IMG/VR virus record: IMGVR_UViG_3300024264_000009
DNA length: 64,000 nucleotides
Origin: an uncultured virus (IMG/VR IMGVR_UViG_3300024264_000009)
Taxonomy: Duplodnaviria > Heunggongvirae > Uroviricota > Caudoviricetes
Reading direction: 5' to 3' (one strand)
Position numbers and translations under genes: made by a program. Within the stretch, counting starts at the first letter, position 1; every line of letters begins with the position of its first letter. Under the pieces are notes generated by a model. The model was not told where the DNA came from. It ran no database searches and saw nothing but the letters and a program-made list of their open reading frames with translations. Shown piece after piece: positions 1-64,000 of the stretch.

Positions 1-1010
1 GCAACAACCAAGTGTCCCATAAATGAAGTAAGATTAGTTATCATGTTCTTTAAACTTCTGAGTTCGTTATAAAGTTGTTCACCAATCTCTTGTTTGATTT
101 GTTTGGTCTTTTCCATTTTGACCTTTGCAACCACCTTATCTCTCCAGTAGCTTTCGAAGTGTTCCATATATCCTTTGTATGTTGGATTGAAACTACCACC
201 TCTGATAAGTGTATTACAATATGTTTTGTAAGATGCACCAGCACCTTTCTTTCCAATCTCTTCCTGTATTTTTTGGAACTTATCTAAATCTTTCTTTTTG
301 ATTCCGTGGAAGGCTTTACCTGTTTTGGATAGTTCTTGTGTAAGTGTAAGTGTTTCTTTTGCAGTCATTGAACCTTTACCACTGACATCTTTATATGTTG
401 CATCGTCAATCCAAACATCTTTACTGTTTCCTAGTTTAGATATGTTTGCACCAAAACTTGCACCCAAGTCTTCTATTGTAGAACCAGTGTATGTGGTATG
501 AAACACAATACCCATTTTAGAGTTTGCAATCTCTTTACCTAAATCTGAATTAATATCTACTGCATACATGATTGTATTTGGTTGGAATGTGACGAATGAT
601 TTTCCGTCAATCTTTTGCATTTTCTTATCATTGGTATACATTAAATCACCTTGCATGATTGTATTCCAAGATAGTTTAGATAAACATTGAAATGAAGTTA
701 AGAACTTTTCTTTTAATGCACCACTTAGTTCGTCTGCATTTTTAATTTCATGTTCTGAAGTGTAAAACTTAGGTTCTTTATTGAATAGAGATTTCTTTGC
801 AACAAAGAATTGATTAGTTTCGGGGTGTTGACCACAGAAAATAGCAGGAGCTCCGTCCCACTTAACAGTCATATTAACACTTGAATTAGAGTTTCCTTTT
901 AACATGTCTCTAAGACCCTGTAAAAAGTTTATAGCACCACGACCACCATCAATCCCTTGATTGATAATCTCGTCTTCTAAGTGTTCTAAATGTAGATTTT
1001 TTGCACCCAT
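1..1010 (-). CDS. Conserved T4-like marine phage protein (DUF6267-like), truncated by window edge; absent from the ORF track
   Basis: Manual translation from ATG at 1010: MGAKNLHLEHLEDEIINQGIDGGRGAINFLQGLRDMLKG...MTVKWDGAPAIFCG...FFVAKKSLFNK. This resembles a family common in marine T4-like phages (family name from memory). Confidence 0.75.
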   Translation of the reverse strand, partial: MGAKNLHLEHLEDEIINQGIDGGRGAINFLQGLRDMLKGNSNSSVNMTVKWDGAPAIFCGQHPETNQFFVAKKSLFNKEPKFYTSEHEIKNADELSGALKEKFLTSFQCLSKLSWNTIMQGDLMYTNDKKMQKIDGKSFVTFQPNTIMYAVDINSDLGKEIANSKMGIVFHTTYTGSTIEDLGASFGANISKLGNSKDVWIDDATYKDVSGKGSMTAKETLTLTQELSKTGKAFHGIKKKDLDKFQKIQEEIGKKGAGASYKTYCNTLIRGGSFNPTYKGYMEHFESYWRDKVVAKVKMEKTKQIKQEIGEQLYNELRSLKNMITNLTSFMGHLVV

Positions 1011-1070
1011 AATAGTAATTATACCACATTCTTGGTGGTATTACTACTATTTATGGTATTTTTTTGTTTA

Positions 1071-1508
1071 CTAACTTGGGTCAACTTGGTCAATATCACC
1101 AGCAGCTATTCCTGCGTCGATATCGTCTAAGTCTGATTGATATGCAGTTAAAGAAGCATCTATATCTGTAATAGCTTTATCTGAATCTGTTTTATTTGAT
1201 ATACCTTTTGCATGTTCTTGGAAATAGTATTGTTGCCAATCGTCATGTGTCCAATTACTTCCGTCAAAGTCTGCTGGATTCCAATCTGCAGTTGCAGTTA
1301 TTGAAGAGTTTGCAGTTTTCCATGCAGATAACCAACCAACAAGTCCAGCACCTGTCCATGCAGATTTACTACCACGTGCAGTATGGTCTGTTCCGTTAGG
1401 TTGATTAGTGACTTGATATTCTTGACTTACACCCTTTAACCAATTCTTCTGATTAGTTAAGCCTGCAATTTTAGATACTAAGTCGGCTCTTGCTGTTTCT
1501 CTTGACAT
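1071..1508 (-). CDS. Hypothetical protein
   Basis: 145-aa ORF with GGAG RBS and an upstream CTAAATA late-promoter-like site. Confidence 0.75.
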   Translation of the reverse strand: MSRETARADLVSKIAGLTNQKNWLKGVSQEYQVTNQPNGTDHTARGSKSAWTGAGLVGWLSAWKTANSSITATADWNPADFDGSNWTHDDWQQYYFQEHAKGISNKTDSDKAITDIDASLTAYQSDLDDIDAGIAAGDIDQVDPS

Positions 1509-1553
1509 AAATTCTCCGTGATTTACTATAGTGTATGTAATCTATGTTATTAT

Positions 1554-1730
1554 TTAGGATTTTGCAAGTGGTGAGGAAGACAATTTTGATTCTATTCTTG
1601 ATATTTTTTTGTTTATTTTATCAATTTCTTTAGAATCTTTAGACACACGTGCATCTCTCAATTGTTTCTTGAGTTCAATTTTTTCGGTTATCTTTGATAT
1701 AACCTCTGAACTTTTTATCACTTTCTTCAT
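1554..1730 (-). CDS. Small basic coiled-coil protein (58 aa)
   Basis: Manual translation MKKVIKSSEVISKITEKIELKKQLRDARVSK...; lies downstream of a sigma70-like promoter. Confidence 0.6.
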   Translation of the reverse strand: MKKVIKSSEVISKITEKIELKKQLRDARVSKDSKEIDKINKKISRIESKLSSSPLAKS

Positions 1731-1777
1731 AGAACCATCTAGTATAACATTATTTAGGTGGTCTGTAAAGGGGGTTT

Positions 1778-3175
1778 TTATTTGAAGTCGTTAAAATCTC
1801 TCTTCTGTCCATCATTCCTTCCTCTATCAAATACAGGAACATCATCATTGTAGGTAGAATCATTCTCAAATAGTTCTTCTTGTGCTTCTTGTTCACAATC
1901 ATAGAGTTTCATTCTACTTCTATCAATACCGATTACAAACCTTTTAAAGATTGTGGGGTCATTATATCGATTCTTCAACTGTTTCACTACGAGTTGGTCT
2001 AGTTCTTCTAGTTCGTCACTGGTAATCAGTGCAAACATCAAGTCTGCAGTCGCAGGTAGACCAAAACTTTCCGAAGTGTCTTCGAGTCCAATATCAGTGG
2101 AACCATAACCACTTCGGGTTGTTTGGGTTGCACTTACTAATGGAACGTTAAATTCCACTGCAAGTCCTCTAAGTTCTTCTGCAATACTCTTTACAAGTGT
2201 ATAAGAGTTTGCACCAGCACCTGGCCTCACTCTATGTGAAGCACATATGTTTAGATAATCGACAAATATAATATCGGGTTGGAAGTCTTTCTTGATATCC
2301 AATTCTTGTAATAGGTGTCTGAAGTGTCCAACGTGTGCAGTTGCAGTAGGGTATTCTTTTACTATGAGTTTACCTTTAGTTTTGTTTTTTAGTTTCTCAA
2401 CTTTCTTATCAAACATTTTCTTAGATAAATCGGGTAAATCTTTCATAGGAACATTCATAGTGTTTGCATCGATTCTCTCTGCAATCCTTTCTTCTGACAT
2501 TTCCATAGTAATGTATAAAACATTCTTGTTCATCATAAGACATGAAGCTGCTTGGTGACACATAAACAATGATTTACCAACACCAGTTCCAGCAAGAACA
2601 ATGTTAAGTGTTTTATTAGGTAATCCACCTTTGGTAATCTTGTTGAAGTATTCTAAGTCAAACGGAATCTTCTCTTCTTCCGTATGATAGAATTCAAATC
2701 TTGCATCTGCATCTTCTAACACGTCATGTCCAATGTTTGTGTCAAAAGACACGGAAAGTGCGTCCTTCAATAGTTCGGGTATTTCACCAGTAGACCTCTG
2801 TGATTTCTTGTCAATGACTTCAATCGAATCCATGACTGCAATATAGATTGCTCTATCCTTACACCATTTCTCCGTTTCTTCCACTAACCACTCACTTGGT
2901 GTGGTCTCCTTATCTTTACCAATCTTATCAACTATAGTTTTTGAACCCTTTGCAATATTCTCGTTAAGAGAAGTATTGTTTTCAAGGTTTATGAGAAGTG
3001 CTTCTACAGTTGGTGATTTAGTATACTTCTGAAAGTATTCGTGTATTTCATTGAATACAGTTCTTTCTTCAGTATCGGCAAAATACTCTGACTTAATGAA
3101 TGGGACGCACTTTCGTGCAAACTCTTCACTCCGAATCAGATTCTTCAGTATCGTCTGTTCTATGCGTGTTTCCAT
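1778..3175 (-). CDS. gp41: Replicative DnaB-like helicase
   Basis: Walker [43 protein letters not shown]. Confidence 0.97.
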
Positions 3176-4178
3176 ATTTAAAGTATCCTTCTACTACTGT
3201 TTCGAGTCTTTCCATTACATCAGGTGTAAAGTATTTCTCGGGGTTGTTGTTAATTGTTTTACCAAATTCTGTTTTACCATTTGGTAGTTTGATACGTGTG
3301 GAACTCTTCTCAAAGATTCCACTTGCAAGTGCAAGGTCTAAAAGACCATAGTATCTATCCAGTCCACTGTCATAAGATAGTCTTACGTCAACTATTCTAT
3401 TTTCTACAGTCAATCTAGATTTTGCATTCTTACAATGAATGATATTACCAACGACTTCCGTTCCTTCTTTCTCTTTCTTTTTAGAAAGATAAATGATTGA
3501 AGAGGCTGCATATTTGAGACCACTTCCACCACCCATTTCTTTTTGAGGGAACATAGAACCAATCACATCATATGTGTGGTTCGTGACTATCATTGGAACA
3601 CCAGCACGTCCTAACTTAAGTGTTAGAACTCTGAATGCACCTTTAACAACTTGAGCACGAGTCATGTCTCGGGTTTCTTTACCCTCGGCAGTGTCCTCGA
3701 TTTCTTTAGTAGTTGATAACATACCAAGTGAGTCAAGACACATCATCATAGGTGGTCTCTTATCCTTGGGTGTTTCAAGATACTTATCAAGTATGGATAT
3801 TGCCTGTTTTCTGAATTCTTGAACAGTGACCACAGGCACGATAACCATTCTTTTTGAATCGATTCCTCTATCTTCAATCATTGTTTTACTGATTGCAGAT
3901 TCAGATTCGAAATATATTACTGCAGAATCGGGGTGGTCTTCAAGGAATTGTTTTACCATACCCAAGGCAAAGTAAGTTTTTCCTGTTGCAGATTCACCTG
4001 CGATTGCAGTGATTTTGTTTGAGGGAAGTCCACCATATAGTGAACCACTCAAAAGTGAATTGAAGACATAACTACCCGTATCTACGAATGTATCTACGTC
4101 TCCAGCAGCCACACCATCTGAAACTATATTTGCATATTCGTTTCCAGTTGATTTGACTAAATCTTTAATAAATGACAT
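3126..4178 (-). CDS. uvsX: RecA-like recombinase UvsX
   Basis: [28 protein letters not shown]; adjacent to gp41. Confidence 0.96.
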
Positions 4179-4244
4179 AACACTTCTCCATAATGTATCA
4201 CTCTATTATACAGAAGAAAGGTAAAATTGTAAAGGGGGTTTTTA

Positions 4245-4409
4245 TTAGTTATCTAATTTTTGTGAAATCTCACAAAGTCTTTCGTCAACTTTGATGTGTT
4301 CTTCCATCATAGAAACAAGTTGATTAACTTTAGATTCTAAGTGTATAATGAATCCAAAGATTACGGCTATCATAAGGATATAGAAACAGTCCATCATTGT
4401 TATAATCAT
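4245..4409 (-). CDS. Small membrane protein (54 aa)
   Basis: Manual translation MIITMMDCFYILMIAVIFGFIIHLESKVNQL...; ATGA overlap with the nuclease stop codon. Confidence 0.6.
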   Translation of the reverse strand: MIITMMDCFYILMIAVIFGFIIHLESKVNQLVSMMEEHIKVDERLCEISQKLDN

Positions 4410-4867
4410 GATACCTTATCTATATCCTCTTGGGTCACATATCCATTGTCCATAACAAATTTTCTGTTATCTAAATGTTGTTGTTCAACCAAGTCTTTAT
4501 TCTCTCCACTATAAACTACTGCATGACAATCTTTAATCATTTGAGTATTGATATCTACTTTGTGTCCGAATACAGGGTGTCCTTCTACATGATGTGCATA
4601 TAGTGTTCCTAAGATTCTTCCGAACTTACCTTTGTCATGTGATACAAGTGATACAGTTTCACATTCTTCTAGTAATTTCTTTAAGTGTTTTTTAGAAGCT
4701 TTACCAAATAGTTTTTCTACTTTGTCTCTAGTTCTAGATTCTGGCGTATCGATTCCAACCATTCGGACTCTTTGTTTTTTATAGACCATACCGAAACCTA
4801 AATCGATATCCACATCAATAGTGTCTCCATCTACAACTTTGACTACTTTAACTTTATACTCATACAT
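4406..4867 (-). CDS. Thermonuclease (SNase-like) family protein
   Basis: MYEYKVKVVKVVDGDTIDVDIDLGF...RVRMVGIDTPESRT...GKFGRILG; start re-set to 4867. Confidence 0.92.
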   Translation of the reverse strand: MYEYKVKVVKVVDGDTIDVDIDLGFGMVYKKQRVRMVGIDTPESRTRDKVEKLFGKASKKHLKKLLEECETVSLVSHDKGKFGRILGTLYAHHVEGHPVFGHKVDINTQMIKDCHAVVYSGENKDLVEQQHLDNRKFVMDNGYVTQEDIDKVS

Positions 4868-5282
4868 AATTATGTTTCCTATGTGCGGTTTTTTCTGACC
4901 AATCTTGAATTGCTTTTCTAATAGAGTCTTCTGCAAGAACACTGCAGTGCAATTTTATTGGGGGAAGTTCTAAGGCTTCTGCAATCTCTTTGTCTTTTAT
5001 CTGACTTGCTTCTTCAATAGTCTTTCCCGTTAACATGTCTACGAAAAGAGACGAACTTGCAATTGCACTTCCACAACCATATGTTTTAAACTTAACATCT
5101 TCAATAACATCAGTATCGGGATTTATTTTTATATCCAATTTCATAACGTCTCCACATGCTGGAGCACCCGTTAGTCCTGTTGCAACATTAGGGTCATTGG
5201 GGTCGAATCTACCAACACCATGTTTCTTAGGGTTATTTAAAACGTCTTCGAATCTCTCTACTACTTTATTACTATATGCCAT
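4860..5282 (-). CDS. iscU: Fe-S cluster assembly scaffold IscU
   Basis: GAPACGDVMKL, FKTYGCGSAIASSS, LPPIKLHCSVLAEDS; three conserved Cys and an LPPVK-like chaperone motif. Confidence 0.95.
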   Translation of the reverse strand: MAYSNKVVERFEDVLNNPKKHGVGRFDPNDPNVATGLTGAPACGDVMKLDIKINPDTDVIEDVKFKTYGCGSAIASSSLFVDMLTGKTIEEASQIKDKEIAEALELPPIKLHCSVLAEDSIRKAIQDWSEKTAHRKHNYV

Positions 5283-5291
5283 ATTAATTAT

Positions 5292-7808
5292 TTATCCGAA
5301 AAAAGAATCTAAGCTTGCAACTGGTTCTACATTCCAGTTAATTAAGTTCACAATATTCTTTAGTGGTTCATTAAATGCTTTATCAAACTGCATATCATAG
5401 TCAATAAATCTATGTAAGTCCAACTCTCTTGGTAGAGAACTTGAGAATGATATTACATTCTCATTGATTGGATTTGGTGTTGTAAGATATGAGAAACGAA
5501 TCTTATCTGAGTTCTTAATCATTTCATATCTTAAGTCAAGATTTTTAGATTTCAGTAAGTGATTGTGTAAGAGTGAACCTCTGACATGAATCGGTGTTCC
5601 TTTCCCATAGATATGAGTCGGGTCTGAATACGTCACAAGGTTTTTGACACCTCTAGGAAATGCAACTTCCTCGGGTGGAAGGTTTCTAAATTCTTTTCGT
5701 GCAGTCTCTACGAACTCCCATAAGTCCTGTTCAGTTCCATTCATTACTACCTTTAAGGCTTCTGTTAGTTTAGTTCTGACCCATTGTGGTGTAGAGGACT
5801 TTGCAGTCTCAATACCCATCATTTTAAGTTTGGGTTCTGCAAGTCGGACACCTTCGTTGTCATGGACATTTAGAATGTATCGTTTCTTTGCAGTCCAAAT
5901 ACCTCTATCTGCAATTACTTCACGACCCATTTGCATTTTCTGTTGGAATGCATTAGTATATTCTGCAAGGTCGTCAAAACCACGTGCAAGAACTTGTTCA
6001 ATCATACCTTCTGACTTGTTTAGGAAATCCACAATCTTGGTCTTGTCTGTTTCTTCGGGTAAGACTTTCTTGACCAGTTTATCCATAGTGATATAAACTG
6101 AATCAGTGTCCATTGCAATCACATAGTCTTCGTTATCTGTTCCAAGTGTTTTGTTTAGGAACTCATTGATAGTTTTCTCTGACCACTTAATAATTAACTG
6201 ACCACTGGTTGTGATTGACTCTGCAAGGTCAATAGAAAAGAATGCAAAGTATTGATTTGCAAGAGCTCCATATGCAGAGTTAAGTGCAATCTTACGAACC
6301 TGTTGATTGTTGTATGCACGTTTGATAAGTGTATCAAGTTCTTTCTTACGTTTGGTTTCTTTACAGACTTCTCGTTCTTGTTGATACTTAATCATTTTCT
6401 TCTTCCACTCCTTTCTCTCGTCATAGAGTTTTTCCATAAGTTCGGGAAGAAATCCTTGTTTGTTTTTAGAATACATTACACCATTTGGACACACTGCATG
6501 ACCCTGTTGGTGAACATATGATAAGTCACATTCTTTGTTTAACATTCTATCAATGGTTAAGTCCTGTCTGTTTCCTTTTATCATTTTCTCGGGTGAGATA
6601 TTGTATTGCATAATGATATGTGGATACAGTGAGTTCAAGTCAAATGACACTACCCAATCATGTCCACCGACTATTGGGTCTTTGACATATGCACCAACAA
6701 TTTGGTGTGTCTTATCATTACCACTCCTTAATCTTTGGGGTGGGGTTTGTATGTTTTGGTCTTTGAGGTGATTGTAGATTATGGTTTCCCAATACTTCAC
6801 CATTCCGAATGTGTCATTATAATTACACTTTGCATTATAGGACATTGCAAGTGTTAGTTCCAATAGTCCTAGTTTGTCCTCTAGTTCTTCAACAAGGACA
6901 ACGTCTTTGACATTGTATTCCAAGAACTTTGGATAGTCTTGTTTGTAAAGTGTATGTAGATTTCCATACTCTGAGTAATCTAGTTTACCAGTTCCAAGTT
7001 CTACTTGTGCAATGTTTTCTAGTTTGTAGGATTCTTGATTTACGAATGTATGTTTACGATATATCTCAAGGTAGTCAAGAACATTGATACCATATAGATT
7101 GAATATCATTTGTTTCTGACCATAAGTAGACATGAACTCTCTGACATCACATTGACCCCATGGTGAGAGTTTCTTATGTTCTCCCTCTCCTAGTATTCTA
7201 TCAATACGATTACAGAGATAGGTGATATCAAAAGAGTTTACATTCCAACCTGTGATAATATCGAACCACTCTTGTCTCCAGTATTTAACGAACTGGGTTA
7301 AAAGGTCAACCTCATTTAAACAATTGTAATAGATTACATCTGTTCTGTTGTGTTCCCAAGGCCCGATACCAAAAACATGTGTATCTTTACCAAGTGGTTT
7401 CATTGAAATTGCATTGACCTTTTCAGTTGCAAGGGTTGGTTCGGGGAATCCGTCTTCACACTCACACTCAATATCAAGTGTTGCAATCTTAATCTGATTT
7501 AGATTCCAGTTTATCTCACCTTGAAATTTATCTGCAATATATGTATAGATATATCGGTCATATCCATGGATTTCAAATCCATGAGTTCCAGCATAATTCT
7601 CTCGAAATTTTCTTGCACCACCCATAGAGTTTAGGTTCACTACTTCTAGTGACCTTCCGTCTAATGATTTGAATGGTGTGTCTCCCTTCTTAGAAGGGAT
7701 ATAATGATTGGGTCTATAAGATACGGATAGTTTTTGTTGTTTTCCGTTCTTATATCCTTTGACAAGTATTTTGTCACGTGTTCTGCAAACGTTAGTATAG
7801 AAATCCAT
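5292..7808 (-). CDS. gp43: Family B DNA polymerase
   Basis: ExoI DIECE, SFDLNSLYPHII, KIALNSAYG, AMDTDSVY, KKRYILN. Confidence 0.98.
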   Translation of the reverse strand: MDFYTNVCRTRDKILVKGYKNGKQQKLSVSYRPNHYIPSKKGDTPFKSLDGRSLEVVNLNSMGGARKFRENYAGTHGFEIHGYDRYIYTYIADKFQGEINWNLNQIKIATLDIECECEDGFPEPTLATEKVNAISMKPLGKDTHVFGIGPWEHNRTDVIYYNCLNEVDLLTQFVKYWRQEWFDIITGWNVNSFDITYLCNRIDRILGEGEHKKLSPWGQCDVREFMSTYGQKQMIFNLYGINVLDYLEIYRKHTFVNQESYKLENIAQVELGTGKLDYSEYGNLHTLYKQDYPKFLEYNVKDVVLVEELEDKLGLLELTLAMSYNAKCNYNDTFGMVKYWETIIYNHLKDQNIQTPPQRLRSGNDKTHQIVGAYVKDPIVGGHDWVVSFDLNSLYPHIIMQYNISPEKMIKGNRQDLTIDRMLNKECDLSYVHQQGHAVCPNGVMYSKNKQGFLPELMEKLYDERKEWKKKMIKYQQEREVCKETKRKKELDTLIKRAYNNQQVRKIALNSAYGALANQYFAFFSIDLAESITTSGQLIIKWSEKTINEFLNKTLGTDNEDYVIAMDTDSVYITMDKLVKKVLPEETDKTKIVDFLNKSEGMIEQVLARGFDDLAEYTNAFQQKMQMGREVIADRGIWTAKKRYILNVHDNEGVRLAEPKLKMMGIETAKSSTPQWVRTKLTEALKVVMNGTEQDLWEFVETARKEFRNLPPEEVAFPRGVKNLVTYSDPTHIYGKGTPIHVRGSLLHNHLLKSKNLDLRYEMIKNSDKIRFSYLTTPNPINENVISFSSSLPRELDLHRFIDYDMQFDKAFNEPLKNIVNLINWNVEPVASLDSFFG

Positions 7809-7832
7809 GTAGTTATTATACTACAAGGGGGT

Positions 7833-8066
7833 CTATTCTGTCAAGGTAGTAAGATTACTTTTTCCGTGTAAAATGTCGTAAGTGACATCATATTTTTCTT
7901 TTGCATTTGCAAGTTTCTCAATTTGAGTATCGAGTGCTTGTGCAATGTCGGGGTGTTCACCAATACCAGCTGGGTTGTTTTTGTATACTTCAATGTTTGC
8001 CATTGCAATATCCATTTCACCTTGATACTGACTCATTAGTGCTTTTAATAGTGTTTCTCTTCCCAT
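7833..8066 (-). CDS. Conserved hypothetical phage protein
   Basis: 77 aa with NPAGIGEHPDI motif; coupled to the upstream gene. Confidence 0.75.
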   Translation of the reverse strand: MGRETLLKALMSQYQGEMDIAMANIEVYKNNPAGIGEHPDIAQALDTQIEKLANAKEKYDVTYDILHGKSNLTTLTE

Positions 8067-8347
8067 TATTTATTACCCCTTACTTTATTACCTGTTGCAA
8101 CTTTAAAGTTGGTTTCAAGTTGTGGTCTTGGTTCAAAAACTGTTTGAACTAAATCACTGTTTAATATGAACGTGTATTCTTTTGCAAAAGGAATCCATGG
8201 TGCAAGATTAACTTCATACTTTCCGTCTTCTGTATTTGTTAAACAAATTTGTGCATCTATGATTTTGTAATTTCCTAATATAGTTCTCTCAACGAATCCA
8301 ATTAGAACTTCTCCAGTATCCAGTCTTATACATTTTACTTTAGACAC
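8066..8347 (-). CDS. Hypothetical protein, Sm-like fold probable
   Basis: IRLDTGEVLIG...LAPWIPF pattern typical of T4-like genes upstream of gp43. Confidence 0.7.
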   Translation of the reverse strand: MSKVKCIRLDTGEVLIGFVERTILGNYKIIDAQICLTNTEDGKYEVNLAPWIPFAKEYTFILNSDLVQTVFEPRPQLETNFKVATGNKVRGNK

Positions 8348-8795
8348 TTCTTACCATCTCCTGTAATTCAACACTTCGTCTTCCGACCTGTCCGAACCAT
8401 TTAGAATCTTCCATTTCGACTGCAACCTTTTCCCAGTCACAAGCAACAACACCTTTCCACATGTTATTGAACTTACTGAATCTTGTTCCACCTAAGTTGA
8501 ATGTCATGTTAACTAAAACGTGTTGAATGTCTTCGGGTAGTGCATAGAAATCTTCTCCACCTTTTGATTCAAATACATGAATGGTTTCTTCAACGTGTTT
8601 ATCAAAGTCTGATTCATAGTATGCATCTACTACTTCTTGACTCACTGGAGTCCCAGCAGGTTGTCCATATTCTGCGTCACCTTCTTTGATAAGATGTCCG
8701 ACACCTAGTGTTAAGTATCCTAGTGAATCTGCGTAAACTTCGAGGACTTCTCCCTCATGTCTCTTAATCTGTTCCTTTAGTATCTCTTTGTTCAT
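8340..8795 (-). CDS. Phage lysozyme (T4L-like muramidase)
   Basis: KRHEG...YADSLGYLTLGVGHL with catalytic E-D-T pattern; NMTFNLG; SKWFGQVGRR. Confidence 0.92.
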   Translation of the reverse strand: MNKEILKEQIKRHEGEVLEVYADSLGYLTLGVGHLIKEGDAEYGQPAGTPVSQEVVDAYYESDFDKHVEETIHVFESKGGEDFYALPEDIQHVLVNMTFNLGGTRFSKFNNMWKGVVACDWEKVAVEMEDSKWFGQVGRRSVELQEMVRSV

Positions 8796-9078
8796 TCTCT
8801 TTCCTCGCTTGTTCTTCTATTAATTCAACCAATATGTCACCCATAAGGTTATTAAGTTCGGTATTATTTAGGAGTTCTTCAAAGTCATGATTGTCGGGAA
8901 CTTTGATAAGATTCCTTTGAAAGTTTAAGTGTTTCTTACCTTCTACAAACTCTACTTTACCATATGTGTATATGAGTCCTTCCCATATTCCTTTAGTAAG
9001 TTGAATGCCTGACATGTTTAATTTATTATTGTCAACAACACAATAAACACCTTCGTCAAATAATGGTGTATTACCCAA
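8764..9078 (-). CDS. Hypothetical protein (start uncertain)
   Basis: Open frame between the methyltransferase and lysozyme; TTG at 9078 or ATG at 9015 are plausible starts. Confidence 0.65.
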   Translation of the reverse strand: MGNTPLFDEGVYCVVDNNKLNMSGIQLTKGIWEGLIYTYGKVEFVEGKKHLNFQRNLIKVPDNHDFEELLNNTELNNLMGDILVELIEEQARKENEQRDTKGTD

Positions 9079-10504
9079 AGAAACTCTCCAATGAATTGTG
9101 TTTGTTAGGTAGGAATAAATCTTTATCTTCTTTTGCAAACCACCATACATTTTCCATGTATAGTTTTTTCATAAAGTCTTGCATTGCAGTTCTATCAATT
9201 CCTTCTTTATCTGATACTTGGTTGTCGTCACTATCACCTTTCACGTCTGACCACTTCTCTAAGAATGCAGTAGAAGATTGAGGCCTTTGCATGATTCTCA
9301 TTCCTATCTGACCTTTGAAGTGTTCTCTTAATTCGTCTACTACTTCGTCACATGAGGGAAACATTTTACCTTTTATTTTTGGATTCATAATGTTAATCAA
9401 TAAGTGTCCGTTATCTGATAACACTTCAAATGATTTTTTAGAAACTGGAATAAAGAAGTCGTCTCTCCATGATTCATATTCTGAGAACTTACTCCATGAT
9501 TGGTCTTCTTCGTGTTCTCCACCTTTGTTGTATGTCTCTGTTGAGAAATATGGTGGTGAAGTAAATGCACAATCTATTGGTGGGAATTTTTCATAAGGAA
9601 TATCCTCTGCACCACTTCTATAGATTACAACTCTCTTTTCACCAACTGACATAAACTTGTCTTTGGTTTCTGTAATCTTTGGTGCATGACCTGTAAGAAT
9701 TGTTTCATATTCTATACATTGTTTCTTATATCTTTCAAATGTGTTTGGGTTTGGGTCACAACCAATATACACTGTAGTTCCTTTACTTGCAAAGAATCCA
9801 CATAGTCTATCTCCCCAACCACAACTTGTATCCAATACAGTTCTTGCATCAGTCATTTCATAGAAACACTTTGCAACCACTGGTTTAAATTGTGTTGCAA
9901 TATAGGCACCAAGTCTGAATGCCATTCTGTAAGTGTCTTCTCTCAATGAACCACCAACAAGTTTTATAACCTCGTTTCCGTCTACGTCTTTTGATACTTC
10001 TTTTGTGATATCATTAACACCTCTCCATATTGCACCGAGGGGTGATTTCAATTCTTTTGCAGTCGATTCTCTAAATGCATTCAATGGAGCTCTATGTCCA
10101 TACGAATCACAAGACAATCTTAAATCTTGCATAAAGTAATCACTTGCATCATTAAATGTGGAAGGTGCATTGACCATTCCATGTCCCCATTCTGAATAAG
10201 GGTATTTGTAGTCGTCATATTTCTCTACGACTTCCTGTTCTAAATTTTCGTGTGGGTATATAAACTTCCAAACAGGATATTCTAAAAGTTTAATAAAGGT
10301 GTTTCTCATATCTTCATGAGAGATTTGTTTTAGAGGAAACTCGGGTCTTTCAGTTTCTATGTATTCTGCAAGAACCTCACGGAAGTATTCTCTCCCATGT
10401 TCTTCAGTTAATGCATCAAAGAGACTACCATCAATAATAGGCAATCTCTTTTCGTTTGCATTATCTTTTAAGACTTGATAAAGTTTAGATGTTTGCAAGG
10501 ACAT
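9071..10504 (-). CDS. Amino (N6-A/N4-C) DNA methyltransferase
   Basis: SAM-binding LDTSCGWGDRL and IGCDPN; catalytic FTSPPYF; start re-set to about 10504. Confidence 0.85.
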   Translation of the reverse strand: MSLQTSKLYQVLKDNANEKRLPIIDGSLFDALTEEHGREYFREVLAEYIETERPEFPLKQISHEDMRNTFIKLLEYPVWKFIYPHENLEQEVVEKYDDYKYPYSEWGHGMVNAPSTFNDASDYFMQDLRLSCDSYGHRAPLNAFRESTAKELKSPLGAIWRGVNDITKEVSKDVDGNEVIKLVGGSLREDTYRMAFRLGAYIATQFKPVVAKCFYEMTDARTVLDTSCGWGDRLCGFFASKGTTVYIGCDPNPNTFERYKKQCIEYETILTGHAPKITETKDKFMSVGEKRVVIYRSGAEDIPYEKFPPIDCAFTSPPYFSTETYNKGGEHEEDQSWSKFSEYESWRDDFFIPVSKKSFEVLSDNGHLLINIMNPKIKGKMFPSCDEVVDELREHFKGQIGMRIMQRPQSSTAFLEKWSDVKGDSDDNQVSDKEGIDRTAMQDFMKKLYMENVWWFAKEDKDLFLPNKHNSLESFFG

Positions 10505-10985
10505 TTTCGGGTGTAGATACTTCATAAGGGTCTGAATCGATATTGTCACCGAATCCTTCTTCTGCAAATACATGTTCAATGACATTGTCATTTACAACAA
10601 TTGCATATCTCCAAGACCTAATACCAAATCCTAGATTTGCTTTCTGCACACTTGCACCCATACCTTCTGTAAACTCTCCGTTTCCATCGGGAAGTGGGAA
10701 TACGTCAACAGTTCCTTGTGACTCAAACCATGCATTCATAACAAAGGAATCATTCACTGATAAACAGTAAATTGAATCTATTCCTTTTTCGTCATGGAAT
10801 GTTTCAAACTTCTCGTCAAAGCCTGGCAATTGTTGTTCTGAACAAGTTGGTGTAAATGCACCAGGCAGTGCAAATATAATTACCCTCTTACCTTCAAATT
10901 GTTCCCATGTATCTAAGTGTTCAAAAGTGTCTCCTACTCTAACGGGTAGAATAACTTGTGGAATCTTATCTCCTACGTTTAACAT
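10485..10985 (-). CDS. Peroxiredoxin (Prx5-type)
   Basis: LPGAFTPTCS, LSVNDSFVMNAW, PDGNGEF, RSWRYA; GGAG RBS before ATG 10985. Confidence 0.95.
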   Translation of the reverse strand: MLNVGDKIPQVILPVRVGDTFEHLDTWEQFEGKRVIIFALPGAFTPTCSEQQLPGFDEKFETFHDEKGIDSIYCLSVNDSFVMNAWFESQGTVDVFPLPDGNGEFTEGMGASVQKANLGFGIRSWRYAIVVNDNVIEHVFAEEGFGDNIDSDPYEVSTPENVLANI

Positions 10986-11054
10986 ATTTTTTCTCCATAA
11001 TATAAAAAGATACACCCATTATAACTCATAACAGGTGTATCTGTAAGGGGGTTT

Positions 11055-11468
11055 TTAAGAAATTTTGATTTCTTGAGGTTTGTCTTCCTCAGGCACAATT
11101 CTCTCTAAACTTACAATCAAAATACCATTCTTCATATTTGCACCCTTAACGATTATATCGTCTGCAAGTGTGAATGACCTTTTGAATGAACGAGAAGCAA
11201 GTCCTTGGTGGACATACTCTTTTGATTCCGTATCCTGTTCTCCCTCGATAATTAGTTTCTCTTTCTCTTTAGAGATAGAAACCTCTTTCTTATCGAACCC
11301 AGCCACTGCCATTTCAATTTGGAAATTTTCCTCATCGATTTTTACAATGTTGTAAGGTGGATAGTTTGAACTAGAATGTGTATCAGCACGTTCTAATAGT
11401 TGTAGAGTTCTGTCGAACCCGATTGCGAATGGGAATGATTTCCCGAAGACATCGTCATAGATAGTCAT
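11055..11468 (-). CDS. hsp20: Small heat-shock protein Hsp20 (IbpA-like)
   Basis: YPPYNIVK, IEMAVAGF, HQGLASRSFKRSFTLAD, NGILIV; AAGGAG RBS. Confidence 0.95.
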   Translation of the reverse strand: MTIYDDVFGKSFPFAIGFDRTLQLLERADTHSSSNYPPYNIVKIDEENFQIEMAVAGFDKKEVSISKEKEKLIIEGEQDTESKEYVHQGLASRSFKRSFTLADDIIVKGANMKNGILIVSLERIVPEEDKPQEIKIS

Positions 11469-11527
11469 AGTTTTCTCCTTTATTAAGCAAGTTATTGTTA
11501 TGTGACCCCTAATGGGCATCACAATGG
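11466..11527 (-). promoter_or_regulatory. ROSE-like RNA thermometer in the hsp20 5' leader
   Basis: CUU(G)CUU pairs with the SD AAGGAG around a 4-nt loop; an upstream hairpin UGUGA..CCC/GGG..UCACA is also present. Confidence 0.7.
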
Positions 11528-11583
11528 TATTTATAACACCATACTACTATTATAAGGACTTTTTCTAAAATTTCAAGGGGGTT

Positions 11584-12195
11584 TTATCTTTTATTGCAAT
11601 ATTTTTTTGCATCACTTACTTGTTGAATGTTATTTACAATCACTACACCCATAAGAATGTTCATATAGTCGAATGTATCTGAAGTTAATTCGTGGGTTCT
11701 TCTATCCATCTCGATAGCAGGTAATAGAATTGCAGTCTTAACTGCGAACATTTTAGGGACTGAAGGAGACTCTCCTACGAGTGGATTTAGTTCTTCGACA
11801 CAATCATATTTAAGTCCACGATATGTTGTGTAGATATCTAGTAGTTGAAGAGTATAGAATGCAGTCCAATCAAACGTATTAGGTAGTTCAGATAGTGTAA
11901 ACTGTGACTGGTTCAGATTTTCCTTTGACTGTAATCCTATCGACTTCAGTGAATGCTCTAGACGGACATTGTAGATATGTTTCTTGTCCCAACAACACGT
12001 CCACCCCATCATAATTTCTCGTTTGTCCTTCGAGTCTAGCTCCGAGGTTAACTGCATCTCCAATGACGGAATAGTCAAATCTAAGTTCTGACCCCATGTT
12101 TCCAACGATACACTCCCCAGTGTTAATACCAATACCAACATTGATAGGGGGAAGACCGAGTGGTTTGAGTTCTTCATTGAGTTCCTTGGTAGCAA
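11584..12195 (-). CDS. Membrane-associated hypothetical protein (DUF5658-like C-terminus); true start uncertain
   Basis: QLLDIYTTYRGL...ELNPLVG motif; the 5' part overlaps the cyclase gene in another frame. Confidence 0.55.
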   Translation of the reverse strand: MLPRNSMKNSNHSVFPLSMLVLVLTLGSVSLETWGQNLDLTIPSLEMQLTSELDSKDKREIMMGWTCCWDKKHIYNVRLEHSLKSIGLQSKENLNQSQFTLSELPNTFDWTAFYTLQLLDIYTTYRGLKYDCVEELNPLVGESPSVPKMFAVKTAILLPAIEMDRRTHELTSDTFDYMNILMGVVIVNNIQQVSDAKKYCNKR

Positions 12196-13726
12196 TTAGT
12201 ATTTCTTCTGCAGACTTGACTGCCATCTCGGCATGGTCGGGACAATCTAAAGGTGCATTCCAAAAACTCATAATACAATCACCCATATACTTATCAATGG
12301 TTCCATTGTTATTTAGGATTATCTTTGTTTGCATGTCAAGGAATTTGTTAATGAGTTCCACTAATCCCTCGGGGTCGTCTTGTTTCATGTAGTGTTCGCT
12401 TATGGGGGTGAATCCACATATGTCCATAAACATGAAAGTTAACTCTTTTCTATCTCCACCCAATTTAAGTAAATCGGGGTTTTCTGCAAGTTGGTCAACC
12501 ATGTCGGGAGATAAATACTTTTGGAACTGCTTCTTGATTTCTTCTTTGAGTTGGTAGGTTGTATAGTATTGATTGAAAGAGGCATGACCAAAAACAATCA
12601 AGGAGGCAATTGATGAAAAGAAGGTATCGAAAAGAACGAGCTCTGAAGTCCAAATATAATAACTCCCGAAGATTTGAAGTCCTACAAGTGTTAGACTCAT
12701 TACCCCCGAAAGAATTGTGGGAAGTTTGTAAACCATCACCAATATCAATACAAGAACTGTCATCAGAAGAGCAATCTCAAGCAATTCAAGATAGTAGGAT
12801 TGTTGTATTTGAACTCCTGACAAAGAGGTTTGGATATGGTTCGCTTGCACTTCGTGAGGATACAATATTCCCACTGGAGTTGAAACTGGATTATTCAATC
12901 CCTCTGCAGTCAAACCCCATATCAGAATTTTATTAGTAAGATTTAGATTAGGTAAGTCGACAGCAGAAACCCGTTGGAATTCGTTCCAATAGGACACCAT
13001 AACGTCACTCGTTGGAGTGGTGGTGATAGGTTTGTCTCTGCCCATTCTTACCCACTCTACTCCAACTTCTGTAATTTTAGTTTGATACGAAGGTTGGTCT
13101 TTTAATGCACGAAGTGTTTCCAGTGCAAGAGACGGATATACCTGTTCATTTGCAGTTATGATTAAAGGGATAGACCTAGTTGTCCCGTCAAAGTTTGGTG
13201 TTCCACTAACACTAGGTGTTGCAACAGTGACCCCAACTCCATAAGTATTGTCCTGAAGTATCCTGATAGGACTTGAAATTCCTGAGAAGTTCCATAGGTA
13301 GTCTGTTGCATTTCCACTACCGAAAGTAGAGTTTCCTACGAAGGGTGCAGAACCAGTGTTCTTTTGAATGGTGGGTGCAGCTGATAGAATTGTTAATCTA
13401 TTGACCAATCCTTCTGCAAAGATTTCGTCTTCTCCCTGATTTCTATCAGGTTGATTAAAGAGTTGAGTGAAAACATGTGTGTTAGTGTAATGAGTGTCAA
13501 GGAGTAAATCCCTATAGATACTACGTTTGATAGGATACTGACCGAACACTTCAAGTGACTTCTCGTCTATGTCTACTAAGACAATGTCATCAACCTGAAC
13601 TTTCTCCTGACTCTGATGAAGAACATCAAAGTAAGACCACTTAATATTCTCTACTAAGTAAGGAGACCAAATTTTAAGTCCTACAAATACACCAATGGTG
13701 ATTAGGACTGTTTTCCAACTATACAT
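11888..13726 (-). CDS. CHASE2-sensor class III adenylate cyclase, membrane-anchored
   Basis: DIVLVDIDEKSL...TPVG...HEVQAN (CHASE2), three TM segments, FMDICGFT, DKYMGDCIM, DYSVIGDAVNLGARLE. Confidence 0.93.
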   Translation of the reverse strand: MYSWKTVLITIGVFVGLKIWSPYLVENIKWSYFDVLHQSQEKVQVDDIVLVDIDEKSLEVFGQYPIKRSIYRDLLLDTHYTNTHVFTQLFNQPDRNQGEDEIFAEGLVNRLTILSAAPTIQKNTGSAPFVGNSTFGSGNATDYLWNFSGISSPIRILQDNTYGVGVTVATPSVSGTPNFDGTTRSIPLIITANEQVYPSLALETLRALKDQPSYQTKITEVGVEWVRMGRDKPITTTPTSDVMVSYWNEFQRVSAVDLPNLNLTNKILIWGLTAEGLNNPVSTPVGILYPHEVQANHIQTSLSGVQIQQSYYLELLEIALLMTVLVLILVMVYKLPTILSGVMSLTLVGLQIFGSYYIWTSELVLFDTFFSSIASLIVFGHASFNQYYTTYQLKEEIKKQFQKYLSPDMVDQLAENPDLLKLGGDRKELTFMFMDICGFTPISEHYMKQDDPEGLVELINKFLDMQTKIILNNNGTIDKYMGDCIMSFWNAPLDCPDHAEMAVKSAEEILIATKELNEELKPLGLPPINVGIGINTGECIVGNMGSELRFDYSVIGDAVNLGARLEGQTRNYDGVDVLLGQETYLQCPSRAFTEVDRITVKGKSEPVTVYTI

Positions 13727-13944
13727 TATGAGAATTTCTTTTGTATTCGTTTATAGATATAGTAAATAGAAAGTCCATATGTTGCAAGGACTGTCATTGT
13801 GAATCCTATGTAGACCAACTCTATTGGTGTAAGGAAGAGAACTTGCCATACGAAATCAGATGCAGCTTCGACATCTCCTAATTCAAGTTCTGATGATTCG
13901 AGTTCATCGTCCCACTCGATAGGTTGGGGACATTCTGAATTCAT
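13726..13944 (-). CDS. Small membrane protein
   Basis: ATGA-coupled to the upstream curlin-like gene; one hydrophobic segment. Confidence 0.65.
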   Translation of the reverse strand: MNSECPQPIEWDDELESSELELGDVEAASDFVWQVLFLTPIELVYIGFTMTVLATYGLSIYYIYKRIQKKFS

Positions 13945-14576
13945 TGTTGAGTGACCGATACTGAACAACCACCTGCTGTGACGCAGTTTTGGGTGAGTGT
14001 ATATGCTTTGTTTGTTGAACCTTCTTGTAAAAGGTTAAGTGTTGTTGGATATGAACCCTGTAAAGTAATTTGTGCATTATGATTTCCTGAACCCTTCTGC
14101 ATGATACTACTATCTGAACCTGTTGCACTTCCATAGAAGTAAGTGTGTGCATAATGTGAACCACTACCCGACTGGTGTATTTCGTGGTCTACTGAATTTG
14201 AGTGAACGTCTATGTTATGTGTATGACTTCCGTTTTGATATACATCTACTGTATTATTATTACCCCATATGTGTCTACCATATGTTGCACCACCACTTTG
14301 TTCTACATTTTCAGTATTGTTGATTCCGTCTACGTCACCACCCCAAGACTTTCCAGGCCCCCAGTAAGAGACCCAAGAAATAGAGTTTCCGTTTCCTGTT
14401 TGTAATAAATTGAATGTGTTTCCACTATGTGCAAATGAGAACTTAATTTCATTATCATAACCTGCTTGTGTTATGTTAAGGTCAACGTCTCCACTTGCAA
14501 CCTGCTCAACATGGACGTGGTTATCCCCAGCCCATGTTAGAGGTGTCAATAAAATTAATAATAAACTTTTTTTCAT
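13941..14576 (-). CDS. Secreted curlin-like repeat protein (CsgB-like), His-rich
   Basis: Signal peptide MKKSLLLILLTPLTWA; Q-x-G-x-x-N/H repeats; C-terminal CVTAGGC; start re-set to 14576. Confidence 0.75.
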   Translation of the reverse strand: MKKSLLLILLTPLTWAGDNHVHVEQVASGDVDLNITQAGYDNEIKFSFAHSGNTFNLLQTGNGNSISWVSYWGPGKSWGGDVDGINNTENVEQSGGATYGRHIWGNNNTVDVYQNGSHTHNIDVHSNSVDHEIHQSGSGSHYAHTYFYGSATGSDSSIMQKGSGNHNAQITLQGSYPTTLNLLQEGSTNKAYTLTQNCVTAGGCSVSVTQQ

Positions 14577-14725
14577 TAGATAATCCATAAAAATAATATT
14601 GTAAATACTACTCCTTTTCCAAATGATAACCACAACATGTGGTAATCGTCCAGTCTCATTGCATCTTGAAATCCAGTTAACTGAAATTCGTGCCAATTAC
14701 GAAGTTTTTCTAACATACTATTCAT
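14576..14725 (-). CDS. Small membrane protein (49 aa), not in the track
   Basis: MNSMLEKLRNWHEFQL...LWLSFGKGVVFTILFLWII; AGGAG RBS; TAATG coupling to the next gene. Confidence 0.7.
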   Translation of the reverse strand: MNSMLEKLRNWHEFQLTGFQDAMRLDDYHMLWLSFGKGVVFTILFLWII

Positions 14726-14734
14726 ATATTTCTC

Positions 14735-15871
14735 CTAGTTTGTTTGTGTAATGGTAATATTTATAGACGAACCATCACCCACTTTAATTAGTGAACCTTT
14801 TTCGTCTGTAGTGGTTCTAATCGTTGCTTGTGCATAGATTGGGATTTTAATGGAGATAACTCCTTGAACTTCCCTGTAGAACCAAATTTGACCAAGACCC
14901 TTATCAACAATTGTATTGTATTGAGAGTCCTTATCAAACCCAAATGCAGTTCCTTCTATTCTTGCAACTCCGAAAGGGTCTGCCTTTCTTTCTGCATCGA
15001 TACCAACCTTTCGGTCAATCTCCAAAACTACATCTAGTAAATCTTGTAAGAAATCGATATCTAATAAGTCTCTATCGAGTTCTGTATATTCCAACTCATC
15101 GTCTTCAAAGTAATCTTCTTCTAAATCATTGAACTCTAAAAAGTCCACGTCAAGAATGTTGCTACTATCATTTTCGTTGTTAGACGATTCTTCTGCAACT
15201 TGTTCTTTCACCTCTTCGGGTGGATTCACAATAAACATATTGTCAATCATACTCCCATCAATACCATTCACTGTCACTGGTTTAGTAGGTGAATCGTCAA
15301 AAGTGGATACCATAGTTGCTTGATAAGCCTCTTCCAATGTGACACTTCCACCAGCATTACTCACAATAATTTTTCCTGAAGGATTACCAAATTCGTCAGG
15401 CAAAAGTATAACAAGTGACCTTCCAAGTTCATCAATACTTGTAGTGAAATCTGTTCCAACCACAGCAATTTGTGCTGTAGGTGTCGATACTTTAATATTA
15501 CTTTTCTTTATCTTCCCACCGAATCCTGAAGCAAATCTAGCGGTGCCTTGTGCCATTCGTATGGCCATTTTGGATTTAGAAGGGTCGGGGTCGTAATATA
15601 CCTCGTCAATCCAAACCTTGGAGTGTTCTGTTAAGTCCAGTCGTTCTTCACCTTTGAACTCAATCTTCATTCTCCCATTCTGAGTTTGTGCTGTATCATA
15701 CATCAACACATCAGGTTCAGTATTTGCACTGACAAGAGTAGACTCTCCGTCTCTCTGAAGTCCTGCTGAACCCTTATATTCTATAATCTCACCTATTGGT
15801 TCAGCTGAAACTGAACCAATAAGTAAAAGATTAATCGTTAGTATCTTTCTGAACGATATCAATATTTGCAT
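14735..15871 (-). CDS. FecR-domain periplasmic protein
   Basis: Signal-like N-terminus; T..GRMKIEF...LDLTEHS...GTARF...VSTPTAQIAVVGTDF (FecR signature); acidic C-terminal region. Confidence 0.85.
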   Translation of the reverse strand: MQILISFRKILTINLLLIGSVSAEPIGEIIEYKGSAGLQRDGESTLVSANTEPDVLMYDTAQTQNGRMKIEFKGEERLDLTEHSKVWIDEVYYDPDPSKSKMAIRMAQGTARFASGFGGKIKKSNIKVSTPTAQIAVVGTDFTTSIDELGRSLVILLPDEFGNPSGKIIVSNAGGSVTLEEAYQATMVSTFDDSPTKPVTVNGIDGSMIDNMFIVNPPEEVKEQVAEESSNNENDSSNILDVDFLEFNDLEEDYFEDDELEYTELDRDLLDIDFLQDLLDVVLEIDRKVGIDAERKADPFGVARIEGTAFGFDKDSQYNTIVDKGLGQIWFYREVQGVISIKIPIYAQATIRTTTDEKGSLIKVGDGSSINITITQTN

Positions 15872-16559
15872 TAGAAGTCACGAAAGATACATCAATAATA
15901 CCACTACAAGATGACCCTGAAGGACAACCAGCATCTGAACCACTCTTTTGAATGATGTCTATATCATTTGTAGAACCAGTTAAGACTGCAGTGATACTGT
16001 TATCGGTTGCATCTGATTGGTTAGTATTAATATCATTTGAATCTCCAGTAATAGTCCAGTTCCAAACTGCATTGTCACTATCTATTTTAGTAGTGAATAC
16101 GTTTGAATCTCCAGTTAACACTAAATCCCAGTTAAGGTATTCTGCAGATGCATCATATCCGACATCAATGTCAAATGTGTTTGAGTCACCTGTAATAACA
16201 CCTAACATGTTTAAGTTATCTGCACTACCAACATATCCTACGTTCCAATCCATTGAGTTAGAATCACCAGTAAAAGTTAAATTTACTGTTGAAGTATCTG
16301 CAATAAAAGGCCCGAATAACTTATTGTTATCTCCGTCTTGTAATAATGTTAAACTGTTAGTTGCACCAGTTAAAATCATGTCAATTGAAGTGCCAGAGAA
16401 ATCATCTCCACCAACTTTGTTTCCATAACCTTTTTGAGTGAAATTCAATATTAAATTGTCACCCGACTGTTGTATCCAAATCTCGTTATCATCTGCAGCT
16501 GCAGATACGAAACCAGTTAACCCTAATGATAAACATAATAAAAGAAGTTTATTCTTCAT
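15831..16559 (-). CDS. Secreted curlin-like repeat protein (CsgA-like)
   Basis: Signal peptide; DNEIWIQQSGDN, TQKGYGN and repeated (L/I)TGDSN beta-solenoid units; CPSGSSC near the C-terminus. Confidence 0.75.
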   Translation of the reverse strand: MKNKLLLLCLSLGLTGFVSAAADDNEIWIQQSGDNLILNFTQKGYGNKVGGDDFSGTSIDMILTGATNSLTLLQDGDNNKLFGPFIADTSTVNLTFTGDSNSMDWNVGYVGSADNLNMLGVITGDSNTFDIDVGYDASAEYLNWDLVLTGDSNVFTTKIDSDNAVWNWTITGDSNDINTNQSDATDNSITAVLTGSTNDIDIIQKSGSDAGCPSGSSCSGIIDVSFVTSNANIDIVQKDTND

Positions 16560-17460
16560 TTTGTTTTTCCTCTATATTGTGAAGTTCGTTTCTCCCATGA
16601 GTTCCATGAGGGTGACGATGTCCACTTTTTATTTCCCAAAAACCTCTATCGTGTCCTTGGTATATTAATTCTAAGACGGCAAGTTCAATTGCAGAACGAG
16701 TCGCTTTTGTGACTCCTTCGTTTTGTGCTACACCATCTTCTACTTCCACTAGTTGAGTATCCATATCCACAAACTTGAATACATCATACCCACCACCCGT
16801 GCTAAGAATCGTCTTCTTAGTTTGGACGTTTAATAATATTTCACCAGTAAGTGTTGAAATTCCTCTCAAACTTACAGTCACCACATCTCTCCTATAGGAG
16901 TTTGATGCACCGATGCCTAATGTTCTTGCACCTCGTCCACCACTTTCAATGTTAGTGTCATAACCAACTATCCCTCCGTCAAGAAGGATACCAGCAAATA
17001 AAAGAGGTTGAATTCCTGTTGGGGAATCTTCATTACCTTCTTGATTTGCAAAGTCTTCTCTTGCACTTCGTATGATTTGTCTCTCTCTTACAAGTGCATC
17101 TAAATTTGTTCTCTCTACTACTCTAAACCATTTACCTTTTCCAGCAGTCTTAAGTGCATCAATCAAGAATGCTTCTGCACCTTGGGTCACTGCAGTTGAG
17201 AATGATGCAACTCCGTCCATTCTCTTCCTTTGTCCTGTCTTATCTAAAAAACCATACACTGCAACAATAGGCATTGTCTCTGCAGCTGGTAAGTCTGCAA
17301 GTTCTTGGTAGGTTGGTATCTTCACAACCTCTGCATCTTCAATACATGAACCTACACGTTGCATAACTGTAGAATCACAAGTGTCTTGCATGGAAGGAAT
17401 ACTTGCACACCCACTAGTGAGCAAGACCATAATTAGTCCTACTAATCCTACATTTTTCAT
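16549..17460 (-). CDS. csgG: Curli secretion channel lipoprotein CsgG
   Basis: Lipobox LTSGC; VAVYGFLDKTGQRK, FSTAVTQGA, WFRVVER, ERQIIR, GGIVGYDTN, YRRDVVTVSLR. Confidence 0.95.
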   Translation of the reverse strand: MKNVGLVGLIMVLLTSGCASIPSMQDTCDSTVMQRVGSCIEDAEVVKIPTYQELADLPAAETMPIVAVYGFLDKTGQRKRMDGVASFSTAVTQGAEAFLIDALKTAGKGKWFRVVERTNLDALVRERQIIRSAREDFANQEGNEDSPTGIQPLLFAGILLDGGIVGYDTNIESGGRGARTLGIGASNSYRRDVVTVSLRGISTLTGEILLNVQTKKTILSTGGGYDVFKFVDMDTQLVEVEDGVAQNEGVTKATRSAIELAVLELIYQGHDRGFWEIKSGHRHPHGTHGRNELHNIEEKQNEE

Positions 17461-17919
17461 TTAGAAACTTCCTGTTCCAACTGGTATATCTAAAGTTGTT
17501 GTCGTCCCGTCTTCTGCTACAATGGTTAACCTAATAAATTCTGCACCATCTTCACCAACTAATTTTTCGTATGTGACTGTATTCCCTTCTATTGAGAAAA
17601 CTCCATATGATGCAGCTTCTCCGTTAGAGAACATATTTTCTACTAACTGTTTTGCTATCTGAGCATAAATTCTACTTTCTACGTTTCTTAAAAATTTTGC
17701 AAGAGTGGTATTATCTGCATCCCTTTCTGCTTTTGCAATTCGGTCTTCTATGTCTTGTGCTATCTTATCACGTCTTGATTTTTCTTGATTCTCAATTGTG
17801 AGATAGTGTGATGATTGTCCTATTCCATTGAAGGAAGGACTTTTGAATTTGTGAACTATTTCATCTGCACTTACACTAAGTGCAAAACAAATACTAATTA
17901 TTACTGTCGGTTTTATCAT
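17461..17919 (-). CDS. csgF: Curli assembly component CsgF
   Basis: Signal peptide then EIVHKFKSPSFNG (CsgF-type FxxPxFxG), ENQE, LAKF..NVESRIYAQ; adjacent to csgG. Confidence 0.88.
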   Translation of the reverse strand: MIKPTVIISICFALSVSADEIVHKFKSPSFNGIGQSSHYLTIENQEKSRRDKIAQDIEDRIAKAERDADNTTLAKFLRNVESRIYAQIAKQLVENMFSNGEAASYGVFSIEGNTVTYEKLVGEDGAEFIRLTIVAEDGTTTTLDIPVGTGSF

Positions 17920-18175
17920 CTGTCATGTTTCCTCTCTTTTTTTGATTCTCTTTGTATTCGAGAACTACGTCTACTTTTTGTTGTAGACGAATCAAGTCTT
18001 GGTCTAACATTCGCACTTGGTCAATCACTTTAATCAATGCAAAGTGTTGTTTTTCGATTTCGGGTTCCAATTTTTCACCCACAAACCACCAAACATAATA
18101 TACGAAATATCCAAGTCCAACCATCATTACGATTGGAAATCCATAATCAGAAATAAGTTGTGCAATATTTTCCAC
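17894..18175 (-). CDS. Small TM + coiled-coil protein
   Basis: ISDYGFPIV..GYFVYYVW; paralog-like to 18175-18468. Confidence 0.75.
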   Translation of the reverse strand: MENIAQLISDYGFPIVMMVGLGYFVYYVWWFVGEKLEPEIEKQHFALIKVIDQVRMLDQDLIRLQQKVDVVLEYKENQKKRGNMTDDKTDSNN

Positions 18176-18468
18176 TAGTCCCTTCTCACGTCTAGTTTCC
18201 CGTCTTCTATAAAGTTCTCTGCACGTGCAATTCTCTCTATATCGGGTCTAAGTTCTAAGGCACTTGACACTAACATGTCTATCTTAATCATTTCGTTAGA
18301 CATTGTTCTTGCACGATTTTCTAGTGACTTACAGAACATGGTAAGGGTTTTGATAGAATCAACGACACCTTCTAGTATTTGTTTGATAACTGTAAAAATA
18401 AAGAAACCCATCACTAGACTTCCAGCAATCGGAGCTCCCACTTCACTTATCAAACCAAATATATCCAT
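18175..18468 (-). CDS. Small TM + coiled-coil protein, first gene of the curli operon
   Basis: ISEVGAPIA..GFFIF; starts 5 nt after TATAAATA. Confidence 0.75.
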   Translation of the reverse strand: MDIFGLISEVGAPIAGSLVMGFFIFTVIKQILEGVVDSIKTLTMFCKSLENRARTMSNEMIKIDMLVSSALELRPDIERIARAENFIEDGKLDVRRD

Positions 18469-18473
18469 ACCTT

Positions 18474-18481
18474 TATTTATA
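18474..18481 (-). promoter_or_regulatory. T4-type late promoter (TATAAATA) for the curli operon
   Basis: Exact gp55 consensus located just downstream of a terminator. Confidence 0.75.
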
Positions 18482-18503
18482 CTAATAACTGTTTACAGAC
18501 AAT

Positions 18504-18529
18504 AAAAAAGGGTGCATAAGCACCCTTTT
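18504..18529 (-). terminator. Intrinsic terminator
   Basis: AAAAGGGTGC-TTAT-GCACCCTTTTTT hairpin with U tract. Confidence 0.85.
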
Positions 18530-18544
18530 GTTATTACGTTCAGT

Positions 18545-18787
18545 TTATAACTGTTCTCGTAATTCACTTATAACATTTGCTTTAGAACCACTCTTCTTGA
18601 CTTTAAGATTTTTCTTATCTGCCATTTCAATGAGTTGATTCTTGGTAAGTTTCTTTAATTCTGCAACACTTGGTGTTTTAGGTTTAGGTGCTGGTGTCGG
18701 TTTTGACACACTTGAACCTTTATCCTTCTTATTTTGAATAAAGTAAACAATACCTACAACAACTATTATTCCAATTATGATTTCCAT
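18545..18787 (-). CDS. Membrane-anchored protein with C-terminal Rho-N/HeH-like helical motif
   Basis: N-terminal TM segment, Pro/Lys linker, LKKLTKNQLIEMA...KANVISEL. Confidence 0.7.
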   Translation of the reverse strand: MEIIIGIIVVVGIVYFIQNKKDKGSSVSKPTPAPKPKTPSVAELKKLTKNQLIEMADKKNLKVKKSGSKANVISELREQL

Positions 18788-18801
18788 TACATTTCCTCAG
18801 T

Positions 18802-19020
18802 TTATTTTTCTAACAATGGATTTTTATTCTTGGCCTTACCTATTACTAGTGCAAGAACTTCTAGGTATTTGTATACCTTTGCCCATATCTTATCATCTGC
18901 GGGTGTTGGTGTCAAAGCGACAATAACACTACAAATAGATATAACGATTGGAATTACCATAAGTAAGTTCCAAATCCCCATAATAAAGTCTATTATGCTT
19001 GATAACATAGTTTCCTCCAT
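18802..19020 (-). CDS. Small membrane protein, possibly holin-like
   Basis: Hydrophobic; TPTPADD motif; TATAAATA at 19029-19036. Confidence 0.65.
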   Translation of the reverse strand: MEETMLSSIIDFIMGIWNLLMVIPIVISICSVIVALTPTPADDKIWAKVYKYLEVLALVIGKAKNKNPLLEK

Positions 19021-19046
19021 TTGTTATTTATTTATAACAGTTGTAT

Positions 19047-19457
19047 TTAGGGATTTTGGGAACCGATTGAGTATTTTGTTGTCAATTTCCATTCGGATTT
19101 CTCTCTAAATGGTATAATTTTTATCTGACTTAGGGGTGCTTTTGGGTCTTCTATTTGAGTCTTATTGACTACAGATACTAGTTTCCATTGTTCTAAAAGT
19201 GACACTATAGTGTTTCTTCGTGCAATATCTGACTCATCAAGATTAGAAGGTTTACCATCGAGTTTGAATAACTCTTTGAAATGTGTGATATAATACTTAC
19301 CACGTTTGTGTAGAATATGACAAGACTGAAATAATTCCTTATCCTTTCTTGATGCGACACCTATTCTAGAAAGTGTTTCTCTAATTTTTAAAAAATCATC
19401 TTTTTCGGGGAATGTGACCTCTACTAGGCCTTTTACTATTTCTTCTTGGTTATCCAT
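19047..19457 (-). CDS. regA: Translational repressor RegA
   Basis: DDFLKIRETLSRIGVAS, LFQSCHILHKRGKYYITHFKELF, RRNTI, KYSIG. Confidence 0.97.
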   Translation of the reverse strand: MDNQEEIVKGLVEVTFPEKDDFLKIRETLSRIGVASRKDKELFQSCHILHKRGKYYITHFKELFKLDGKPSNLDESDIARRNTIVSLLEQWKLVSVVNKTQIEDPKAPLSQIKIIPFREKSEWKLTTKYSIGSQNP

Positions 19458-19842
19458 TATCTCTACCACCAGTTTTCATACTGTTTTTCAATTCACGATA
19501 TTGTTTTTCAGATAGTAAAGTTGCATATTCTTTTGCTTCTTTTGTTGATATCTGATAATAATCTTTAATTATATCGAGTTTTTTACTAACGTAAGGTTTA
19601 CTCCACTTGGAGAACCTTTGACGTTTCCTAAGAGTATTTAGGAAAAAGACATATTGAAGACGATTGTCTACACCATGTCTAATGTTCATTTCGTTAGTAA
19701 GAAAAACAGAATCTTGGTGATAAGATAATGCTTTGTTTATTAAGAATGGTTGATATGATTTCTCTTCGATATCATCAACCATGATATCAGTTTTATCGGA
19801 AGAGACCGATTTTACAAAATCGAATGGATTTCTTTTAGACAT
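19450..19842 (-). CDS. gp62: Clamp loader small subunit
   Basis: PFDFVKS, YQPFLINKALS, NEMN, LRKRQRFSKW; synteny with regA and gp44. Confidence 0.92.
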   Translation of the reverse strand: MSKRNPFDFVKSVSSDKTDIMVDDIEEKSYQPFLINKALSYHQDSVFLTNEMNIRHGVDNRLQYVFFLNTLRKRQRFSKWSKPYVSKKLDIIKDYYQISTKEAKEYATLLSEKQYRELKNSMKTGGRDNG

Positions 19843-20111
19843 TAAGTGCTTCTTACATAAGAATCAATTAAGGCTTGTCCTTTCAATGGAGTTCCAAAGA
19901 TATAGGTTTCTCCATTGTCTAAAGTTCTTTTAACTGTTTCGTCATTGTATTGAATATCTAAGACACCTTTTCCATTTTCAGTGTCTTGTGGTCTTGTATC
20001 ATACCACATTGAATTCAGTGAATGTGCATGTGCAGATTTAACACCACTAGCCCATTCTTCAGCTTCTAGTAGCAGTCTTTGTCGTTCTACTGTTTCATTA
20101 TATTCTGTCAT
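19842..20111 (-). CDS. Hypothetical protein
   Basis: 89-aa ORF coupled to both neighbours. Confidence 0.7.
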   Translation of the reverse strand: MTEYNETVERQRLLLEAEEWASGVKSAHAHSLNSMWYDTRPQDTENGKGVLDIQYNDETVKRTLDNGETYIFGTPLKGQALIDSYVRST

Positions 20112-20233
20112 GTGTTATCTCCATCTCTATATTCTACACTATGTTTTGAAAACATTCTGTCTGATTTTCTTTGCATTGATTTCTCTATTTGAATATCAAA
20201 CCATTTTCTAAACCATTGTCTTAGTTTACCCAT
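20108..20233 (-). CDS. Small hypothetical protein (41 aa)
   Basis: MGKLRQWFRKWF...; start re-set to overlap the gp44 stop. Confidence 0.55.
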   Translation of the reverse strand: MGKLRQWFRKWFDIQIEKSMQRKSDRMFSKHSVEYRDGDNT

Positions 20234-21173
20234 CTTTGAATTTACACTCCGACATAATCTCGGTGAGACATGCAACGAAATTGATTTCACTATCCATTGC
20301 AAAAGCAGACTTGTATTGATAGTCTGCAATAATCAAAACACTTGCTGGAATACTAGAAGGTTCTAGTCTTTGTTCAAGTGTATTAAAGACCTTTCTAAAC
20401 AAAGTATCAAAATCATTATCACTATTTTGTGCAACCCACTTCCTCATAGAAGTCCAGTTCTTGTCCTTCATCATATCAATAAGTGGTGTTAGTTTCTCTT
20501 CGGCTAGTGTTGCAATAAGACCAGTGTCTATTACACCACTGACTCCATATCTTTGAACCTCGTTGATACACCTTCTGAAATCGGGGAAGAACTTTAATAT
20601 AAGTTCAACCAAAACCTTTTCGTCATACTTAATACTTTCGTTATCACAAATTTGTTTAAGTCTTGAAAGGAATATTCCAGCAAGTTGTTGTTTATCACTG
20701 GGTGTTAGTTTGAAGTCTATGACTGTTGTTCTTGAATGTAGTGGTTTAATAATTCTATTCTTGTAATTACAAGTAAAGATAAATCTACAGTTCGAAGAGA
20801 ACTCCTCTATGAAGTTTCTCAAGGCAGGTTGAACCGAGTCTGCAGAAATGTAATCTGCTTCATCAAGGATAACAACCTTTGACCCACCACTAAGTGAAAC
20901 TGTAGATGCAAAGTTTTTAATTTTAGTTCTTAAGGTATCAATCAAACGACCTTCGTCTGACCCATTGATTACTATAAAGTCTGCACCCAGTTCGTTGCAT
21001 AGTGCTTTTGCAATTGTTGTTTTACCAACACCAGCAGAACCACACAACATGAGATTTGGTATCTCTCCCTGTTTTACAAATTCTCTAAAAGTATTCTTAA
21101 TACCCTCGGGTAGTATCGTGTCCTCAATTGTTTGAGGACGATACTTTTCTACAAATAAAAATTCATTCATCAT
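20226..21173 (-). CDS. gp44: Clamp loader large subunit (AAA+)
   Basis: VEKYRP, GSAGVGKTT, ILDEAD, QPALRNFIEEFS, FPDFRR. Confidence 0.97.
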   Translation of the reverse strand: MMNEFLFVEKYRPQTIEDTILPEGIKNTFREFVKQGEIPNLMLCGSAGVGKTTIAKALCNELGADFIVINGSDEGRLIDTLRTKIKNFASTVSLSGGSKVVILDEADYISADSVQPALRNFIEEFSSNCRFIFTCNYKNRIIKPLHSRTTVIDFKLTPSDKQQLAGIFLSRLKQICDNESIKYDEKVLVELILKFFPDFRRCINEVQRYGVSGVIDTGLIATLAEEKLTPLIDMMKDKNWTSMRKWVAQNSDNDFDTLFRKVFNTLEQRLEPSSIPASVLIIADYQYKSAFAMDSEINFVACLTEIMSECKFKDG

Positions 21174-21288
21174 AAGAAGTTAAAACCCCTCCGAATTAAC
21201 TGTCATAAGAACCCTTGAAGATTGATGAGATGTCTTATGTCCCGTATGCATTGCAGAGACTAGTGCAACACTTACTCTTTTATTTAGG

Positions 21289-21957
21289 TTAAACATTGTA
21301 TTTTGAATCAGGCTCCAATGCAATAAAGTATTCTAAATCCACATCTTTGTTTTTAAAGTGTGAGATTCCTTTTGACGAAACTAATACTTCATAGTTTCCG
21401 TCCAAGACTTTAAGGTTCTCAATCTTAAAGTTCATAGTGTATGAAACACCATTTCCTTCACCCACGATTCTTGAGAATGTGTTTGAAGTTGCATTCTTCT
21501 TATCAGTCACTTCCAATTTAATTGTAGTTCCATTTGAAGAAAGAATTAAATCTCCGACACCTAGAACACTTGCTGCTTTCTGCAACTCGTTTAGAAGTGT
21601 AGAAGAGATATCAATACCGATTTCTGCATCAGGCATTGTTATCATTTTTTCGGGTGAAGTCACCATTCCTTCACTTGCATAAAAATACGCAAGACTAGAA
21701 TTTGTGTCTGCAACTGTTAGACTTGTATCACCGAATTCAAACTCGGGGTCTTCCAGTAAACTGGTTGCACCTAAAAACTCTGGCAGATTGTAGATACTGA
21801 AGTCTTGTGGAAAGTCTTCGGGTATCGTTGCAACTGCAAGAATGTTTTTCATATTAGAGATTGTTTGAAGTGTGTTTCCACTACTTACTTTAATCCCTTG
21901 GTTTATTGTTGAGAAATTTTTGAAGATATTCCTCGTATCATTACTAATTTTCATCAC
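21289..21957 (-). CDS. gp45: Sliding clamp
   Basis: KNFSTINQGI, FSIYNLPEFL, YFIALE. Confidence 0.95.
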   Translation of the reverse strand: MMKISNDTRNIFKNFSTINQGIKVSSGNTLQTISNMKNILAVATIPEDFPQDFSIYNLPEFLGATSLLEDPEFEFGDTSLTVADTNSSLAYFYASEGMVTSPEKMITMPDAEIGIDISSTLLNELQKAASVLGVGDLILSSNGTTIKLEVTDKKNATSNTFSRIVGEGNGVSYTMNFKIENLKVLDGNYEVLVSSKGISHFKNKDVDLEYFIALEPDSKYNV

Positions 21958-22262
21958 TTGTTAGCCTCCTTTATCGCTTTATCGTGAACGTGAAGCATGA
22001 ATAATGCATAGTGTAATACTTTAAGTATATCTGCACGATTCTTCCCACCTTTTTTTCCGTATCTTTGGGCATACTTCAGTATGTTCCCGATACAAAATCC
22101 TTCCCCATGACCACTGTCAATTATAAATTCAGTGGACTGGTATTTGTTTAAACTGTAGTGTTGGTCATAAGTTGTATCAATATACGTGGAGAACTCTTTA
22201 AGAAGTTCTCCCTCGTCATATTTGTAGTCAATTGGTTTTGACTTAGTCTTAAATAATCCCAT
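21954..22262 (-). CDS. DUF3310-like protein
   Basis: QHY...GFCIGNILKYAQRYGKK...DILKVLHY; start re-set to 22262. Confidence 0.8.
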   Translation of the reverse strand: MGLFKTKSKPIDYKYDEGELLKEFSTYIDTTYDQHYSLNKYQSTEFIIDSGHGEGFCIGNILKYAQRYGKKGGKNRADILKVLHYALFMLHVHDKAIKEANK

Positions 22263-22263
22263 A

Positions 22264-23511
22264 CTAGTCATTATACTCTGAAGACTCAGTTTCGTCAACT
22301 GGGTTTTCTGCATTCAAGTCTACTCCAGCATCAATCTTGGAGTAGAGGTCGAGGATACTATTTCTAGTCTCTTCGTCAAACCTTGAAATACACATAGTGA
22401 TTGACTTGAGTTTGTCGTCAAACATTCTGAATGCATTGACAATGTGAACCAATCTTCTAGTGGTAATAACATCATCAATAGCACCTTCATAGTAGGTTTT
22501 TCTGATAATGTCTGCCCAATCTACTAGTTTCTCACAGAATTCGTTATCGACTTCACCAGTCAATTCCATTTCTTTTTTAAGAATACTTCTTTCAGTAGTC
22601 ACTGGTGGATATTCCTGTTGCATGGTGATTGCAAATCTTTCCAACATGGCTTCATTCATGATTTGAGTTCCTATGAACTTTCCATCATCAGAACCTTGTC
22701 CTTTCGTGTTTGCAGTTGCAAGGATTGTGAAACCTTCTTTAGGTGAAACCCACTCACCAGTTTTCTTGATTAGGTATCCTTTACCTTCAAGAACTGATTG
22801 TAGACACATTAGTTTGTTAGAACCCAAGTCAACTTCGTCAAGAAGAAGGACAGCACCTTTTCTCATTGCTTTGATAACAGGGCCTTCTCTGAAGACGACA
22901 TTACCATTGACCAAAGTGTGACCACCCATTAGGTCGTCTTCGTCTGTCTCAATAGTGATATTGACTCTGAAGAGTTCTCTCTTCAATTGAGCACAAGTTT
23001 GTTCAATCATTAATGTTTTACCATTACCACTTAGTCCAGTAATGAATACTGGGAAAAAGATTTTAGATTTGATAATTCCTTTGACATCTTTGAAGTGTCC
23101 AAAAGGAACATAGTTTGACATTTTCTCGGGAATGATTTTTACATTGTCATTCACGTTAACAGTTTGAGTTGCAGCTGCAACTGGCATGTTTGAAACTGAT
23201 TGCATTGGTGCAACTGGAACAACTTTTGGTTGTTCTACTGGAGGAACTATTCCACTCTCGGAATATCCACCATTGTATCCACTGATTATTGCAGTAAGAT
23301 TAAAGACACCACTGTCTCTAAAATTATACCTAGAAGATTTCACCCAATATGGGAACGTCCCAACATTGTCAATTTCTTCTTTAGTAAAAACCGATTGATT
23401 CGGATATTTAGATATCAACGTATCTAAAAATTCCTTCCTATCGGGTGTGTAGTGAAACGGCTTTCCCATCACGTCAATCGATTCACTTCTGTCATAACTT
23501 CTTTTATCCAT
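22264..23511 (-). CDS. CobS-like/MoxR-type AAA+ ATPase
   Basis: GLSGNGKT, RVNITIETDEDDL, LLLDEVD, ATANTKGQG, NEAMLERF; AAGGAG RBS before 23511. Confidence 0.92.
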   Translation of the reverse strand: MDKRSYDRSESIDVMGKPFHYTPDRKEFLDTLISKYPNQSVFTKEEIDNVGTFPYWVKSSRYNFRDSGVFNLTAIISGYNGGYSESGIVPPVEQPKVVPVAPMQSVSNMPVAAATQTVNVNDNVKIIPEKMSNYVPFGHFKDVKGIIKSKIFFPVFITGLSGNGKTLMIEQTCAQLKRELFRVNITIETDEDDLMGGHTLVNGNVVFREGPVIKAMRKGAVLLLDEVDLGSNKLMCLQSVLEGKGYLIKKTGEWVSPKEGFTILATANTKGQGSDDGKFIGTQIMNEAMLERFAITMQQEYPPVTTERSILKKEMELTGEVDNEFCEKLVDWADIIRKTYYEGAIDDVITTRRLVHIVNAFRMFDDKLKSITMCISRFDEETRNSILDLYSKIDAGVDLNAENPVDETESSEYND

Positions 23512-23560
23512 ATTATAGTCTCCTTTTAAGTTGTTATTAGTTATTTTTCTCATCTTGTAT

Positions 23561-23590
23561 AGTATACTAAAAAGTGAGGGTCATTGTCAA
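23561..23590 (-). promoter_or_regulatory. Early sigma70-type promoter (repeat copy 1)
   Basis: TTGACA-ATGACCCTCACTTTTTAG-TATACT. Confidence 0.85.
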
Positions 23591-23598
23591 GTCTTTTT

Positions 23599-23844
23599 CT
23601 ATTTAATTGACTCAAATCTAGTCCCCATTTTCAGTTGTTGTTTCTCATTCAGTTCACCACCATTGTTGACCCAAATTCTAAACGCAAAACATTCCTTCTC
23701 TTCAGTTTTACATTCATTGAACATAGGACAATCATATCTGACGCAAGGTGAAGGCCCCACGTCCATGACTGCATCTGCAAATTTACTGTAATCTGAATCA
23801 TGTGAAATGTAATATGCTTCGTCTACTCTTAATGTATCTCTCAT
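23599..23844 (-). CDS. Cys-rich hypothetical protein
   Basis: C..C..C..C pattern; 81 aa. Confidence 0.7.
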   Translation of the reverse strand: MRDTLRVDEAYYISHDSDYSKFADAVMDVGPSPCVRYDCPMFNECKTEEKECFAFRIWVNNGGELNEKQQLKMGTRFESIK

Positions 23845-24053
23845 GTTAATTCTCCCATAACAAAGTTTAAGTCATATGACTTGTGAAGTAGTGTCACTTC
23901 AAATGTGTCTAGCACAAAGTCGTGTTCTACAAGATAAGGTGCTTCAACACCTTTGGTTTCTTTTAATAGGTCAACCCTATATGTGAAATCTTTATATTGA
24001 TTTCTGTCTAATGTGAATGTTTCATTCATCATATCTTTACTTTCTATTTGCAT
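23841..24053 (-). CDS. Hypothetical protein
   Basis: 70-aa ORF coupled to its neighbours. Confidence 0.7.
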   Translation of the reverse strand: MQIESKDMMNETFTLDRNQYKDFTYRVDLLKETKGVEAPYLVEHDFVLDTFEVTLLHKSYDLNFVMGELT

Positions 24054-26443
24054 TATGCAATCTCCTTTATAAATTCGTTAGTTAAAAATCTTGAAGTGGT
24101 TTTTGATTTCTGATTTCTTTTGAAGGCAGCCATTACTCTAACCTTCTTCGCATCAATAAATTCCTCTCCAAGTTCGTCATTTCCAGCAGTTCCTAAGTTG
24201 TTAGCTGCAGTGAAAAATAATTTGTTGTATCCATGAGCAGTGAAAATTTTTCCTTCTTTTCTAATCTCTTTCCATGCAGTATCAACGTCAGTTTTTCTAT
24301 ACTCGTTAGTGTGTTCTAGAACACCATAAAGGTCTTGTTTTCTTCCGAGAACAAAGTATCCAGTGACAATAACACCAGTAGTTTCTGATAACCAGTCTAA
24401 TAGGTTTTGAGTTGTTTTGAAATTATTTCTTCCATAATAATCAGACTTACTTTCCAGTGGAAACACTTTGTTTAAGAATGGGTCAATCATATCTCTAGAT
24501 TTTTTACTTCTGAAATAATATCCATCTGAATCTTCCATTGTCTTTTCTTGATTTCTGTAATCTTCCTTTTCCTCAGTTCCTTTTTGAAGGAAGTCGGCAC
24601 CATGAGAATAACCATCAGTGATAACTGTTAGGATTGACTTCTCAATTCCGTATTGTGCATTGAACTCGGGAAGTAGTTGTCTAAGTGCAACAAGTGTTTG
24701 GTCAAGTGGAGTTCCACCTAGTCTATAGTCTTGAGGTCTGAAGTTGCACTCCAAATCCCAGTAGCTTCTATCTGCAGTGATTGATTCGAACTCACCGAAG
24801 AACTCGTTATATAATGCAATAGATTTTTCATAGTTTCTCCAAGAGATTTTCTGACTGAAGTAGTTTGCATAAATGCAACCCAAGTATCCCAACATTTCTT
24901 TGTGTTGTCTATTGTTCATTTCGTTAGACATAATCTCAATGAGTTTACCTTCATTGTTTCCGAAACCATACTCATCTTTATTTGAATCAGAATATGCATC
25001 AGAGAAAAGGTATACTCTATAAGGAATGTTAACTTTTCTACAGAACATTGCAAGTATCATTGATTGTTCTAATAGGTCTGTCACTTCGTCACAGATTGAA
25101 CCACTCCAATCAAGTAAAACAGTCAACCCGTGGTTTTTACCTTCGGGAAGATATGTAGCTCTTTTGAAAATGTCATCAACGATTTGGTATTTTGCAAGTC
25201 TATTCATATCTAACTTACCAGTTTTACCACTGAATGCTTTCTTGGAAAGTTGTGCAGACTGTTTCATTTCAAATTCCTTTGCCATGTGAGCAACAATCTT
25301 TTTGTTTTTGTTTTCTATTTTCTTTCCAGTGAAAAGACCTCTCTCATAATTTTTAGTCCAATTTTCTTGAGTCTTATACTCGGGACATACACCCACGTAT
25401 TCTCTCCAATCAGATAGAACTTGTTTGAAAGGAAGAACTACTTTATGCATATCATTTTTTGCAAAAACTTCTTTTAGATTGATTTGAGTTTTGATAATGT
25501 TTTCGTCTGAAAGAAATTGTTCTTCATTGTTATGTGCAAAGTGTTCAGTGATTGATTCCCTTGCACCATCTTTTTCGTCATGATAACCTTGGTCTTTACC
25601 ACCTTCTTTACCACCAGTAGACTTGACTTGTTGTTCTGCATCATCAGTGTCACCTTCTTGTTCTGCTTCTTCCTCTGAAGTGTCACCACTGTCAATGTTA
25701 TCGTTTAACTCGGGAAGTGAATCCTCTTCTGCATCATCTTCGTCTGAATCACCACCATCAGCAGATTCTTGAGATTCGTTTTCCATCTCTTCCATTTCTG
25801 ATTCTTCTTCGTCACCCTCTTCTCCATCTTCATCAAGGTCAAACATTTGAGGAACTAACATCTCATCATCTTCAGTCCTTGTCTCATTCTCTTTAGACCA
25901 CTCATAGATTGCAGTAGCACATTCAACAACGTCTTCCCAAGTCTTACATGCTTCTGACATGTCTAAGAATTCTTGTTCTACTTTATTGAACTGAAGACCA
26001 AGTCTTGAACCGACCTTAGTTTGTAAATTGATTTTATCAATCAATGAAAGTTCTGAAAGATTTCTTTCCTTAAGTTGGAAGAAGTCCATTGTCATTAATT
26101 CATTGTATGCAGTAAAGAAAGATTTTCTCAATCCTTGGAATTTGTTTTTGATTGCTTTCTCAATCCTAACGTCTTCTACAACATTAAGATATCCTTTAAG
26201 TGTTCTATTCATTTCTAATGCAGAGTGAAGACCCTCGTAAGGTGTATTCAATGCATGTCCAACTTCATGTCCCATGAATAGGTCATAAAGTTCACTACTG
26301 ATATCTTCCTTAAAGATAGGACAAGCAAGTATCCTATTCTTTACATCAAAATATGCAGTTGGTATTTTCTTATGGACAACAGTGATATTCTCTGCAGCCA
26401 TTAATTTTGCTAATTGGTCTTTTTGTCTAGTTATTTTTGTCAT
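24053..26443 (-). CDS. Metallopeptidase-like + VWA domain protein (CobT-like partner of the AAA ATPase)
   Basis: HEVGH..NVVEDVRIE, acidic linker, MIDAS LLDWSGS, GGTPL, ITDG. Confidence 0.88.
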   Translation of the reverse strand: MTKITRQKDQLAKLMAAENITVVHKKIPTAYFDVKNRILACPIFKEDISSELYDLFMGHEVGHALNTPYEGLHSALEMNRTLKGYLNVVEDVRIEKAIKNKFQGLRKSFFTAYNELMTMDFFQLKERNLSELSLIDKINLQTKVGSRLGLQFNKVEQEFLDMSEACKTWEDVVECATAIYEWSKENETRTEDDEMLVPQMFDLDEDGEEGDEEESEMEEMENESQESADGGDSDEDDAEEDSLPELNDNIDSGDTSEEEAEQEGDTDDAEQQVKSTGGKEGGKDQGYHDEKDGARESITEHFAHNNEEQFLSDENIIKTQINLKEVFAKNDMHKVVLPFKQVLSDWREYVGVCPEYKTQENWTKNYERGLFTGKKIENKNKKIVAHMAKEFEMKQSAQLSKKAFSGKTGKLDMNRLAKYQIVDDIFKRATYLPEGKNHGLTVLLDWSGSICDEVTDLLEQSMILAMFCRKVNIPYRVYLFSDAYSDSNKDEYGFGNNEGKLIEIMSNEMNNRQHKEMLGYLGCIYANYFSQKISWRNYEKSIALYNEFFGEFESITADRSYWDLECNFRPQDYRLGGTPLDQTLVALRQLLPEFNAQYGIEKSILTVITDGYSHGADFLQKGTEEKEDYRNQEKTMEDSDGYYFRSKKSRDMIDPFLNKVFPLESKSDYYGRNNFKTTQNLLDWLSETTGVIVTGYFVLGRKQDLYGVLEHTNEYRKTDVDTAWKEIRKEGKIFTAHGYNKLFFTAANNLGTAGNDELGEEFIDAKKVRVMAAFKRNQKSKTTSRFLTNEFIKEIA

Positions 26444-26449
26444 GTTTAT

Positions 26450-26479
26450 AGTATACTAAAAAGTGAAGGTCATTGTCAA
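26450..26479 (-). promoter_or_regulatory. Early sigma70-type promoter (repeat copy 2)
   Basis: TTGACA-ATGACCTTCACTTTTTAG-TATACT, 6 nt before the ATG. Confidence 0.85.
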
Positions 26480-26652
26480 CGCTTGAGAGTAATAAATTTT
26501 CTCCTTGATTTTGAAAATTGTTTCATTGGGGATTTGAAGATAATCTCTTCTTTGGTTCCAGTCTTGATGTATCCAACTAAGTGTCCAGCATCATTGACTA
26601 TGTAAGTGTGATTGGATATTTCCCAATCTGTAATCTCTTTAAGATATTTCAT
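26476..26652 (-). CDS. Small hypothetical early protein
   Basis: MKYLKEITDW..NHTYIV...FSKSRRKF; TAATG coupling. Confidence 0.7.
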   Translation of the reverse strand: MKYLKEITDWEISNHTYIVNDAGHLVGYIKTGTKEEIIFKSPMKQFSKSRRKFITLKR

Positions 26653-26960
26653 TAAGCTACAAGTGTCTCCCATGAACCACTACAACCTATTGCAGAGTTG
26701 TCTCCACCTTGTCCTTCATACCACCATTCCATATTTAAACCTTTGAATGATTGTGCATAGATAATTGCATTGAATCTCATATCATCAACTCTTTGACCAA
26801 TACTGTCTATTTCGTAAAATTTACCTTCGATAAAGGGGAAGTCGTTATTAACAACTTTAGTAATAACACCTTCATAGGTTTTACCACTTTGTTCGTATTT
26901 GACTGAATCATATTCAGTAAGATAGTTTATATTATTCACATTTTCTCCTTGTTTTTTCAT
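26652..26960 (-). CDS. Hypothetical early protein
   Basis: Follows an early promoter; alternative GTG start at 26939 with AAGGAG. Confidence 0.7.
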   Translation of the reverse strand: MKKQGENVNNINYLTEYDSVKYEQSGKTYEGVITKVVNNDFPFIEGKFYEIDSIGQRVDDMRFNAIIYAQSFKGLNMEWWYEGQGGDNSAIGCSGSWETLVA

Positions 26961-26969
26961 TATATACAT

Positions 26970-26999
26970 AGTATACCAAAAAGTGACACCCATTGTCAA
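26970..26999 (-). promoter_or_regulatory. Early sigma70-type promoter (repeat copy 3)
   Basis: TTGACA-ATGGGTGTCACTTTTTGG-TATACT. Confidence 0.85.
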
Positions 27000-27014
27000 A
27001 TTTATTTTTTGCCT

Positions 27015-27037
27015 AAAAAAACCCCAAACGGGGTTTT
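27015..27037 (-). terminator. Intrinsic terminator
   Basis: AAAACCCC..GGGGTTTTTTT hairpin with U tract. Confidence 0.65.
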
Positions 27038-27061
27038 ACTATCATTTTTGGGGTGTCATTG

Positions 27062-27727
27062 TCAAGTCTCTGAGCGTCTCAATGTGACATGGTCAAGGGA
27101 TAAGTCTCTAGTTCTAGAATCAGTTATAATCCTGTCTCTATCTGCAGTGAACCATTGAGATATAGTGTATCTAGCACCTCTTCTAACGGGATATACACCA
27201 TGTTTTAGGTCTACTCCTCTAAATACTACCCCTGTTCCTAATACGGGGGTTATAATCTCACCACTTGGCCCCTCATCGGGAAAATAAGTCTCACCACCTT
27301 GGAAGGATTCATGACCATTTATATAAAGAATAACAGTCCATTCTCTACTTAGTCCGTCCTTTTTAACGTTATCGTTTCTTAAATCGACATCAGATAATTC
27401 ATCTGTATGTGGTTCTTGAACACCACCTATATCCCACTCATTAAGTGCAGACATTTCGGGATATACTCTTTCACCTGTATTTTTGTATATCTCACCAATA
27501 ACGTCAAAAGATAGTCTATTAAAGATATCTCGAACCCATTGAGTGTGAATATGCAATATGTTTATTGCAGTGTAATCTGACCCGTCTCCTATTGTTTTAA
27601 GATGCGAGTGTTTCTTCAGATACAGAATCAGTTCTTTCGATTCCTTCTCCGTTATCAGATTCGGAAGTAGTAAGACTTTCTCGTTCTTGTATTGCTCTTG
27701 CGTATGCAATTCTTGTTTCATAATCAA
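27062..27727 (-). CDS. 2OG-Fe(II) oxygenase (prolyl-hydroxylase-like)
   Basis: HTD, ILYIN..FQGGET, HGV..V..GARYTI. Confidence 0.9.
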   Translation of the reverse strand: MIMKQELHTQEQYKNEKVLLLPNLITEKESKELILYLKKHSHLKTIGDGSDYTAINILHIHTQWVRDIFNRLSFDVIGEIYKNTGERVYPEMSALNEWDIGGVQEPHTDELSDVDLRNDNVKKDGLSREWTVILYINGHESFQGGETYFPDEGPSGEIITPVLGTGVVFRGVDLKHGVYPVRRGARYTISQWFTADRDRIITDSRTRDLSLDHVTLRRSET

Positions 27728-28223
27728 TTCTCTTTTTTCTCTCTTTTGGTCGTGATTTTAATGCACGTTCCAGTTTAAGTCTAGATGCACGTTGTAGGAA
27801 TAGTATTCCATTTAAATGGTCACATTCATGTTGAACACACCTTGCACCTAAACCAGTTAAGTGTATTATGTGTTCTTCACCCTCTGCATCTTGATATTTA
27901 AGTTCTATCTCTTTTGACCTTTTTATCATTAGATAAATGTCGGGGAAGGATAGACAACCCTCTTTCATTAAATCAGTTTCTTGAGATGCTTTAGTAATCT
28001 CGGGATTAAAAAATGCTTTAGTTCCACTATCTGCAGTTTTCATTACAAAAATTCTGTAGTTCAATCCAACTTGATTTGCAGATAATCCTATACCACCAAA
28101 TTGTTCCATAGCAGATGCCATGTTGATTTCTATCTCTTTGGGGTCTTCGGGTGGGTTCTCGAAATCAAATTCGGGTGGTGGTGTTCGTAAGACCTTTGAG
28201 GCCTCTTCTATCAATTCTAACAT
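27597..28223 (-). CDS. def: Peptide deformylase
   Basis: GIGLSANQVG, EGCLS, QHECDHLNG. Confidence 0.96.
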   Translation of the reverse strand: MLELIEEASKVLRTPPPEFDFENPPEDPKEIEINMASAMEQFGGIGLSANQVGLNYRIFVMKTADSGTKAFFNPEITKASQETDLMKEGCLSFPDIYLMIKRSKEIELKYQDAEGEEHIIHLTGLGARCVQHECDHLNGILFLQRASRLKLERALKSRPKERKKRIDYETRIAYARAIQERESLTTSESDNGEGIERTDSVSEETLAS

Positions 28224-28224
28224 A

Positions 28225-29724
28225 TTATAACGGGTAAACCCCTCCTCCTTTGACTCTTACATCTGAAATTTGAAATCCAAAGAAATACAAGATTGCATTC
28301 CATATTTTTGCACCTTGTTTCTTAATCCAATTAAATGCATTCTGTATTCTCTTAGTAATCTCATTAAGAATTTTCTTGGCTGCATTTGCAACCTTAGAAG
28401 AAAACTCTTTTGACATTTTCATAAGTTTATTTATCAGTTGTGATTCAGTTAGATTTTCTACCTCTTCTGTTAAGAAAAGATTTGAATTTCCACATTCGTT
28501 GTGTATGATATCTGAGAGGGTGTCCATGTTTAATTTTTGTTTTGCTTTCTTACTTCTTAAAGAAAGATATGGTGAACTTTTACCACTCGATTTGAATGAC
28601 ACATAAAAGTCATTTCCCGAGGCAAGTGCTCCACCATGTTTGATTGGGTCTCTTAAGTTTTGAACATGTGAAAGACCTCCACCTTCATAGAAGGTTGCAA
28701 TCATTGTTGCAGTTGGCCAAGTGTCTTTACCGAACTTTGCATGACCAGTTGCAGCTTCATAACAAAATAGTTTTTTCAATTCGTCATTACCATTAAAGGT
28801 TTTTTCTAATCTTTGATTGAGTTCTTGTGCATAGTTATGTCCAATATCTAATTCTGCAAGTTTATCTTCTTCTTCTCTTGATAATTTGTCTTTACCTTTA
28901 AGTTGTTCTAAGTCACCTACCGCACCTTTATGAGATAACTTAATCATTTTCTCTTCTAGTTCTTTGACTAATTTTTGTGCTTCTTTTTGACCACTGGAAG
29001 AGTTTCCATATGCTCTCATTGCAGCCTCTACTGTAGATATTGCTTCTGCTTTACCAGCAGACATTAACTGAGAACCACCCGATTTTTTAAGTGATACTCT
29101 AATATTACCACTCTTATCCATAAGGTCGGTTTTAGGTGTAGTGTTTGTTCCTTTCCATTCGTTAGAAAGTCCACCTACTTTCATAGAACCAGTTTGTTTA
29201 AGTTCTGATATACCTAACTTGTTTTTGAAATCTATTGCAGTTTTCATTGCAGACTCTTCCCAATCAGTCCAATACTTATCGAATCTCAACCACTCGGGTG
29301 AGTTATAGTCTATACCTTTTCCTAATTTTTGAAGTCCTACTGCAATACCAGCTTCCCAATCTTCACCAGTTGGATTTGCTTGATTTACAGTTGAAAAACC
29401 ATTACCACCTTTAAGAATATTCCCTAATGTAGTTCCAAACACCATTTTTAAGTTCTTAGGTGTCCATAGTGTTAAGTCTTTTTCGTCTCCAGCAGATTGT
29501 AGTTCACTGGATAATTCATACCAAAGGTCTTTGTCTTTTATCTTAAGTTCGTTTCCGTCCTTATCAAGTAATATTCCGTCTTCTGCTTTTTGTAAGAATC
29601 CACCCCTATTTTGTCTTTTGAATAGGTCTCCCTTAGACATTTTAGAACCTTCAGATATAACTTTAGGTAAGTCTAATTTGACTCCTTCGTATGTTGGATT
29701 AGTAAACTCTGAGAATGATTTCAT
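28225..29724 (-). CDS. Hypothetical late protein, possible PD-(D/E)xK-like fold or internal virion protein
   Basis: Starts MKSFSEF 5 nt after TATAAATA; E...PKTD...VSLK motif. Confidence 0.7.
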   Translation of the reverse strand: MKSFSEFTNPTYEGVKLDLPKVISEGSKMSKGDLFKRQNRGGFLQKAEDGILLDKDGNELKIKDKDLWYELSSELQSAGDEKDLTLWTPKNLKMVFGTTLGNILKGGNGFSTVNQANPTGEDWEAGIAVGLQKLGKGIDYNSPEWLRFDKYWTDWEESAMKTAIDFKNKLGISELKQTGSMKVGGLSNEWKGTNTTPKTDLMDKSGNIRVSLKKSGGSQLMSAGKAEAISTVEAAMRAYGNSSSGQKEAQKLVKELEEKMIKLSHKGAVGDLEQLKGKDKLSREEEDKLAELDIGHNYAQELNQRLEKTFNGNDELKKLFCYEAATGHAKFGKDTWPTATMIATFYEGGGLSHVQNLRDPIKHGGALASGNDFYVSFKSSGKSSPYLSLRSKKAKQKLNMDTLSDIIHNECGNSNLFLTEEVENLTESQLINKLMKMSKEFSSKVANAAKKILNEITKRIQNAFNWIKKQGAKIWNAILYFFGFQISDVRVKGGGVYPL

Positions 29725-29737
29725 ACTACTATTTATA

Positions 29738-31453
29738 TTATTCTGCAATTCTCGAGAAGTTTTTGTGTTTCTCAAACCTAATAACGTCATTAAATTTATC
29801 ATATAGTGCTTCTCCTTTATGAGATATGATAAATGCATTCGTCTTTTCTGTCAAGCTGTTTAATAGTTTTAAGAAATCGTCTGTTCCTTGTGTGTCTAAT
29901 GAAGAGTCAAATACTTCGTCTAATATCAATAGGTTAGTGTTAACACTATTCTTCATTCTTGCAACACTTCTCCATGTGAATAGTAGTGCAAGGTCGATTC
30001 TCATCTTCTCACCTTGAGAGAAGTTATCGTATTTGAATACGTCTCTGAATCTTGACTTGATTGTTTCTTCAAACTTTTCATTAAGTTCAAACCCAACATA
30101 GAATTCCAATTGTGCAAGATACTTGTTAATTAGTTTATTCATGATTGGAACATACTGTTTGATAATCTTCTGTCTTACACCTTGGTCACGTAATAACACT
30201 TGTGCAATTTCATAGTAGTGTTGTTGGTCAACTAATGACTCTTTCTTTGCATGTAGAATGTTTAGTTTGTCTTCACTGTCGTCTATTCTACTCTGAACGT
30301 CTCCATTACCCTGTCCTTCTTTTTTAAGTTCTTCTATTTCTTTTTGAATCTTTTGGATAAACTTCTGATTGGATACAACTTCTGTTTGTAGAATACCAAC
30401 TTCCTTTTGAACTTTAGTTATTTGGTCTTGGATTCCGTTGATTTCTTGGATTCGGGTATTAAGGTCTTCGACTTGTTCATCAAGTGTTGCAATCGCCTCC
30501 TTGATTTCTGAGATTTTAGTCTGTTTCTCTTCAATGTGTTTCTTCTTATGTTCATGGTCTAATCCCTGTTTGCATGTTGGACAATCGTCATTGTTTTCAT
30601 AGAACTCAATGTCTTTAAGTGCTTTCTTTCTAGCATTTTCAAGTCCAGCTTCCATGTCGACAACTTGTTTGAGTCTAGTTTCTTTCGAATCTTTATCACT
30701 GATACTGGTTGTTTTCTCCACCACATTTTTCGTCTTTTCATCTATGTCTCCTAAAAGGTTATTAATATTCTCTTGAGTTTCATCAACAGTAGATTCATAT
30801 TTTAGGATTTTCGATTCACGATTTTCACGAAGTGCATTAAGTTGTTCATTCAGTCCGTTAATTCTTTCTTCAAGTAAGTCGATTTCATGATTATTCTCTC
30901 TAACCTCAACAGTATGGTTAGAAATCTTTTTCTTAAGGATATCACCCATTGTAGAAAAGATTGATATATCCAAAAGGTCTTCCACGAGTTTACGTCTTTC
31001 AGTTGCCTTTAATTGCATGAAAGGAGTAAAGTTTGCTGACCCGAGGATTGCAACTTGAGTAAAGGAACGATAACTCATTTTGAGTATGTTCTTTTCTAAG
31101 TGTTCTTGATAGTCTCTGACTGTTGCATCTTGATTGACGAACACATCATTAACATAGAGTTCGAATTTGTTTGGTTTTGCACCCCTAATGACCTTATATT
31201 CCTTTTTACCAATAGAAAACTCTACCTCAACCCAAAGGTTTCCACCATTGATAGAGTTGATTAGAAGGTCTTTCTTGAGGTTTCTGAACCCCTTTCCATA
31301 CATACCAAAACAAAGTGCATCAAGTAATGTAGATTTACCAGCACCATTATCACCTAAGATAAGTGTTGTTTGGTGTTGGTCTAATTGTATTTCAGTAAAT
31401 TTATTTCCACTGGATAGTAAGTTCTTATATCTTACTTTCTTAAAATTTATCAT
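29738..31453 (-). CDS. gp46: Recombination endonuclease ATPase subunit (Rad50/SbcC-like)
   Basis: GDNGAGKST, CPTC zinc hook, FSQGEKMRIDLALL, LILDEVFD. Confidence 0.97.
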   Translation of the reverse strand: MINFKKVRYKNLLSSGNKFTEIQLDQHQTTLILGDNGAGKSTLLDALCFGMYGKGFRNLKKDLLINSINGGNLWVEVEFSIGKKEYKVIRGAKPNKFELYVNDVFVNQDATVRDYQEHLEKNILKMSYRSFTQVAILGSANFTPFMQLKATERRKLVEDLLDISIFSTMGDILKKKISNHTVEVRENNHEIDLLEERINGLNEQLNALRENRESKILKYESTVDETQENINNLLGDIDEKTKNVVEKTTSISDKDSKETRLKQVVDMEAGLENARKKALKDIEFYENNDDCPTCKQGLDHEHKKKHIEEKQTKISEIKEAIATLDEQVEDLNTRIQEINGIQDQITKVQKEVGILQTEVVSNQKFIQKIQKEIEELKKEGQGNGDVQSRIDDSEDKLNILHAKKESLVDQQHYYEIAQVLLRDQGVRQKIIKQYVPIMNKLINKYLAQLEFYVGFELNEKFEETIKSRFRDVFKYDNFSQGEKMRIDLALLFTWRSVARMKNSVNTNLLILDEVFDSSLDTQGTDDFLKLLNSLTEKTNAFIISHKGEALYDKFNDVIRFEKHKNFSRIAE

Positions 31454-32517
31454 AGATAGTTATGTTCGTCTAAAGCCTCATTGTATAGTGACGACATGAG
31501 TTCTGAAAGTGGTTTTTTCTTTCCTTGTATTTCTAACCCGTCAATATAGTTGTTTAATATAGTTAAGGTGTCTTCGATATCTTCTATATCATCGTCACCA
31601 TAGAAATCCATGTGTTTGTTATCATCAACCACTGCAACGTGTAATGGATTACTTGCATGTAGTTTATCTAAGAATGTATCAAACCAATATGGATTGTCTT
31701 TGTTCACTACTATAACTTTTACAAACTTTCCAGTGTATTTTGAATAGTCTTGATTTGAAATTGTTTCGAATGTTTCTTTTTCGTCATCATAGAATGACTT
31801 TTCGAACATAGTAATTGGATTTAAAATTGGGGTAAGTTCTTGTGTATCAGTATCAAAGATATGAAAGTATTTGTTATCTCCATAGTCTGACCAAGTAAAT
31901 TGCATTTGAGACCCAAGATATCTGATATTTGCAAATTCAGATTTTTGGTGGAAATGACCACTCAAAACTGTTTCAAATCTTTTTACATAAGAATGGTCTA
32001 ATCCGTGTTGACACGTCATGCCTGGCATCATTAATGCACCTTCAAATTCAAAGTGACCCATACACCAACTTGCATTTGCACTCATTAAGAAGTCGACTGC
32101 ATCTGCATAATTCTCGGGATTAATCCATGGAGACAATGCAATGTTAAATCCGTCATACTCTTTAACTTCATGTTCTACAATAACATTTACGTTTGGTTGA
32201 TTGTATAAAAGAAGTTCGGGTGCATTCACCTCATTTGTATTCTTATAATAAGTATCATGATTACCTAGGATTAAATCCATAGTAATACCTCTCTCATTCA
32301 TGGGGTCAATGAAGTGTTTTATATTTGCTTTCATAGAGGAGAAGTTTATATACTTTCTTCTATCAAAGTAATCACCTAAGTGAATGATATGATTTATATC
32401 ATTTTCATCTAAGTATGGGAAGAAGACTTCATTATAAAATCTTCCTTGATAGTCTGACATAGCTTCCATGTCACCACGGACACCACAATGGGTATCATTT
32501 AGTAGAGCAATTTTCAT
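31450..32517 (-). CDS. gp47: Recombination endonuclease subunit (Mre11/SbcD-like)
   Basis: DTHCG, HLGDYFDRRK, GNHD, SGHFH. Confidence 0.97.
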   Translation of the reverse strand: MKIALLNDTHCGVRGDMEAMSDYQGRFYNEVFFPYLDENDINHIIHLGDYFDRRKYINFSSMKANIKHFIDPMNERGITMDLILGNHDTYYKNTNEVNAPELLLYNQPNVNVIVEHEVKEYDGFNIALSPWINPENYADAVDFLMSANASWCMGHFEFEGALMMPGMTCQHGLDHSYVKRFETVLSGHFHQKSEFANIRYLGSQMQFTWSDYGDNKYFHIFDTDTQELTPILNPITMFEKSFYDDEKETFETISNQDYSKYTGKFVKVIVVNKDNPYWFDTFLDKLHASNPLHVAVVDDNKHMDFYGDDDIEDIEDTLTILNNYIDGLEIQGKKKPLSELMSSLYNEALDEHNYL

Positions 32518-33071
32518 TCAGTGAATTTTTCTAAGTTAGTTGATTTTTTTACTTTTTTTGTTCTTGACTTACGTGGTTCGTATTCGACCCTATTCATATT
32601 TTCTTGCATCCACTCCACGTTGGTGTTGGTCAAGGTTGGGTCATGTATTCCATCAATTGTATCGAATGCACTTGTTATCATTCCAGCAGCGTCTGTTGCT
32701 TGTTGTTTAATGAAGACTTGTTTTTTCTCCTTTTGGATTCTTCTGAGGAAGGCATAATAACAAATTTGTGTTATGTATGCAAATGCGTTAGTTGATTTCT
32801 CGGGGTTGAAATTTCCGATATACTGAATACAATTTTCAATTGCATCACATATCATTTCATCTCTGTATGTGTAGTTGATAAAATTAGGACGAGTCGATAA
32901 TCGAGTCGCAATCTTATAGATACATTCACCAATGTATTCTGTCATTTGAGGTTTAGACTTACCTTTCTCTTCTGCAAGTTTACATGCAATGTTAAACTCG
33001 GAGACTGCAGCCGTAAAGTCTTTGTTAGATACGTAATGGACTGCTTTTTTGGGGTCTTTTTTCGTTGTCAT
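32514..33071 (-). CDS. gp55: Late-transcription sigma factor
   Basis: HYVSNKDF, YIGECIYKIA..LS.RPNFINYTYRDEMICDAIENC, NAFAYITQICYYAFLRRIQKEKKQ. Confidence 0.97.
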   Translation of the reverse strand: MTTKKDPKKAVHYVSNKDFTAAVSEFNIACKLAEEKGKSKPQMTEYIGECIYKIATRLSTRPNFINYTYRDEMICDAIENCIQYIGNFNPEKSTNAFAYITQICYYAFLRRIQKEKKQVFIKQQATDAAGMITSAFDTIDGIHDPTLTNTNVEWMQENMNRVEYEPRKSRTKKVKKSTNLEKFTE

Positions 33072-33215
33072 ACCACTATTATACACCAAATACGTTATTT
33101 TGTAAGAGGGTTTTAAGTATTTATTTTTTTAATTTATTTACCAAAACCCACTAGACAAATGGGAAAAGTATGATAAAATAAATATGTTGCTGCGTTGGAA
33201 TATACTAATAAGGGA

Positions 33216-33341
33216 TTAAGTGTAGGAAACTACTCTACTCTTATTAGGACTATTAATTGCACGACTCATTCTATCGATATCACCAACGGCAAGTTCAAAC
33301 ATGCACCAACCTAAAACTGTATATACTATATAGTGTTTCAC
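33216..33341 (-). CDS. Small membrane peptide (41 aa, GTG start)
   Basis: GTGA overlap with the upstream stop; MKHYIVYTVLGWCMFELAVGDIDRM... Confidence 0.5.
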   Translation of the reverse strand: MKHYIVYTVLGWCMFELAVGDIDRMSRAINSPNKSRVVSYT

Positions 33342-33544
33342 AATCTATCCAATCCTACGTTAATTAACCAAAAGGACAACAACATAAAACCGAAAACAAG
33401 GACTTGCACGACTGACATGATTGCAACTTGTTTCATTGGGTGAACGTCAACAATTTTCTCAATCCAAGATTCATCAGGAGAGAGATTTACGATTTGTAAT
33501 ACTTTCTTTTCTGTTTCGGGTTTTGTGAACCAAGGAATGAACAT
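33338..33544 (-). CDS. Small membrane protein (68 aa)
   Basis: C-terminal TM segment. Confidence 0.65.
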   Translation of the reverse strand: MFIPWFTKPETEKKVLQIVNLSPDESWIEKIVDVHPMKQVAIMSVVQVLVFGFMLLSFWLINVGLDRL

Positions 33545-33546
33545 TA

Positions 33547-33633
33547 TTATATTCCTGTTATTGATATTACAGACACTAAGAAGACAGCCATAAGTGTGCT
33601 TATCTCCAAAGTGTCTCTAAGTTTGTGTTTCAT
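33547..33633 (-). CDS. Small membrane peptide (28 aa)
   Basis: MKHKLRDTLEISTLMAVFLVSVISITGI; TAATG coupling. Confidence 0.5.
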   Translation of the reverse strand: MKHKLRDTLEISTLMAVFLVSVISITGI

Positions 33634-33812
33634 TAAAACATTCTCATCGATGATGCATAAAACATTATGATGAATGGTAGTAAAAATGGAAGAGTCATCA
33701 GCACTAGAAATTCGATAGTTTCAATCACTTTTCGTTTCTGAGGACGAATGATATGATTGACTTCTCTAGCTTTTCGCACCATGCTCTTCGCAAAAAAGGT
33801 TGCTGTGGTCAT
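33633..33812 (-). CDS. Small membrane protein (59 aa)
   Basis: MTTATFFAKSMVRKARE...FLVLMTLPFLLPFIIMFY; AGGA RBS. Confidence 0.6.
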   Translation of the reverse strand: MTTATFFAKSMVRKAREVNHIIRPQKRKVIETIEFLVLMTLPFLLPFIIMFYASSMRMF

Positions 33813-33897
33813 GGTTTTCCTAAAATTAAGTTATAAGTATTTTGTATAATGCGATATAAATCTAAATTATACGCACTTATTTAGACAAACTAAAAGT

Positions 33898-34389
33898 CTA
33901 ATGAATTTTCTTGGGGTTGATTGGTTTTATTGAGGATTCAAAATCACTCTCTGCAAGTTCTTCAAAGTATTCATCAAATAAATCTTCTTCAGATACATTC
34001 TCTAAAATAGAGTCAACTGCCTTTTTCATATAATCTTTACTAATTTTCTTTACATCATTTGTTAATGGGATAGATTTAGATTCTACCATTTTTAACCAGT
34101 TTGCAGAGGCTTCATCATAAAAGGGAATAAACTGTTGATTCATACTACTTCTATGCAAGACTTGGTCAAAAGGAATTTTGACAATAGGGTCTTCACTCAT
34201 GGGTGCATAAGGATAGAAGGTTGCAAGTGTTGAATTGACTGGTTGTTGAACTGATAAATGACATATCATAGGTAGTGTGATTTCTATACCTTCCGCAGAG
34301 TCTCTTACCATTCCCACAAACTCAGCACCAGTTTTAAGTTTTATAACTTCGTATTTCTGTTCTTTAATTAAGTCTGAAGGTCTTGTCAT
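33898..34389 (-). CDS. Conserved hypothetical protein downstream of uvsW (Sm-like N-terminus)
   Basis: IKLKTGAEFVG; typical position next to uvsW. Confidence 0.75.
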   Translation of the reverse strand: MTRPSDLIKEQKYEVIKLKTGAEFVGMVRDSAEGIEITLPMICHLSVQQPVNSTLATFYPYAPMSEDPIVKIPFDQVLHRSSMNQQFIPFYDEASANWLKMVESKSIPLTNDVKKISKDYMKKAVDSILENVSEEDLFDEYFEELAESDFESSIKPINPKKIH

Positions 34390-35807
34390 TTTAAATCAAA
34401 TTGTTGTATGTTGTAGGAAAAGTTCTCCTCGTTGTATATATTTATACGTTCTTTAAGGTGGTTGAGAGTATAGTTATCACATTGCAAATCATCTGCAATA
34501 TCAAATAATCTCATCTCAGTCTTCCCAGTGGTCTTTCTTAGACCTCTACCAATTGACTGCAAGTTTCTTATTCTAGATTTAGAGGGACTTGCAAACACAA
34601 CGTTGTTGATTTTTTTAATATTAATTCCTGTAGAAAAAGTTCCGTATGATGCTAGTATGACATTATTTTTTTTCTTCCTTGGATTGTCGACTATCTCTCT
34701 GACTGTTTCCCTGTCTTCTGTGTCGGTTCCACCATGAACATAATGTAAAGTTCCATTCATTCTACTAACCATAGGATTGAACATTTCCCATAATGGTTGT
34801 CCATGTTTTTCTATGTATTGAAATAACACGAGTGTATTACCTCTCAGAGAACCAACAAGATTGGTTATAAATTGGTTCCTACTATCACAACTTACCAAGT
34901 AATCCATTTCATCTTGGTATGACATTTTCTTCTGTTTAGTATGACGAAGTATGACACAATCAATTTTCAAATTTGCAATTGTTCCCGAATCCATGAGTTC
35001 TTTTGAAGTTATGACCTTTTTGACTGGGCCGAATAAACCTTCTAATTGAAGTCTATGAACCTCTGACCCGTCCAAAGTTCCTGTAGTTCCAATACGAATT
35101 GCAGTGGTCTTCATCTTCTCCAAGATACCTTTAAGTGTTTGTGCTTTGAATAAATGTGCTTCGTCACCAATGACAACATCAAAAGACTCTAGCACCTCCT
35201 TTGGAGCTTTTGCGAATGATTGCCATGTGGTGACTGTAATAGGTGAATCAAAAACTTCTTGTCCGTGGTATATTTTACAGACTGGTTCTGTATAACCATA
35301 ATCTACAAAGTCTTTGGTTAACTGTTCCACAAGAGAAGTGGTTGGAACTATAACAATAGTTTTCTTATCATAGTATCGTGCAAGTAAGTATATGATTAAT
35401 GACTTACCACTTGCAGTTGGAGACAATAGTAATTGTCTTCCATATTTTATAGTTTCATTGAAGGCTTCTATTTGATAATCTCTAGGTTCAAAAGGAAGTT
35501 TTAAATCAGCTAACCATTCTTGACTACACTTCTCTGTAGTTTTTTTCCCTATAACATCTTCAATACCACCAAACTCAAATCCACGTTCTCTACAAAATTC
35601 ATCTACATATGGAAGTAATCCTATGTATATCTTTTTAGTTTTTAAAGAAAATAATCTTACCTTCCCGTCCCAAAATTTATTTCGGTATGAAGGCATGAAC
35701 TTTGCATTTGGAACTGTATATGAGAAAAAGTCGTATAAGTCTCTTGCAAGACCATCGTCACAATCGACTTTCATAAAGACATCATCTATCTTCGAAACTT
35801 TAACCAT
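34386..35807 (-). CDS. uvsW: SF2 helicase UvsW
   Basis: PRDYQ, SPTASGKS, DEAHLFKA, ASYGTFSTGINI, QSIGRGLR. Confidence 0.97.
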   Translation of the reverse strand: MVKVSKIDDVFMKVDCDDGLARDLYDFFSYTVPNAKFMPSYRNKFWDGKVRLFSLKTKKIYIGLLPYVDEFCRERGFEFGGIEDVIGKKTTEKCSQEWLADLKLPFEPRDYQIEAFNETIKYGRQLLLSPTASGKSLIIYLLARYYDKKTIVIVPTTSLVEQLTKDFVDYGYTEPVCKIYHGQEVFDSPITVTTWQSFAKAPKEVLESFDVVIGDEAHLFKAQTLKGILEKMKTTAIRIGTTGTLDGSEVHRLQLEGLFGPVKKVITSKELMDSGTIANLKIDCVILRHTKQKKMSYQDEMDYLVSCDSRNQFITNLVGSLRGNTLVLFQYIEKHGQPLWEMFNPMVSRMNGTLHYVHGGTDTEDRETVREIVDNPRKKKNNVILASYGTFSTGINIKKINNVVFASPSKSRIRNLQSIGRGLRKTTGKTEMRLFDIADDLQCDNYTLNHLKERINIYNEENFSYNIQQFDLK

Positions 35808-35808
35808 T

Positions 35809-36495
35809 TTATTTAAAAGGATAACCCAATAACCACCCTACTAGTGATTCCCGTGTCCCCCTTGTGACTGGTGTGACTTGGTGATGAACGTCTGAAGGAA
35901 ATACGATAATACTACCTTTAGTTTTTGCACTGAATGGTGCAGATTGTAAAATGTTGTTTAAATCAATTGTAGTATCTATAGACCTTAAATTATCAAAAGA
36001 ACCGCCAGGTTCTAACCACTCGAACCTTCCACCCTCATAATCATCAGGGTCGGATAACTGAATAGTTATACTCAACTTACGTATCATTCCAGTTTTTTCG
36101 TCATGAATCATTCCTGTTGGGCCACTGTCTGTATGCCAAGTATAGAAATCACCACCACCTAAATGTGGTCTGTTTGTATAATTTGTAAATTGAAAATTTT
36201 CAAAGTGACTAAATTCCCATAACCAATGATTCTCTACACTTGCATGTTGTATTGCAGTTGCAAGTTTTTCATGAAATTTTTGTGGTAAGTGGTGGTCTTG
36301 CATCCACTTGACTTGAGACATTCTAATTTCACTAACCTCTGCACCACCCTCTAGGTCTTCTCCATCAGGGTCAAAACTATTACCACCAACTCTACCACCA
36401 TGCCATTCTAGTTTACTGGCAATTGCAAGTATTTCCTTTACTTCTGTCTCATTAAAGAATGCTTCTGCAATCCAAACATGTTTGTCGTAATGCAT
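35809..36495 (-). CDS. 2OG-Fe(II) oxygenase
   Basis: WHTD, RKLSITIQLSDP..YEGG, FPS..HHQVTPVTRGTRESLVGW. Confidence 0.92.
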   Translation of the reverse strand: MHYDKHVWIAEAFFNETEVKEILAIASKLEWHGGRVGGNSFDPDGEDLEGGAEVSEIRMSQVKWMQDHHLPQKFHEKLATAIQHASVENHWLWEFSHFENFQFTNYTNRPHLGGGDFYTWHTDSGPTGMIHDEKTGMIRKLSITIQLSDPDDYEGGRFEWLEPGGSFDNLRSIDTTIDLNNILQSAPFSAKTKGSIIVFPSDVHHQVTPVTRGTRESLVGWLLGYPFK

Positions 36496-36938
36496 TAAGA
36501 ACCTGCCATGAATTTTCTCCAATCGATTGTATTCTTAATCGTTTGGTGTCTCCAAGTAATGTTAGTCATACACTCTTTGAGATAATCTATTGTGACTTTT
36601 AAATACTCAATTTTTGCATTGAGTTCTTGTATATCTGTATCTGAATTATAGAATAATTGTAAGTCATTTTTCATAATCTTTAATCCGTCTAAAGGGTCAT
36701 CATTCCAACCAAGTTCTTTTATTTGGTCTTCTGACATTTTTCCGTTATACCATAACCATTTATTTTTTAATAGTGTATCGTATTTGAATTGGTATTGTTT
36801 CATAACAAGAATCTTACTTGTTAGTAAGTCTTGATATTTTGCATGGAGTTTAGGGATTTCTAAAGAAGACTTATCAAGTTCGATATCGTCTATTTCACAA
36901 TCCTTTTCCCACTGGCTCTTAATTTCATCTAATGTCAT
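36495..36938 (-). CDS. uvsY: Recombination mediator UvsY
   Basis: WEKDCEID, IPKLHAKY, IKNTIDWRKF. Confidence 0.93.
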   Translation of the reverse strand: MTLDEIKSQWEKDCEIDDIELDKSSLEIPKLHAKYQDLLTSKILVMKQYQFKYDTLLKNKWLWYNGKMSEDQIKELGWNDDPLDGLKIMKNDLQLFYNSDTDIQELNAKIEYLKVTIDYLKECMTNITWRHQTIKNTIDWRKFMAGS

Positions 36939-36968
36939 AATATACTATTATACCATATTTATGGTATT

Positions 36969-37505
36969 TTAGGAAGTGGATTCTATATCGTAATATGTAA
37001 ATCTAAACTCTACAGTTGCAACCACCGCTTCTGTTTCTGCACCACTTTGTAGGTCTATACCACTCAATGATATAGGGAATGCATCATGGAATCTGAAGAA
37101 TTTATTTGGTATGTTTTTGTTAGTATTAACTACTATTGTAATGTCTGAATATTGTGCAAGGTCATTAGTGACATCACTATATTGACCTGTTGCAGTCTTC
37201 TCAGTCCCAGTAAAGTTTGCATATGCACTTGGGTCTGACACTGGAACGATTGCGTTCATCCAGTCATACATTTCTTTGAAGTTAGACAAATCTTCGTCAA
37301 CTAAGAATGATACACTTAGTGATTCGAATGACACTTTATCGCCTGGGAAAAATGCATCTAATCCAACACCAGCTGCACTGACTGTTTCAGTGAATGATAA
37401 GCCTGGGATATTTACTGATTGAACATAGTATTCCACTGTAGGAACTTTATCAATTAGTAATCTAAAGTTATTCTTATTGAGTATTGATTTGTTAATTTCA
37501 GTCAT
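36969..37505 (-). CDS. gp3: Tail tube terminator / completion protein
   Basis: NFRL..P.VEYYVQSVNIPG, FLVDEDL.N, FHDAFPISLS. Confidence 0.9.
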   Translation of the reverse strand: MTEINKSILNKNNFRLLIDKVPTVEYYVQSVNIPGLSFTETVSAAGVGLDAFFPGDKVSFESLSVSFLVDEDLSNFKEMYDWMNAIVPVSDPSAYANFTGTEKTATGQYSDVTNDLAQYSDITIVVNTNKNIPNKFFRFHDAFPISLSGIDLQSGAETEAVVATVEFRFTYYDIESTS

Positions 37506-37719
37506 TTAGTTTTAAAACTCTCTTATTTGTTGAAGTGTCAAAGTAATCATTACCTCTATACTCTCTATTGACTACCTCTTCACAAAGGTATCCGTCTTTT
37601 TCATACAGTGTGGTAATTTTTCTGTTTATTATACCATCTGTTGTTTCTTCCCCATTAGGGAATGCTTTAGTTGACCAAGGGCCTTCTAAAACTTTCACTG
37701 TTCTTTCATAATCTGTCAT
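37498..37719 (-). CDS. Hypothetical protein
   Basis: 73 aa; TATAAATA at 37764-37771. Confidence 0.7.
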   Translation of the reverse strand: MTDYERTVKVLEGPWSTKAFPNGEETTDGIINRKITTLYEKDGYLCEEVVNREYRGNDYFDTSTNKRVLKLND

Positions 37720-37772
37720 AGTTTTTCCTTCTAAAGGGGGTGAATAATATCACCCCACAATACTATTTATAG

Positions 37773-37988
37773 TTATTTTTCATTAACAAACTCATTCAAT
37801 TCAGATGCAACGGCAATAATATCCTGTGCATTGATTGATGTAGTAAGTAATGGTTTCTTATCATCAGGGTGATTATCGTTGTGGGTGTAAACCCCATCGT
37901 TTTTCCTTTGTAAGTTTTCTATTAGTATAGACTGAGCCATACTTAGTAAGTCGGCTCGTATTTCATAACCTGATTTTCCATTTGACAT
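37773..37988 (-). CDS. Conserved hypothetical phage protein
   Basis: GYEIRADLL.MA...DII.VA.ELNEFV; AGGAGG RBS. Confidence 0.75.
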   Translation of the reverse strand: MSNGKSGYEIRADLLSMAQSILIENLQRKNDGVYTHNDNHPDDKKPLLTTSINAQDIIAVASELNEFVNEK

Positions 37989-38073
37989 AATTTCCTCCTG
38001 TGTGTGTGTTTATGTCTGTATCATCATTGATACCTTATATTTAGGTTGACAATAACACTCACTTTTTGAAAGC

Positions 38074-38103
38074 AAAAAAAAAGGTCTCGTGAGAGACCTT
38101 TTT
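38074..38103 (-). terminator. Intrinsic terminator after gp23
   Basis: AAAGGTCTC-loop-GAGACCTTTTTTTTT. Confidence 0.9.
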
Positions 38104-38134
38104 AGTATTCCGATTAAGGAATGAGACTTTCGTC

Positions 38135-39430
38135 TTACAGAATGTTTGACACTGCAAATTTTCTGTAGTATTGGTTTGTTCCTGCTGAAGCAAGTCCGTC
38201 TGCTGGTGTAGCACCAACGAATGGATTTGAAACCATACCATATCTAGTTTTGAAACCGATTTTTGGTTGGAACGTATTCTCACCAACTGCACGAACCATT
38301 TGTAATGGAACGTAAGGGCAATAGAATAAACCAGCGTCATAAGGGTTTGAACCTCTATAACCAACTGTTAAGTAGTCTGAACCAGCATATGGGTCAACGT
38401 ATACTTTAACTCTTCCGTTTAATACACCAGCAAAAGTATTACCAGTATCATCAACGTTTAAGTTGGTTGAAAGAGCAGGTGCGTAATCTAATACACCAGC
38501 CATTGACAATGCTGAAGCTACGTCTGAAGAACATAGAATAAAGTTTCCTTTACCCCTTCTTGTTTCTTTAGCAATAACATTTGATTCTCTTTCGATTTGG
38601 AACAATAGTCCTTTGAACTTTTCTACAGACCATCTTCCGTTAGCATCAACGTCTAAGTTAAATGTTCCACCAACTGCAGTTGCTGACGCACCTGTTTTAG
38701 CTTGGTTGTTAACACTTCTTACAACTTCTCTGTTGATTTCTGCTAATATTTCTGATGATAATATATTTGCAAGTTCTGATTCTGCATCAAGGCCGTGGAT
38801 TGCTTTAAGGTCTTGTGCAAGTTCTAATGAATATTCCGCTTTTAGTGCTCTTGACTTTGCTGTCACTGTAGCTTTCTCGATTGAGAATGCCATTTCAGCA
38901 AAATGGTTTCCAGCACCATCACCTAGTGATTCTGCTGAAGCTGTAGACATACCTGTAGAAGTCTGTGACGCATAAGAACCATTGAATGGGTCTCCTGAGT
39001 GGTCGCTTCCTACTGAAGTTGATGTTGTTTGAGCAGATGCTGAGTAATCAGTTCTAGCTTCGTTATGTAAAGCTTCTGATGTATTCAGTCTATCAGCGTC
39101 AACGTCATCGTTATATCTTGCTTTCATAGCAAAGATAAGTCCAGTTGGGCCGGTCATTGGTTGAACACCGCAAATGTCGTATGCAACGAGATTTGGCATA
39201 GCACGTCTTACTAATGAAATCAATATTGGATCCCAGTTAGAAATTCCTGTGCCTGTGGAATTTAAAGGTGCTGCTTCTGCAAGAGTAGCTCTGTCTTCGT
39301 TTAGAGCTTTTTCTTGGTTTTCAAGGATAACAGCTGTGACTGCACGTTTGTAGTTATCTTCGATTTTTGGTAAATCGGAGTGTTCTAGAATCGGCGACCA
39401 CTTATCTTGTAAGTTTTCTGATAAAAACAT
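38135..39430 (-). CDS. gp23: Major capsid protein
   Basis: ILENQ, GVQPMTGPTGLIFAM, KSRALKAEYSLELAQDLKAIHGLDAE, FQPKIGFKTRYG. Confidence 0.99.
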   Translation of the reverse strand: MFLSENLQDKWSPILEHSDLPKIEDNYKRAVTAVILENQEKALNEDRATLAEAAPLNSTGTGISNWDPILISLVRRAMPNLVAYDICGVQPMTGPTGLIFAMKARYNDDVDADRLNTSEALHNEARTDYSASAQTTSTSVGSDHSGDPFNGSYASQTSTGMSTASAESLGDGAGNHFAEMAFSIEKATVTAKSRALKAEYSLELAQDLKAIHGLDAESELANILSSEILAEINREVVRSVNNQAKTGASATAVGGTFNLDVDANGRWSVEKFKGLLFQIERESNVIAKETRRGKGNFILCSSDVASALSMAGVLDYAPALSTNLNVDDTGNTFAGVLNGRVKVYVDPYAGSDYLTVGYRGSNPYDAGLFYCPYVPLQMVRAVGENTFQPKIGFKTRYGMVSNPFVGATPADGLASAGTNQYYRKFAVSNIL

Positions 39431-39450
39431 TGTTTTTAATCTCCTTTAAA

Positions 39451-40803
39451 TTAACCTAATGGTTTAAGTTTTGATAATGCCTCTGAATATCTAGCAATTG
39501 AAGGTTCTAGAACAGGTTCTTTCTCTTCTGAGATTTCTCCAGTTCCTTCTTCAACTATAGTGTCTTCAGAGATGGATTCACCTTCAACTGGGAAGTAAGC
39601 TTCTTTGATTTCTTGAACTTTATCACTAAAGTCTTCGATATCTTTAAAGTCTACACCATTTGATAATGATACCATTTTCTCTTTTTGTGATTCAGACAAG
39701 TCTTTACAGGCTTCTCTTATCACGTCACTTCTCTTAAGTTGGTCGTTCTCTTCAACAATTTCCATGTTTTTAGACACTTCGTTGTCAAGTTTCTCTTCCA
39801 TCTCATCGAGACGATTTGCGAGTTCATCGATAACGTCATACTTATCTTCAGGAACGTCAACATAATGTTCTACGAACAATGTTTTCAATCCTTCGATAAA
39901 GTTTTCAGTCATCTCAGACCTCAAACCTCTTTCTATAGCAAGTTCATTTTCTTTCGTCCATTCATCTGCACAATAAGTAAGATACTTGTCAACAGCTTCC
40001 GCAAGGTCACCTTTAACTTTCTCTACTGAGGTTTTTAATTCTTCTGAGTATTGAGACTCAAGTTCTTCTTTGATTTCAGCAACTTTTGAAGTCACTGCAG
40101 CTTTGAAGATTGTTTTAGCTTTTTCTTGATTTTCTTCTGAAAGGTCAAGTGCTTCTGAGATTGCAGATAGGTCGTCTTCTACTTCTATCTCTACTAATGA
40201 AGATTCGAGTTCTGCAGAAGTTTCTTCGTCAACAGATTCTTCTTTGACTTCTTCTTCTTTCCCATCTTCTTCTTCGTCTTCATACTTCTCTGCAAATTTA
40301 GCAACTTCTGCTTCATTCATAGATTTTAGTGTTTCAACGATTTTTCTAGCGACTTCTGCTTTTGTCAAGGTTTCGTCAACTTCGTCTTCTGATATACTAC
40401 CAAAAGTTTTTTGAAGTTCTTCTTTAGTCATTTCCTTCATATTGTTGACGATAGCTTTAATGTTCTCCATTTTAGATGTTGTAGCAACATCTTTCTTAGA
40501 ATCTTCTTCACCTTCTTTGAGTTTATCACCCTTTTCAGGTTTTGATGCACCTTTCTTCTGAGCATCACCTTCGTTAGAAGGTGCTGTTTCAGCTGATTTT
40601 ACTGATGCAACAGCTTTGTCAACAGGATTTTCTTCAGGTTTGACGACATCACCCTTTCCGCTTTCGATTTTCTCAGCGTCGGACGACCCTTGTTTTACTG
40701 GCTTCTTGTCACCATCTTCTGCTTTAGCGTTAGGCTGTTGACCTTCCTCTAATGCATCTACAGTTTCTTTAACTGTATCTAGGTTTGTTTCTAACTCTGC
40801 CAT
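39451..40803 (-). CDS. gp22: Prohead core scaffold protein
   Basis: Acidic coiled coil, KAKTIFKAAV, VDKYL.Y..DEW..ENELAIE.GL; located between gp21 and gp23. Confidence 0.93.
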   Translation of the reverse strand: MAELETNLDTVKETVDALEEGQQPNAKAEDGDKKPVKQGSSDAEKIESGKGDVVKPEENPVDKAVASVKSAETAPSNEGDAQKKGASKPEKGDKLKEGEEDSKKDVATTSKMENIKAIVNNMKEMTKEELQKTFGSISEDEVDETLTKAEVARKIVETLKSMNEAEVAKFAEKYEDEEEDGKEEEVKEESVDEETSAELESSLVEIEVEDDLSAISEALDLSEENQEKAKTIFKAAVTSKVAEIKEELESQYSEELKTSVEKVKGDLAEAVDKYLTYCADEWTKENELAIERGLRSEMTENFIEGLKTLFVEHYVDVPEDKYDVIDELANRLDEMEEKLDNEVSKNMEIVEENDQLKRSDVIREACKDLSESQKEKMVSLSNGVDFKDIEDFSDKVQEIKEAYFPVEGESISEDTIVEEGTGEISEEKEPVLEPSIARYSEALSKLKPLG

Positions 40804-40831
40804 GTTTTTCTCCTGTTTGAGTTTACTTTTT

Positions 40832-40839
40832 TATTTATA
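40832..40839 (-). promoter_or_regulatory. Late promoter TATAAATA (also at 11528, 19029, 29730, 37764, 43511, 46090, 50841, 51121, 59299)
   Basis: Exact T4 gp55 consensus upstream of structural genes; gp55 is encoded in the window. Confidence 0.8.
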
Positions 40840-40841
40840 TG

Positions 40842-41495
40842 TTAAAGACTCTCAACGAACCTTTTCCATGATTTTATAGTGATTTCTTCCAATTTATGTG
40901 ATTTTCCCGTCTTAATTTCGGTATGCATCTCATCAATTTCTTGAGCAGTAAGTCTACCATGTTGATAAATCCACTCCACACCTTCCATGATTCCGTTAAC
41001 GAAAGCTTCAGGTGCAGACGGGTCTGCAACAATGTCACCTGCTGTAGCAAGTTGAAAGTCATCTTTTACATATTGAGCACCACCTTTTTGTTCTAGTGAA
41101 CCAAGTCCACGAGATGATACTCCCAATTTAGCACCATCATCAATCAAATTTCTTACGATTTGACCATTGGGGGTGCTTAAAATCTTTGCACGTCCCACAT
41201 AGTTATTACCATCTTCTTCTAGTTTGGTAATCATATGTGAAACTTTGTCTAAATTAATTGTAGGGCCTTCAGGGTGTCCTAACTCACCGAATGCTCTATC
41301 TTGTTCTACGAATTCTTTGACGTATCTTTTTACTTCTTTCTGCATAACCTCTTTAGGGTATACACGGCCGTTTCTGTTTTTGATTTCGGCTTGCATAAAG
41401 ACACCTTCAATGAAGTATTCTTTTTGTCCTTTGTCGTTCTCCTCAATTATGATTGGAGAAACACTGTAATTATTAAACTCTGATATTAATTTCAT
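40842..41495 (-). CDS. gp21: Prohead protease
   Basis: NRNGRVYP, GELGHP, GVSSRGLGS, DIVADPSAP. Confidence 0.97.
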   Translation of the reverse strand: MKLISEFNNYSVSPIIIEENDKGQKEYFIEGVFMQAEIKNRNGRVYPKEVMQKEVKRYVKEFVEQDRAFGELGHPEGPTINLDKVSHMITKLEEDGNNYVGRAKILSTPNGQIVRNLIDDGAKLGVSSRGLGSLEQKGGAQYVKDDFQLATAGDIVADPSAPEAFVNGIMEGVEWIYQHGRLTAQEIDEMHTEIKTGKSHKLEEITIKSWKRFVESL

Positions 41496-41778
41496 TGAAA
41501 ATTTCCTCTATGTCTATATTTTCTTCTTCCGACATTGTTTTAATAACTTCCTTCATGGATTTCATTTCTTTCTCAGCAGATTTTAAATCTTTGTATGTTG
41601 CACCACCGAAACTTTGTCCGTCTATGTAGACATGAACTTTACCTCGATATTCAGTGTAAGTGATTACTATATCCTTACCACCTATTTTTACAACATCTCT
41701 CTTGAGTTCTTTATGTCCACGAGGCAATTTAAACTTTGCTTCGTTTAACTCAACAGTGATTTCTGCAAAGGATTTCAT
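41473..41778 (-). CDS. Probable prohead core / internal head protein
   Basis: gp67/gp68 position; MKSFAEI N-terminus. Confidence 0.65.
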   Translation of the reverse strand: MKSFAEITVELNEAKFKLPRGHKELKRDVVKIGGKDIVITYTEYRGKVHVYIDGQSFGGATYKDLKSAEKEMKSMKEVIKTMSEEENIDIEEIFNEINIRV

Positions 41779-41781
41779 CAG

Positions 41782-41964
41782 TTATTCTACTTCACCAGCT
41801 GGTTCGTTAACTTTATCCATCCAATCTACTTGCATTTCAACTCTTTTCATATCGATAGATTCTGCAGATTTCTGTTTAATACCAGTAAATATTTGGTCTT
41901 TCGCAGTATCTAACTTACCACTCTCAATTGAGTCTACTATTTCTTTTGCAATTTCACTACTCAT
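41782..41964 (-). CDS. Probable prohead core protein (gp67-like)
   Basis: Small acidic helical protein directly after the portal gene. Confidence 0.65.
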   Translation of the reverse strand: MSSEIAKEIVDSIESGKLDTAKDQIFTGIKQKSAESIDMKRVEMQVDWMDKVNEPAGEVE

Positions 41965-41966
41965 TT

Positions 41967-43505
41967 TTAAAATCCTCCGAAGTCATTACTATCACTTCCT
42001 TCATTGTCCTCACCACTATCTCCTTCTTTTGAGATTTGTGAGTCTATTAATTTAATGTCTTCTTCCGTCTGTCTTAGAATGTATTTTCTAACATATTCCT
42101 TAGAAAAATACTCTCCAACATAGTCGGAAATATTTGAGAGAGTATCTAATCTCTCTCTTATTATCTCTGCATCCTTCAACTCTGTAAAATGGTTGTCGGT
42201 TGCAAAGTCATACTGAAGAAAGTCTTTGATATTATCAAATTCATCTCCAGTTGTGATTTCCTTAAGAACTAATTGTGTCTTAAGAATATCTGTAAAAACT
42301 CTTGCAAACTTCTTCTGAAGTCTGTTTGTGAACTTATTAAATTTAAGTTCGTCTCTAGAAATTTCAGACGCACGACCCATATTGAATCCGTTGTCTGATT
42401 CCATTCTAGAGGCAGGGACGTTTAGTGATTGATATAGTTTCTTCTTAAAGTATTCTATATCTGCAATATCATCTAAATTCTGTCCACCAGGCAGTGTAGT
42501 AATTTCTGTTCCTCTACCACCTTCTCTACGAGGCAACCAAAAATCTTCCAACATACTCATATGTTTTCTATCGTCTTTGATTTCCCCTGTATCTGCATTG
42601 TAAACCAATTTGTTCTTATATCGGTTCATAACGTCTGCAAGATACTGTTCTGCTTTTGCTTTTGGAAGGTTTCCTACGTCAATGTAGAAAATTCTTCTTT
42701 CGGGAGCACGTGATATTCTGTAAATAACAAGTGCATCTTCCAACATTGATAACTGATTTGCAGTCTTCAATGCTTTATGCAGATACCCAATGACTACGTT
42801 TTTAGTGTAGTCAAGTAATCCCGAAGTTGTATAACATACAGCTTCAGGTGCAATTCTTACAACATGTCCTTCTGTTGCAGTGGATTTATCAAATCCTTTG
42901 TCGTTAAAGAGATAGAACTCTTCTATTTTAGAAATTCTATCAATTTTGTCGGCACCCTTTTTCTTCTCAATGTTTCTAACCTTCTTAATTTTAATCGGGT
43001 CAACATTTCTTAAGTCAACTAGACCTAATTTAGGTCTTTTTGAGTCAACGACTTTATGGAAGTAAATTCTTCCATCGACATACCATTTTCTGAACAATTC
43101 ATGAGAGTTCTGATTGAACTTCATTAGAGATAAGATGTGATTAAACTCTTCTTGTATCTTTTTCTTGATACTATCAGAGAGTTTAACGTCTCTGAGGTCG
43201 AGTGATACTATCTTATCTGATGTGTCAGATGTGATACACTCATTAACTATGTCTTCGATTGCAGAGTCACACTCTGGCACCAAAGACGTTTCTCGGTATC
43301 TTCGAATAAGTTCTGCCTCATTCTTGACACCGCCTTCCATATCGACAAACGACCCATAGGCTGCTCCCGATACAAAACCACTCTGTTGTTCAATGACGGG
43401 AGTCCCGTCATCGTCAACTGGTGGGACAAAAGACGTTTGATTCTTGTCTTCTATCGTTCTTAAATCGTTTTTCTTACGATTTATTTCAAACCCTAAAATT
43501 TCCAT
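41967..43505 (-). CDS. gp20: Portal protein
   Basis: WYVDGR, YRISRAPERRIFYIDVGNLP, EDFWLPRREGGRGTEITTLPGG. Confidence 0.98.
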   Translation of the reverse strand: MEILGFEINRKKNDLRTIEDKNQTSFVPPVDDDGTPVIEQQSGFVSGAAYGSFVDMEGGVKNEAELIRRYRETSLVPECDSAIEDIVNECITSDTSDKIVSLDLRDVKLSDSIKKKIQEEFNHILSLMKFNQNSHELFRKWYVDGRIYFHKVVDSKRPKLGLVDLRNVDPIKIKKVRNIEKKKGADKIDRISKIEEFYLFNDKGFDKSTATEGHVVRIAPEAVCYTTSGLLDYTKNVVIGYLHKALKTANQLSMLEDALVIYRISRAPERRIFYIDVGNLPKAKAEQYLADVMNRYKNKLVYNADTGEIKDDRKHMSMLEDFWLPRREGGRGTEITTLPGGQNLDDIADIEYFKKKLYQSLNVPASRMESDNGFNMGRASEISRDELKFNKFTNRLQKKFARVFTDILKTQLVLKEITTGDEFDNIKDFLQYDFATDNHFTELKDAEIIRERLDTLSNISDYVGEYFSKEYVRKYILRQTEEDIKLIDSQISKEGDSGEDNEGSDSNDFGGF

Positions 43506-43553
43506 ACTAATATTTATACCACCAAAATGTGTGGTAATTCTTCACTTTAAAGA

Positions 43554-44051
43554 CTACTGAACTCTTTCCCAGTGAGAGAAAGTAAAGTCAACAGTAAATT
43601 CCTCTAATGCATCAACAGTATCGTAAGATAGTTCGATTGCACCAATATTTTTTGGGAACATGTTGAAAAACTCGTATCTCGCAAGGACTGAGTCATCTTT
43701 GTTTAATTGTTCTACGAATGCTCTAGATATAAGATAATCTGTAGATGTTGAACCTACTCCACTATCCATAGCTTGAATTTCTTCCTGCCATGCTTCTAGA
43801 CCACTTCTTACTGAGAACTCAACATCGTTGATAACTGTAATCTGCCAATCTTCGAAAGTTCTTTCTCCAGCAAGTTTAAGGTTGTGTCCTCTGAAAGGAA
43901 CTACCACTTCTCCCAACGTTCCCGCAGGGATATTAGCAGCTTTACATAAGAACTCAATCTTATTACCAGCTCTTGGTATAAAAACTTTAAATCGGTTAGC
44001 ACGTGGGCCTCCACCGATAAGTTGTGCTTTAAATTGGTCTATAGTTGCCAT
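43554..44051 (-). CDS. gp19: Tail tube protein
   Basis: GGPRANRF, FLCKAANIP, AGERTFEDW.ITVIND, EEFTVDF. Confidence 0.96.
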   Translation of the reverse strand: MATIDQFKAQLIGGGPRANRFKVFIPRAGNKIEFLCKAANIPAGTLGEVVVPFRGHNLKLAGERTFEDWQITVINDVEFSVRSGLEAWQEEIQAMDSGVGSTSTDYLISRAFVEQLNKDDSVLARYEFFNMFPKNIGAIELSYDTVDALEEFTVDFTFSHWERVQ

Positions 44052-44061
44052 TTATTTCTCC

Positions 44062-46050
44062 TTAAACTGCACTGTATATTTCTTCAAACTGAACACCACT
44101 TCTAGCAGCAACAAAGTTTAAAGTAATAAAATTAATACTTCTAGCAGGTTTCACGAAGATAGAACAAACAAATTCATTTCTATCTATAACTGTATCAGTG
44201 TTGTTAGTTTCATCACATAATACTGAGAAATCTACTAGACCTCTTCTATTTTTAACATCTCTTAGGAAAGGTTCTACAGCAGCACGGAATTGAGCTCTTG
44301 TGAATGCATCGTTGAATTCAAAGAGTTGTGATTTCGCTGCAACTGCGATTGCTTTTTCTAAGACTATGAATAACCTTCTGACATTGATTCTATCGAATGC
44401 TGAAGGACTTGTAAGACCTGTTTTGTCTCCAAATAATACTGTTCCTTGTCCAGCAAATGTCACAACTGGATTAATCCTTGCACGATATAAGTCATCTCTT
44501 GATGATTGTGAAGGGTTAAACGCAAGTTTAGTTATACCTAAGTATTGACCTCTTGAGAAACCAGCAGGTGAGAACCATGGGTCTCTTAATAAGTCTGACC
44601 TTGCCATTATACCTGCTGTGTGTCCATTAGAGGGCACGTAGCAGTATTTGTCGTTGTATCTATCGTATTGGTATACCCAACCACTGTCTAATACAACATA
44701 TGAACTTGATGTGACTAATGCGTAGTCTGCAATCACGTTAGTTGATTGTGTAGATTCACTTGATACACCTACGACACTTGCACGTCTAGGTGAAACTATA
44801 ACCATACAATCTTTTCTTCCTTCTGCAGTTGCAATAAGTTGATTAACGATTGTGTTATGGTCTGCAAGAATATCTTGTTCGACACCACTTCCGTTATCAG
44901 TTCTTGTTGAACCAGCAATTAAGAATGATACGTCTATTGTTTCTGCATCACCGAAGTGAGTTTGGTATGCACCATATTTCTCACCAGCAGTAGGAACTCT
45001 TCCGTCAACTCCACCAGCAAGTGATGAAGTGATAACTGCAGAAGGTCTACCGAATGGAGTCGTTGCAGATTGTAAATGAGTTCTTGTTTCGTTTGCAGTT
45101 GTAAGTAGGTCTGTTGAATGACCTGACCAGTAAATGTAGTCTGATTCTCTTGCAATAACGTTTTTGTAGTAATTTGATTGACCTTGACCATCTTTAGAGT
45201 CTGACGCAAGTGATACGAATCCATATGATTCTAAAATTGTGTCTTTAACTCCACTGAATAATCCGTCTTGGTCTGATACAACAACATGAATTTCATCATC
45301 TGAACCACCAGCAGCTGTTGCTGTTCCTGACTTAGCAGGTGCTTTATCAAATGAATTATAAAATTCCCAGTATCTATCTACGTTAGCACCACCTGTGACG
45401 GCAGTTAATAGACCTGTTCCACTTGGTTGACCAAGTGCTTCGATAGTAATTGAAGTTCCATCAGGAATCGTCAATACTCTGTATTCGTTGTTATGTCCAG
45501 CAAATCTCACGATGTCTCTTACGAACATACCTGATGAATCACCAACTGTTATAGTTGTTTGACCCACTGACTCTGTTCCTGTGACTGTTGTCACTGCATC
45601 GTTGAAATATGCATTTGCAGACCCACATACTGAAACCTTTAATGAATTACCTAAAGAACCTGCGTATTTTGCAACATAATTACCTACAGTTCCGTTTTGA
45701 GAACCATCTTGATAAGTATTGACATATTCGTCATTGTTTTTAAGTAATGCAGTTCCACTTGATGAGTTTGCATTGTTTAATTGAGATGTGTTGATTCTAA
45801 CCACTCTAAGTGATGAACCATATTTTAGAAATGATTCCGCTGAATAGAAGTCCTCTGCTCCAGCGTCGGAATTAGCTGGTTGATAAAAATTATCAACTAA
45901 ACCCTTAGAATCTGAAACTGTTATTACTTCACCAACAGGGCCCCATTGGAAATGTCCAGCAAATGCACCTGTAGTCGATGAAACGGCTGGGACAACATTA
46001 GTCAGGTCTATCTCGGAGACCTGAACGCCTGGTGATACTTGAAATGCCAT
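44062..46050 (-). CDS. gp18: Contractile tail sheath protein
   Basis: SPGVQVSEIDLT, FQWGP, WFSPAGFSRG, FDRINVRRLF, IFVKPARSINFITLNF. Confidence 0.98.
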   Translation of the reverse strand: MAFQVSPGVQVSEIDLTNVVPAVSSTTGAFAGHFQWGPVGEVITVSDSKGLVDNFYQPANSDAGAEDFYSAESFLKYGSSLRVVRINTSQLNNANSSSGTALLKNNDEYVNTYQDGSQNGTVGNYVAKYAGSLGNSLKVSVCGSANAYFNDAVTTVTGTESVGQTTITVGDSSGMFVRDIVRFAGHNNEYRVLTIPDGTSITIEALGQPSGTGLLTAVTGGANVDRYWEFYNSFDKAPAKSGTATAAGGSDDEIHVVVSDQDGLFSGVKDTILESYGFVSLASDSKDGQGQSNYYKNVIARESDYIYWSGHSTDLLTTANETRTHLQSATTPFGRPSAVITSSLAGGVDGRVPTAGEKYGAYQTHFGDAETIDVSFLIAGSTRTDNGSGVEQDILADHNTIVNQLIATAEGRKDCMVIVSPRRASVVGVSSESTQSTNVIADYALVTSSSYVVLDSGWVYQYDRYNDKYCYVPSNGHTAGIMARSDLLRDPWFSPAGFSRGQYLGITKLAFNPSQSSRDDLYRARINPVVTFAGQGTVLFGDKTGLTSPSAFDRINVRRLFIVLEKAIAVAAKSQLFEFNDAFTRAQFRAAVEPFLRDVKNRRGLVDFSVLCDETNNTDTVIDRNEFVCSIFVKPARSINFITLNFVAARSGVQFEEIYSAV

Positions 46051-46116
46051 ACTTTTACTCCTGTTAATGTAAAAAGTTGTTTACTGTTTTATTTATAACT
46101 TTTAAAAACCCAACAA

Positions 46117-47718
46117 CTATAATTTAATTGGTATATCCATACTTTTGTGAAACCATCGGTCTCCTTCACTATCTACGAAGGTATCTGACTGAGACTCCCC
46201 GTCAAATATACCAGCTGGTAATAAATCGTCTTCGATTAACCTCTGTTGTTCTGAATACAATAAATCTTTAACTTGTGTATCGGTTAAATGTTCAAAGTAT
46301 GCAGTGGTCACAAACCAACTGAATAATACCAAATTCATGACCATATCGTCATTATATCCTCTATCTGCTTCCCAACTATTACCCTTATGAACAAAAGTCA
46401 TAAGTTCTGTAATAGTATGTCTGTCATTCAGAATAAGTCTATTTTCTTCTAATAATTCTTTAAGTGTAGAACAACCGATTCTCTTAATCTTTCTAGACAT
46501 GGTCACACCTATGTCTTCGGCTTTTAGTTGACCTTGAACAAATACATTCGGATATTCTATCTCGTAATGTAGTTGTGTTGCAACCATTCCACCCTCTGCA
46601 TTATTTTCTATAATAACGACTGGTTCATTATAATGTTTAACATATTTATTTATAATATCGGGGAAGAGAAGGGGACTTATCATGTTATCTCTATATGTGC
46701 ATACTTGTTTAAAGGGACTTGTAGTCACGTCTATAATTGTAAACGAAGAGTAATCTAACCCCCTACCTTTGGATACGTCTACTGTGCAAACGTATCTATG
46801 ACCCTCTAATGGTTTCTCATAAAGGAATAAGTTGTCTCTATTCCAGTCGGGTTCTAACGCTCTCATACCTAATAGTGTATTAGAGTTAATAAGTGTATTA
46901 CCAGTTCCTAAGAATGAGTTCCCATACTCTTGTTCGAATTGTGCTTCTGAGGTGTTTGCAATAGTTTCTTTCTTCCACTCTTCGTCTCTGCCTGGCACGT
47001 CATACCAGTTGATAAGAAAGGATTTATATTCTGATTGACTATGAACTGCAGATTCATATATCTTATGAAACATATTACCTACACCATTTGCAGTGGAAGT
47101 AATAATAACCTTAGAGTCTTTACCCGAGGTCACAACGGGATATGTTGCAGTATAGAATGTCTCTGCATCGTCTACGAATGCAAACTCGTCTAAGTATAGT
47201 AGGTTGATTGAAAGTCCACGAATTGAACTTGAAGAAGTTGCAGCTGCAACGACTTTACTATCATTTGCAAATTCTATTGACCCTTTGTTTAGAATCTTGA
47301 CTCCTGGCTGTAAAAAGAATGGAACAGACTCTAACATGGTGACAATACGTGCAATCATTTCTCTTGCAATTGCACCTTTGTTAGCAAGAACTGCTACAGT
47401 GACTTCGGGTTTAAATAATAGAAACCACAACAAATATGCACAAGAAGTAATTGATTTACCACTCTGTCTACTTGCAAGAACCACATTGAAACGATTGTCA
47501 TTATAATGGTTGATTAGGTTTTCTTGATATCCACGAAGTGTAAAGGGAACCATACCTTCGTCTAGTGATATGATTTGTGTGTAATTTTCTATAAAATGAG
47601 CAGGATTTTCAGAACACTTCAAGTATTCTTCCATTTGTTTTTTGGTATACTGGGTTTCGATTCCAGCTCTTTTGATTAGATTATTACCAAGATAACCTTC
47701 GTTTGTGGGTTTAACCAT
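46117..47718 (-). CDS. gp17: Terminase large subunit
   Basis: SRQSGKS, LYLDEFAF, TSTANG, FEQEY, DVSKGRGLDYS, DDMVM. Confidence 0.98.
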   Translation of the reverse strand: MVKPTNEGYLGNNLIKRAGIETQYTKKQMEEYLKCSENPAHFIENYTQIISLDEGMVPFTLRGYQENLINHYNDNRFNVVLASRQSGKSITSCAYLLWFLLFKPEVTVAVLANKGAIAREMIARIVTMLESVPFFLQPGVKILNKGSIEFANDSKVVAAATSSSSIRGLSINLLYLDEFAFVDDAETFYTATYPVVTSGKDSKVIITSTANGVGNMFHKIYESAVHSQSEYKSFLINWYDVPGRDEEWKKETIANTSEAQFEQEYGNSFLGTGNTLINSNTLLGMRALEPDWNRDNLFLYEKPLEGHRYVCTVDVSKGRGLDYSSFTIIDVTTSPFKQVCTYRDNMISPLLFPDIINKYVKHYNEPVVIIENNAEGGMVATQLHYEIEYPNVFVQGQLKAEDIGVTMSRKIKRIGCSTLKELLEENRLILNDRHTITELMTFVHKGNSWEADRGYNDDMVMNLVLFSWFVTTAYFEHLTDTQVKDLLYSEQQRLIEDDLLPAGIFDGESQSDTFVDSEGDRWFHKSMDIPIKL

Positions 47719-48118
47719 CTTTCTTTTCTTTCTTCAAAAACTTCTGCAGTTCTGAAGTAGAACCAACATATAGGTGATTTTCAACTTTACCTATTCTTTG
47801 TTCGTCCTCTTTTTCTAAATCCTTAATTTTTTTCTGAACGTCTAGTAGTTTCTCTGCAGTATCCGCTACAGTCTTTATCAACTGTCCTGCGACCTCATAT
47901 GCACGTGGGTGTTCCGTTTCTTTAGACAACTCAAGTATTCCGTCTATTGCATCTTGACCACGTTCTACGAGGTTGTAGAGGTTCTCACGAGCATACTTAT
48001 AGTCCGTGTCCATGTTCTCTGCTCTTGTCGGTAATTTAACTACTTGTGTTTCTTTTTTGATATCGGTGTTGATATCTAAGAGAGAGTTTAACTTATCGTC
48101 TATTGGTTCTTTTGTCAT
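47711..48118 (-). CDS. gp16: Terminase small subunit
   Basis: DYKYARENL, HPRAYEVAGQLIK, YVGSTSELQK. Confidence 0.95.
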   Translation of the reverse strand: MTKEPIDDKLNSLLDINTDIKKETQVVKLPTRAENMDTDYKYARENLYNLVERGQDAIDGILELSKETEHPRAYEVAGQLIKTVADTAEKLLDVQKKIKDLEKEDEQRIGKVENHLYVGSTSELQKFLKKEKKDG

Positions 48119-48120
48119 AA

Positions 48121-49158
48121 TTAACTGTCATTGGTTTCACTAAAACTTTCTTTAGCACCATCATCATAAAATGTCACTGTTTCTGCAACTACGAATGTAT
48201 CTGTTGGGTCAACAGAACCTACAAATTTAAGTGTAGTGTTTGTTTCTATAGTCACTGCACCTGAAACTACCATTGATAGTTTATCAGCTGCAATTGAAAC
48301 AACTGTTGGATTGGTTGCATTCCCTGTTCCAAATATTTCGTCATTTGCACTTATCTTTGTATTTATTGCACTCGGAAAGGTGATTGTTGTGGAGTTAGAC
48401 ACTGCATTCGGTATTTCTGCAAAGGCAGGTTCATAGTGTTTAACCTCTTTGATTAAACCTGATTCTGCAATTTCTGAAGTTGTAAAGTTTGCATTTCCAG
48501 TATTGATATATTCTCTTTCAATAACACTTTTAATAACACTTCCAGTGTAGACTGGGCCGAAGAAGTATAGTTTCATAGTAAACTCTAAGGTATACTCAAT
48601 AACTCTTCTTTCTTCAAAGGAACCCTCATAAGTATCTTCCATTGCAACACTATTAAGTGTAATTGGAACATCTCTAGTATCTGTCATAGAGTCAATCATT
48701 TTCATTGTGACTGTATATTCGGGTTGAAAATATGGTAAAATTTGTTCTACGATTTGTAATGCATCATTCATGTTCTTTGCAAGAACACTTAGTGTAAAAG
48801 TTAAGTTGTATGGTGCTGGGTTGTATTGATATGAACGATTCACTCCGTCTGTATCTAAATCAGATTTAGAATGTCTTATCAATTTATTTTGTTGTCTTGT
48901 AGGGTCATACTCAAAACCATTCAGTTCGAATGCAAGTCTTGGTAAAGAAATTGCACTTCTATTATTATCTGAAAGATTTGGTTCTTCCTGTAGTCTTGCA
49001 AGGAATTTTTGTTTTGGGCCGTATGAAATTGGAACCTTTATTATACTTAACACAGTTCCGTCTTCTTTTGTTTTCTTTAATGTGATATTATTAAACAGTG
49101 TTCCGAAGATTGATACTGCTCTTTTAATTGTCTCATTATAAAAATGTGTCCCAAACAT
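48121..49158 (-). CDS. gp15: Tail sheath stabilizer / terminator
   Basis: FGTLFNNI, VPISYGPKQKFLARL, LPRLAFE, QIVEQILPYFQP. Confidence 0.95.
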   Translation of the reverse strand: MFGTHFYNETIKRAVSIFGTLFNNITLKKTKEDGTVLSIIKVPISYGPKQKFLARLQEEPNLSDNNRSAISLPRLAFELNGFEYDPTRQQNKLIRHSKSDLDTDGVNRSYQYNPAPYNLTFTLSVLAKNMNDALQIVEQILPYFQPEYTVTMKMIDSMTDTRDVPITLNSVAMEDTYEGSFEERRVIEYTLEFTMKLYFFGPVYTGSVIKSVIEREYINTGNANFTTSEIAESGLIKEVKHYEPAFAEIPNAVSNSTTITFPSAINTKISANDEIFGTGNATNPTVVSIAADKLSMVVSGAVTIETNTTLKFVGSVDPTDTFVVAETVTFYDDGAKESFSETNDS

Positions 49159-50000
49159 TATGTGACCTCACCAAATGGGTTTGTTTCTGAGAAGTCTAAG
49201 TAGTTATCTGCTTTGTCTTCAAAGTCTTTATTTTGTGCAGAACCATCATTACTCATAGTCAATACGTCATTGATAGCTGCAATTGTATCTGATACACCCG
49301 AATCTACACCAACAAGTGTATCTCCAACTGTAAGTGTTGCAGTGTTATGAATAATTGTTGTTGCATTACCCAGTGAAGTCTGAACCTCACCAACAACAAC
49401 TCCGTTCTTAGTTATGTTCTCACCAATAGAATAGGCATTCTCCCCATTCATTGTTAATCCTATTGAATATGCTTGGTCTAATTCTATTAAGTCTGCATAT
49501 GAACCAGTATCGAAATCTTCTCCACTGTATTCGAACAACTCACATTGTAATTTAAATACAAATAGTTTTCCGACTTGATAGAATGGATTCTCATGTTCTA
49601 CGAATTTGATTTCAAACATTGAACCACTGAGAGGGAAATAAAGTAAATCTCCTTCGTTAGGTCTCATTGAAGTTGCAAGGTTTGAGTCTAATGATATAAA
49701 TCTTTCCCAACTTCTGAGTGATATGATAAATGTTGCTTGGTCTCTTACTTGGACACCAAACTTAGACATGAGGTCTCCTTCTCCTTCAAAACCTTCTGAA
49801 TTTTCTAAATACATTTCTACAGAATATGCATCACCGAATGTTGACTGCACGTCTTCACCAAGTATAGTGTCTTCCTCTACAATTTCTCTTGGTAGATAAT
49901 ATGTTTCGTGACCATATATTCGTAATGACTCAACAACTAAATCCTCATAGAGGTGTTGTTCAGTCGATACTGCATGGTTAAAAAATACGTTTGTAGGCAT
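49158..50000 (-). CDS. gp14: Neck protein
   Basis: EQHLYEDLVVESL.IYG, YYLPR, RPNEGDLLYFP, PFYQVGK, DFSETNPFG. Confidence 0.95.
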   Translation of the reverse strand: MPTNVFFNHAVSTEQHLYEDLVVESLRIYGHETYYLPREIVEEDTILGEDVQSTFGDAYSVEMYLENSEGFEGEGDLMSKFGVQVRDQATFIISLRSWERFISLDSNLATSMRPNEGDLLYFPLSGSMFEIKFVEHENPFYQVGKLFVFKLQCELFEYSGEDFDTGSYADLIELDQAYSIGLTMNGENAYSIGENITKNGVVVGEVQTSLGNATTIIHNTATLTVGDTLVGVDSGVSDTIAAINDVLTMSNDGSAQNKDFEDKADNYLDFSETNPFGEVT

Positions 50001-50003
50001 TTA

Positions 50004-50819
50004 TTACCCCATTAAGTCCATGACTGGCATTTCAAAGTTCAGTCTAGACTCTTCTTCTAATCTTGTAATCTCTTCTTGTGCTTCTTGTTTCATTGCAGAA
50101 CCATCGAGTGTCACCCCGCCTGGAAGTGCAATACCTTGGAACTTGGATAGGTTTTCACCCCATTGATACTTAACTAATGCAGTTGCATATTTTTTCAACC
50201 ACATATCATTATAGATATCAGTCATGTCTGTAGGGTCTAATTTTCTATAACATTCAATAATGATATACTCCCCAGCACTTAATTTACTTGCACTGTAGTC
50301 CATGTAGAGTCTGTTAGAGTGCATATTATATCTTATAGGTATCTGACCCACTAAGATATCATTTAAGAGTGATAAGTGTGATTGAACTTGTGAATAATAT
50401 AAAACACTGGTTGAAGTTAAATCATACAAGTCATTGAGTCTTAATTGGTATTGAATATCAAACATACTTGAAGTCTGACCCGAATTGAAAGGGAATATCT
50501 GCAATACACTTAACACATGTTCGGGTAGTGTAATGTAGTTTTGACCTTCACCAAACGTCTGACCTGAAATTGCATGTGTTCCAGTTGTCGCTGCATTGTG
50601 AGTTTCATTCGTTTTAAATGAATCAATCTCTTGTTGTGTAATTTGGTGTTTAAGGTATGTTTTTATAGAACCATCGTAATGATATTCACGGAAATATTGA
50701 AGTGCCTCGTCCATTCTGTCATCAAATTGGTCATCGTCCACATTGATTTCTAAAACTGGAGCTCCAAGTTTTCTCTTGATATACTCTTTAAAGGTTGCTT
50801 TTGAATTTGGTTCTGCCAT
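50004..50819 (-). CDS. gp13: Neck protein
   Basis: RKLGAPVLEINV, WLKKYATALVKYQWG.NL.KF.G..LPGGV. Confidence 0.95.
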   Translation of the reverse strand: MAEPNSKATFKEYIKRKLGAPVLEINVDDDQFDDRMDEALQYFREYHYDGSIKTYLKHQITQQEIDSFKTNETHNAATTGTHAISGQTFGEGQNYITLPEHVLSVLQIFPFNSGQTSSMFDIQYQLRLNDLYDLTSTSVLYYSQVQSHLSLLNDILVGQIPIRYNMHSNRLYMDYSASKLSAGEYIIIECYRKLDPTDMTDIYNDMWLKKYATALVKYQWGENLSKFQGIALPGGVTLDGSAMKQEAQEEITRLEEESRLNFEMPVMDLMG

Positions 50820-50854
50820 AGTAGTTTCCTGTTATACTACTATTTATAACGAAT

Positions 50855-51115
50855 TTAATCTTGGAAATAGGTTTTACTTTGAAGTCTATCTATCTTTGTA
50901 TCTATATTACTAATTGAATCCATAATTCTTTGAAAGTCGGCTTCAATTTGTTCTCTAGTAGCATAATCTCTAGCAATCTCTTCTCTTGTTTTATTGATTA
51001 GAATATCAATTCGTTTTTGTTCTGATAGAACATTTCGAACTAAGAAACCTATGGGTAGAATAACAACTGTCATTATGACATTCCATAAGATATAAGGTGA
51101 TATGACTATTTCCAT
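50855..51115 (-). CDS. Small TM + coiled-coil protein
   Basis: N-terminal TM segment; LINKTREEIARDY; TATAAATA at 51121-51128. Confidence 0.7.
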   Translation of the reverse strand: MEIVISPYILWNVIMTVVILPIGFLVRNVLSEQKRIDILINKTREEIARDYATREQIEADFQRIMDSISNIDTKIDRLQSKTYFQD

Positions 51116-51133
51116 ATCATTATTTATAATATT

Positions 51134-51841
51134 CTACTCGTCTGTAGTGGTTTGGTTTTGTATTAGTTTTCCATTTTCATCAGTATGAAAAGTAAGTTCA
51201 TCAGGGTGGAACCCTTGCAACTGAGAATGTCTTGAGTTGTTTGAAAGGAAATTCATATTCATATTGAATGATATACTATATCTATCTTTTTGAGTAAGAT
51301 TGGGTTCAACCATATGCATTAATGCACTTGGAAATAGAAATAAATGACCAGTTCTTGGTGCAAGTTTCCAGTTCTGTGCATCTCTAGGAGAATATGGAAA
51401 GTCTGAAACTACTTTACAGTCTGTATCAATAGCCATAAAATTACCTTCATCACCATCTGCTTTTATATAAAACACACCACTATACCAACAACCATTATGT
51501 AAGTGTGGTGCATTCCATGCTGTATTATCATTAATGTTTGCCCATGCATTACCTATTGATAATTGAAGTTCTGTTGGACTATGTCCTGTATAACTCAATA
51601 ATTCAGTATCAAAAGTATTCTTAATTGTTCTTATTGCTTTAGAGAAGGTTGGATTTCTTTCTACACCATCATTAGACTGCCAACCAGTATACTGATTAGA
51701 GACTTGTCTACCCTTCGGGTCTTTCTTTCTCATACTATCCATAGTATTTGCTAACATATCCATATAATCTTGTGTTAATACACCTTCGTCTAAAAGGTTT
51801 CTTTCAATACATGCATATGGAAATAGTAATCTAATCGCCAT
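51134..51841 (-). CDS. 2OG-Fe(II) oxygenase-like protein (TIGR02466-type)
   Basis: GWQS, WANIN..PHLH..WYSGVFYI, LFPS.L.H.V.PN...RYSISFN. Confidence 0.88.
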   Translation of the reverse strand: MAIRLLFPYACIERNLLDEGVLTQDYMDMLANTMDSMRKKDPKGRQVSNQYTGWQSNDGVERNPTFSKAIRTIKNTFDTELLSYTGHSPTELQLSIGNAWANINDNTAWNAPHLHNGCWYSGVFYIKADGDEGNFMAIDTDCKVVSDFPYSPRDAQNWKLAPRTGHLFLFPSALMHMVEPNLTQKDRYSISFNMNMNFLSNNSRHSQLQGFHPDELTFHTDENGKLIQNQTTTDE

Positions 51842-52733
51842 CTTTATCTCCTATAGGTAATTCTAGTTGTATTTCGGGTGAGTCTTCACTGACATGATAA
51901 GGACACTCGGGTGGTGGACTCTCTTCTTTAAAGTTTTTACCCTTACCTGTATGTAGTTTCCCACCTCTATATCCACCTAATGCAAATTCTTCACTTCTTG
52001 CTTCATTAGAAGTTGATGGGTCTCTTGAAAACTCGTCCATAGTTTTTTGACGACCTTCATTTGCAGTTAGATAACTTCTATTCTTTGTCCAGTCTCCACT
52101 TCCGTTTACTAGGTAAGTTGCATTCCACTCCTCTCTTTTAAATGGTATTACTTGAACTAAAGGAGTTCCTTTCTTTATAACAAACGAATGACTGACACGT
52201 GGATAAAATATAATTTGTGCATTGTCATAGTTTGCATTAAATTTATCCGTGTCAATAATTCCCTGCCATGTTGCAAAGTATTTATTTTGAAATAAAAATG
52301 GGTCTAGATACATAGTGGAATATCCAGGCGGTGTAGTTATGTTCCATGCATTTCTAAACTTAAATGCACTCCTTACGGGTGCTTCATCATCAGGAAGATA
52401 TTGAAATGCATATCCCATCTGCCATGAGGGGTGATGAGGAGAAGAAGTTTCCCAACCATCTCCAAATTCTGATGAACTAACATATTGACTGTCATCATTA
52501 TCATCTATGTGACCATTTTTTACAATCATATCTCGATTTGCACACAAATACCAACCACTTTTTAACCAATCGTCCATGGCTGGACATGCACGTATAGTAG
52601 TTCCCATGATTCCACGAGTATATTCATTGAACTTCATATTTTTCCACCAATCAGGTGTGACAGATTTTGCTAATACAGGTTTAGTGTCTCTTAAAGTCTG
52701 TTCATTAAATGTGTTGAATTCTATTGTGGGCAT
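51831..52733 (-). CDS. Hypothetical protein (DUF6065-like / dUTPase-fold-like)
   Basis: TIRACPAMDD..GW, KF.N.W.I.TPPGYS, GIIDTD, GTPLVQVIPFKRE. Confidence 0.75.
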   Translation of the reverse strand: MPTIEFNTFNEQTLRDTKPVLAKSVTPDWWKNMKFNEYTRGIMGTTIRACPAMDDWLKSGWYLCANRDMIVKNGHIDDNDDSQYVSSSEFGDGWETSSPHHPSWQMGYAFQYLPDDEAPVRSAFKFRNAWNITTPPGYSTMYLDPFLFQNKYFATWQGIIDTDKFNANYDNAQIIFYPRVSHSFVIKKGTPLVQVIPFKREEWNATYLVNGSGDWTKNRSYLTANEGRQKTMDEFSRDPSTSNEARSEEFALGGYRGGKLHTGKGKNFKEESPPPECPYHVSEDSPEIQLELPIGDKDGD

Positions 52734-53458
52734 TGTTTAAACCATTCCTTATCTTCTACAAGTCTAATTTCATCACCTCTGATTACTATTGACTTCCTAT
52801 CTATATATCGTGCTTCGGGTGTGGGTGCATCTGCACCATGTGGTATTCTTCCGTCAAATACAACAAGTCTATTTGGAACAAATTCTATTTCTGCAATTTG
52901 GTGATTCTTAATATGGTCGTTCCTTCCATGTAAACCCTGTTGCATTTCGTCATATATTCTCAAAGGGCCTCCCCAATGTTTTGACCAAAACGTATTAGTG
53001 TAATATAGAAATGATAGATTCCATTCATCTTCATCTGAACAATCTGAGTGTGTTGTTCCATGTAATCCTTGTGTCTGAGAGTTTAAACCCATATATTGAA
53101 ATCTTTCCCATGCAAAACCAAAATCAGTTTGTAGTTTTTTATCTAAAAATCTTGCTACTAGTTTGGGTGCAGAATTGTGGTAATCTGCAATATCACCTGC
53201 GAAATTAGGATATGTATATTTTGGACTTCTTTCAAGTGCAGAGAGTAGTGTTCCACCCCAAAATTGATGATGTGATAAACCTGTAGGACTTGTCCCTCTT
53301 ACTTCATTCCTTTTTGCCCAAATGTTAGAATTAGCAATTGATTTATCGACCCAATGATGTAGTTGGACTGGCAACCAATTATCAATTATGTGAATGTCTT
53401 TAAGGGGGAATCCTATATCTTTTAACTTAAAGGACTCATCATGATAAATGAGTTCCAT
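52721..53458 (-). CDS. 2OG-Fe(II) oxygenase
   Basis: HSD, LYYTN..W...WGG, PNRLVVFDG.IPH...RKSI. Confidence 0.88.
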   Translation of the reverse strand: MELIYHDESFKLKDIGFPLKDIHIIDNWLPVQLHHWVDKSIANSNIWAKRNEVRGTSPTGLSHHQFWGGTLLSALERSPKYTYPNFAGDIADYHNSAPKLVARFLDKKLQTDFGFAWERFQYMGLNSQTQGLHGTTHSDCSDEDEWNLSFLYYTNTFWSKHWGGPLRIYDEMQQGLHGRNDHIKNHQIAEIEFVPNRLVVFDGRIPHGADAPTPEARYIDRKSIVIRGDEIRLVEDKEWFKQCPQ

Positions 53459-53461
53459 ACA

Positions 53462-54025
53462 TTAACCTGTTCTAGAGTCAGGCTGAACTAGTGGTTCGGG
53501 AATTACAGATAAGTATTCTTCGTATTGTTTTAGAGTATCTTCTCTTGTGGACATTATCTCTTGAGCAATCTGACTAAAACATGAGTATGCAGTATCACAA
53601 TATTCTAAAACTCTTCTTGCATCTGCACGTCTAGGGTGATTTGAACCTTCTCTTCCAGCGTATGTTGCATAATATAAATCAATCATACCATACAACTCTG
53701 AAGTCGCTTGAGTATATTGACCAATTGTTTGTTCTAGTCTGTTAACATATTGTGTATTTAAGTTATATCCTAAAGGTGGTTCTGAATTTTCTATGTATAA
53801 TTCAATACTACGTTTGTCTTCATCAGTTAGTATGGATTTTTCTTGACCTTCGAAATCTCTAATTTCGTCATTCCATTTTAATATTTTAATTTCAATATCA
53901 TCATAGACAAGAACCTCATAATCAAATCCTAGTTCGGGTTGGTCTACATTTTCATATTCCCATTCCAAACCATTTGGTTTTCTAATTATTAGTTTTCCGC
54001 TTTCTGTGTAAATTAATGCATTCAT
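53462..54025 (-). CDS. Hypothetical protein
   Basis: GAGG RBS before ATG 54025; lies within the enzyme cassette. Confidence 0.75.
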   Translation of the reverse strand: MNALIYTESGKLIIRKPNGLEWEYENVDQPELGFDYEVLVYDDIEIKILKWNDEIRDFEGQEKSILTDEDKRSIELYIENSEPPLGYNLNTQYVNRLEQTIGQYTQATSELYGMIDLYYATYAGREGSNHPRRADARRVLEYCDTAYSCFSQIAQEIMSTREDTLKQYEEYLSVIPEPLVQPDSRTG

Positions 54026-54060
54026 TTGTTTGTTCCTCTCTCCATTATATAATAGAATTG

Positions 54061-55623
54061 TTATTTTTGCAAGATGTTTTTTGCTTTTATCCAATCATCT
54101 AGATTATTTATGTTGGAATAATCCATGTCTTTTACCCATGGGCCTCCCCTTGTATAGTGAATACCATGGTAATCCCATTTTTCATCAGGGTTATCATACC
54201 CTTCGGTAAATACATACTTTTCGGGTATCGGACTAATCTTATCAGTCCATTCGAATTGGTGTAGTTGTTTTCCTGTCCATGTATTGACAGCTTCGGGTGT
54301 TAACTTTTTACAGTCTTCATGACTATTATTAAAAATCATAAGACTCGACCATAGTTTTTTAGGATAATCTATATTGACCTCACCATTAAACTTAGTTGTA
54401 TCATGTTCTATTTGTTTATACTGAATACATGCAACTGCATCATCTAAATTCAGATAATAGAATAAAGGTAGAATATTGTTTCTCCATATGAAATCATTAT
54501 CAATAAAGATACTATATCCTTCATAGTTTTCTAAATGTGGTATTAGGAATCTACTGTAAGTAAATTCAGTAGACTGATTTGCATACTCCCTATTATAGTC
54601 GGGAAGTTTAGAAATGTCAAGGAATTTGATTTCGGGTTCCCAATGAAGTTCTTTTTGGTATTGACCCATACTTTTAGACAATGAATGTAGTATTGAATTT
54701 TTGTTGACCTCATGTAGGTCTCCGTGATTAGAATCATATCCTATGTAAATATTAAGGGGTTTACCTTTTGATTGAAGTGTAGCCTTTTTACTATGTGCAT
54801 AAACCTCTTCTCTAAAACCTAACTCCATTAAGTTATGGTTGTATTCTAAATTTCCATTACAGAAAGTTATTGATAGACTAGGGTGACTTACATGTTCTTT
54901 TTTATCTTCTAGTTTTTTTCTCCAAAACTCTAACGCTTCGTCACAAGTTAAAGGTGTTATATCAAAGATATCATGTATATCTGTTGCAAATATTTCAAAG
55001 TTGGGGTCTTCCAATTCCTCAAAAACTTTAGACCTAATAGTGCCTGGGTGTATTCTAAAACCAAATCTATTATCAACTTTATATGTAGTCCCTTGTATTG
55101 GGTGTCTTAAACCTTCTTCTTGAATACTCTGAATTAACCAATGTGCTTTTGCACTATGATAATACATAGAGTTTATTTGGATTTCAGACCACATATCTGA
55201 TTTCTGTTCTTCTGTAAGTTCTACATAATCTCTTATATCTGCATATTCACCATCTGCAGTCTTACAATCCATTTGACCTACTTGTCTACCCTCTCTTTCT
55301 ATTGCTGTATATACGTCAGGTAAAAACTTGTGATAGTGAACGGATTCTAGTCCAGCACCTTGGAAACCTAAAAAGGTTTTATTCTTTCGAAGTTCTAGTA
55401 TATCACCCCATTTTATAATTTTTGTGGGTGGAATAATGTTTTCAAAAATATATTTGAATGATTTGTATGCGTCTGATTCTTTATCTATATTATAGATATC
55501 TTGGAAAACACCAATATTGTAATCTTCCTTTGCAATAAGGTCTCGGAAATCCATTTCCTTTAAGTTCCAATCTTCGGGTTTAATTTCGTTGATAACGTCT
55601 GAATAGTATTTCAAGTATTTCAT
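54061..55623 (-). CDS. Fusion of a ParB/Srx-like N-terminal region and a GT-A glycosyltransferase (CDI/GT8-like)
   Basis: LIQSIQEEGLRHPI...IHPG..R; C-terminal IYIGYD, STEFTYSRFLIP, FIDND (DxD), WSSLMIFN, LHQFEW, HYTRGGPW. Confidence 0.82.
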   Translation of the reverse strand: MKYLKYYSDVINEIKPEDWNLKEMDFRDLIAKEDYNIGVFQDIYNIDKESDAYKSFKYIFENIIPPTKIIKWGDILELRKNKTFLGFQGAGLESVHYHKFLPDVYTAIEREGRQVGQMDCKTADGEYADIRDYVELTEEQKSDMWSEIQINSMYYHSAKAHWLIQSIQEEGLRHPIQGTTYKVDNRFGFRIHPGTIRSKVFEELEDPNFEIFATDIHDIFDITPLTCDEALEFWRKKLEDKKEHVSHPSLSITFCNGNLEYNHNLMELGFREEVYAHSKKATLQSKGKPLNIYIGYDSNHGDLHEVNKNSILHSLSKSMGQYQKELHWEPEIKFLDISKLPDYNREYANQSTEFTYSRFLIPHLENYEGYSIFIDNDFIWRNNILPLFYYLNLDDAVACIQYKQIEHDTTKFNGEVNIDYPKKLWSSLMIFNNSHEDCKKLTPEAVNTWTGKQLHQFEWTDKISPIPEKYVFTEGYDNPDEKWDYHGIHYTRGGPWVKDMDYSNINNLDDWIKAKNILQK

Positions 55624-55641
55624 AGTATATATTTAGGACAT

Positions 55642-55671
55642 AAAAAAAGGGGTCTGCAGACCCCCTTTTTT
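55642..55671. terminator. Bidirectional intrinsic terminator
   Basis: AAAAAAAGGGGTCTGCAGACCCCCTTTTTT. Confidence 0.85.
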
Positions 55672-55691
55672 GTTGTAATACGTTTCCAGTA

Positions 55692-56561
55692 TTAGTAGAT
55701 TCCTGGCGCATCTCCTGGCCCATCGGGTGTTGGGAAGCCACCACCTCCACCACCACCAGTTTGGAAGAAGTAAACTCCAGGCTGTCTATGGTTATATGTG
55801 AACGGATTCCTTGCTGGAACTGGTTGTCTAGCATTAGCAATATAAGGCACACGATATGAAAACGGATTCCTTGCTGGGACTGGTTGTCTAGCACTAGCAA
55901 TATATGGAACCCTATATGTAAATGGGTTTCTTGCTGGAACTGGTTGTCTTATATTCGCAGGATACCTTGCATTATATGTAAATGGAGTCTGTCCATTACT
56001 AGGACTCTGACCATTCGCAGGATACCTAGCATCATATGTAAATGGAGACTGTTTATTCCTTTGGTTAGGTTGTTGAGCATTTACAGGACTTCTGTATGTA
56101 AATGGAGACCTATATTGGTATGTAGAAGGTTGTCTTGCATTACTAGGGTTCTGATAAGTGAACGGACTTCTATATTGGTATGTAGAAGGTTGTCTAGCAT
56201 TACTAGGGTTCTGATAAGTGAACGGACTTCTATGTTGATAAGTAGAAGGTTGTCTAGCATTCGCTTGATAAGTTGTCTGTGCATTCGCAATATAAGGTGT
56301 CTGTGCATTCCTAATAGAAGGATTCTGTGCATTCGCAGTATAAGGTGTTTGTGCATTTGCAATATAAGGTGTTTGTGCATTTGCAATATAAGGATAAGGA
56401 ATTTGAGTTAATTCTTGTCCTGACGCATTATTCCACCCCGAAGGTGTCTTAACATAAATTTGGTCAACTGCACTCCATGAAGAAGAACCAGTTTTGACCC
56501 ATGCACCTTGAGTTGAATTCCAACCTGAAGGTGTTTTTACTTTTTGATTTCCTGTTGCCAT
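55692..56561 (-). CDS. Repeat protein B: Trp-motif N-terminus, 206-aa Pro-segmented tract, Gly-rich tip; probable fibre appendage
   Basis: VKTPSGW/WVKTG/YVKTPSGW, then 8-aa and 20-aa repeats; lies downstream of the tail-fibre genes. Confidence 0.85.
   Translation of the reverse strand: MATGNQKVKTPSGWNSTQGAWVKTGSSSWSAVDQIYVKTPSGWNNASGQELTQIPYPYIANAQTPYIANAQTPYTANAQNPSIRNAQTPYIANAQTTYQANARQPSTYQHRSPFTYQNPSNARQPSTYQYRSPFTYQNPSNARQPSTYQYRSPFTYRSPVNAQQPNQRNKQSPFTYDARYPANGQSPSNGQTPFTYNARYPANIRQPVPARNPFTYRVPYIASARQPVPARNPFSYRVPYIANARQPVPARNPFTYNHRQPGVYFFQTGGGGGGGFPTPDGPGDAPGIY
55782..56399 (-). repeat. 618-bp coding tandem-repeat tract of protein B (24-bp and 60-bp units)
   Basis: For example ggacttctatattggtatgtagaaggttgtc recurs at 60-bp period; 29 segments. 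Confidence 0.92.
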
Positions 56562-56571
56562 ATCTTATTCC

Positions 56572-57273
56572 TTAACTAATTGGGGTTGCAGGCCATTGCT
56601 GTGATACAACTCCGTCCCATCTAGCTTCGGGTGTTTGTCCCTGTCTTGCATATGTAGAAGGTTGTTGATTAGTATACGTTGACGGCTGTTGGTTAATATA
56701 AATTGACGGACTTCTATGTTGATAAGTAGAAGGCTGTCTATTCTGATATGTAGAAGGCTGTTGATTAGTATACGTAAATGGAGTCTGTGCATTCCTAATA
56801 TTAGGTTCTTGACCATTAACTGGATTTCTATATGTGAATGGTGTTTGTGCATTCCTAATGTTAGGTTCTTGACCATTAACTGGGTTTCTATATGTGAATG
56901 GTGTTTGTGCATTCCTAATATTAGGTTCTTGTGCAGAAACAGGATTTCTATACGTAAATGGAGACCTATGTGAATAAATTATAGGTTGTCTAGCATTAGC
57001 AATATATGGAACCCTATATGTGAATGGGTTTCTATATGTGTATGGTTGTCTTGCATTAGCAATATAAGGCACACGATATGTGAACGGACTCTGATACGTA
57101 AAAGGTTGCTGAGCATTTGCTGGATATCTTGCATTATACGTAAATGGATTCTGATACGTAAATGGTTGTTGAGCACTTGCTGGATACCTTGCACTATACG
57201 TAAATGGACTCTGAAACGTAAAAGGTTGCTGAGCATTTGATATATAGGGATATTGTCTATAACCTGTTGCCAT
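56572..57273 (-). CDS. Repeat protein A: 206-aa Pro-segmented tract with Trp-containing C-terminus
   Basis: PFTY/PSTY/NAQ repeats ending in ARWDGVVSQQWP. Confidence 0.85.
   Translation of the reverse strand: MATGYRQYPYISNAQQPFTFQSPFTYSARYPASAQQPFTYQNPFTYNARYPANAQQPFTYQSPFTYRVPYIANARQPYTYRNPFTYRVPYIANARQPIIYSHRSPFTYRNPVSAQEPNIRNAQTPFTYRNPVNGQEPNIRNAQTPFTYRNPVNGQEPNIRNAQTPFTYTNQQPSTYQNRQPSTYQHRSPSIYINQQPSTYTNQQPSTYARQGQTPEARWDGVVSQQWPATPIS
56632..57249 (-). repeat. 618-bp coding tandem-repeat tract of protein A (60-bp and 24-bp units)
   Basis: tgtgcattcctaat..taggttcttg recurs at 60-bp period; 29 segments. Confidence 0.92.
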
Positions 57274-57329
57274 TTATTCTATCTCCACTGAATATTAATA
57301 TTATATTTATGCAATTCTAAACCCCTGTA

Positions 57330-59003
57330 TTAGGAGTATAGAACCCATAAATCACCAACTGCACCATCTCCACTTGAAGGAGCTGAAGTTGATTGATAAA
57401 CGTTTCTTGCAGTTCCACCAGCATTCGTTGCATTGGTGATTGTTATCGCACCTGAGGCAATAGTTCCTAATGATACATTTGAACCACTTTCATATTTTGT
57501 GTCCAATGCAGTCTGTAATCCATCAACATTTGCAATGATATGATTATGTGAATCATCTGCGATTGTTGCTGTGATTGAGATATCTGCAGAACCATTGAAT
57601 GAAGCAGAACCTGAAAGGTCTCCACCCAAACTAATTGTTCTTGCAGTTTCTAAGACTGTTGCTGAACCAGCATTTCCTGAAGTTGTTCCAGTGACATTAC
57701 CAGTTAAGTTTCCTTCAAAAGTCGCTGCAACAAAAGTTTCTGAACCAACAGACCATTTGTCGTTTGTTTCGTCCCAAAGAAGTGTCTTAGCAGCAGAACC
57801 ACCACGAGTCACACTGATACCAGTGTCTTCTGTTGGTGAACCTGAAGTGAAATTACTGTTTAATGCAATAATATTATCTGCAAGTGATATAGTTTCTGAA
57901 TTAACTGTAGTAGTTGTTCCTGAAACTGTTAAGTTTCCAGTGATTGCAACATCGTCATTTAATGTGACATTACCTGTTCCATTTCCTGTTAACACTAAGT
58001 TAGTGTCTGTGCTTCTTGATTCAATTGCATCTACATCAATCGAGTTTGAGAATTGAATTGCATTTCCATCTGATGAAGATATAGCATTTGATGCTTGTAT
58101 CTGCATAGGTGCTTTAATTTGTATATTACCTGTTCCAGTTGCATCTAATTCGATATCACCTGAACCACCTGTTTGAAGTGATACGTTTTGGTCATCGTCT
58201 GCAGAAATAGTAATTGTTCCTGAATTATCTGAAACCACTTGTTGTCCATTAACATATAATGAACCTGGCCCAACATAGATATCTCTCCATTGTTTACTTG
58301 CAGAACCTAAGTCGTAAGTAATGTCTGTAGTTGGAACAATATTTGCATCTACAGTTGCTAGTGAAGTCATCACTCTTGCATCTGTGAAATAGAGGTTATT
58401 TGAACCTTCAGCAGTTTCGTCTGTTGTTTGTCCATCGACATATGCTTTTACTGATTGTTGTGATGGGAGTTTAGTAGCACTATCAGATGACATATTATCT
58501 TCGTCAATTAATGCATTTGTTATTCTCGCATCTGCTCTTGCATCTGTGTAATAAAGGTTTGAACTTCCTTCTGATAATGAATCTGTATCTGCAGCTGCGA
58601 TTCTTGCGTCTGCTCTTGCATCAGTATAATACTGATTTGTTGAACCTTCTGATAATGCATCTGTATCGAATGAAGAAAGACTTACTGTAAAGTCTATAGT
58701 TCCGTCTCCGTCTTCGTATGCAACTGTAATACCTGATTCGGTATTACCTGACATCATTCCACCAACAATGTCTTGTATTTCTTCTGTTGTTTTTCCTGTT
58801 GATGAGATTGTAATTGTATCAGCAGTGTCATCATAAGTCACAGTCGTTGAACCTGACCCCTGAATTATTCCACCGATTTTATCTGCGATTGCTTCTTGAA
58901 CCGCTGCACCTACTCCACCTGCGGCAATATTACCACTGGAGTCGATTACCTCTACACCACCAACGGATAAACCATTTTTAATATTAAAATTCTTTGCTGT
59001 CAT
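57330..59003 (-). CDS. Tail fibre protein
   Basis: S/T/G/D-rich; TDxLSEGSxNxYYTDARA repeats; GNLTVSGTTTTVNS; C-terminal P..GDG.VGDLW. Confidence 0.85.
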   Translation of the reverse strand: MTAKNFNIKNGLSVGGVEVIDSSGNIAAGGVGAAVQEAIADKIGGIIQGSGSTTVTYDDTADTITISSTGKTTEEIQDIVGGMMSGNTESGITVAYEDGDGTIDFTVSLSSFDTDALSEGSTNQYYTDARADARIAAADTDSLSEGSSNLYYTDARADARITNALIDEDNMSSDSATKLPSQQSVKAYVDGQTTDETAEGSNNLYFTDARVMTSLATVDANIVPTTDITYDLGSASKQWRDIYVGPGSLYVNGQQVVSDNSGTITISADDDQNVSLQTGGSGDIELDATGTGNIQIKAPMQIQASNAISSSDGNAIQFSNSIDVDAIESRSTDTNLVLTGNGTGNVTLNDDVAITGNLTVSGTTTTVNSETISLADNIIALNSNFTSGSPTEDTGISVTRGGSAAKTLLWDETNDKWSVGSETFVAATFEGNLTGNVTGTTSGNAGSATVLETARTISLGGDLSGSASFNGSADISITATIADDSHNHIIANVDGLQTALDTKYESGSNVSLGTIASGAITITNATNAGGTARNVYQSTSAPSSGDGAVGDLWVLYS

Positions 59004-59263
59004 TAGAATGTTCCTCCATCTAATTGTGGTAATGATAACTCACCATTTGATGAGTTGTAGTTTAAATTTGTTTCCCCACTTGCAAGACTTATAGCACCCC
59101 TTGCAAGAGAGTTTGAAAAGTATTGATTCACCGAACCTTCTGCAAGATTATCAGTGTCTAGTAATGATAATGCACTAGCTGCTAATTTACCAGCACTAGA
59201 TATGATTTCAGTAGTTCCTACTGTTAAACCATACTCAATTACGAATGTATTTTGTGTTGCCAT
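59003..59263 (-). CDS. Small fibre-associated protein
   Basis: F.IEYGL.V N-terminus, TDNLAEGS repeat, DGGTF C-terminus. Confidence 0.75.
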   Translation of the reverse strand: MATQNTFVIEYGLTVGTTEIISSAGKLAASALSLLDTDNLAEGSVNQYFSNSLARGAISLASGETNLNYNSSNGELSLPQLDGGTF

Positions 59264-59362
59264 TGAGTTGAATCCCCTTCATTTGATATTTACCTGAATA
59301 TTTATAAACTATGTCTCCCTAAAAGAGAGGTATATGGTTAATAAATGAAATTAAATGAAACT

Positions 59363-59614
59363 TTATTCAGGCATTGGTGCATCAGCAGCTGCTTCACATA
59401 CACCTAATGTATATGCTTGGTCAATTTGTGCTTCTTCACCTGTCGCAAGAGTGACACCATTTACATTGCAGTGTAAAATCAATGCAGAGAGAATCTCTTC
59501 TTTAGCAATTCTTGCTCTATTTTGTGCAGCGTTAGTAATCCAATCATCTATATCTGTAGTGATTGTATCCATAACTTTCTTTTCTGTTGCAGTTAATGTA
59601 ATTGTATAATCCAT
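59363..59614 (-). CDS. Small fibre-associated protein (possible chaperone)
   Basis: Directly follows the C1q-tipped fibre gene. Confidence 0.7.
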   Translation of the reverse strand: MDYTITLTATEKKVMDTITTDIDDWITNAAQNRARIAKEEILSALILHCNVNGVTLATGEEAQIDQAYTLGVCEAAADAPMPE

Positions 59615-59622
59615 AATTCTAT

Positions 59623-61545
59623 TTATCCTATTAAAAATCCACTGAAGTTATTGTATTCAGATGCAGAACCTTGCCAACCTGAACTTGTTCCTGATTCTCC
59701 AACATATGCATCAATGTAATCATTTGCAGCTAATTTTAATGATATCGACATGTCAAATCTAGTATGATACCCACCAGTTTTATGTTGTAAATTGTATTGC
59801 ACTATTGAACCATTCTTTCTAAGTGCTACCCATGCTTGAACAACACCACCTGAGTCATGTGTTTGCACACTAAAGGAGAACCAATATCTACCAGCAACTG
59901 GTGCAGTGAATCTTCCATTTGAAGTATTGTAATGACTTCCATCGTTATGGTTTCTACTACCAGTTGTTGAATCACAAACAAAAACATTATCATCAGTTTG
60001 ATATCCATTGTTTTTTGCAACACTAAATGCAACTTGATTCGGTGCAGTGATATATCCTTCGTTAGTGATTGTCATTTTTGCATCAGACGGAGATGCATTT
60101 GTTTGGTCTGCGGAACTGTTAAGAGCAAATATTAAATCTCCTCTTGCATAACTTTGTGCTATGTCTTTAAAAATGATTGCAGCTTTAGTATTAGATTCCT
60201 CTCCAGCAAGACCTATACCAGTCCAAACTGCAGAGTTATTTGTGCTTCCTTCAATTCTTAATGCATAATCATCATCGGTATCTGTATGAATATTTACTTT
60301 GTGATTTGCAATACTTGTTCCAATACCAACATTTGCAGAGTTGTTTATGTGAATAACATTCGTATCATCTTGTGATTGAATGATTGTAGTCACACCACTT
60401 GTGATAATTCCGTCTGCAGTTGAAGAATTTGTAATAACACCAGTTGAACTATCGTATGAAATTCCAGTTCCAGCACTTATTGCACTTCTAGCGTCTGAGT
60501 CTGCATATTGTGTTATTGTGTTATTAAATGTTGTTCCCGATAGACTCAATCCAGTTCCAGCACTATATGTTGTATCAGTATTTGAAACTGTATTTGTAAT
60601 AACACCAGTTGAGGAGTTATATGAGATACCTGTTCCAGCACTTATTGCACTTCTAGCGTCTGAGTCTGCATATTGAGTTATTGTGCTACTAAAAGTTGTT
60701 CCCGATAAACTTAACCCAGTTCCAGCACTATATGTTGTGTCTGTATCTGAAACTGTATTTGTTATTACTCCAGTTGAACTATCATATGATATTCCAGTTC
60801 CAGCACTTATTGCACTTCTAGCGTCTGAGTCTGCATACATTGTAGGTTCTGAGTAAGATATAACACCCGTTGAACTGTTATATGCAAGATTTCCACTAAC
60901 ACTTATTGCACTTCTAGCGTCTGAATCAGTATATGTTGTATCGGAATCTGAATATGATATTACACCAGTTGAAGAATTATAAGATAAATCACCACTAACA
61001 CTTATTGCACTTCTAGCGTCTGAATCAGTATATTGTGTTGGGATATCTCCGAATGATAAAGCACCACTTCCGTTTGTTTTTAAAAATTGTCCGTTTGTTC
61101 CGTCTGAAGTAGGATAGGTGATAGAAGACCCTGTAAGAGCATTGGTTGCAGTCAAAGTGGTTGCAGTTAAGTCACCCACCTGTAAGTCTGCAAGTGTATA
61201 ACCTGTTCCACTAGTATTGACTGTAGTCGATGGTTCTACTTCTAATCCGTCAAATAATTTCCAAGTTGAATCTGTTGCATCTCTAAAGAATCCAGTGTAT
61301 TCTGATACTCCGTCACCTAATCCGTCATCATAGTTTCCGTAAATACCGATATCAAGTGTATCAGAAGATACGTTTGCATTTGCAAGCTCTAACATTGAGT
61401 CTTCCACCGAAGTCGTGGAAGAGTTTACTGTTGTTTGGGTTCCATTGACTGTTAGGTTGCCTGATACAGTGACGTTTCCGTCTACTTGTAGGTCTGCATC
61501 TGTCTTTATACCTAAATCTGCACTGAATTTTGAATTAGTTGCCAT
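59623..61545 (-). CDS. Tail fibre with C-terminal C1q-like domain
   Basis: VAFSV...YNTSNGRFTAPVAGRYWFSF...LAANDYI...FSGFLIG; YxDSDARSAIS repeats. Confidence 0.88.
   Translation of the reverse strand: MATNSKFSADLGIKTDADLQVDGNVTVSGNLTVNGTQTTVNSSTTSVEDSMLELANANVSSDTLDIGIYGNYDDGLGDGVSEYTGFFRDATDSTWKLFDGLEVEPSTTVNTSGTGYTLADLQVGDLTATTLTATNALTGSSITYPTSDGTNGQFLKTNGSGALSFGDIPTQYTDSDARSAISVSGDLSYNSSTGVISYSDSDTTYTDSDARSAISVSGNLAYNSSTGVISYSEPTMYADSDARSAISAGTGISYDSSTGVITNTVSDTDTTYSAGTGLSLSGTTFSSTITQYADSDARSAISAGTGISYNSSTGVITNTVSNTDTTYSAGTGLSLSGTTFNNTITQYADSDARSAISAGTGISYDSSTGVITNSSTADGIITSGVTTIIQSQDDTNVIHINNSANVGIGTSIANHKVNIHTDTDDDYALRIEGSTNNSAVWTGIGLAGEESNTKAAIIFKDIAQSYARGDLIFALNSSADQTNASPSDAKMTITNEGYITAPNQVAFSVAKNNGYQTDDNVFVCDSTTGSRNHNDGSHYNTSNGRFTAPVAGRYWFSFSVQTHDSGGVVQAWVALRKNGSIVQYNLQHKTGGYHTRFDMSISLKLAANDYIDAYVGESGTSSGWQGSASEYNNFSGFLIG
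60425..61040 (-). repeat. Five YxDSDARSAIS...YxSSTGVI coding repeats
   Basis: cacttattgcacttctagcgtctga occurs five times. Confidence 0.88.
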
Positions 61546-61594
61546 AAACTACCATTTATATTTGTCTAAATCTATTTATGGTTTTTTTCAAGTC

Positions 61595-61626
61595 AAAAAA
61601 AGGGGAACCGAAGTTCCCCTAAAAAA
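61595..61626 (-). terminator. Intrinsic terminator
   Basis: AGGGGAAC-TTCG-GTTCCCCTTTTTTT. Confidence 0.88.
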
Positions 61627-61646
61627 GAATTTTTATAAAGTTGATG

Positions 61647-62057
61647 TTAAGCGTCTACCACTGTTCTATCAAATTTGACGATTGTGCTATTAGCACTCGC
61701 AGGTGTAATAAGTAATCTAACGTCATTTCCACTAATATCTGCATCAAAAGTTGCAAGATTAGTATCTTTCAATGTTCCATATGAAGTCATTGTCACTGTA
61801 GAACCATCGTGAACTAACATAATTTCGGTTGAATGGAAGTTTGTTCCTTCGTCCATTGCAATAACATACCTTGCAGCTCTATACGATGCATGGGCAAATG
61901 TATCGAGTGCAACTTCTGTTGTTGCTGTATATGTTGTTCCACCAGTCTGTTTATTCTTAGACTGTATGGCTTTAGTTGTGACTATTTCATCATTCGCAAC
62001 ATCAAAAGTGATAGCACGGATTAACTCAGCAATTTTAAAAGCATTTGTTTTAGCCAT
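61647..62057 (-). CDS. Virion structural beta-sandwich domain protein
   Basis: DTF...YRAARY...EIMLVHDGS...YG...FDADISGNDVRLLITP. Confidence 0.75.
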   Translation of the reverse strand: MAKTNAFKIAELIRAITFDVANDEIVTTKAIQSKNKQTGGTTYTATTEVALDTFAHASYRAARYVIAMDEGTNFHSTEIMLVHDGSTVTMTSYGTLKDTNLATFDADISGNDVRLLITPASANSTIVKFDRTVVDA

Positions 62058-62068
62058 TTCTTATCTCC

Positions 62069-63190
62069 TTACAATGTTGTTTTCTTTACAGAAACAGTTG
62101 TGTTAGTATTAACAGGTGTTATTAGAAGTCTCTGTGAACTTCCTGAAACATCTGCACTTAATGTAAACAACGATGCATTGGTGAATACATCACCGAATTG
62201 GACAAAGTATGCGTCCGAACCATCGTTTGTTAAAGTCACCTCTGCATAATGTGAACCAGCACTAGCATGTGTTGCTACGAGTTCATATTTAATACCTTTA
62301 ACTCCTGTTGAAACACTAGACAACACTTGGTCTGCTGTAGTAGCAGAGAATGTTGTAGAATTTCCTTGAGCAGGAAGTGAGATATATGAACTACTTACTG
62401 ATGTGTCTGTATTAACTGGTGTGATTAATAATCTCATGTCTGAACCACTGATATCAGTGGACAAACTAAACAAACTTGCATTCGTAAATGTGTCTGCAAA
62501 TTGAGATATGAATGAATCAGAACCATCGTTAACAAGGACTACTTCTGCAAAGTGATTACCTGCTGAAGCATGAGTTGCAACTAAATTTACTTTAATTGCT
62601 TTCGTGCTTGTTGGCACCACTATCAATGACTGGTTAGCTGTAGTTGCTGAGAAACTACTACTTCCTGTGGAAGCAGAAGAAGCTGCAGAACTAGGTGTTC
62701 TAACTACCAGTGTATCACCACTTACTGCATTTGCAGATAGAGTAATAACTGATGTGCTTGTCGTTGTATAGTCGGCACCACCATCTACTAATAAAACACC
62801 ATTCAAGTATACCTGTTCATCACCAATTGAGTAGGACAATGTTTGTCCGTCATCATCGTTTCCTGAGAAAGCTGTGGTGTTTGAAGAAACAGTAAAAGTA
62901 AATAAACTATCTGATGCTGACGCTGAGTCTGCAAAAGAAAGTGAACCACTTCCGTCTGTTTGTAATACTTGTCCTGATGTCCCATCACTAGTTGGGAAAG
63001 TAATAGCATCATTAATTGTCAAAGAGGCTGGGACTGACCCGACCTCAACAATAGCAGCTGAACCATCATTCTTCTCTGTGTAAACCCTACCATGGTAGGT
63101 GTTTAACGCGAGTTCTCCTACTACTATATCACTAGTAGTCGGGACTGCGTTCTGAGTAGAACTCTTTTTAAATGTAATTACAGTTGCCAT
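62069..63190 (-). CDS. Fibre connector protein with two copies of the same beta-sandwich domain
   Basis: N-terminal FKKSS...P...GELALN; VYLNGVLL; duplicated ATHASAG.H.AEV.L.NDGSD...RLLITP. Confidence 0.78.
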   Translation of the reverse strand: MATVITFKKSSTQNAVPTTSDIVVGELALNTYHGRVYTEKNDGSAAIVEVGSVPASLTINDAITFPTSDGTSGQVLQTDGSGSLSFADSASASDSLFTFTVSSNTTAFSGNDDDGQTLSYSIGDEQVYLNGVLLVDGGADYTTTSTSVITLSANAVSGDTLVVRTPSSAASSASTGSSSFSATTANQSLIVVPTSTKAIKVNLVATHASAGNHFAEVVLVNDGSDSFISQFADTFTNASLFSLSTDISGSDMRLLITPVNTDTSVSSSYISLPAQGNSTTFSATTADQVLSSVSTGVKGIKYELVATHASAGSHYAEVTLTNDGSDAYFVQFGDVFTNASLFTLSADVSGSSQRLLITPVNTNTTVSVKKTTL

Positions 63191-63228
63191 TTGACTCTCC
63201 TAAAGTTATTGATTAAACGAATTATTAA

Positions 63229-64000
63229 TTAAAATGTCCCGCCGTCAATAGCTGTAATTGCAACATCACCTGAAGTGAGTGTGAAATTACTTGAGTCGAA
63301 TGAAGCTATACCTTTAGATGATGTTGTTGCATCATTGATTGCTACATCACCTGAAGTCACTGTGAAATAACTTGCACCAAAAGAAGCAATACCTTTGTTG
63401 GCATCTGTTGCGTCTTCTGCAGAAAGTGTAATACTTCCGTCTGCATTTGTTATATCAAGTCCTTCACCAGCAGTAATTGTTGCAAGTTCCATGTCTCCAT
63501 TAGAACCATTACCAATTAATACTTGACCTGCTGTTGGAGCAGCTCCGTCTACTGAAGTGATTGAACCACTTAATGCTAATCCACTAGCTGCAATACCACC
63601 GAATTTAACGTCACCAGCTGTTCCTGAGAAAGTTGATGAAGAATCAGTTGCGTCTGCAAAGAATGTGAATTTACCATCTGTATCGTCCATACCGAAGAAA
63701 CCAATTTTAGCTCCACCTGAATTATACTTAAATTTAATACCTCTATCTAAGTTATCATCAGCTGAATCGTCACCGATTTCAAATACTGGGTCAGCTACTG
63801 AAGTAGTAGTTGAATTTACAGTTGTAGTAGTTCCGTTAACTGTCAAGTTTCCAGTCACAACAACGTTTCCACTTGCAGTCATTGTTGATGCAGTGATATC
63901 GTCTGATTGTAATTGACCTGAAACAATTAAGTTATTTGTGACTGTTAAGTCGTTTCCAACTGTCACGTCACTAGGTAAACCTACTGTTAAAGTTTGTCCT
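63229..64000 (-). CDS. Tail fibre protein, 5' end outside the window
   Basis: Frame is open to the window edge; GNLTVNGTTTTVNS, DRGI.F.Y, KGIASF repeats, DGGTF end. Confidence 0.82.
   Translation of the reverse strand, partial: GQTLTVGLPSDVTVGNDLTVTNNLIVSGQLQSDDITASTMTASGNVVVTGNLTVNGTTTTVNSTTTSVADPVFEIGDDSADDNLDRGIKFKYNSGGAKIGFFGMDDTDGKFTFFADATDSSSTFSGTAGDVKFGGIAASGLALSGSITSVDGAAPTAGQVLIGNGSNGDMELATITAGEGLDITNADGSITLSAEDATDANKGIASFGASYFTVTSGDVAINDATTSSKGIASFDSSNFTLTSGDVAITAIDGGTF

What the first reader, a model, noticed from the sequence alone, without database searches (positions are those of the whole stretch)
55692..57273. Two adjacent repeat proteins whose segment patterns are exact mirror images: candidate antiparallel protein duplex
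Seen: cutting each protein before Pro gives a 206-aa tract of 29 segments in both. Protein A (57273-56572, aa 9-214) has lengths 8,6,8,6,6,8,6,6,6,8,6,6,8,8,6,6,8,6,6,8,6,6,8,8,8,8,8,8,10. Protein B (56561-55692, aa 55-260) has 10,8,8,8,8,8,8,6,6,8,6,6,8,6,6,8,8,6,6,8,6,6,6,8,6,6,8,6,8, the exact reverse, irregularities included. This parse counts PVPARN as one 6-mer and PYPYIANAQT as one 10-mer, and accepts one Thr-for-Pro start in B. Both genes are on the same strand and each segment reads N to C, so this is not a DNA inversion. Inference: A and B zip together antiparallel and in register as a long beta-ribbon or filament, with the aperiodic 6/8 pattern fixing the register. All spacings are even, as expected for beta strands; the length would be roughly 65-70 nm if fully extended. 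I do not know of a described phage appendage built this way.
Basis: partly seen in the sequence, partly recalled or inferred. Interest (0 to 1): 0.95.

Follow-up and report, generated by a model that had tools for sequence, protein, structure and literature searches.

The report
Mirror-coded two-protein phage fibre
Two neighbouring genes of an uncultured marine T4-like phage encode repeat proteins that match segment for segment when one is read backwards, and related phages change both genes together, so the two chains most likely lie head-to-tail as one long thin fibre of a design not found in print.

Summary
Protein A aa 9-214 and protein B aa 55-260 are 206-aa tracts of 29 proline-started segments. 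Their lengths are exact reverses of each other.

It is far beyond chance and it generalises:
- All 55 distinct A/B gene pairs (74 viral loci plus the window) beat every one of 2000 segment shuffles. They cover 43 architectures, with tracts of 164-532 aa.
- Insertions and deletions are compensated in both genes.
- Segments are also complementary in type: aromatic "xTY" faces "xNA/AR". Only 11 of 1983 segment pairs are small/small.
- Proline spacing is essentially always even, with 2 odd of 4522. This fits unbroken beta strands.
- A second paralogous pair (C/D) obeys the rule in 12 of 13 pairs and also occurs as natural single-chain fusions.

Best reading: an antiparallel, in-register, two-chain beta shaft behind the last tail-fibre gene.

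Binding itself is not shown. The complex predictor was unavailable, and AlphaFold2 left the tract of a fused homologue unmodelled.

No description turned up in five literature searches. Earlier notes of this scan report the same design on other DNA.

The parts
56572..57273 (-). Gene A, 233 aa: 8-aa N-terminus, 206-aa tract, 19-aa Trp-rich C-terminal tail
   Evidence: ORF; translation and segments; tail motif (ARQGQT PEARWDG..QQWPATPIS) conserved in the A partner of 74 loci
56632..57249 (-). Tract of A (aa 9-214): 29 Pro-started segments of 6, 8 or 10 residues
   Evidence: my coordinate arithmetic from the start at 57273
56575..56631 (-). C-terminal tail of A (aa 215-233, PEARWDGVVSQQWPATPIS). 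In the antiparallel register it lies opposite B aa ~36-54; proposed half of the 'clasp'
   Evidence: constant offset in 52 of 55 pairs; alignment printed; the clasp role is inferred
56562..56571 (-). 10-nt spacer between the stop of A and the start of B; an AAGGA Shine-Dalgarno-like word overlaps the stop of A
   Evidence: sequence read
55692..56561 (-). Gene B, 289 aa: 54-aa conserved N-terminal domain, 206-aa tract, 29-aa aromatic/poly-Gly tail
56400..56561 (-). N-terminal domain of B (aa 1-54, two KTPSGWN motifs): highly conserved although the tract varies greatly; proposed other half of the clasp and attachment end
   Evidence: mean column identity 84% in 25 diverse B proteins; 47 cluster representatives at E<=1e-3 among 1.84 billion
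55782..56399 (-). Tract of B (aa 55-260): the mirror image of A's tract
55695..55781 (-). C-terminal tail of B (PGVYFFQTGGGGGGGFPTPDGPGDAPGIY). In relatives the poly-Gly is followed by a Hint/intein-like domain or by a ~150-aa domain
55649..55664 (.). GC-rich palindromic hairpin flanked by T/A runs, 28 nt after the stop of B: terminator-like on both strands
   Evidence: listed for the + strand; minus-strand reading GGGGGTCTGCAGACCCC+TTTTTTT
57330..59003 (-). Upstream fibre-like gene (557 aa) ending in the motif NVYQSTSAPSSGDGAVGDLWVLYS; precedes the pair in relatives as well
   Evidence: PHROG tail-fibre and structural-protein hits; an upstream ORF with this C-terminal motif in 70 of 77 loci

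Best explanation
A and B are the two chains of one extended, antiparallel, in-register hetero-duplex. It most likely forms the beta-strand shaft of a thin accessory fibre in the phage's host-recognition gene cluster.

Shown:
- The two tracts are equal in length.
- Their Pro positions coincide when one chain is reversed.
- Each segment faces a segment of equal length and, as a rule, of the opposite type.
- Relatives keep all of this through matched insertions and deletions.

Inferred:
- The conserved N-terminal domain of B and the Trp-rich C-terminal tail of A form a clasp that sets the register.
- From the clasp the chains zip as beta strands. Pro sits at the sites whose NH points away from the partner. 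Aromatic residues of one chain sit beside Ala or Gly of the other. Ile faces Arg and Thr faces Gln or Arg.
- The aperiodic 6/8/10 pattern makes any other register mismatched.
- One face of the ribbon is aromatic/Ala, so several duplexes probably bundle, for example three as a six-stranded needle.
- The clasp end docks on the conserved C-terminus of the preceding fibre protein. The far end carries B's C-terminus, which is a short Gly-rich tail here and a self-cleaving Hint-like domain or another ~150-aa domain in relatives.
- Length is set genetically by segment number, about 70 nm here if fully extended.
For: Mirror rule:
- In the window, 29 of A's 32 Pro face a Pro of B at one antiparallel offset. 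The parallel best is 19 and the shuffle maximum is 19.
- In 55 of 55 distinct pairs, 0 of 2000 shuffles reach the observed value.
- On average 89% of A's Pro are matched with the cognate B, against 50% with non-cognate B. The cognate B is the best or joint best partner for 48 of 55 A proteins.
- There are 43 architectures with tracts of 164-532 aa.
- The register offset is 33-36 in 52 of 55 pairs.

Compensated indels in close relatives:
- 24 aa missing in both genes in L008.
- 16 aa missing in both in L010 and L011.
- 20 aa missing in both in L012 and L014.

Complementarity:
- Of 1983 aligned segment pairs, 1633 are aromatic/non-aromatic, 339 are aromatic/aromatic and only 11 are non-aromatic/non-aromatic. 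The residue pair tables are symmetric between the chains (Y:A/G, I:R, T:Q/R, F:Q, N:S, H:R).
- In the window, 27 of 28 Pro-bounded pairs are complementary.
- The I:R count peaks at the Pro-Pro register in 51 of 55 pairs and the T:Q/R count in 55 of 55.

Beta-strand signature:
- Odd Pro spacings number 0 of 2047 matched spacings, 2 of 2158 in A tracts and 0 of 2364 in B tracts.
- All 35 aromatic residues of A's tract and all 31 of B's lie on the parity opposite to Pro.

Independent paralogue:
- C/D pairs in sister phages obey the rule in 12 of 13 distinct pairs.
- C/D also occurs as single chains with both end motifs: 11 loci and 10 of 230 proteins. Their two tracts are in hairpin register.
- AlphaFold2 of one fusion gives strands only for the N-terminal strand (5-9) and the C-terminal domain (448-480), with block pLDDT 61-73. 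I read this to mean that the two ends pair with each other.

Context:
- The window is a T4-like structural region.
- The pair sits directly behind a fibre gene with an invariant C-terminal motif in 70 of 77 loci.
- A terminator-like hairpin follows B.
- The pair lies between the fibre genes and the neck genes. In pelagimyophages that is the position of the 'host recognition cluster' (passages of PMC7029224).
Against: - No direct evidence of binding, of beta structure or of presence in virions.
- AlphaFold2 of the natural single-chain homologue left the whole tract unmodelled: mean pLDDT 36, with residues 10-442 below 50.
- The aromatic:small count peaks two residues off the Pro-Pro register in 53 of 55 pairs, with nearly equal values. 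Residue-level pairing is therefore fixed only to within about 2 residues, and 'Tyr pairs with Ala' is a simplification.
- 339 of 1983 segment pairs are aromatic/aromatic, so the type rule is 'never small/small' rather than strict complementarity.
- Four distinct pairs (L007, L041, L050, L069) have one uncompensated indel of 18-88 aa, and one C/D pair (L127) fails the shuffle test at 125 of 2000. Each of the four has a sibling locus with a perfect match, so repeat collapse in metagenome assembly is possible but unproven.
- Both tracts are strongly basic, net +14 and +20. That would disfavour pairing unless it is offset by the Arg:Ile/His/Tyr contacts or by a polyanionic partner.
- No cultured phage with the pair was found.
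Confidence: 0.65

Rival explanations
1. The two chains do not touch each other directly. Each lies, in opposite direction, along a third aperiodic template such as the trimeric shaft of the preceding fibre protein, and the mirror pattern reflects that shared template.
For: The pair always follows a fibre gene with a conserved C-terminus (70 of 77 loci). The ribbon has one aromatic face that needs a partner.
Against: The type and residue complementarity between A and B, with a pair table that is symmetric between the chains, is not expected if each chain only reads a template. Identical A/B pairs occur behind fibre ORFs of different length (541 versus 654 aa in L052 and L053). The fibre would also have to co-vary across 43 architectures.
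Confidence: 0.08
2. The chains form a two-chain beta-solenoid, an intertwined double-stranded beta helix. Each Pro-bounded segment is one side of a coil (6+6+8 = 20 residues per turn) rather than part of a straight two-stranded ribbon.
For: Stretches of regular 6-6-8 periodicity. Pro at segment starts could mark corners. Antiparallel stacking of coils would also need mirrored corner positions.
Against: Each coil would have to match both the coil above and the coil below, which needs a periodic pattern. The patterns are aperiodic: runs of six 8-mers, phase slips, and 10- and 18-residue units. The strict even parity of Pro over up to 532 residues fits uninterrupted strands better than corners.
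Confidence: 0.1
3. The mirror is a by-product of chance, of repeat evolution or of nucleic-acid symmetry (inverted duplication, mRNA pairing), with no meaning at protein level.
For: Both genes are tandem-repeat genes built from shared unit types. The parallel and self comparisons already give 18-20 of 32 matches through periodicity alone.
Against: 0 of 2000 shuffles reach the observed match in 55 of 55 pairs. Both genes are on the same strand and have no long inverted repeats. Gene conversion between same-strand genes would give parallel, not mirrored, similarity. The second family C/D shows the same rule.
Confidence: 0.02
4. A and B pair as described, but the product is not a virion fibre. 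It could be a non-structural scaffold, ruler or assembly chaperone, or a substrate of the neighbouring glycosyltransferase-like and 2OG-Fe(II) oxygenase genes that acts on the host surface.
For: No PHROG or structural family matches A or B. Enzyme genes follow directly. The window's B has no recognisable tip domain.
Against: The pair sits inside the fibre-to-neck structural block behind a fibre gene. In relatives the far end carries variable domains: several unrelated tail families in class C, one of which folds as a beta sandwich with pLDDT 85. That pattern is typical of receptor-binding tips.
Confidence: 0.12

Closest known systems
Needle domain of the T4 long-tail-fibre tip protein gp37
   Same: An elongated fibre element built of long antiparallel beta strands. 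[quoted passage not shown] It belongs to a myophage fibre, and three A/B duplexes could give a comparable six-stranded needle.
   Different: From my own knowledge, not tested here: in gp37 each of three identical chains folds back on itself, the needle is short (about 15 nm), and it is held by His-x-His metal sites. Here there are two different chains with no turn, tracts of 164-532 residues, a proline punctuation and a type code. Profiles of A and B found no gp37 chain among solved structures; the only hits were two unrelated chains at E 0.028 and 0.91.
Heterodimeric and antiparallel coiled coils (leucine zippers, SMC/Rad50 arms)
   Same: They work alike in principle. Two chains, or two halves of one chain, are held in a defined register by a repeating sequence code, and length is set by repeat number. 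The split (A/B, C/D) and fused (Cn+Dc) forms recall the SMC arms that fold back on themselves (my own knowledge).
   Different: Pro every 6-10 residues rules out alpha helices. The periodicity is 2 residues, not a heptad. The register is marked by an aperiodic order of units.
Stalk of streptococcal antigen I/II adhesins
   Same: A long thin stalk made by two different repeat regions running antiparallel and intertwined, with a globular adhesive domain at the far end (recalled, not tested).
   Different: There the stalk is one chain, with an alanine-rich alpha helix wound against a polyproline-II helix. Here there are two chains, both with alternating beta-type patterns and both carrying Pro at the same parity.
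Phage fibres and tailspikes with a C-terminal self-cleaving intramolecular chaperone domain (endosialidase, T5 pb1 type)
   Same: Relatives of B carry a self-processing domain at the C-terminus, directly after poly-Gly (10 of 11 tested have Hint-superfamily hits). This suggests an assembly aid that is removed after the shaft has formed.
   Different: The domain is of the Hint/intein type, not the S74 peptidase type (the comparison is from my own knowledge). The window's B has none, and cleavage has not been shown.

Membership tests
T4 gp37-type beta needle | Sequence relationship to gp37 tip/needle chains among solved structures | tested here: not met
   Profiles of A (A1) and B (A2) against all PDB chains at E<=1 found only two unrelated chains, at E 0.028 and 0.91
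T4 gp37-type beta needle | Homotrimer in which each chain folds back, giving six antiparallel strands with metal-binding His-x-His motifs | not testable with these tools
   The complex predictor was unavailable. By eye I saw no His-x-His in the tracts of A or B (2 His each, in YQHRS or YSHRS units)
Hint / intein-like self-processing domain (Pfam PF14890, PF01079, PF14623) | Hint fold after the shaft: Cys at the N-terminal junction after Gly, His-Asn at the end | tested here: not met
   The window's B ends 29 aa after the tract with no such domain. Among relatives, 10 of 11 tested have Hint-family hits at E<=1e-4, and 2 reach Pfam's curated cut-off
Pfam PF10511 Cementoin (trappin transglutaminase-substrate repeats) | Score above the curated cut-off | tested here: met
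   A aa 111-137 scores 30.8 bits against a cut-off of 27. B scores nothing
Pfam PF10511 Cementoin (trappin transglutaminase-substrate repeats) | Gln and Lys donor/acceptor hexapeptide repeats (GQDPVK type, recalled) | tested here: not met
   A's tract has 0 Lys and B's has 1. I take the hit to reflect the shared Pro/Gln/Val hexapeptide composition
Collagen-like or polyproline-II fibres | Three-residue periodicity (Gly-X-Y or PPII) | tested here: not met
   Pro spacings are 6, 8, 10 and other even numbers, with 2 odd of 4522. Spacings of 8 and 10 are not multiples of 3. Gly is rare, 3 and 2 residues in the two tracts
Phage tail-fibre families in PHROGs | Profile match to an annotated fibre family | tested here: not met
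   No PHROG at E<=1e-3 for A or B. The upstream 557-aa gene does match fibre and structural PHROGs

The most novel reading that the evidence does not exclude
A/B (and C/D) define a new class of fibrous protein: a sequence-coded two-chain antiparallel beta duplex. A small set of 6-, 8- and 10-residue units pairs with complementary units of the other chain, somewhat as bases pair in a nucleic-acid helix. The aperiodic order of units fixes the register. Evolution keeps the duplex intact by compensatory indels and by swapping unit types between the chains. If so, the code would be readable and re-writable, a natural template for designing beta-strand rods of set length.
Probability: 0.5. Interest if true: 0.95.

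Novelty: categorically new. Interest (0 to 1): 0.9.

Why it matters
Known protein fibres rest on a few principles: coiled coil, collagen triple helix, beta helix, triple beta spiral and cross-beta.

A long two-chain antiparallel beta duplex, held in register by complementary units, would be another principle. It would come with dozens of natural variants that already work as a covariation data set. That data set gives which residue faces which, what mismatches are tolerated, and how length changes.

The hypothesis is directly testable with two small genes. It offers a design grammar for rigid rods of chosen length. It also points to an unrecognised appendage in abundant marine myophages related to those of SAR11 and OM43 bacteria, placed in the genome region that decides host range.

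Finally, it shows that compensatory change between two proteins can be read at the level of whole repeat units, as in RNA helices.

Tried and rejected
- AlphaFold2 of a natural single-chain C-D fusion (L100, 491 aa, 11-sequence alignment): mean pLDDT 36. The tract was not modelled, so this gives no verdict on the duplex.
- AlphaFold2 of the class-C tip domain (L081:4706-5224): confident at pLDDT 85, with 11 strands and one short helix. Foldseek against the PDB gave no hit at E<=1e-3. The wide VIA search gave a best Z of 4.9 (CfaE fimbrial adhesin), which is within the noise range the tool names. No fold assignment results.
- ESM Atlas on the tail of L023's B: no usable hit.
- tblastn of A and B against 50,697 phage records: no match. 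BLAST's low-complexity filter may hide the tracts. B's N-terminal domain is not low in complexity.
- Phage C48C1, which has a homologue of the fibre gene, goes straight on to the neck genes with no A/B pair.
- The window's own assembly is not held. The nearest record, G001 (19 kb), had no class-C match.
- No natural B-A fusion among 230 family proteins.
- Pfam on weak multi-repeat hits to B's N-terminal profile gave nothing coherent.
- DNA palindrome or mRNA pairing between the genes: rejected.
- I first took the Tyr:Ala pairing as the core of the code. One search shows it is not sharper than a register shifted by two residues, so I describe it only as aromatic next to small.
- Literature: five searches, of which I saw only the listings, found no description. 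The passages of PMC7029224 that I read describe the hypervariable host-recognition cluster but not these repeats. Its supplements were not opened.
Full report
**1. The observation**

The minus strand carries two ORFs separated by 10 nt. A is 57273-56572 (233 aa) and B is 56561-55692 (289 aa).

A aa 9-214 and B aa 55-260 are each 206 residues in 29 segments of 6, 8 or 10, and one list is the exact reverse of the other.

Relatives justify the three parsing choices:
- TYQANARQ is PYIANARQ in L006 and L007.
- PVPARN is PNSARN, PVAFRS or PVAYRS elsewhere.
- The 10-mer PYPYIANAQT always faces a 10-mer PxTYARQGxT.

A parse-free test convolves the Pro positions of A and B. It finds one antiparallel offset at which 29 of A's 32 Pro face a Pro of B. 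The other three Pro lie in A's non-repeat tail. The best parallel offset gives 19, A with A 18, and B with B 20. In 2000 shuffles of B's segment order the mean was 11.9 and the maximum 19.

Only three short inverted DNA repeats (12-13 nt) occur in 55692-57273, and just one of them (13 nt, 85% complementary) joins the two genes. The mirror is therefore a protein-level property.

**2. Complementarity beyond length**

In the Pro-Pro register, 27 of the window's 28 Pro-bounded segment pairs put a segment with an aromatic residue at position 4 (PFTYRN, PSTYQHRS and the like) opposite one without (PVNAQQ, PNIRNAQT, PYIANARQ and the like). The 28th is the 10-mer pair.

All 35 aromatic residues of A's tract and all 31 of B's lie on the residue parity opposite to Pro. 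The Pro parity carries Pro, Gln, Thr, Arg, Asn and Ile.

**3. Relatives**

A scan of IMG/VR with B found 302 stretches encoding relatives, and the best 80 loci were kept.
- 77 of the 80 hold exactly two adjacent repeat ORFs. The other three are cut by a contig end.
- In 74 loci one ORF has A's C-terminal motif and the other has B's N-terminal motif. In the remaining three the partner is truncated.
- With the window this gives 75 pairs, 55 of them distinct. Gene order is A-B in 9 and B-A in 46.

Results across the 55 distinct pairs:
- All 55 exceed every one of 2000 shuffles.
- 95% of A's tract Pro face a Pro of B.
- There are 43 architectures with tracts of 164-532 aa.
- The offset minus the length of A is 33-36 in 52 of 55. 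The register is thus anchored where A's C-terminal tail meets B's N-terminal domain.
- The cognate B is the best or joint best partner for 48 of 55 A proteins. Mean matched fraction is 0.89 cognate against 0.50 non-cognate.

Close relatives show compensated indels at mirrored places: 24 aa in both genes in L008, 16 aa in L010 and L011, and 20 aa in L012 and L014.

More distant pairs have entirely different orders, for example 10,8,10,8,6,6,8,10,8,8,8,8... in L015. By my reading segments of that pair still mirror exactly. Unit types are swapped between the chains relative to the window.

**4. The pairing table**

Over 1983 aligned segment pairs (923 of 8, 766 of 6, 274 of 10, 17 of 4 and 3 of 12 residues) the types are:

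| A type / B type | Count |
|---|---|
| aromatic / non-aromatic | 920 |
| non-aromatic / aromatic | 713 |
| aromatic / aromatic | 339 |
| non-aromatic / non-aromatic | 11 |

The position-by-position tables are symmetric between the chains: Y:A/G, I:R, T:Q/R, F:Q, N:S, H:R and N:N.

The I:R count peaks at the Pro-Pro register in 51 of 55 pairs and the T:Q/R count in 55 of 55. The aromatic:small count peaks two residues away, with nearly equal values. So the small residue lies between two aromatic residues of the partner, and the residue register is fixed only to about 2.

These signals are not fully independent of Pro, because each sits at a fixed place in its unit.

**5. Parity**

Every matched Pro-Pro spacing is even (0 odd of 2047). 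Consecutive Pro spacings are odd in 2 of 2158 cases in A tracts and 0 of 2364 in B tracts.

A two-residue periodicity kept over up to 532 residues is what an unbroken beta strand gives. It is not what a helix or a polyproline-II chain gives.

From general knowledge of antiparallel sheets: residues directly opposite each other are alternately hydrogen-bonded and non-hydrogen-bonded pairs. Pro, which lacks an NH, fits the non-bonded sites of a two-stranded ribbon. Pro facing Pro at even spacing is exactly that arrangement. This step is inference.

**6. Exceptions**

L007, L041, L050 and L069 each need two registers, which means one uncompensated indel of 18-88 aa. Each has a sibling locus in which the same A or B is perfectly matched, so repeat collapse in assembly is plausible but untested.

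L014, L040, the window and L001 miss being 'best partner' by one Pro.

**7. A second system and natural fusions**

Sister phages, sometimes on the same contigs, carry another adjacent pair.
- C has the N-terminus MADEIYINTG, then a tract, then a variable C-terminal domain.
- D has a tract and then a C-terminal domain of the type ..AKVKGVFVND..EVYVND..EKIHQ.

12 of 13 distinct C/D pairs beat all 2000 shuffles in the antiparallel test. L127 does not, at 125 of 2000.

Eleven loci and 10 of 230 family proteins are single chains with C's N-terminus and D's C-terminus. In L100 the two tracts are in hairpin register over about residues 15-165.

This is a Rosetta-stone argument that the two tracts belong side by side and antiparallel. 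No B-A fusion was found.

**8. Structure prediction**

The complex predictor was unavailable.

AlphaFold2 of the fusion L100 gave mean pLDDT 36. Only strand 5-9 and strands 448-480 were assigned, with block pLDDT 61-73. An isolated strand cannot be assigned as a strand, so the N-terminal strand must pair with the C-terminal domain in the model. That brings the chain ends together. It says nothing about the tract.

The class-C tip domain folds confidently (pLDDT 85) as a beta sandwich without a clear relative: Foldseek gave nothing at E<=1e-3 and the best VIA Z was 4.9. Class-C tails fall into at least six unrelated sequence groups, as receptor-binding tips often do.

**9. Context**

The window is a T4-like structural and replication region with portal, major head protein, sheath, tube, terminase and neck genes. 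GC content is 36%. Its major head protein is 66% identical to those of Methylophilales phage Melnitz and Pelagibacter phage HTVC008M.

The pair follows a 557-aa fibre-like gene (PHROG fibre and structural hits). An upstream ORF ending in the same C-terminal motif, N[VIM][YHF]Q[SN]TS.P...[DQ]G[AQ]VGD[LM]W[IV][LY]Y[SA], precedes the pair in 70 of 77 loci.

Downstream of the pair lie:
- a terminator-like hairpin;
- a glycosyltransferase-like gene;
- endonuclease V and a 2OG-Fe(II) oxygenase;
- the neck genes.

This is the position that a paper on pelagimyophages calls the hypervariable host recognition cluster (passages of PMC7029224). Phage C48C1 has the fibre homologue but no A/B pair.

B's N-terminal 54 residues are highly conserved (84% mean column identity). 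A profile of that domain found 47 cluster representatives at E<=1e-3 among 1.84 billion.

After the tract, B ends in one of three ways among the 55 pairs:

| B tail | Pairs |
|---|---|
| short aromatic/poly-Gly tail (the window's type) | 31 |
| Hint/intein-like domain after Gly-Gly-Gly-Cys | 12 |
| another long domain | 12 |

Of 11 tails tested with Pfam, 10 have Hint-family hits and 2 reach the curated cut-off.

**10. Known families**

- A and B match no PHROG.
- Neither has a relative among solved structures.
- The only Pfam hit is Cementoin, at 30.8 bits on A. I take it as compositional, because the tracts hold almost no Lys.
- All database members that carry a name are 'hypothetical protein' from marine metagenomes.
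- Homologues number 110 of 410 candidates at similar length and 271 of 710 longer.
- Five literature searches, seen as listings only, found no description.

The closest structural idea is the six-stranded antiparallel beta needle of the T4 gp37 tip (passage of PMC7291167). The closest in working principle are register-coded coiled coils.

**11. Earlier notes of this scan**

I looked these up only. They show that the same design was reported on other DNA: 22 findings in at least 13 genomes, one of them marked as 'what was seen stands' on a later check. They agree with my reading. The gp37 comparison came from them. The counts above are my own.

**12. Verdict**

Binding, beta conformation, oligomeric state and virion location remain to be shown.

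Noticed in passing
window 51134-55623 (minus strand): Directly downstream of the pair lie a 520-aa protein whose C-terminal half resembles phage glycosyltransferases, a 210-aa ORF, endonuclease V, a phrog_7084 protein and a 2OG-Fe(II) oxygenase. Enzymes of these kinds could modify Pro-, Thr- or Tyr-rich repeat proteins, but nothing here shows that they do.
   Followed up: partly
L081-L136 (IMG/VR contigs of sister phages): A second mirror-coded pair, C/D, with a different clasp: the N-terminus MADEIYINTG of C with a C-terminal KVKGVFVND..EVYVND..EKIHQ domain of D. It also occurs as single-chain fusions. Proteins with C's N-terminus and A's C-terminal tail (P0018 type) suggest that the end modules can be recombined.
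   Followed up: partly
relatives of B, e.g. L015:4001-5302, L029:4001-5296: A Hint/intein-like domain follows poly-Gly at the C-terminus (GGGG|CF..GT ... HN). It is followed by a few residues that, in the examples read, do not begin with Cys, Ser or Thr. It would therefore cleave rather than splice. Its position next to A's N-terminus in the duplex raises the question of whether it ligates the two chains.
   Followed up: partly
window 59003-59263 (minus strand): An 86-aa ORF directly upstream of the fibre gene starts with the same kind of N-terminal motif as the fibre proteins (MATQNTFVIEYGLTVG.. versus MTAKNFNIKNGLSVG..). It may be a short fibre-base module or a remnant.
   Followed up: no
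window 55884-56411 (+), 56716-56973 (+), 56986-57240 (+): Long stop-free frames run antisense to both repeat genes (175, 85 and 84 aa). I take them to be a by-product of the repetitive codon composition, not genes.
   Followed up: no
L126:3071-4840: One B homologue is interrupted by an in-frame stop and continues in frame for about 300 residues. It also holds 18-residue units (PNIRRTPAPYPYIANAQE) opposite PSTYATQGITQTTYQHRS in its partner, which extends the unit vocabulary.
   Followed up: no
window 57330-57404 and the ends of the upstream ORFs in L001-L080: The last 24 residues of the preceding fibre protein are nearly invariant in 70 loci, although the fibre ORFs range from 155 to 968 aa. 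This is a candidate docking site for the A/B clasp.
   Followed up: partly
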